A DNA stretch of 22,523 nt from Promethearchaeota archaeon (GTDB taxonomy: Archaea; Asgardarchaeota; Lokiarchaeia; Sigyniarchaeales; SOKP01). The stretch covers positions 1 to 22,523 of the forward strand of contig JAEOTS010000052.1 of assembly GCA_016839745.1 (NCBI GenBank), in the 5' to 3' direction. Made by a program: the position numbers and the translations under genes. Every line of letters starts with the position of its first letter. Position 1 is the first letter of the stretch. Below are positions 1-22,523 of this stretch, piece by piece. The notes under the pieces were generated by a model. The model searched no databases, was not told where the DNA came from, and worked only from the letters and a program-made list of their open reading frames with translations.

Positions 1-631
1 GAAATAATGGTAAAATAAGCATAAACCTAAAGTATTCTTTGGCATTTATAAAATCCCTTATCATTTCAGCATTTCTTCTAATGTTAAAATGAGTTTGTAA
101 TACACCTTTTGGAAAACCGGTAGTCCCCGATGTATAGAGTATAGCAGCATAGTCTTCTCTTTCATCAATAGTGACTTCTGGAGGGGCTTTGGATGAAGCT
201 TTTTCCATTAATTCCTCATAATTTAAAGTCCCTTCAATAGATTCTCCAATTACAATTATATGCTTAAGTTCGGGAAGATCCACCTTTATCTGATTAACAA
301 GTTCCATGAACTGAGGAATTGTGACAATCGCCTTGGCTTCTGAATGCCCCACTACAAATTTTACTTCTCTAGGTTTAAATAGTGCATTCACAGGGCCAGT
401 GGTTGCTCCTATTTTAGGAATTCCTAAATATAAATATACGTATTCAGGCATATTGGGCAAATAAACACTTACTTTATCTCCTTTTCTAATACCTAGGTCA
501 TATAAAAAATTTGCAACTTTGTTTGTCAATTCTTCCAATTGAGTATATGATACCGTGATATCTTTCCAATATAAAAACACCTTATCCTTATACTTTTCAG
601 CCTGACTTACAACTAATTCTCTAAGATTCAT
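1..631 (-). CDS. Long-chain fatty-acid/acyl-CoA ligase (AMP-binding, ANL superfamily), 5' part; runs off the window's left edge
   Basis: Not in the ORF track. Manual translation from ATG at 631 gives MNLRELVVSQAEKYKDKVFLYW...GIRKGDKVSVYLPNMPEY...AILYTSGTTGFPKGVLQTH...LILPLF, open to base 2. It contains the AMP-binding P-loop YTSGTTGxPKG. Confidence 0.93.
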   Translation of the reverse strand, partial: MNLRELVVSQAEKYKDKVFLYWKDITVSYTQLEELTNKVANFLYDLGIRKGDKVSVYLPNMPEYVYLYLGIPKIGATTGPVNALFKPREVKFVVGHSEAKAIVTIPQFMELVNQIKVDLPELKHIIVIGESIEGTLNYEELMEKASSKAPPEVTIDEREDYAAILYTSGTTGFPKGVLQTHFNIRRNAEMIRDFINAKEYFRFMLILPLF

Positions 632-698
632 ATTTATTTTCTCTTTTGTTTTTAATTTTGTTAATATGAATTTAAACAAACAACAATATATTTTCTAC

Positions 699-710
699 TA
701 TATAAATTTT
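699..710 (-). promoter_or_regulatory. Candidate archaeal BRE/TATA box for the CoA ligase gene
   Basis: Minus strand reads AAAATTTATATA about 70 nt upstream of the ATG at 631. The AT-rich background makes this uncertain. Confidence 0.35.
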
Positions 711-780
711 ACATTATTTCTCAAAAGGTTTTAAAGATTTAATAAAGAGAAAAAGAAGATTTAGAAAAAAATGAATTAGT

Positions 781-1656
781 CTATCTTCGATATTGGACCA
801 TAAAAGCAACTAACTCAGAATTTTGTTTTAAAACCTTAAATTGATCGTTCTTTATTTTATCTTCCGCTAACTTTACAAGTTCTTTGTGATCTAATTCATT
901 TTCACCAAATTCATCTTGGAGAACTGGCAAAAATTCACAAATTTGATTTAACTCTACAACCCTTCCTCTATACTTTTTCTTTGCTAATTCACTTGCGAGA
1001 AACACATAAGCTGGTGAAATAAACTCAGGTGGGATAGTAATAGGCATTTGCTGACCCCACTTTCTCAAATCCTCAGCAAATTTAGTTTCAACTCCCGCAG
1101 GTGTTAGGACGTTAACAATTATATTGTATGGCTTTAATTCTAAATTCAGACATTTTCCCATTGCTGAAATGGCAGCCTTAGACGCAGAATATGCCACCTT
1201 TTTAGGGGGAAAATAAATATTTCCTTGTACTGAAGCAGTCATAACTATATTTCCGCTTTTTTGTTCAATCATTTTAGGAACAACTTCTTTTACCATAGCG
1301 TAATAGCTCATGATATTAAGATTAAACATCTTTTGAGCCATTTCTATTGGATAATCTATTATAGAAGCAACTTGAGTCATGCCCGCATTGTTGATTAAAA
1401 TATCAATAGTATTAAACGTCTTAAAGAATACCTTAGCACAATTACTAACACCTTCTAAAGTTGATAAATCTGCAGGAATTGATAACCCTTTTACGCCAAA
1501 TAGTTCGATATCTTCAACAGTTTTATTTAATTCAGATTCAGTTCGAGCTGCAATTGCTACATTGGCACCATTTCTTGCTAGATCTAACGCAACAGCTCTT
1601 CCAATACCACGTCCACCCCCAGTTATTAAAGCGTTTTTTCCTTCCAATAATTTCAT
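781..1656 (-). CDS. Classical short-chain dehydrogenase/reductase (FabG-like), probably NADP(H)-preferring, with C-terminal extension
   Basis: TGGGRGIG, NNAG, catalytic S...YSASK. Basic residues in GRGIG and AART suggest NADP(H). SD-like AGGTGA at 1663-1668. Confidence 0.92.
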   Translation of the reverse strand: MKLLEGKNALITGGGRGIGRAVALDLARNGANVAIAARTESELNKTVEDIELFGVKGLSIPADLSTLEGVSNCAKVFFKTFNTIDILINNAGMTQVASIIDYPIEMAQKMFNLNIMSYYAMVKEVVPKMIEQKSGNIVMTASVQGNIYFPPKKVAYSASKAAISAMGKCLNLELKPYNIIVNVLTPAGVETKFAEDLRKWGQQMPITIPPEFISPAYVFLASELAKKKYRGRVVELNQICEFLPVLQDEFGENELDHKELVKLAEDKIKNDQFKVLKQNSELVAFMVQYRR

Positions 1657-1672
1657 AATTTTTCACCTAATT

Positions 1673-1717
1673 TTAGATAACGATACCGCGACCTTCACCA
1701 GTTACTAATGCATTCTT
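1673..1717 (-). pseudogene. 15-codon relic of an SDR N-terminus (KNALVTGEGRGIVI*)
   Basis: Minus strand reads AAG AAT GCA TTA GTA ACT GGT GAA GGT CGC GGT ATC GTT ATC TAA. It matches the neighbour's KNALITGGGRGIG at protein level with mostly different synonymous codons, and has no canonical in-frame start. Confidence 0.7.
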
Positions 1718-1740
1718 ATTTAAGTAAATAACTTAAATAA
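1716..1740. promoter_or_regulatory. Perfect 10-bp inverted repeat (TTATTTAAGT-N5-ACTTAAATAA), candidate operator in the SDR/BKACE divergent region
   Basis: Read directly from the sequence; function inferred from position. Confidence 0.45.
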
Positions 1741-1802
1741 TAAGCAAAAAAAAGATAAATTAAAATCATACTCTACTCTTTTTAAAAATTAAAAATAAAA
1801 TC

Positions 1803-1824
1803 TTTATTTGAACTTTCAAATAAA
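1803..1824. promoter_or_regulatory. Perfect 10-bp inverted repeat (TTTATTTGAA-CT-TTCAAATAAA) 12 nt upstream of the BKACE start, candidate operator
   Basis: Read directly from the sequence; function inferred from position. Confidence 0.45.
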
Positions 1825-1836
1825 ATGTGAACAGAA

Positions 1837-2727
1837 ATGTATAAATCAAATCCAGAAAGTAAGTTAGTTATTACAGCAGCATTAGCTGGTTCATTTCCAT
1901 CCAAGAAAAATAATCCTAATGTTCCATATACCCCAGAGGAATTTGGAGATGAAGCAAAAAGATGTTATGATGCTGGTGCTGCAATTGCCCATGTTCATGC
2001 TCGAGATCCAGAAACAGGCTATCCAACACATGAGTTAGATTTAATAAAGGCAATATTAGAGAATATTAAATCAAAAGCTCCCGACTTAATAATCAACTTA
2101 ACTACATCAATTGGTGCAGATGAACAACGAATAGCCCCTGTTCAAACATACAAACCACCTTTAGCTTCCCTAAATACAGCGTCTATGAATTATGCAGTTG
2201 GCAATTTTAAAACTGGTAAAGTTCTATGGGGAGCAGAAAATATATTTGCAAATACTTTTGAAACAATTTTAGAATTTGCAAAAGAGATGAAAGAAGTAGG
2301 GACCAAACCAGAGATGGAAATTTATGACTTAGGCGGTTTGTATAACATGCTTTTCTTAAACAGACAAGAAGGTACTTTTACGCAACCTCTTCATCTTCAA
2401 TTTGTATGGGGCGTGCTCGGAGGAATTCCATTCACTCCAAAGAACCTCGTATTATTACTCGACTTAATACCTCCAGATGCTAGTTGGAGCGTATGTGGTG
2501 TTGCTAAGCAACAATTTCAAGCAGGATTATGTGCTGCGGCGTTGGGAGGTCATATTCGCGTTGGTTTAGAGGATAATACACGCGTTGTAACAGGTGAACT
2601 AGCTAAAGGAAGTTGGGAGCAAGTTGCATGGGCTAAAAGAGTAGCTGAGGATGCAGGACGAGAGGTTGCACAAGGCGAAGAGGCAAGAAAAATTTTTCAT
2701 CTGAAAAAAGAACATGTCATGCTTTAA
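1837..2727 (+). CDS. Beta-keto acid cleavage enzyme family protein (BKACE/DUF849, Kce-like)
   Basis: PNVPYTPEE, Zn-binding HVHARD, KPEMEIYD, QFVWGVLGG and GGHIRVGLEDN motifs of the 3-keto-5-aminohexanoate cleavage enzyme family. Confidence 0.93.
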   Translation: MYKSNPESKLVITAALAGSFPSKKNNPNVPYTPEEFGDEAKRCYDAGAAIAHVHARDPETGYPTHELDLIKAILENIKSKAPDLIINLTTSIGADEQRIAPVQTYKPPLASLNTASMNYAVGNFKTGKVLWGAENIFANTFETILEFAKEMKEVGTKPEMEIYDLGGLYNMLFLNRQEGTFTQPLHLQFVWGVLGGIPFTPKNLVLLLDLIPPDASWSVCGVAKQQFQAGLCAAALGGHIRVGLEDNTRVVTGELAKGSWEQVAWAKRVAEDAGREVAQGEEARKIFHLKKEHVML

Positions 2728-2770
2728 AAAAGTCAATTTAAGCTAACCATCAATTAATTTAATTATATCC

Positions 2771-2815
2771 TTATTTTTATTTTTAGAAAATAGATAACAA
2801 AAAAAAAAATAAAAA
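2771..2815. terminator. Bidirectional T-tract terminator region between convergent BKACE and DUF35 genes
   Basis: TTATTTTTATTTTT on the + strand (2771-2784) and an A11 run at 2799-2809 (T11 on the minus strand). Confidence 0.5.
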
Positions 2816-2829
2816 TTAAATTTAAAATT

Positions 2830-3303
2830 CTATTCCCAATAAAGAATGTCTTTAAGGGTTCCTTCTCTGCTACCTTTTGATTTAAAGATTGCTTTTACTT
2901 TGGTACCGAGAAAATCCTTGCTGAAATCATTTGTATTAATGATACCTAAAAGTGCACCGTCAGTATTATCAATATCAATAAAAGCAACAACTTTAGGATT
3001 TTCCAATTTTTTACCGTGAGCATTTAATGTAGCGATTGTATAAAGTTTGATTGTACCAGATGAAGGAACTTCAATCCAATCACTTTCTATTATCTCTTCA
3101 AAACAATCTTCGCAGTACATTCTTGGAGGAAATAACACTTTATTACACTTAGAGCATTTGGTAGCTAAAAAAGTATCATTTTCCATAATATGTTTGAAGA
3201 ATTTATCACCAGCAATTCCACTCGGATAGAAGTAATCTGCTTGCATATCACCTCTCCAATGCATTGGAGTGGTAGGATCGGTTTGCTTTTCTAAGTATCC
3301 CAT
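2830..3303 (-). CDS. DUF35 Zn-ribbon/OB-fold protein (thiolase/aldolase partner)
   Basis: CSKC...PPRMYCEDC Zn ribbon followed by an OB fold. TAATG overlap with the upstream DUF35 gene. Confidence 0.9.
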   Translation of the reverse strand: MGYLEKQTDPTTPMHWRGDMQADYFYPSGIAGDKFFKHIMENDTFLATKCSKCNKVLFPPRMYCEDCFEEIIESDWIEVPSSGTIKLYTIATLNAHGKKLENPKVVAFIDIDNTDGALLGIINTNDFSKDFLGTKVKAIFKSKGSREGTLKDILYWE

Positions 3304-3836
3304 TAATCTCCACCTCCCTTTAAAGGTTTAAAGTATTTAATATCAGTAATAGACCCTTCTCTTTCATTTTCAGGTTTCCATACTGCTTTAACTTTCATAC
3401 CTATTTTAATTTCGTCTTTTGTCATTTCTCCGAAATAGTGCATAAAACCATGCTGTGGAGATGCGCCATCAATTGAAACTACCCCTACTAGTATTGGATC
3501 TTCAATTCTTCGAGCATCTGGGTCCAAATATGAAATTGAGAATGTTTCAATCACTCCAGTATCCTTTAATTCAACCCATTCATCTGTTGGACCGTAGCAA
3601 TATTCACAGAACATTCTAGGAGGTACGATGACTCTTTTACATCTCTTGCAATGTATACCTAAGATTTTACCTGCTTTTAATCCTTGAACAAATTTGCTCA
3701 TTGCATGCCCTAAACTCCAACTATACTGCACTTCAGGTTCCCACCAAGTGTAAGTAATTTTCTTATCGCGAATATCACTTTCTCTTATGTGAGTTCCGGG
3801 AGCATAAGGCGGCCAACTTTTCTTCTCTTTTGTCAC
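3303..3836 (-). CDS. DUF35 Zn-ribbon/OB-fold protein (thiolase/aldolase partner)
   Basis: CKRC...PPRMFCEYC, GVIETFS, IGMKVKAVWK, GSITDIKYF. GTG start preceded by AGGAGG. Confidence 0.9.
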   Translation of the reverse strand: MTKEKKSWPPYAPGTHIRESDIRDKKITYTWWEPEVQYSWSLGHAMSKFVQGLKAGKILGIHCKRCKRVIVPPRMFCEYCYGPTDEWVELKDTGVIETFSISYLDPDARRIEDPILVGVVSIDGASPQHGFMHYFGEMTKDEIKIGMKVKAVWKPENEREGSITDIKYFKPLKGGGD

Positions 3837-3840
3837 TTTT

Positions 3841-5004
3841 TTATCCCCTCCTTAAAACCATTACTGTTGCCATTTGCATAATATCACCCCACGCTTGTCC
3901 CACACCGACTCTTGGGTCTCCAGGGATTTGTCTCTTCCCTGCCTTTCCAGCGAGTTGCCAATATAATTCGCATACTTTTTGACCCATTGTCGCGGCGATA
4001 GGATTACCTACTCCTAAAAGCCCTCCCGAAGGACAGATAGGCATATCTCCATCTCTTTGGGTGACTCCCTCTCTTGTAAGAATTGGAGCTTCACCTTTTT
4101 TACACAATAACAATCCTTCCATATGGTGTAATTCCTTATAATCAAATGGATCATAAGGTTCTGCAAAATCAATTTCTTTTGGTGGATTGACTATTCCTGC
4201 CTTTTTATATGCCATTTTAGCTGCTTGAGCAACATATCTCGGAAAATAAAGATCTCTATTTGTCCACATTGTACTGTCAATACTCCATCCTGTTCCGGCA
4301 ACATAAATCGGATCGTCTGTAAATTTATGAACTACATCTTTACTGCAGAAGATCAATGCTGCAGCACCATCACTGGGTGGGCTGATATCTAACCTCTGCA
4401 CTGGCCAAGCCATCATTTCAGAGTTTAAAACATCATCGACAGTGATATTTGGGTCTGCCAATTGAGCACAAGGATGTCCTACTGCGTTTCTTTTATTCTT
4501 AACAGCTACCCGGGCGATATCTTCCTTTTTTATGTTATGGACAGTCATGTATCTATTCATTTCCATAGCAAAAAGCCACACAAGATTAGGAGTAAGTGGT
4601 CTATCAAGCACAGGATCCCATATATGTCTAAACGCTGTTTGAGGATGTGGATAACAATTGCCCATTTTTTCTTCAGCTACAACTAAACATACATCGGCAA
4701 CTCCACTTGCTACATGCCACCAACCTGCAATAGGAGCAAAAACACCAGTTCCACCTCCATTAAAAACTCGAACATATGGTTTACCAGTTGCGGCCGAACC
4801 GTCGATTAAATTTTCTCCTTTCATATGGATTCCATCAAAAGCATCAGGTGCACTCCCCATAACTACCATATCTATATCATCTTTTTGAATGCCAGCCTCT
4901 TCCATTGCCATCTTAGTCGCCAAAAAGGATAATTCCTTCCCGGTTTCTTTTAAGTGACGACGGAAAAGCGTCATACCGGCACCAATAACTGCTACTTCTT
5001 TCAT
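3841..5004 (-). CDS. Thiolase-fold (SCP2-thiolase type) protein lacking canonical catalytic Cys/His; Ltp3-like putative aldolase subunit
   Basis: Start reassigned to ATG at 5004 (MKEVAVIGAG, SD AGGAGG upstream). Motifs GSAPDAFDG, EEKM, SDGAAA, AEPYDPF, PSGGLLGVGNPI. The nucleophile region reads NGGGTG and GHP is replaced by GNP. Confidence 0.88.
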   Translation of the reverse strand: MKEVAVIGAGMTLFRRHLKETGKELSFLATKMAMEEAGIQKDDIDMVVMGSAPDAFDGIHMKGENLIDGSAATGKPYVRVFNGGGTGVFAPIAGWWHVASGVADVCLVVAEEKMGNCYPHPQTAFRHIWDPVLDRPLTPNLVWLFAMEMNRYMTVHNIKKEDIARVAVKNKRNAVGHPCAQLADPNITVDDVLNSEMMAWPVQRLDISPPSDGAAALIFCSKDVVHKFTDDPIYVAGTGWSIDSTMWTNRDLYFPRYVAQAAKMAYKKAGIVNPPKEIDFAEPYDPFDYKELHHMEGLLLCKKGEAPILTREGVTQRDGDMPICPSGGLLGVGNPIAATMGQKVCELYWQLAGKAGKRQIPGDPRVGVGQAWGDIMQMATVMVLRRG

Positions 5005-5009
5005 CTTTT

Positions 5010-6260
5010 TTATCCCCTCCTGAATATTGCTACAGCTCCACTTCCTGACGGAATTCCGCGCCAAGCTTGAGCAAGTCCTACTTCTGCATCTTTTACTTGT
5101 CTTTTAGCAGCGTGTCCTCGTAATTGTTGAATAATTTCTAACGCCTTTTGCATTCCTGTTGCTTCAAGACAGTTACCAACTCCTAATGAACCTCCAGATG
5201 TATTGGTAGGAAGTGATCCTCCCACTTCTAATGCTCCTTCCTCTAATAACATAGCAGCCTCACCCTCTCGAGCAAGTCCTACTGCTTCAAGGTGTTGAAG
5301 CTCTTTGTAAGAGAATCTATCATCCAATTCAACAACATCAATTTCCTTTCTCGGTTCTTTAATATCTGCCATCTTATATGCCATTTTTGCTGCCTTTGTA
5401 GCGTAATCAGCATTCATTCCTCTTGTACTTAGCCAAGGTGTCTCAGAACTCCATCCAAAACCATCGAGATATATTGGTTCAATTCCCAATTTCTTTGCTG
5501 TTTTATCATCAGCAAGTACAAAGCATACAGCACCATCTACATTGGGACTAATATCTAGTTTTTTAAGTGGTTTAAAAAGATATTCTGATTCCATCACGTC
5601 TTCAGTTGTTATTTTAGATTCATAATCTGCATACGGATTAAAGAACGCATTCTTTTTGTTTTTTACAACTACCGCAGCACACTGTTCTTCAGTTGTACCA
5701 GTTTTCCTTAAATAATGCTGCATTTCTAATCCCGCTAAGAAATAAGGGTGTATTCGTTCTTTCTCATTTGAAGAACCTATAAATGGTTTAGGTGCTTCTG
5801 GAGTGTATTCTGGACTTCCTCCATAATTCGGTCTCTTTGCAGGTCCTGAGATTGGTCTGTCAAATAAAGGATCAAATGCATGAAGCATAATATCTCCGTA
5901 AGTTAATAAATCAGAGATTTTACTATGCACTTCTACCGACACAATATCGAAATATTCAGTCATAATTTGCATGTAAGCGTTTCCAAGGCCATATAATCCA
6001 TCACCACATACGGTACAACAAGGTCGTAATAATGCTCCAACTTGATCTGGTACAAATTCATCAAATATACTAAATCCTTCCCAGTAATCCTCAGCACATG
6101 TTATAAAACTACCAACATCTTTTCTCGGATCGATCCCTGCATCCACGTAAGCCTTATTACATGCCTCATACATAATATCCTTCCATTGCATATCTGGTGT
6201 CATTGAATTGAAATCTGTATGTCCAACTCCAATAACACATACTTTTCGACTCATATTCAT
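5010..6260 (-). CDS. Second thiolase-fold protein (degenerate, putative structural partner subunit of an Ltp3/Ltp4-like pair)
   Basis: VCVIGVG, EDYWEG, VDGAVCFVLA, VELDDRFSYKELQHLEA, TSGGSLGVGNC. The start could be 6260 or 6254. Confidence 0.88.
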   Translation of the reverse strand: MNMSRKVCVIGVGHTDFNSMTPDMQWKDIMYEACNKAYVDAGIDPRKDVGSFITCAEDYWEGFSIFDEFVPDQVGALLRPCCTVCGDGLYGLGNAYMQIMTEYFDIVSVEVHSKISDLLTYGDIMLHAFDPLFDRPISGPAKRPNYGGSPEYTPEAPKPFIGSSNEKERIHPYFLAGLEMQHYLRKTGTTEEQCAAVVVKNKKNAFFNPYADYESKITTEDVMESEYLFKPLKKLDISPNVDGAVCFVLADDKTAKKLGIEPIYLDGFGWSSETPWLSTRGMNADYATKAAKMAYKMADIKEPRKEIDVVELDDRFSYKELQHLEAVGLAREGEAAMLLEEGALEVGGSLPTNTSGGSLGVGNCLEATGMQKALEIIQQLRGHAAKRQVKDAEVGLAQAWRGIPSGSGAVAIFRRG

Positions 6261-6437
6261 CCAATTTTTTATTTTTATTTAAAATCGATTCATTTTTTCA
6301 AATAGATTCAATACTTTATAATTACGTCCAATTACGATTAAAATATTACTAAAATTATATGAAAAGTGAGAATGGGAAATTTATCCCTATACGAATGAAA
6401 ACAAAATTTTAAAACTTCTTGAAAGTAGTGATATATT

Positions 6438-7772
6438 ATGGATACAAGAATTAGAGAGTTTGAAAAAATCAAAATTCAAAAATATATTCCAGAATTAGAT
6501 TTACTAAACAATCCCGTACTTAATTCTCAAGAAAAAGAATTCTTAGCAGAGTTGTATGGATTTATGGAGAAAGAACTCGATCCAGAATTCAGAAAATTAG
6601 AAGATTTAAATTACCTTGTAGAAGAACCTACTCAGGATAAAAAGAGAGATATTGTAATTGGTATAATGAAGAAATTATCCGATAAAGGTTATTATTCTAC
6701 AATACTTAACACAGAAGATTATGATGTAGGAAGAATTACTAGAAACGCATTAATAGCCTATGCAATATGTGGTGGTCGATGGAGTGAGTACAGTGAACGG
6801 TATATTGCTGGAAATTATAGTGTAGAGATGGGTAGACTTGCTGGAGGTACTCTTTATTGTAACCCTGTAAATTATGCGTCCAATGAGGCACAGAAAGAAA
6901 TATTTTTGAATCCCGTAGCAGGAGAGGGTAAAATTGGTGCTTCTGCCATGACTGAATTTAACGCAGGTTCTGACATATTTAGAATGGAATTAGCTCTACA
7001 AGAAAGGGATGATATGATCGTTGCGAAAGGCAAAAAATTATTCATTACAAACGGCATGATTGCTGAATATATTATCTTATATGGAAGGTTAAATAACGGA
7101 CAATTAGCTGCAGTTGTTGTAGATACAAAAAATCAACAGCTAAAAAACTTTCGAAGTGCTCGGGTGAGAACCTATGGTATGACTGATGCTTTCGTTAGTC
7201 GATTAATATTTGATAGGGTAGAGCTCCCAAAAGAGAGTCTACTTCAAGGACATGGATTAGATATTGCTTTTCATCAATTAACAGAGGAAAGATTAGTTAT
7301 AAGTGCGGAAGCTTTGGGAGATACTATGAAAAAATTACTCTACTCTCATGCATACGCTCTCCAACGCAGACAATTTGAGCAAAGATTACATCAATATCAA
7401 GTAATTAGATTTCCAATTTCTCGAAAAATCCGCGAACTGAATTTGTTAATTTCTGCTATGATTCAATATGTAAGACAGTTAGACAACCATCCTGAATTAG
7501 CGGGCTCTAAATTGATGGCTGCTAATACAATGGGTTTAAAAATTAGTGCCACAGAACTTGGGTTTGAGAGCGCCATTCATTGCTTTAGAACTATGGGTGG
7601 ACGGGGCTTTACAAGGCAATACGCCAATGAAATTGGCTTATTTGACCCATTTTGCATGATACATGGAGGGGGTAGTAATTATGTTTTGGAGGATAGCGAA
7701 TCTCGAAGATTCTTTAAATATAAACCTCCACGTAGAGAATTTGAGGATGCTATACCTAAAGTTGATTATTAG
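6438..7772 (+). CDS. Divergent acyl-CoA dehydrogenase (IVD/LCAD-type catalytic Glu position)
   Basis: AMTEFNAGSD, GKKLFITNG, LTEERL, RRQF..L..YQ, MGGRGF. The C-terminal IYEGT motif is replaced by IHGGGS. Confidence 0.88.
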   Translation: MDTRIREFEKIKIQKYIPELDLLNNPVLNSQEKEFLAELYGFMEKELDPEFRKLEDLNYLVEEPTQDKKRDIVIGIMKKLSDKGYYSTILNTEDYDVGRITRNALIAYAICGGRWSEYSERYIAGNYSVEMGRLAGGTLYCNPVNYASNEAQKEIFLNPVAGEGKIGASAMTEFNAGSDIFRMELALQERDDMIVAKGKKLFITNGMIAEYIILYGRLNNGQLAAVVVDTKNQQLKNFRSARVRTYGMTDAFVSRLIFDRVELPKESLLQGHGLDIAFHQLTEERLVISAEALGDTMKKLLYSHAYALQRRQFEQRLHQYQVIRFPISRKIRELNLLISAMIQYVRQLDNHPELAGSKLMAANTMGLKISATELGFESAIHCFRTMGGRGFTRQYANEIGLFDPFCMIHGGGSNYVLEDSESRRFFKYKPPRREFEDAIPKVDY

Positions 7773-7913
7773 ATTATTATGTTTTTATAATTTATATTTT
7801 TAGGATATATTTCCTATAGAACTAATATTGAAGCTTACTCTTCAGACAATTAGTTTTACTATAATTTAACACCGATCAAGTTATTAAAAAGAATAACTTT
7901 TTTAATATAGACA

Positions 7914-8885
7914 ATGGACTACTATTACAATTTCGAAACATTTGATATTACTCACCTAGCAGAGCAATATAAGGATAAAAAAATCGAAGATGTATTTCGT
8001 AATCATGAAATTGTGCGTAATCCTATGGGACAATTCATGGAAATTATATGGAAAGAAGAAGCTTTTCAATGCGATTTGAACTTATCGTTCTCAAAGAAGA
8101 AAATACTTCGAAATTTAAAGACAGTTTATTATATTGGAGAAAAATTAGAACGACATCTTAATAGGAAAGGCGTTAAGTCATTATATGATTTAAAAATTAA
8201 TCTGAAGTACAACCTTTCAGCACATCGAGTCTTGGATCTTATAGAAAATAAAGAATATAGAAGTTTGTGTAGAAATAAAAATATTTACGACTTGGATGTT
8301 GCATTTTGTTTTGATTTAGAAGAACTACTGTTTCTTGATATAGAGACATTAGGATTATATGATAGTCCAATAGTCATGATAGGTTTAGGATATTTTAAAA
8401 ACAATACTTTTGAAATCCATATTTTATTTGCGAGAGATTTAGAAGAAGAAATTGCGATGTGTGAGCATCTTAAAACGGAGATATTACCAAAATATAAATG
8501 TTTTATTACTTATAATGGTAAAAGTTTTGATATCCCTTACATTGCTAATCGACTTATGTATTATTTTGACGAAAATCCAATGATATCTGATGAAGAAGAG
8601 CCTTATGAGAGGTTCAACAGTAAAATACATCATATTGATCTATACCATAATTGCCGTAGGAAATATAAAGGAAGTTTCGAAAACTACACGCTTACAGATA
8701 TGGAGCTTAAATTACTGAATATGAAAAGAGAAAATGAATTACCTAGTGGTTTAGTAGGGTTATGCTATAAAAAGTATTTAGAATCTCCACTAAGATATGT
8801 TGGACTAGTAAAAGAGATAATTGACCACAATTATTGGGATATTTATTCTATGCCTTTGATTTTTCAAAAATTATTAGAAGATTAA
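7914..8885 (+). CDS. YprB-like RNase H-fold (RNase_H_2/DEDD-type) exonuclease with N-terminal HhH-like segment
   Basis: FLDIETLGL, TYNGKSFDIPY, HIDLY and HNYWDI acidic motifs. TVYYIGEKLERHL resembles a helix-hairpin-helix. Confidence 0.85.
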   Translation: MDYYYNFETFDITHLAEQYKDKKIEDVFRNHEIVRNPMGQFMEIIWKEEAFQCDLNLSFSKKKILRNLKTVYYIGEKLERHLNRKGVKSLYDLKINLKYNLSAHRVLDLIENKEYRSLCRNKNIYDLDVAFCFDLEELLFLDIETLGLYDSPIVMIGLGYFKNNTFEIHILFARDLEEEIAMCEHLKTEILPKYKCFITYNGKSFDIPYIANRLMYYFDENPMISDEEEPYERFNSKIHHIDLYHNCRRKYKGSFENYTLTDMELKLLNMKRENELPSGLVGLCYKKYLESPLRYVGLVKEIIDHNYWDIYSMPLIFQKLLED

Positions 8886-8969
8886 TTTTATATATCTGTC
8901 CAAATCTAATTGAAAAGTAAGATGACAGAAACTTTAATTAATTTTTAAATATTCTTAAAGCTGATAACT

Positions 8970-10655
8970 ATGGATTATTTAGAAACGAAATTATTTGATC
9001 AGTCTTGGACTTTAAAAAATAGAGAAAAAATTATCTCAAACATGCAAGAAATTCAATACGATGTAGTAATAATCGGAGCTGGGATAACTGGAGCAGGAGT
9101 AGCAAGAGAGGCTGCAATGAGAGGCTTGAAAGTTGCTATAGTAGAAATGCAAGATTTTGCTGCTGGAACTTCTTCAAGAAGTACAAAAATGGCACATGGC
9201 GGAATTAGATATGTACCTAGCAATGAATTAGATTTAGTCAAAAAAGCAACTCGTGAAAGAAATTGGATGAGAGTTCATATACCACATTTAGTTAGACCAA
9301 TACCCTTCCTACTGGTAGTCATCGAAGGAGGAAAGTATAAAAAACGTGATTTTCAAGGTGTCACTAAAATTTATGATTTTTTAAGCGATGATAAATCAGA
9401 TTTTAAAAATTATGAAAGAAGTAAATATTATTCCGCTGAAGAGTTATATGAGTTAGAGCCAGAGTTTTCAAGAAAGGGCTTAAAAGGAGGAGTAATATAT
9501 TACGATACAAACATTGATGATGCTCGATTAACGATTGAAATTCTCAAGGAGGCAATAATAAGAGGAACAGATGCAATTAATTATTGTAAGGTTATTGGTT
9601 ATATCAAGAACAATGGTAAAATTACTGGAATTAAATGCAAAGATCTAAATAATGAATCTAATTTTGAAATTAAAGGTAAATTAGTAATTAACGCCACAGG
9701 TATATGGACTGATGATCTATTGGAGAAATATCCCGAAAATATTCCAGAACCGCTAATTAGACCAACTAAAGGTGTTCATCTCCTTTACAAACGTGAGGAT
9801 ATTAGAAATCTCATGGCTAATGGGCTATATTCTGATGTAGATAACAGATTTTTTTTTGTTATTCCAAGGGATAAAAAGTACACTTTAGTAGGAACGACCG
9901 ATACAGATTTTCAAGGAGATTTAGCAAATCCATTTTGTAATAAAGATGATGCGGACTACTTAATAAAATCCGTTCAGAAATATTACCCAAATGCTGATTT
10001 AGGATATGATAAAATTCTTTCTACATATGCCGGAATAAGGCCATTGGTTATGCAAAAAGGAAAATCAGAAAGTGAAGTTTCAAGACAGCATGTAATCTTT
10101 TTTTCTGAAGATAACCTTTTAACAGTAACGGGGGGAAAACTTACAGAATGGCGCGAAATGGCTGAGGATTTATTTGAGCATGTAGAAGAGAAGAATTTTT
10201 TCCCTAATATTCATCGAGATAAATATTGGTCAAGAAAGTTATTTACTATCTCTTTAGAGAAGGAAGATTGGTCAGAAATACTTAAGAAATCAGGAGTTAA
10301 ATTAGATGAAGAACTCTCAGATCACTTATATCAACAATACGGGAAAGGCGCTATTCGAATTCTCGATATGATAAAAAAAAATGAGGATTTAAAAGAACGA
10401 ATAATCGATGAAAATGAGTTTATCAATGCGGAGATTCTTTATGTGCTAAAATACGAGTTATCACCTCATCTGATTGATGTATTTTGTCGAAGGACTGAAA
10501 TGTCTCTATGGATACATCACCGAAGAGCCTCTGAAGCAGCAGAAAAAGTAGCAGAAATTATGCAAAAGGAATATTCATGGGATAATGAGACAAAAAACAA
10601 TGAGATTCAAATCTATTTAGATTATGTGAAGAATTCAGTCTCATTTATAAAATGA
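8970..10655 (+). CDS. glpA: FAD-dependent glycerol-3-phosphate dehydrogenase/oxidase (GlpA/GlpD family)
   Basis: IIGAGITG, DFAAGTSSRSTKMAHGGIRY, DDARL, NATGIW, PTKGVHL, GTTD, YAGIRPL, GGKLT, DVFCRRT. Confidence 0.93.
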   Translation: MDYLETKLFDQSWTLKNREKIISNMQEIQYDVVIIGAGITGAGVAREAAMRGLKVAIVEMQDFAAGTSSRSTKMAHGGIRYVPSNELDLVKKATRERNWMRVHIPHLVRPIPFLLVVIEGGKYKKRDFQGVTKIYDFLSDDKSDFKNYERSKYYSAEELYELEPEFSRKGLKGGVIYYDTNIDDARLTIEILKEAIIRGTDAINYCKVIGYIKNNGKITGIKCKDLNNESNFEIKGKLVINATGIWTDDLLEKYPENIPEPLIRPTKGVHLLYKREDIRNLMANGLYSDVDNRFFFVIPRDKKYTLVGTTDTDFQGDLANPFCNKDDADYLIKSVQKYYPNADLGYDKILSTYAGIRPLVMQKGKSESEVSRQHVIFFSEDNLLTVTGGKLTEWREMAEDLFEHVEEKNFFPNIHRDKYWSRKLFTISLEKEDWSEILKKSGVKLDEELSDHLYQQYGKGAIRILDMIKKNEDLKERIIDENEFINAEILYVLKYELSPHLIDVFCRRTEMSLWIHHRRASEAAEKVAEIMQKEYSWDNETKNNEIQIYLDYVKNSVSFIK

Positions 10656-10656
10656 T

Positions 10657-10779
10657 TATTAATCTTAGTCTTAATTCATCATTTTCTTGAATATGATGTA
10701 ATTTAAAAATTGGACTAGATAAGATTAATATTGTTGAATTGATAACTTCAACATAATAACAAATTTAAATTAATTTAAA
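10657..10779. other. Intergenic region made of nested and tandem inverted repeats (potential structured RNA or terminator)
   Basis: TATTAATCTTA(10657)/TAAGATTAATA(10730) encloses TAGTC/GACTA and CATCAT/ATGATG. It is followed by TGTTGAA-N8-TTCAACA and the palindrome TTTAAATTAATTTAAA. Confidence 0.4.
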
Positions 10780-10792
10780 GAAGTGAAATTTA

Positions 10793-11461
10793 TTGATATA
10801 TCAATTTGATTTTACAGATGGCTTTTTACGGCCTTTAGCAGAATTCGCAGGATTCTTTACGCTGATTCTTGGGGTAATGTGGTTAGTTTACGCAATTTAC
10901 GAAGCTAAAAGAAGGGGTTCAGTAAAAGAAAGAAAAGTAGAAGAATGGAATTTCGATGTTACTAAGTTCTTGAAATTTTTTACATATTTTGGAATTGTAA
11001 TAGGAATATTAAGCCTACTCAGTGGTGTTGGTGGATTAATACTAAATCAGCCTCCAAGTCGTGCTTTTGCATTCAATAATCCTAATGCAAGCGTTTTCAC
11101 ATCGGTTTTTCTTATCATTTTAGGGATACTCACTCTATTAAAACCATTAAATGATCTTCCGATTTCGAGCGTTATAGGAATTCTCTTAGCTTCTATTGTA
11201 GTTATCGTCGTTGCCCTTGCCATTCCTGAACAAGTCGTTCAACTTATTGCTGTATTTATTGATCCAAGACTGCTCTTAGTGATTATATTTATTATCGTAT
11301 TTGCAATTGTTGCTCTTACTGTTAAATTTTACATTGGAGCTTTAATGGCAATTTCGAAAGCAATATCATGGCCAGTCTTAGCATTCATAGTAGCCGCATT
11401 CTGCTTATTACAAGGGTTCTTACTCTTGGTTGTAGGCGTTTCAATAACAGGTTTTTTTTAA
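10793..11461 (+). CDS. Hypothetical integral membrane protein (~6 TM)
   Basis: 222-aa ORF with a TTG start and about six long hydrophobic segments. No family recognised. Confidence 0.8.
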   Translation: MIYQFDFTDGFLRPLAEFAGFFTLILGVMWLVYAIYEAKRRGSVKERKVEEWNFDVTKFLKFFTYFGIVIGILSLLSGVGGLILNQPPSRAFAFNNPNASVFTSVFLIILGILTLLKPLNDLPISSVIGILLASIVVIVVALAIPEQVVQLIAVFIDPRLLLVIIFIIVFAIVALTVKFYIGALMAISKAISWPVLAFIVAAFCLLQGFLLLVVGVSITGFF

Positions 11462-11500
11462 TCTAATTTTCTAATCTTTTTTATTATTATTTCTATATTC

Positions 11501-12613
11501 TTAAAAGAAGCTAAACCTTTGAGAGGATTTTCTATTAATTTCGCCTTTAATATCGTTACTTAAATCGTATTGGCAATTAGGACATTTTTTTAAATCCATT
11601 ATATCAATTTTTGAGAACCTGTAGCCACTCCTACCCAAAATTAAGTGATTACAGTTTGGACAGTAAGTATTTCCTCCTTTTTCGTGACTTATATTCCCAA
11701 CGTACACATAATTTATACCTTCTTTTTTGGCGATTTTATACGCTTTGTCTAACGTTTCAAACGGAGTTCTTTTCATAGAAGGTTGTTTAAAGTCAGGATG
11801 ATAGGCGGAGAAGTGAGTAGGAGTGTCATCTCCAAGATTTTCAACAATCCAATTTGAGAGCAACTTGATTTCAGCATCGCTATCGTTTAAGTCAGGAATA
11901 ATTAGATTTGTGATTTCTACATGAATCCCGTTGCTTTTAAATCTTTTTGCTGTGTCCAATACGGGTTGTACTGATTTAGCACCACAGATAGTTTTATAAA
12001 ACTCATCTGACATAGATTTTAAATCTATATTAGCAGCATCTATTCCGACTTCTATTAACTCCTTTGTAGCTTCTGGTGTAGAATACCCGTTCGTTACTAA
12101 TATAGTCTTTATATCTTCTTTCTTAAGCAATTTAGTGGTATCTAAGATCCATTCATGCCAAATAAGTGGTTCGTTGTATGTATATGCTAGTGTTTTAGCA
12201 CCGCTTTTAACGACTTTTTTCACCAATTGTTCGGGCGTCATTTCAACTAACGACATTCCACGGTCCTCGTATCCCTTAAGGTCGTAAAAACCATCTTTCC
12301 CGCTATCCGTTGGGTTTGCTTGGCTAATAGACCAGTTTTGGCAATTTTGACACTTAAAAGAACACCCAATAGATGCAATCGAATAAGCCGTTGCACCTGG
12401 CCAATAGTTGTAAAGAGGTTTCTTTTCAATTGGATCTAAACTGCCCGATGATATCATAGAACCGTAAATTAAGGAGTACAGTTCTCCTTCAAAATTTTTT
12501 CTTGTTCTACATATTCCTACCTTATCAGGTAGGATAGTACATTCATTAGCACATACATGGCATTTAACCTTATTTTCATCAAGTTTCTCGAATAATCTTG
12601 CCTTTACTTTCAT
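11501..12613 (-). CDS. amrS: AmmeMemoRadiSam-system radical SAM enzyme (PFL-activating-enzyme-like)
   Basis: N-terminal CHVCANEC..G.CRTRKN, DPIEKKPLY, radical SAM CSFKCQNCQNW, AYTYNEP, ANIDLK, EITNLIIP, HFSAYHP, YVYVGN and a C-terminal CPNC..CPNC. Confidence 0.92.
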   Translation of the reverse strand: MKVKARLFEKLDENKVKCHVCANECTILPDKVGICRTRKNFEGELYSLIYGSMISSGSLDPIEKKPLYNYWPGATAYSIASIGCSFKCQNCQNWSISQANPTDSGKDGFYDLKGYEDRGMSLVEMTPEQLVKKVVKSGAKTLAYTYNEPLIWHEWILDTTKLLKKEDIKTILVTNGYSTPEATKELIEVGIDAANIDLKSMSDEFYKTICGAKSVQPVLDTAKRFKSNGIHVEITNLIIPDLNDSDAEIKLLSNWIVENLGDDTPTHFSAYHPDFKQPSMKRTPFETLDKAYKIAKKEGINYVYVGNISHEKGGNTYCPNCNHLILGRSGYRFSKIDIMDLKKCPNCQYDLSNDIKGEINRKSSQRFSFF

Positions 12614-12669
12614 ACAAAATACCTAAATTCAGATATTGTTTACTTAATCTATCTCTACATATATAATAG

Positions 12670-12692
12670 ATAAGAAATTTTATATTTCTTAT
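12670..12692. promoter_or_regulatory. 9-bp inverted repeat (ATAAGAAAT-TTTAT-ATTTCTTAT) centred on a TATA-like element in the amrS / C_GCAxxG divergent region
   Basis: Read directly from the sequence; function inferred. Confidence 0.35.
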
Positions 12693-12735
12693 AGGTTTAA
12701 AATGTATTATTCATAATAAAATGTAGTCATTTATA

Positions 12736-13176
12736 ATGTCGAGAATAGAAGAAGCTCTCTCAAGCTTTAAAGAGGATTTCAATTGCGCTCAATCAATCTT
12801 CGGTACTTATGCACCTCACTATGGATTAGATCGAGATATAGCTTTGAAAATATCTACCGGATTTGGAGGCGGAATGGGACGTAGTGGTAGAACTTGCGGA
12901 GCTGTGACTGGAGCGTATATGGTTATTGGACTTAAAAATGGAATGGGATTAAACAAGGATCAAGAAGCGAAAGATAAGACCTATCAGGTTTTAAACGAAT
13001 TTTCTAACCATTTTCAAGAAAGAAATAGTTCGATGATTTGTAAAGAAATACTAGGTTGTGATATTAACACATCTGAAGGTATGGAGTATTTCAGTCAAAA
13101 TGAATTATTTGAAAAAAAATGTTTTCATTGTGTGAAGAATGCAGCTGAGATTTTAGAAGAAATTTTATACAAATAG
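12736..13176 (+). CDS. C_GCAxxG_C_C family putative redox/metal-binding protein
   Basis: FNCAQS, GFGGGMG..TCGAVTGA, MICKEILG and KKCFHCV pattern. Confidence 0.9.
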   Translation: MSRIEEALSSFKEDFNCAQSIFGTYAPHYGLDRDIALKISTGFGGGMGRSGRTCGAVTGAYMVIGLKNGMGLNKDQEAKDKTYQVLNEFSNHFQERNSSMICKEILGCDINTSEGMEYFSQNELFEKKCFHCVKNAAEILEEILYK

Positions 13177-13213
13177 TAATAATATTAAAATTAATTAGTT
13201 TTCCTTCTTATTT

Positions 13214-14134
13214 ATGGCTGAAGACAAAGAAGAATACACCCGTGAAGAATTAGAGTTCCTTCTAAAAGAAAAATTAGTTTATTTGAAGGAATTGGAACAA
13301 ATTGGTAAGGATTCCAACTATTTCCAAGAATTAAGTGATATTGCCTTAATTCAGCTACAATTAGAATTATTTGATGAATCCGAAAAGAATTATTTGTTAT
13401 GCTTAAAACATTTTCAAGTACTAAAAGATAGATTAGGACAAGCAGCTGTGTATGGAGTACTAGGTACACTTTCTTATAAAAAGGGGGATTACCAGAAATC
13501 AATTGAATTCTATGAAAACGCTTTCGATATATATGATGAATTAAAGCAGGTTCAAGAGCAAATCACATGTTTAAAAGGAATTGGTAATAGTTTCATCAAA
13601 TTGAACAAATTTGATAAAGCCTGCGATGTTTTACTTGAATGTAGCGCTTTATGCTCCGATAACCATGATATATACAGTTTACTTGACTGTTTAGGTAATT
13701 TAATTCAAATCTATGAAATACAAGAAAATTGGGATATTGTTTTAGAACTCTATAAAAAATCTCTTGAAGCTTTTAAAGAATTAGAAGATTTCAAGGGTAT
13801 AATTGTTTCTTATTTTAATTTAGGTATTCTAAAAAAAAATGAAACTGATTATTATCAATCACTTCTCTATTTTAAAAAAGGAACAAATAAAGCTATTGAT
13901 TCTAATTATACGGAATTAATTCTAAAGGGATTAAGTTATGTTGGGGAGATTCTAGTTTATCAGGGTGAAATGCATGAAGCAAAAGAAACGTACATTAAAG
14001 CCTTGAGCATTGCTGAAGAAATAAAAGCAAAAAACTCAATTCATCAGATAAGAATCCTTTTAAATTCTTTAGGTTTAAGTGAGGAAGAAATAAACAAAGA
14101 GTTAACCACATATATGAACCGTAGAAAAAACTAG
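13214..14134 (+). CDS. Tetratricopeptide repeat protein
   Basis: Repeated helical units of about 40 aa (LGTLSYKKGDYQKSIEFYENA, LGNLIQIYE, FNLGIL, VGEILVYQGEMHEAKETYIKAL). Confidence 0.88.
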   Translation: MAEDKEEYTREELEFLLKEKLVYLKELEQIGKDSNYFQELSDIALIQLQLELFDESEKNYLLCLKHFQVLKDRLGQAAVYGVLGTLSYKKGDYQKSIEFYENAFDIYDELKQVQEQITCLKGIGNSFIKLNKFDKACDVLLECSALCSDNHDIYSLLDCLGNLIQIYEIQENWDIVLELYKKSLEAFKELEDFKGIIVSYFNLGILKKNETDYYQSLLYFKKGTNKAIDSNYTELILKGLSYVGEILVYQGEMHEAKETYIKALSIAEEIKAKNSIHQIRILLNSLGLSEEEINKELTTYMNRRKN

Positions 14135-14243
14135 CAATAATGAAATAGTATAACAATCAAGTTTTAAATGAGTTTTTAAAAAATTATATATGAACGAATT
14201 TTCATTTTTAATTAAACGAGTATAAATAAAACATCGCTTTGTA

Positions 14244-15689
14244 ATGATTAATTGTCCATTCTGTAAGGAGCCAATCGAAAGTTATTGGACCTATTGCCGT
14301 AATTGTAATAAACCTTTAATTACAAATATTGACGAGGAACTTAATAAAAAGCTATTTTCTCCTTATGATGGTGGCCCATACCGTTCAAACGATTTCGAAG
14401 AAGAAGAAGATTACTACGATATCAATGTTATTGATGATGATTCTATCGAACTTGAGCTTACTCAACTGGAAGATCAACTTACCGAGAGCGAAAAATTAGG
14501 AAAAAATATGGGTAATCTTCTTTTGAGGAAAGCAAGTTTGTTTTATAAAAAGAGAGATTTTCCAAATGCTTTAAAAAATTTAGAAGTTGCTTTGGAAAAC
14601 TTTCTTGATGAAAAAGATTTCTTAAATGTGATTATATGTCACAACGAATTAGGTTTGATTCACGAGGAAACTGGATTCTTTGATCAAGCTATCTACCATT
14701 TTGATAGAGCTCTTAGCGCCTTAGAAGAAATTAACGATAATATAAAGAAAGTCCAAGTTTTGAATAACTTGGGTAATGTGTATTATTTAATTAATGATTT
14801 AGAAAACTCTTACAAATATTATCAGGATGCATTAAACCTAGCTGAAAAGGAAAATTTGGAAGTAGACGCTATAAAAACTTCTAGTAATTTAGTCGAAGTT
14901 TTGCTTTCTTTAAAAGACTTTGATCGTATTAAGAAAATATTGAAAAGAAACTTGGAATTTTTTACGAAAATTAACGATATTTATGGAGTTATCCAAACAC
15001 GCATCAAGTATGGCAAATTGTATTATTATCTTGGAGAAGACTATTACGATCAGTCTTATAATTGCTTAACAAGTGTAGTAGAGCTAATTGATACAATTAA
15101 AGACCAAATTTCTCTTTTTACAAAGAAAAAGTTGGAATGGGAGTGTTTTCTTTACTTAGGGCATTTATATTCTCTATGGGATAATGATTTAGAGGCAGAA
15201 GATTACTTTTTGAAAAGTTTAGAGGCAGTGAGAACATTTGAAGTTCAAGAAAACATTAAAGAAGGAATAGTCTTAGAAGCGATCGCTGAATTTTATTCAT
15301 TAAAAGGAGAGGATGGTAAGGCTATCGATTACTATAGTTATTCAAAAGATATTTATCAAAAATTTGGGGACAAGTTAAAGATAGGTGAAATGAAATATCA
15401 TGTAGCAACTATTTTCCAAAATTATATCCAAGATGAGCCAAAAGCAATAGTATATTATGAAGAAGCTTTAGAAATCTTTGAAAATTTAAACAACCCAAAG
15501 ATGGCTGCAGAAATTCTAAATAAATTAGGAGATATTTATGTTTCTAAGCAAATGTTTGAGCAAGCTTTAGGTAATTTTGAAAGAGCAAAAGATTTTTATG
15601 CTGAAATAGAAGACGAACACAATAAGAACATCGTTACAGAAAAAATTAACTCTTTGAAAGACAATGATTTTGATGTATCTAGTCTTTAG
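14244..15689 (+). CDS. TPR protein with N-terminal zinc ribbon and acidic linker
   Basis: CPFC..CRNC, then DFEEEEDYYD..DDD, then TPRs (NELGLIHEETGFFDQAIYHFDRAL, NNLGNVYY, NKLGDIY). Confidence 0.9.
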   Translation: MINCPFCKEPIESYWTYCRNCNKPLITNIDEELNKKLFSPYDGGPYRSNDFEEEEDYYDINVIDDDSIELELTQLEDQLTESEKLGKNMGNLLLRKASLFYKKRDFPNALKNLEVALENFLDEKDFLNVIICHNELGLIHEETGFFDQAIYHFDRALSALEEINDNIKKVQVLNNLGNVYYLINDLENSYKYYQDALNLAEKENLEVDAIKTSSNLVEVLLSLKDFDRIKKILKRNLEFFTKINDIYGVIQTRIKYGKLYYYLGEDYYDQSYNCLTSVVELIDTIKDQISLFTKKKLEWECFLYLGHLYSLWDNDLEAEDYFLKSLEAVRTFEVQENIKEGIVLEAIAEFYSLKGEDGKAIDYYSYSKDIYQKFGDKLKIGEMKYHVATIFQNYIQDEPKAIVYYEEALEIFENLNNPKMAAEILNKLGDIYVSKQMFEQALGNFERAKDFYAEIEDEHNKNIVTEKINSLKDNDFDVSSL

Positions 15690-16830
15690 TTTTCCCGCCT
15701 ATTTTATCCATTATCCAATCTAATGAAAGGATTGATTTTCCATTTTTCTGCCATAGAAAAAATAACGCTCCTAAAATGGTGATATAGAGTATTATGAATG
15801 GAAAAAACAGAAGTAATATTACTTTTTGATATAAAATCAAAATGAATAAAAATTGAACGAAAAATATGGTTATTGAATGTCTTCCGTAGATATTTAAAAT
15901 ACGACAAAGTTTGCTATTCTTATGTAATACATCTGAATAATAATAAAAAATTGCAAAAATAAGCAATGCTAATCCCATTAATAAAAATAGATTAGAAGGG
16001 GTGCCCTTTAATAAAAATAATGGCAATCCGGGGATATATAATATAGTATGAGTTATTAATAAGGGAACTGCTTCTAGAAAGGGATACTTAGAGGGATTAA
16101 AATTATCTGCTCCTACTACTAGACCGATATTTATAAATGGAAGTAATAGCCCACATATTAATAAAACTAGACTATATTTTATAATGGAATGAGTTGAGTG
16201 CAAATTTGCCCTGTTTGAATTTAAAACGATTGATTCGAATATGAATTCACCGAAAACAGCAGAAAAAAAAGAAATTGAAGCAAAGGGTAGCAGTGAATAA
16301 TTAGGAAAGGGAGATACAATCAAAAAATGTATTACTTCCATAATTAAATTTGTATCTTTTTCGATAAATAGTAATTCTCGAAATCCAGGTGTTAGAAAAA
16401 TTATGCTTAAACCGATTACAAGTCTTGCCCATCTTACCAATTTATATGCCAAATAACACATAATTTGAGAGAATCCTAAAAAGACAAGGATGTTCCAACC
16501 CCATAAATTTATGGGAAATGATAAATTCGGATTTAATATTATGTTATATAAACTTCCTATTAAAATTAGAAAAAGAGCCTGTTTTAAGATTTTATTTCGA
16601 TATATTTTTTCAGGATAGGTTCCCATTTTTTTATTTAGTGTGAAGGAAATTGAGAGAGATCCTACAAAAATATATAAAGATGGACCTATCACTGACAAAA
16701 TGGTAATAATAAAACCGTAAATATATTTTAACTCGTCTCCAAAAACTAACCAATAATTTATAGAATTTGAAAAAAGAATTATCAATATTGAGAATCCTTT
16801 TACGATTTCAATACTTTTAAGCTTTACCGT
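15679..16830 (-). CDS. Multi-pass membrane protein, HGSNAT/DUF1624 (transmembrane acyltransferase)-like, degenerate; start uncertain (ACG at 16830 or TTG at 16785)
   Basis: The frame continues upstream of the TTG as (T)VKLKSIEIVKGFSIL, resembling the R..SID..RG family start. Other matches are GPSLYIFVGSLS, WGWNILVFLG, LLPFASISFFSAVFG and YGRHSITIF. Confidence 0.72.
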   Translation of the reverse strand, partial: TVKLKSIEIVKGFSILIILFSNSINYWLVFGDELKYIYGFIITILSVIGPSLYIFVGSLSISFTLNKKMGTYPEKIYRNKILKQALFLILIGSLYNIILNPNLSFPINLWGWNILVFLGFSQIMCYLAYKLVRWARLVIGLSIIFLTPGFRELLFIEKDTNLIMEVIHFLIVSPFPNYSLLPFASISFFSAVFGEFIFESIVLNSNRANLHSTHSIIKYSLVLLICGLLLPFINIGLVVGADNFNPSKYPFLEAVPLLITHTILYIPGLPLFLLKGTPSNLFLLMGLALLIFAIFYYYSDVLHKNSKLCRILNIYGRHSITIFFVQFLFILILYQKVILLLFFPFIILYITILGALFFLWQKNGKSILSLDWIMDKIGGKTKD

Positions 16831-16855
16831 TAAATTTCCACCTTTACTTTAATCA

Positions 16856-17506
16856 TTAAATTTCCGAATTTGTATAGAAATCTTCACTTTTATATGTTTT
16901 TCTAGCAAATTCTACGAATCCAATGGATTTAATGAAATTATAAGAAACGACATTGTTTTTATATACTTCGCACCTCAGTTCTTTTACACCTTTTTGTTTA
17001 AAGTGATTCCAAGCCGCCAATCCTATTACCGTTCCAAGCCCCTTCCTTTGAAAACGTGGTATTACCCCAAGTCCAGCAATTATTCCATATTCTTTGTTTG
17101 GTCCTTCATAATCAAGTATTACAAAAGCAGCATCAGATCCGTATGCTTTCGCAATTAAAAATAAGGTGTTTGGATATTCATAAATAATTTTTAAAGTTTC
17201 TAACTTTATAGGCCTAAATGGTGTGCTTGAAACAAGCCAACTTCTATTATATAAATACATAACACTATCTAGATCTTCCAACTTAGCTTCCCTTATTTTG
17301 GCTTGAAGGATATTATGTTCTACTTTATTCTTAAGTTCTTCCTCAACTTCAGGTGTAATTTTAGAAACTGGAAGTTTCATTTGAATGTACTCCAATCCTG
17401 TTGTGAGTATTTCGTTCTCTATCTCTTTTTCCGTTATATTTTTCTTTTCAAATGCTAGAAAAAAGCTACGAATTTGGGTTTTTTTTAAATTCAATTTTTT
17501 CTTCAT
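16856..17506 (-). CDS. GNAT family N-acetyltransferase
   Basis: IREAKLEDL, LGVIPRFQRKGLG (acetyl-CoA binding motif A), CEVYKNN..SYNF..SIGF. Confidence 0.9.
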   Translation of the reverse strand: MKKKLNLKKTQIRSFFLAFEKKNITEKEIENEILTTGLEYIQMKLPVSKITPEVEEELKNKVEHNILQAKIREAKLEDLDSVMYLYNRSWLVSSTPFRPIKLETLKIIYEYPNTLFLIAKAYGSDAAFVILDYEGPNKEYGIIAGLGVIPRFQRKGLGTVIGLAAWNHFKQKGVKELRCEVYKNNVVSYNFIKSIGFVEFARKTYKSEDFYTNSEI

Positions 17507-17601
17507 AATTTAAACCTAACAAACCACAAAAATTCTAATTTACTAAATATATAAAGAGTTAGGCAGAAATAAATATTATATATAATTTTAGAGAAGAAAA
17601 T

Positions 17602-19239
17602 TTAATGATTTAGTATAGAATCTAATTTACTTTTAATTTCTTTTTCCATGTCACCGTTTATTATAGCACTTTTTCTTAAAATTGAAATCCCTTGTTGAAT
17701 TTTCTTACTTAAACTCAAATCCTCAAGAATATTCCTATTTTCACATGAAAATTCAAAATTCGATCTCAGTGCCATATCTTCTTCAACTCTTTCAGTAACA
17801 GCTTGTTTTAAGTTGAGCATAGCTCCAGATATTTCTTTATATATGTTGTTCGGATCGTTTGTAACAAACCCTGGGAAAACTGAGACCATTTTTTCTTCCA
17901 TCTTTTGCTCGTTTTCAACAAACATAACATATAATGGCATATATATCCATACTATTGGTCGAGAAAATAATTCTGATTGGTTATCAGCTAACGACCAAGA
18001 TACTAATTCCTGGGCTTCTTGCAAGCAATTTCCATTTTTAGTTTGGACAATAACTTTTATCTGGGAATAAAAATCTTCAATCTCATTTTGTAGAGCTCTA
18101 ATTTCTGAGATTTTTACTTGTTTTTCTTCCTCAAAAGCAGATAAATTTTTATCTCTATCTTGAAGTTTCATGTCTAATGAGGATTTAAACTCTTCCAATT
18201 TTTTTTCTTCTTCGGTGTCAATTTCAAAAGCGCGTTCTTTCAATTCCATGTATTTCTGTGTTAAAGATGTAATTGAACTTACAAAATTATTGCCTTCGTT
18301 TATTAAATATTTAAAGTGGTTTTCAAAAGGTTTAGTGAGATCGTTAAAAACCTTACCTTTCAGTATCTCTGTATGTGTAAAGCTTTTATTTTTTTTTATT
18401 ATATCTTCTAACTGTCTTTCTGCTGTTTTAAATAATACAGAAATATTTTCAATTACTCTTCTTTTCTCAGCTACTTTCCATTGGTCAATTTTATCGCTTT
18501 CTAAAGCAATTTTATCTTTAATTTGACCTGAATCAATTAACTGGGATGTTTTCGTAATCTGAGAAGAGAAACGGGAATTAATGTCTTTTAATTGAACATT
18601 AATATCAATTAACCATTTATCTACTTCTTTACTAATCAATTCTATCTGGGTGTTCCACCTTAAAGCATTACCTTTCATATAGTCAATTGAATTCCGATAT
18701 TTATCTGCAATCTCTAAAGCTTGTTCAGTTGTAAAATTCGTTTCTAAAGGCATATAATCCGCAACGGGTTTATATTCAGTAAATGGTAATAATTTTATTA
18801 GAGTTTGAAGAAATTCGGGATTAATTAGGGAAGCTATTTTTAGTTTCTGAAATTCTGATTCTTCGCTCTCTCCTAAAGATTCTGCTTCACTATCTGCATA
18901 ATTCAAAACTTCGGTAATTTTCTTTAATTGTTCAATCTGTGTTCGATTCTCTATGTTTCTTAAAAGATGCCCGATTAAAGGTTGTCGAGGCGGATTAGAA
19001 AGTTTTCCTTTTTTCGAAAAAACATTTAACCCATCTAAGATTATATGGGTGCTAATAACACCTTGAACACAGAGGAATGGCCATAATAATCTAGAAAATG
19101 ATACGATTTTCTCATCGGGTTTTAAATCTTTTGTTAATAAATAAAATGCTAGTGCTAATTCATCAAATTCATTAATTTGAGGTATAGTCTGAGGGGTATT
19201 AAATAGGGGTAAAATATATTGATTTCCATGTATTGACAT
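17602..19239 (-). CDS. Hypothetical protein with long central coiled coil flanked by globular halves
   Basis: 545 aa. Heptad-like E/K/Q/L-rich region at about aa 170-410. No Walker motifs or TM segments. Confidence 0.85.
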   Translation of the reverse strand: MSIHGNQYILPLFNTPQTIPQINEFDELALAFYLLTKDLKPDEKIVSFSRLLWPFLCVQGVISTHIILDGLNVFSKKGKLSNPPRQPLIGHLLRNIENRTQIEQLKKITEVLNYADSEAESLGESEESEFQKLKIASLINPEFLQTLIKLLPFTEYKPVADYMPLETNFTTEQALEIADKYRNSIDYMKGNALRWNTQIELISKEVDKWLIDINVQLKDINSRFSSQITKTSQLIDSGQIKDKIALESDKIDQWKVAEKRRVIENISVLFKTAERQLEDIIKKNKSFTHTEILKGKVFNDLTKPFENHFKYLINEGNNFVSSITSLTQKYMELKERAFEIDTEEEKKLEEFKSSLDMKLQDRDKNLSAFEEEKQVKISEIRALQNEIEDFYSQIKVIVQTKNGNCLQEAQELVSWSLADNQSELFSRPIVWIYMPLYVMFVENEQKMEEKMVSVFPGFVTNDPNNIYKEISGAMLNLKQAVTERVEEDMALRSNFEFSCENRNILEDLSLSKKIQQGISILRKSAIINGDMEKEIKSKLDSILNH

Positions 19240-19362
19240 AAAATGAGCTCTTCTGATTTAAATTTAATTTATAATAGGGTTTAAAATAATCTAATTAATT
19301 AATACTAAAAATTTTATTTAAAATTATTTTTTAGAATAAAGGTTAAAAGAAAAATTAGAAAA

Positions 19363-20217
19363 TTATCTAAGTTGTTCGTAATTATTCGCAATTACGATTA
19401 TGAGTAATGAGAGTAAGATTAATAGAGGGGGTAAAATAGCCTCAACATGAGGAAATCCAAGAGTTTCAAGTATCCCTTGACTTATTCTTCCAGAAAAATA
19501 GATAAAGAATCCTATCGCGTTCAAGGCATAAGATCGTCTTAGGACTCCAAATGTTTTTTTGGCTAAATAAACGAAAAGAATTGGAATGACTAATACCATC
19601 AAAGGTAACAATATAAAGTTAACAACGAATCTACCCGCAGGATATCCAAACCAAGTTATTAATTGAATGGATAAGCCATAACCATCTTTTAAATCCGGAT
19701 CCATAAGAAGTGCATCTGGTAGCGTTAAAACAAGAATACCAATTATAATAGGGATTGCAATTAAACATATTTTAAGTAAAATTCGAACATTTTTATGCTT
19801 TAAAATTTGTTCTAGTTTTGCTTTGAACCCCTCCTTTTCTGAGACATCCTCAGTTTCTGTAAAAGGAGGAAAAATCAGAGTACCAAAAACGCCCATCAAG
19901 CACGCAATTCCCATCCAAGTAGAAAAGGTAGCTAATCGATAAAGAGTCATAAGTAATCCAACTAACTCTAAAGGGCTCATCGTAGTTATTAGTTCTGGAG
20001 CGTAAAAATAGTACACGATGAAAAATCCTCTTCCAGCAGCTAGAAATAAGAACAAAATTGAAAAGTATAACCAAAATAATTTTTTCGAAATCCTAAATCT
20101 CATTAAGAGGAAGTATGCAAATATTAGAAAATAAAAGCCTACTATTGCGTAATAAAGCCCCGACTCAATACCGTCCCAAATGTCAAAAAATTGAAAAGGA
20201 ATATCTTGAAAAATCAT
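19363..20217 (-). CDS. Hypothetical 7-transmembrane protein (stand-alone 7TM sensor-like domain)
   Basis: Seven hydrophobic segments by eye, with a charged loop between TM3 and TM4. No Lys in TM7. Confidence 0.8.
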   Translation of the reverse strand: MIFQDIPFQFFDIWDGIESGLYYAIVGFYFLIFAYFLLMRFRISKKLFWLYFSILFLFLAAGRGFFIVYYFYAPELITTMSPLELVGLLMTLYRLATFSTWMGIACLMGVFGTLIFPPFTETEDVSEKEGFKAKLEQILKHKNVRILLKICLIAIPIIIGILVLTLPDALLMDPDLKDGYGLSIQLITWFGYPAGRFVVNFILLPLMVLVIPILFVYLAKKTFGVLRRSYALNAIGFFIYFSGRISQGILETLGFPHVEAILPPLLILLSLLIIVIANNYEQLR

Positions 20218-20422
20218 AATAGATCATCGATTAATTTTATATACTAGTTAATTTGAATTTAAAACTTAAAATTATAATAATACTATCATATAGGTTATAT
20301 AAAAATTTACTTTATAAAATTTGTATCTCATTACCGAATACAACCTTTAATCTAACTTATAATATTAAAATACAAATATTAACAATAATTCTATTAACTA
20401 TTAATGTAAGGATTTGATAAAA

Positions 20423-21907
20423 ATGAAGATTGAGGATAAGATTGACGCTTTTAATTCATTACTACGACGTCGTGGGTTTATTTGGGGCCCCTCTCCAGAA
20501 ATCTATGGGGGATTAGCGGGATTTTATTCGTATGGTCCAGCGGGAAAGGCTTTGAAAAACAACATATTATCAATATTCAGATGTGAACTAAGAGCGTACG
20601 GATTTAATGAAGTGGAATGTCCAGAAATTTTGCCCAAAATCGTATGGGAAGCATCAGGTCATTTAGAACGATTTATAGATCCTGTTTTTCGTTGTAAAAA
20701 ATGTGAAACGATGGTAAGAGCAGATAAGTTTCTTCAAGAACAGCTTCCAAATAATTCAATTGACGGTTTATCTTTTGAGGATATGGATAAAATATTGAAG
20801 CAACATGGATTTAAATGTCCAAAATGTGATACTCCTTTTGAAAAAATTGAGGAATATAATTTAATGCTGCAAACTTCTGTTGGAAATGGTGTAACTGCTT
20901 ACTTACGTCCAGAAACCGCGACTACAACCTATCTCTTATTTAATCGTTTAAATCAAGACGCGCGTAGGCAATACCCTATAAAAGTATTTCAATATGGAAA
21001 AGCGTTTAGAAATGAGATTTCTCCTAGACAATTAGTTCTTCGAATGAGGGCTTTTGATCAATTCGAAATTCAATTATTTATTGGAAAGGAGCAAGAATTA
21101 AATTTCGAAGAATATGATGAAATTAGTCAAAATCTATTGCCATTATTAGATTGGAAATCTCAAGAAAAAAAAATAATTGTACCTAGTAAAATCTCTCTAA
21201 AAGAAGCAGTAGATACTAAGATTCTTAAAAAACCAGCCTTTGCTTATTGCCTCTTTCTAGGGTATCATCTAACTTCAATATTGGGATTTCCGGAAGAAAA
21301 AATTAGATTAAGACAACATTCCCCTCATGAAATGGCTCACTATGCTGATGATGCTTGGGATTTAGAAATAAATACTGAACAATTTGGATGGGTTGAAATT
21401 TGCGGTATCCACGATAGGACAGACTACGATTTGAAACGACACGAGGAATTTTCAAATCAAAACTTTAAAATTCCGATGGGAACTGATCCAAACTCAAAAG
21501 AAATTCCCCAAATACTTGAAATTGCATTCGGCCCCGATAGAATCATCTATACTCTTCTTGAAACTACTTTTAATGTAGTAGATGAACGAATAGTCTTAAA
21601 TTTAAATCCCCAACTTGCTCCTAACCTTGTTGCTGTATTTCCACTAGTGAAAAATAAAGAAATTATACTAAATCTAGCAAAAAAAGTGCATAAATTATTA
21701 TTAGATCATAGAATAACTTCTTTTTTTGACTCTGCGGGATCAATTGGTAAGAGATATAGAAGACAAGACGAGTTAGGAACGCCTTATTGCATAACAATAG
21801 ATTATGATTCTTTAGATGATGATACGATCACTATTAGATATAGAGATACAATGGAACAAGAGAGAGTATTAATTTCAGAAATTTTAGACTACATTGATAA
21901 CAAATAA
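20423..21907 (+). CDS. glyS: Glycine--tRNA ligase, alpha2 (archaeal/eukaryotic) type
   Basis: RRGF...EIYGG..GFY.YGP.G, VWEASGH..RF.DP, YLRPETA, QYGKAFRNEISPR, GWVEICGIHDRTDYDL, C-terminal SIGKRYRRQDELGTPYCITID anticodon-binding domain. ATG at 20423 preferred over TTG at 20414. Confidence 0.95.
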   Translation: MKIEDKIDAFNSLLRRRGFIWGPSPEIYGGLAGFYSYGPAGKALKNNILSIFRCELRAYGFNEVECPEILPKIVWEASGHLERFIDPVFRCKKCETMVRADKFLQEQLPNNSIDGLSFEDMDKILKQHGFKCPKCDTPFEKIEEYNLMLQTSVGNGVTAYLRPETATTTYLLFNRLNQDARRQYPIKVFQYGKAFRNEISPRQLVLRMRAFDQFEIQLFIGKEQELNFEEYDEISQNLLPLLDWKSQEKKIIVPSKISLKEAVDTKILKKPAFAYCLFLGYHLTSILGFPEEKIRLRQHSPHEMAHYADDAWDLEINTEQFGWVEICGIHDRTDYDLKRHEEFSNQNFKIPMGTDPNSKEIPQILEIAFGPDRIIYTLLETTFNVVDERIVLNLNPQLAPNLVAVFPLVKNKEIILNLAKKVHKLLLDHRITSFFDSAGSIGKRYRRQDELGTPYCITIDYDSLDDDTITIRYRDTMEQERVLISEILDYIDNK

Positions 21908-22032
21908 TAAAAAATAAAGTCAAAATATCCTTGAACACCAGAGGTTTTCAGAAAAAAATTTTAAAGAGAAGAACATTTTTCTAAAAAATACATAAATAAT
22001 AAAAAATAATTTGGATCACTTGTAGATTTATT

Positions 22033-22523
22033 ATGAATTTCAATAACATTTTTGCTTTAAGGTTAAAAAGTAAAAGGAGAAATAGAAATACTAAAATTCT
22101 CTTTTGCACTTTCTTCCTTGTTCTGTTTATTTTTAATGTTTTCTATTTTAATGATAATCTATTACAAGATGGCAACTCTGAGAGAAACGAATTTTCTCAC
22201 GATGATAATAATTTTGATACAATTGACCTTGGCCTGTCAGCAGGTCCAGAAATTTTTGTAGATCCTTTTAAAGTTAATTTTACCAAGATTTGGAATTTTT
22301 TTAATTCTAAGTATAAATCCGATATAGATATGGATATAGAAACGTACTATAGAAAAGGTAATAATCTAGGAGTAGTAACTGATGATAAAGTATACTCTGT
22401 TGACAATCTGTTACTATATAAAACTTTACTGAAGGATGATATAGATGCATTTGACACTTTTGATTCATATTTAAAATTGAGAGATTCACCCTTATGGTAT
22501 CAAAATAGCGTTGATCCAAATGA
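22033..22523 (+). CDS. Secreted or N-terminally membrane-anchored protein, 5' part; runs off the window's right edge
   Basis: Not in the ORF track. ATG 22033 is open to the end: MNFNNIFALRLKSKRRNRNTKILFCTFFLVLFIFNVFYFNDNLLQDGNSERNEFSHDDNNFDTIDLGLSAGPEIFVDPFKVNFTKIWNFF...SPLWYQNSVDPN. It has a basic n-region, a hydrophobic h-region and an N-F-T sequon. Confidence 0.82.
   Translation, partial: MNFNNIFALRLKSKRRNRNTKILFCTFFLVLFIFNVFYFNDNLLQDGNSERNEFSHDDNNFDTIDLGLSAGPEIFVDPFKVNFTKIWNFFNSKYKSDIDMDIETYYRKGNNLGVVTDDKVYSVDNLLLYKTLLKDDIDAFDTFDSYLKLRDSPLWYQNSVDPN

Follow-up and report, generated by a model that had tools for sequence, protein, structure and literature searches.

Within the 22,523-nt stretch of a Promethearchaeota contig analysed here (the window), from an Asgard archaeon of the Hodarchaeota type, four adjacent genes, Ta, Tb, Da and Db, form a cassette that is widespread and, judged from sequence, related to Ltp3/Ltp4, the bacterial 'aldol-lyase' of sterol side chains. 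We tentatively suggest, at slightly less than even confidence, that their products make up a heteromeric, non-thiolytic C–C lyase of the retro-aldolase type. An earlier note had described eight acyl-CoA genes at positions 1–7772, and a Pfam search recovered all eight in place:

2–679, minus strand: acyl-CoA ligase, N-terminal part (Pfam AMP-binding, model positions 4–215)
781–1656, minus strand: SDR, FabG-like, 291 aa (Pfam adh_short, 170 bits)
1837–2727, plus strand: BKACE, 296 aa (PF05853, 301 bits)
2830–3303, minus strand: Db, second DUF35 protein, 157 aa (Pfam zf-ChsH2; OB_ChsH2_C weak)
3303–3836, minus strand: Da, DUF35 protein with zinc ribbon and OB fold, 177 aa (Pfam zf-ChsH2 and OB_ChsH2_C)
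3841–5004, minus strand: Tb, b-type thiolase-fold subunit, 387 aa (Pfam Thiolase_C_1; NF004721, PRK06065)
5010–6260, minus strand: Ta, a-type thiolase-fold subunit, 416 aa (Pfam Thiolase_C_1; PRK06066-like)
6438–7772, plus strand: divergent ACAD, 444 aa (Pfam Acyl-CoA_dh_M/_1)

These genes form four transcription units and not a single operon. The cassette is tightly packed, with gaps of 5 nt and 4 nt and one overlap of 1 nt; the Tb frame (3841–5064) was corrected to start at M21 (nt 5004), matching the call in public records, and Tb is thus free of overlap with Ta. Both DUF35 proteins carry a CxxC...CxxC zinc motif (CKRC...CEYC in Da, CSKC...CEDC in Db). Tb is a member of NF004721 (652.7 bits, cut-off 455), and Ta falls just below the cut-off of its best family match, NF004722 (PRK06066; 473.9 bits, cut-off 516), because of an insertion of about 30 residues. 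The two are sequence families without an assigned function, named 'thiolase domain-containing protein'; exactly one of 14 well-known control genomes exceeds the cut-off of each.

The earlier note held that the thiolase-fold pair lacks the canonical Cys and His, and HMMER alignments bear this out: the Cys nucleophile, the His/Cys of HDCF and the His of GHP are gone from both subunits, in the window pair as in 69–74 orthologues. Aligned with solved archaeal and SCP2 thiolases, Tb places 'NGGGTG' on 'ACASG', 'EPYDPF' on 'E(V/L)HDCF' and 'GVGNP' on 'GHP'. Invariant in 74 Tb orthologues are GGGT83–86, EEKM, E282-x-Y284-D-P-F, Y289-K-E, H294, PSGGLxGxGN334PIAA and QAWGDxMQ, and the E-x-Y and N-P-I elements are invariant down to relatives of 36% identity and present in Nocardia Ltp3. 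Ta has 'ELDDRF' and 'GVGNC' at the thiolase sites. Its C85 (in 'TVCGDG'), near the nucleophile position, varies among 69 orthologues (C in 32, S in 18, T in 11, G in 6, D in 1), as does N363. The positions that never vary are T83, D87, E110, H112-S-K114, E311, D314, F316, K319, N353, E366, W400-R401 and P404; a conserved catalytic Cys or His is lacking from Ta in this set. Such a complex should be incapable of thiolysis, or of a Claisen condensation, by way of an acyl-cysteine intermediate. In public records the orthologues are entered as acetyl-CoA C-acetyltransferase, and the best solved relatives are thiolases; that these are ordinary β-oxidation or biosynthetic thiolases is nonetheless barely credible, given that every thiolase-defining catalytic residue is missing from both subunits in all orthologues and that copies with Cys, HDCF and GHP are encoded elsewhere in the genome (contigs C136 and C101).

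The AF2 model of Tb (pLDDT 87) is closest in structure to DUF35-bound thiolase-fold proteins, scoring Z 52 against 6ESQ, an archaeal thiolase with bound DUF35, and Z 44 against Ltp2; both structure and sequence place Tb closer to genuine thiolases (Z 52, E 3e-44) than to the steroid aldolases Ltp2 and Sal (Z 43–44, E 5e-19). Its closest solved relatives (Z 50–52) consist of a thiolase-fold dimer with a bound DUF35 zinc-ribbon/OB subunit, and one such complex houses two different thiolase-superfamily enzymes; unlike Tb, these thiolases have retained Cys, HDCF and GHP, and they catalyse true thiolysis or condensation. The steroid side-chain retro-aldolases Ltp2–ChsH2 and Sal–Shy (PDB 6OK1 and 9MYR) resemble the cassette in their SCP2-thiolase fold, missing Cys nucleophile, DUF35 partner and Tyr in a YDxF motif (PMC12329534), and Tb matches them at Z 44.1 and 42.7 with 22% identity. 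Their essential bases are Tyr294 of YDHF (TcLtp2) and Tyr302 of YDCY (CtSal), and the Sal motif is derived from the thiolase motif (PMC12329534). Unlike the cassette, both form homodimers in which every subunit has one DUF35, carried on a hydratase, and their second catalytic residue is absent from Tb, which has Pro286 for Sal Cys304 and, by residue count only, Asn334 for Ltp2 Tyr344.

PhlC and MucABC are also close structural neighbours of Tb (Z 46–47), which lends some weight to a remodelled or inert scaffold: PhlABC-like CoA-independent acyl transfer, a channelling platform that docks the SDR, enoyl-CoA hydratase (ECH) or ACAD in the way of the Sulfolobus KT/DUF35 fatty-acid synthase, or novel chemistry. 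In archaea, DUF35 proteins serve to bring multi-enzyme complexes together (bioRxiv 10.1101/2024.07.05.601840), and the wide variation of cassette neighbours from phylum to phylum would suit such a role. However, the catalytic Cys that Tb lacks is still present in PhlC and in the Sulfolobus ketothiolase, and the very strong conservation of pocket-like Tb motifs favours catalysis; we consider a scaffold unlikely.

The likeness to Ltp3/Ltp4 proposed in the earlier note is upheld by a Nocardia farcinica locus (NZ_LN868939.1) with the order ligase, ECH, ligase, F420-type LLM, tandem-DUF35 protein, Ltp4-family (NF005924, 596 bits) and Ltp3-type (NF006180, 750 bits). Here, too, two adjacent thiolase-fold genes accompany two DUF35 domains, neither thiolase-fold protein has a nucleophilic Cys, Tyr occupies the HDCF His position of the b/Ltp3 subunit, and Asn replaces the GHP His in both ('EIYVPF' and 'SNPIG', the cassette signature). 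The nearby ligase, ECH and LLM genes parallel the gene content of the archaeal cluster. Unlike in the window cassette, the Nocardia DUF35 domains are fused and come first, followed by Ltp4 and then Ltp3, and identity is only 33% for Tb and 27% for Ta. Closer relatives are the subunits of a second archaeal cassette, which are the best matches of the Nocardia proteins (38.7% and 27.7% identity) and whose DUF35 protein has actinobacterial tandem-DUF35 proteins as its nearest longer relatives. Membership of Tb in NF006180 and of Ta in NF005924 was rejected, both scoring below the NCBIfam cut-offs, and no BKACE was found in the N. farcinica stretch searched. For Ltp3/Ltp4 themselves, which act on C24-branched sterol side chains in actinobacteria, the term 'aldol-lyase' rests on knock-outs and is a genetic definition, as Wilbrink 2012 is relayed in PMC6273163 and PMC10398937.

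As a retro-aldolase, Ta, Tb, Da and Db would form one heteromeric thiolase-fold/DUF35 complex, with Tb probably the sole catalytic subunit. Ta, its probably degenerate partner, would help to shape the pocket, and each DUF35 protein would probably clamp one thiolase-fold subunit. Tyr284 of Tb, which takes the HDCF His site of SCP2 thiolases and coincides with the catalytic base of Ltp2 and Sal, may act likewise, and Asn334 (for the GHP His) may hold the thioester enolate with a conserved Gly373 loop. The most likely reaction would be reversible retro-aldol cleavage of a 3-hydroxyacyl-CoA to a carbonyl compound and acetyl- or propionyl-CoA, a step that would stand in for dehydrogenase plus thiolase where the β-carbon is branched or non-oxidisable. 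No recurrent 3-hydroxyacyl-CoA dehydrogenase family was found among cassette neighbours in a survey of 80 loci.

The loss of the nucleophile with retention of enolate-stabilising elements would also suit a decarboxylase of a β-carboxy thioester such as malonyl- or methylmalonyl-CoA, the enolate being held by Asn334 and the Gly loop. The model would be Cys-less ketosynthase domains (KS-Q), with the Cys/His/Asn ketosynthases as a parallel; such activity has also been reported for a trypanosomal SCP2-thiolase-like protein, and TbSLP is a structural neighbour of Tb (Z 43). B12-dependent acyl-CoA mutase genes are found beside Cys-less cassettes in Bathyarchaeia (together with MeaB, an adenosyltransferase and a B12 subunit), in L138 and in L142, three unrelated sets, and in two protein clusters Tb is fused to a VOC/glyoxalase domain, which has the methylmalonyl-CoA epimerase fold. 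These recurrent mutase neighbours are compatible with chemistries besides retro-aldol cleavage, but propionyl-CoA release by the complex would explain them equally, and the Hodarchaeota cluster has no mutase. Moreover, the invariant Tyr284, a base in aldolases, has no obvious role in decarboxylation, and homology to the genetically defined Ltp3/Ltp4 favours side-chain cleavage, leaving a decarboxylase quite improbable.

The retro-aldolase candidate belongs to the PRK06065/PRK06066 family, which occurs at over 594 loci, spread across many phyla of archaea and some of bacteria. Across the 80 loci, from many phyla, the order Ta–Tb–Da–Db is maintained in nearly all, Db follows Da in 64, and more than 140 bacterial protein clusters fuse Tb, Da and Db. 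Identity across phyla is about 70%, and stand-alone bacterial copies occur amid housekeeping genes, which argues for a small, common substrate and against bulky lipids. Non-orthologous ACAD-family genes lie within 10 kb in 33 of the 80 loci, along with a ligase or CoA-transferase; ECH is nearby in 12, so the presence of a hydratase beside the cassette is not conserved. The adjacency of BKACE and ACAD noted earlier holds within the Hodarchaeota-type lineage and not beyond it: BKACE adjoins orthologous cassettes in 8 of the 80 loci, as does the P0004-type ACAD, all of them Hodarchaeota-type.

Contig C81 joins the left end of the window through a unique 127-nt overlap that gives one open frame; the joined ligase is 532 aa long, with AMP-binding positions 203–384 and AMP-binding_C on C81. 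That contig also adds the second four-gene cassette and two ECH genes; the earlier statement that no hydratase is visible is thus correct for the window but not for its neighbour, and looking to the left, as the note advised, located the hydratases. The carboxylase sought with them did not appear: the search for an acyl-CoA carboxyltransferase came back empty for the source genome and for 40 of the 41 genomes of its genus. Locus L134 has an orthologue of the ligase (1014 bits) flanked by the second cassette on one side and BKACE on the other. In the source genus, acyl-CoA and lipid genes surround the cassette in a cluster of about 26 kb that comprises the second cassette, ECH, ligase, a CrtI-like flavoprotein, an FNR-like reductase, BKACE and ACAD, and in relatives additionally LLM, SCP2 and Fe-ADH, a content that fits breakdown of branched or bulky lipid chains. 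Where the window cassette is missing within the genus, BKACE and ACAD remain, which indicates that they are members of the larger cluster and are not bound to this cassette.

Like Kce (2Y7D) and its relatives in the BKACE family survey of Bastard et al. (2014), the window BKACE is a full-length TIM barrel that keeps its metal ligands (HxH and E/D), leaving the catalytic zinc site intact. Unlike Kce, it has 'AGSF' at 'TGAE', with Phe in place of the Glu whose absence the earlier note had remarked on, and no BKACE of these clusters has Glu there. In Kce this Glu reportedly binds the amine. The protein reaches the cut-off of none of the four named BKACE equivalogs in NCBIfam, and its assignment as a Kce equivalog was rejected (NF052387, 247.9 bits against a cut-off of 382).

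The earlier note had the complex splitting an HMG-CoA-like tertiary 3-hydroxyacyl-CoA, taken here as a 3-hydroxy-3-alkylglutaryl-CoA, into a β-keto acid and acetyl-CoA, from which BKACE would make acetoacetate and a shortened acyl-CoA without ATP. An intact, convergent BKACE 103 nt from the cassette's end speaks for this route, as does its adjacency in eight of nine Hodarchaeota-type loci with enough flank, where the surrounding genes are shuffled. P0003-type BKACEs flank the second cassette throughout the genus, and an unrelated archaeal metagenome contig (49% GC) unites BKACE with two second-type cassettes, a MaoC hydratase, ACAD and ligase; Thermoplasmatota-labelled loci have instead of BKACE a two-subunit CoA-transferase that could do the same ATP-free job. 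However, the route is unsupported. HMG-CoA-like substrates need γ-carboxylation, and the carboxyltransferase for the carboxymethyl branch was not found in 40 of the 41 genomes. Furthermore, BKACE lies on the opposite strand and is absent from the remaining 72 of the 80 loci and from sampled other families of the same order; orthologues (510–550 bits) occupy the same cluster in genomes without Ta/Tb, five of the six BKACE paralogues of the source genome lie on contigs without any Thiolase_C_1 match, and a DUF35 fusion search of low sensitivity yielded none with BKACE. Hand-over from the cassette complex to the neighbouring BKACE is not established, and we hold the route to be decidedly doubtful.

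The SDR scores below the cut-offs of all NCBIfam families and recurs at the matching position in just one further surveyed locus (L036). The ACAD, divergently transcribed from the cassette, has isovaleryl-CoA dehydrogenases (IVD) as its best solved relatives. As the earlier note had proposed, its Glu stands at the IVD/LCAD position: 'LTEERLV' aligns with 'LDYERVV' of IVD (TEER on DYER), with 'HGG' at the MCAD-type 'YEG', and both motifs are invariant in 15 orthologues.

The earlier note had listed eight contiguous acyl-CoA-related genes in positions 1–7772 of the window, and an ORF listing combined with Pfam recovered them all on this contig of a 3.5-Mb MAG that is 89% complete:

2–679, minus strand: acyl-CoA ligase, N-terminal fragment
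781–1656, minus strand: SDR
1837–2727, plus strand: BKACE, an enzyme that cleaves beta-keto acids
2830–3303, minus strand: DUF35 gene Db
3303–3836, minus strand: DUF35 gene Da
3841–5004, minus strand: Tb, SCP2-type thiolase fold (start at Met21 of the longest ORF, matching public gene calls)
5010–6260, minus strand: Ta, SCP2-type thiolase fold
6438–7772, plus strand: acyl-CoA dehydrogenase (ACAD), divergent

The eight genes fall into four transcription units (the ACAD; Ta-Tb-Da-Db; BKACE; SDR–ligase and onward), and the four cassette genes are separated by only 5 nt, 4 nt and a 1-nt overlap. Genes past 7914 are unrelated by Pfam (an RNase H-like exonuclease, a GlpD-like oxidase, a radical SAM protein and TPR proteins). 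The RNase H-like/PolB-exonuclease-like gene (7914–8885, plus strand) adjoins the ACAD in all relatives examined, including genomes without the window cassette, so that some of the adjacency conserved in the genus is plain inherited synteny.

We compared the active-site residues of Ta and Tb with those of solved thiolases, using HMMER alignments, and with the canonical thiolases of the same genome. As proposed from the sequence, both proteins lack the canonical Cys and His residues:

Cys nucleophile (ACASG): GGGT in Tb; a three-residue deletion, 'CGDG', in Ta
HDCF (oxyanion His and acid/base Cys): YDPF in Tb; DDRF in Ta
GHP: GNP in Tb; GNC in Ta

The HDCF and GHP regions aligned without gaps to 4BI9, 6HSJ, 6ESQ and 7YVY, and neither subunit has the CxS Cys, the HDCF motif or the GHP His of an SCP2-type thiolase (EC 2.3.1.9/2.3.1.16). 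The two-domain thiolase fold itself is present (Pfam Thiolase_N and Thiolase_C_1), and an AF2 model of Tb (pLDDT 87) matched 6ESQ with a Z of 52 over 379 residues. The 80 loci surveyed supplied 74 Tb and 69 Ta orthologues for judging conservation. GGGT, EEKM, ExYDPF, YKE, H294, PSGGLxGxGNPIAA and QAWGDxMQ are invariant in all 74 Tb proteins, whereas in the 69 Ta proteins the position of Cys85 varies (Cys in 32, Ser in 18, Thr in 11, Gly in 6 and Asp in 1), as does Asn363. This contrast suggests that catalysis falls to Tb and that Ta is its degenerate partner. Ta also carries a Pro/Gly-rich insertion of about 30 residues (KRPNYGGSPEYTPEAPKPFIGSSNEKERIH; residues about 138–172, window 5745–5850), the alignment columns of which are unconserved across phyla.

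Tb belongs to NCBIfam NF004721 (PRK06065; 652.7 bits against a cut-off of 455). Ta falls below the cut-off of NF004722 (PRK06066; 473.9 against 516 bits), its match being split by the insertion; NF004722 is nevertheless its best family by 200 bits and the sole match of its N-terminal half (192.7 bits). One of 14 control genomes exceeds the cut-off of each of the two families. The earlier note had likened the cassette to actinobacterial Ltp3/Ltp4, and a Nocardia farcinica locus bears this out. It runs ligase, enoyl-CoA hydratase (ECH), ligase, F420-type LLM protein, a protein of 340 aa with tandem DUF35 domains, a gene of the Ltp4 family (NF005924, 596 bits) and one of Ltp3 type (NF006180, 750 bits). 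The product of the last has no Cys and reads 'EIYVPF' and 'SNPIG', and the Ltp4 protein reads 'VEMDA', 'ELHAPF' and 'ANPMF'. In direct alignment the window shares this architecture of two adjacent Cys-less thiolase-fold genes and two DUF35 domains, with Tyr and Asn in place of both His residues. Within the compared set, the best matches of the Nocardia pair were Tb2 (38.7%, 256 bits) and Ta2 (27.7%, 120 bits) of a second cassette, Ta2-Tb2-Da2-Db2, in the same genome, with Tb at 33%. All four archaeal proteins score below the actinobacterial cut-offs (NF006180, cut-off 514: Tb 243.9, Tb2 380.6; NF005924, cut-off 419: Ta 85.5, Ta2 203.8). Among proteins longer than Da2 but related to it, the nearest are Da2–Db2 fusions and actinobacterial tandem-DUF35 proteins; one MaoC fusion also came up. 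Taken together, the motifs, matches and DUF35 relatives indicate, at the sequence level, that the Ltp3/Ltp4 analogy reflects real homology and shared architecture, closest for the second cassette, with the window cassette as a sister family. BLAST and the shared three-residue deletion pair Ta with Ta2 and Ltp4; a maximum-likelihood tree instead places Ta as sister to Tb (89/87), and an AU test did not reject a-type monophyly (p = 0.084). A Mycobacterium branderi replicon was rejected as a source of Ltp3/Ltp4, as the sole thiolase/DUF35 genes there are of another type and lie in a steroid-like cluster. No paper on a heteromeric archaeal Cys-less thiolase/DUF35 family came out of literature searches, and what appears to be new here is an archaeal variant of the Ltp3/Ltp4-type system.

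According to PMC6273163 and PMC10398937, which cite Wilbrink 2012, the name 'aldol-lyase' for Ltp3/Ltp4 derives from knock-out phenotypes only. In the solved aldolases of this fold, the base is the Tyr of YDHF (Ltp2) or YDCY (Sal), the latter motif being derived from HDCF of thiolases (PMC12329534). By alignment to HDCF thiolases and that work, the invariant Tyr284 of Tb matches the catalytic Tyr of Ltp2 and Sal, and would thus stand at the aldolase-base position, the site of the HDCF His. By contrast, their second catalytic residue is absent from Tb: Pro286 occupies the position of Sal Cys304, and Asn334 lies 50 residues past Tyr284, where Ltp2 has Tyr344 by count only. The structural comparison, made with a predicted model, likewise places Tb closer to true thiolases with a bound DUF35 (Z of 52.1 with 6ESQ and 50.6 with BbsB) than to the aldolases (44.1 with Ltp2, 42.7 with Sal). 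Asn334, which replaces the GHP His, could still stabilise a thioester enolate, by likeness to the Asn of Cys/His/Asn ketosynthases. Weighing the fit of Tyr284 and Asn334 against the missing second residue and the nearness to true thiolases, we rate a retro-aldol (or aldol) C–C lyase as the likeliest chemistry of the complex, with slightly less than even confidence, rather than as demonstrated.

The window is the right end of an acyl-CoA cluster of about 26 kb. The end of contig C81 (16171–16297) is identical to window positions 1–127, a 127-mer found at no other place in the assembly, and the end of contig C59 joins the start of C81 likewise, so that C59, C81 and the window's contig form a chain through unique 127-nt overlaps. 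We accept the C81–window join because of this unique 127-mer, because the ligase reads through it as one 532-aa frame and because locus L134 has the same gene order; the contig of a near-identical relative ends inside Db, short of the join. The adjoining contigs hold:

C81, leftward from the window: ligase remainder; Ta2-Tb2-Da2-Db2 (the second cassette, in tandem; 11813–15084, minus strand); ECH; FNR-like reductase; CrtI-family flavoprotein; ECH
C81, further left: amino-acid ABC transporter; beta-eliminating lyase; third Cys-less thiolase-like gene with its own DUF35
C59: thioesterase; OYE flavoprotein

The remark that no hydratase is visible thus holds for the window itself but not for the locus, where C81 supplies two ECH genes. 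The top NCBIfam family of the ECH beside the second cassette is EchA19, below its cut-off. The two cassettes are 38% and 34% identical; nearly all genomes of the genus carry the second, whereas the window cassette occurs in 4 of the 25 genomes first sampled. On the continuous contigs of relatives, the layout runs exonuclease, ACAD, a thiolase slot that varies, BKACE (in some cases doubled, in some accompanied by an F420-type LLM), Ta2-Tb2-Da2-Db2, ECH, (Fe-ADH, SCP2), FNR, CrtI, ECH and ligase. Either Ta-Tb-Da-Db or one thiolase-like gene of 473 aa accompanied by a DUF35-like gene fills this slot, and the cluster's types of BKACE (P0003) and ACAD (P0004) are present in both cases. The ABC transporter and the beta-eliminating lyase were rejected as pathway members, being absent from the relatives' clusters. 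The third thiolase-like gene (421 aa), at C81 159–1915 (plus strand) together with the DUF35 gene that follows it, has GGATG for the Cys nucleophile but keeps HDAF and GHA; its Cys-less thiolase fold is of a different kind.

The unusual residues noted in the two flanking enzymes were also confirmed. The BKACE matches PF05853 above the cut-off over its full length (301 bits, model positions 1–274) and keeps the Zn ligands (HxH and Glu), 'HVHARD' and 'GLEDN' aligning with the ligand motifs of Kce. The Kce motif 'TGAE', the Glu of which reportedly binds the amine, is 'AGSF' here, with Phe at the Glu position, and all BKACEs of the cluster have a hydrophobic residue there; the window BKACE scores 247.9 bits against a cut-off of 382 for the Kce (lysine fermentation) equivalog NF052387. 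Five further BKACE paralogues lie on contigs C157, C151, C43, C139 and C4, all without a Thiolase_C_1 match, and the archaeal BKACE repertoire at large is extensive and unstudied. The ACAD has its catalytic Glu at the IVD/LCAD position. It aligns best with isovaleryl-CoA dehydrogenases (TEER corresponds to DYER of 4KTO and 4O5M) and has no Glu at the MCAD position, where IHGGGS aligns with IYEGT of 4L1F; 15 orthologues share both traits. Its N-terminal domain is undetected by Pfam and every NCBIfam score is far under cut-off.

A search with an alignment of four b-type (Tb-like) sequences confirmed more than 594 related loci, and the neighbourhoods of the best 80 were surveyed by script. In these 80, Tb identity is 68–94%; the archaea comprise Hodarchaeota, Thermoplasmatota-labelled MAGs, Archaeoglobi, Bathyarchaeia, Methanomassiliicoccales, Thorarchaeota and a Halodesulfurarchaeum, and the bacteria Fraserbacteria, Bipolaricaulota and Thermotogota. 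Identity is about 70% between Archaeoglobi, Bathyarchaeia, Asgard archaea and several bacterial phyla. The cassette itself recurs (Tb in 79 loci, Da in 75, Ta in 72 and Db in 64, the gaps falling mostly at contig ends), and bacterial Tb-Da-Db are often fused into one protein of about 730 aa (more than 140 clusters), which supports physical association of the subunits. Its partners vary: an ACAD-family gene occurs in 33 of the 80 loci (type P0004 in 8), a ligase in 19, an ECH in 12 and a BKACE in 8, all Hodarchaeota-type, and no 3-hydroxyacyl-CoA dehydrogenase family recurs among the 80. Archaeoglobi have an ACAD directly downstream of the cassette, and some copies sit among unrelated housekeeping genes.

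These counts bear on the proposal that the complex cleaves an HMG-CoA-like substrate into a beta-keto acid and acetyl-CoA, both then used by BKACE. Within the genus BKACE does flank both cassette types throughout, although the adjoining genes are shuffled, and one unrelated archaeal contig has the same association. The BKACE/ACAD adjacency holds inside the lineage but not outside it, BKACE being absent from the other 72 of the 80 loci and from the sister families sampled. Four more distant Cys-less representatives lie on contigs of 1.5–8.5 kb, too short to show whether a BKACE adjoins. Moreover, BKACE lies on the opposite strand to the cassette and is present independently of the window cassette. 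The substrates proposed also need a carboxylase, and PF01039 was not found in 40 of the genus's 41 genomes, of which many reach 98% completeness or more. Among the longer relatives of Da2 there is no DUF35–BKACE fusion (a word-based search, which is weak evidence). We therefore consider the HMG-CoA-like route improbable. Equally doubtful is the broader idea that Hodarchaeota-type Asgard archaea, and perhaps many anaerobes, debranch isoprenoid or sterol-like acyl chains independently of oxygen, biotin and ATP, with an Ltp3/Ltp4-type aldolase cutting at a tertiary or blocked beta-carbon and BKACE returning the acid to the CoA pool for one acetyl-CoA.

Genes of a B12-dependent acyl-CoA mutase (large subunit, B12 subunit, MeaB and adenosyltransferase) adjoin Cys-less cassettes in three unrelated contig sets: Bathyarchaeia loci (L058, L064 and L071–L074), L138 and L142. 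Two metagenomic protein clusters carry a VOC/glyoxalase domain N-terminal to Tb (P0309, L138 9001–11079, which includes Da; P0314, L137 9001–11136), close to an acyl-CoA mutase gene or a further VOC gene of its own; the source assemblies show split genes, and a read-through artefact is possible. Such mutase neighbours and VOC fusions would suit a decarboxylase, yet they fit an aldolase releasing propionyl-CoA equally well; we hold decarboxylation to be unlikely and keep the C–C lyase as the preferred reading.

Taken together, the original observation is confirmed and extended, and its interpretation partly supported. This Cys-less family takes in thousands of public genes annotated as 'acetyl-CoA acetyltransferase' or as 'thiolase domain-containing protein', an activity that is impossible for them. 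The family keeps a strict four-gene architecture. Its wider clade includes actinobacterial Ltp3/Ltp4, needed for plant-sterol side-chain removal, and the chemistry of a single soluble complex from an archaeon would define that of the clade as a whole. Such knowledge would also correct reconstructions of anaerobic archaea that count such genes as beta-oxidation or mevalonate thiolases, and would show whether the closest archaeal relatives of eukaryotes degrade branched lipids.

Among the 80 loci, Tb proteins 84–93% identical to that of the window occur in MAGs labelled Thermoplasmatales, Thermoplasmata or Thermoplasmatota (L027, L034, L037, L038, L041, L042, L044 and L047). Their neighbourhoods differ from that of the window, the cassette partners being a two-subunit CoA-transferase and a generic, butyryl-CoA-dehydrogenase-like ACAD. 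Either the genes passed between phyla recently or the MAGs bear wrong taxon labels.
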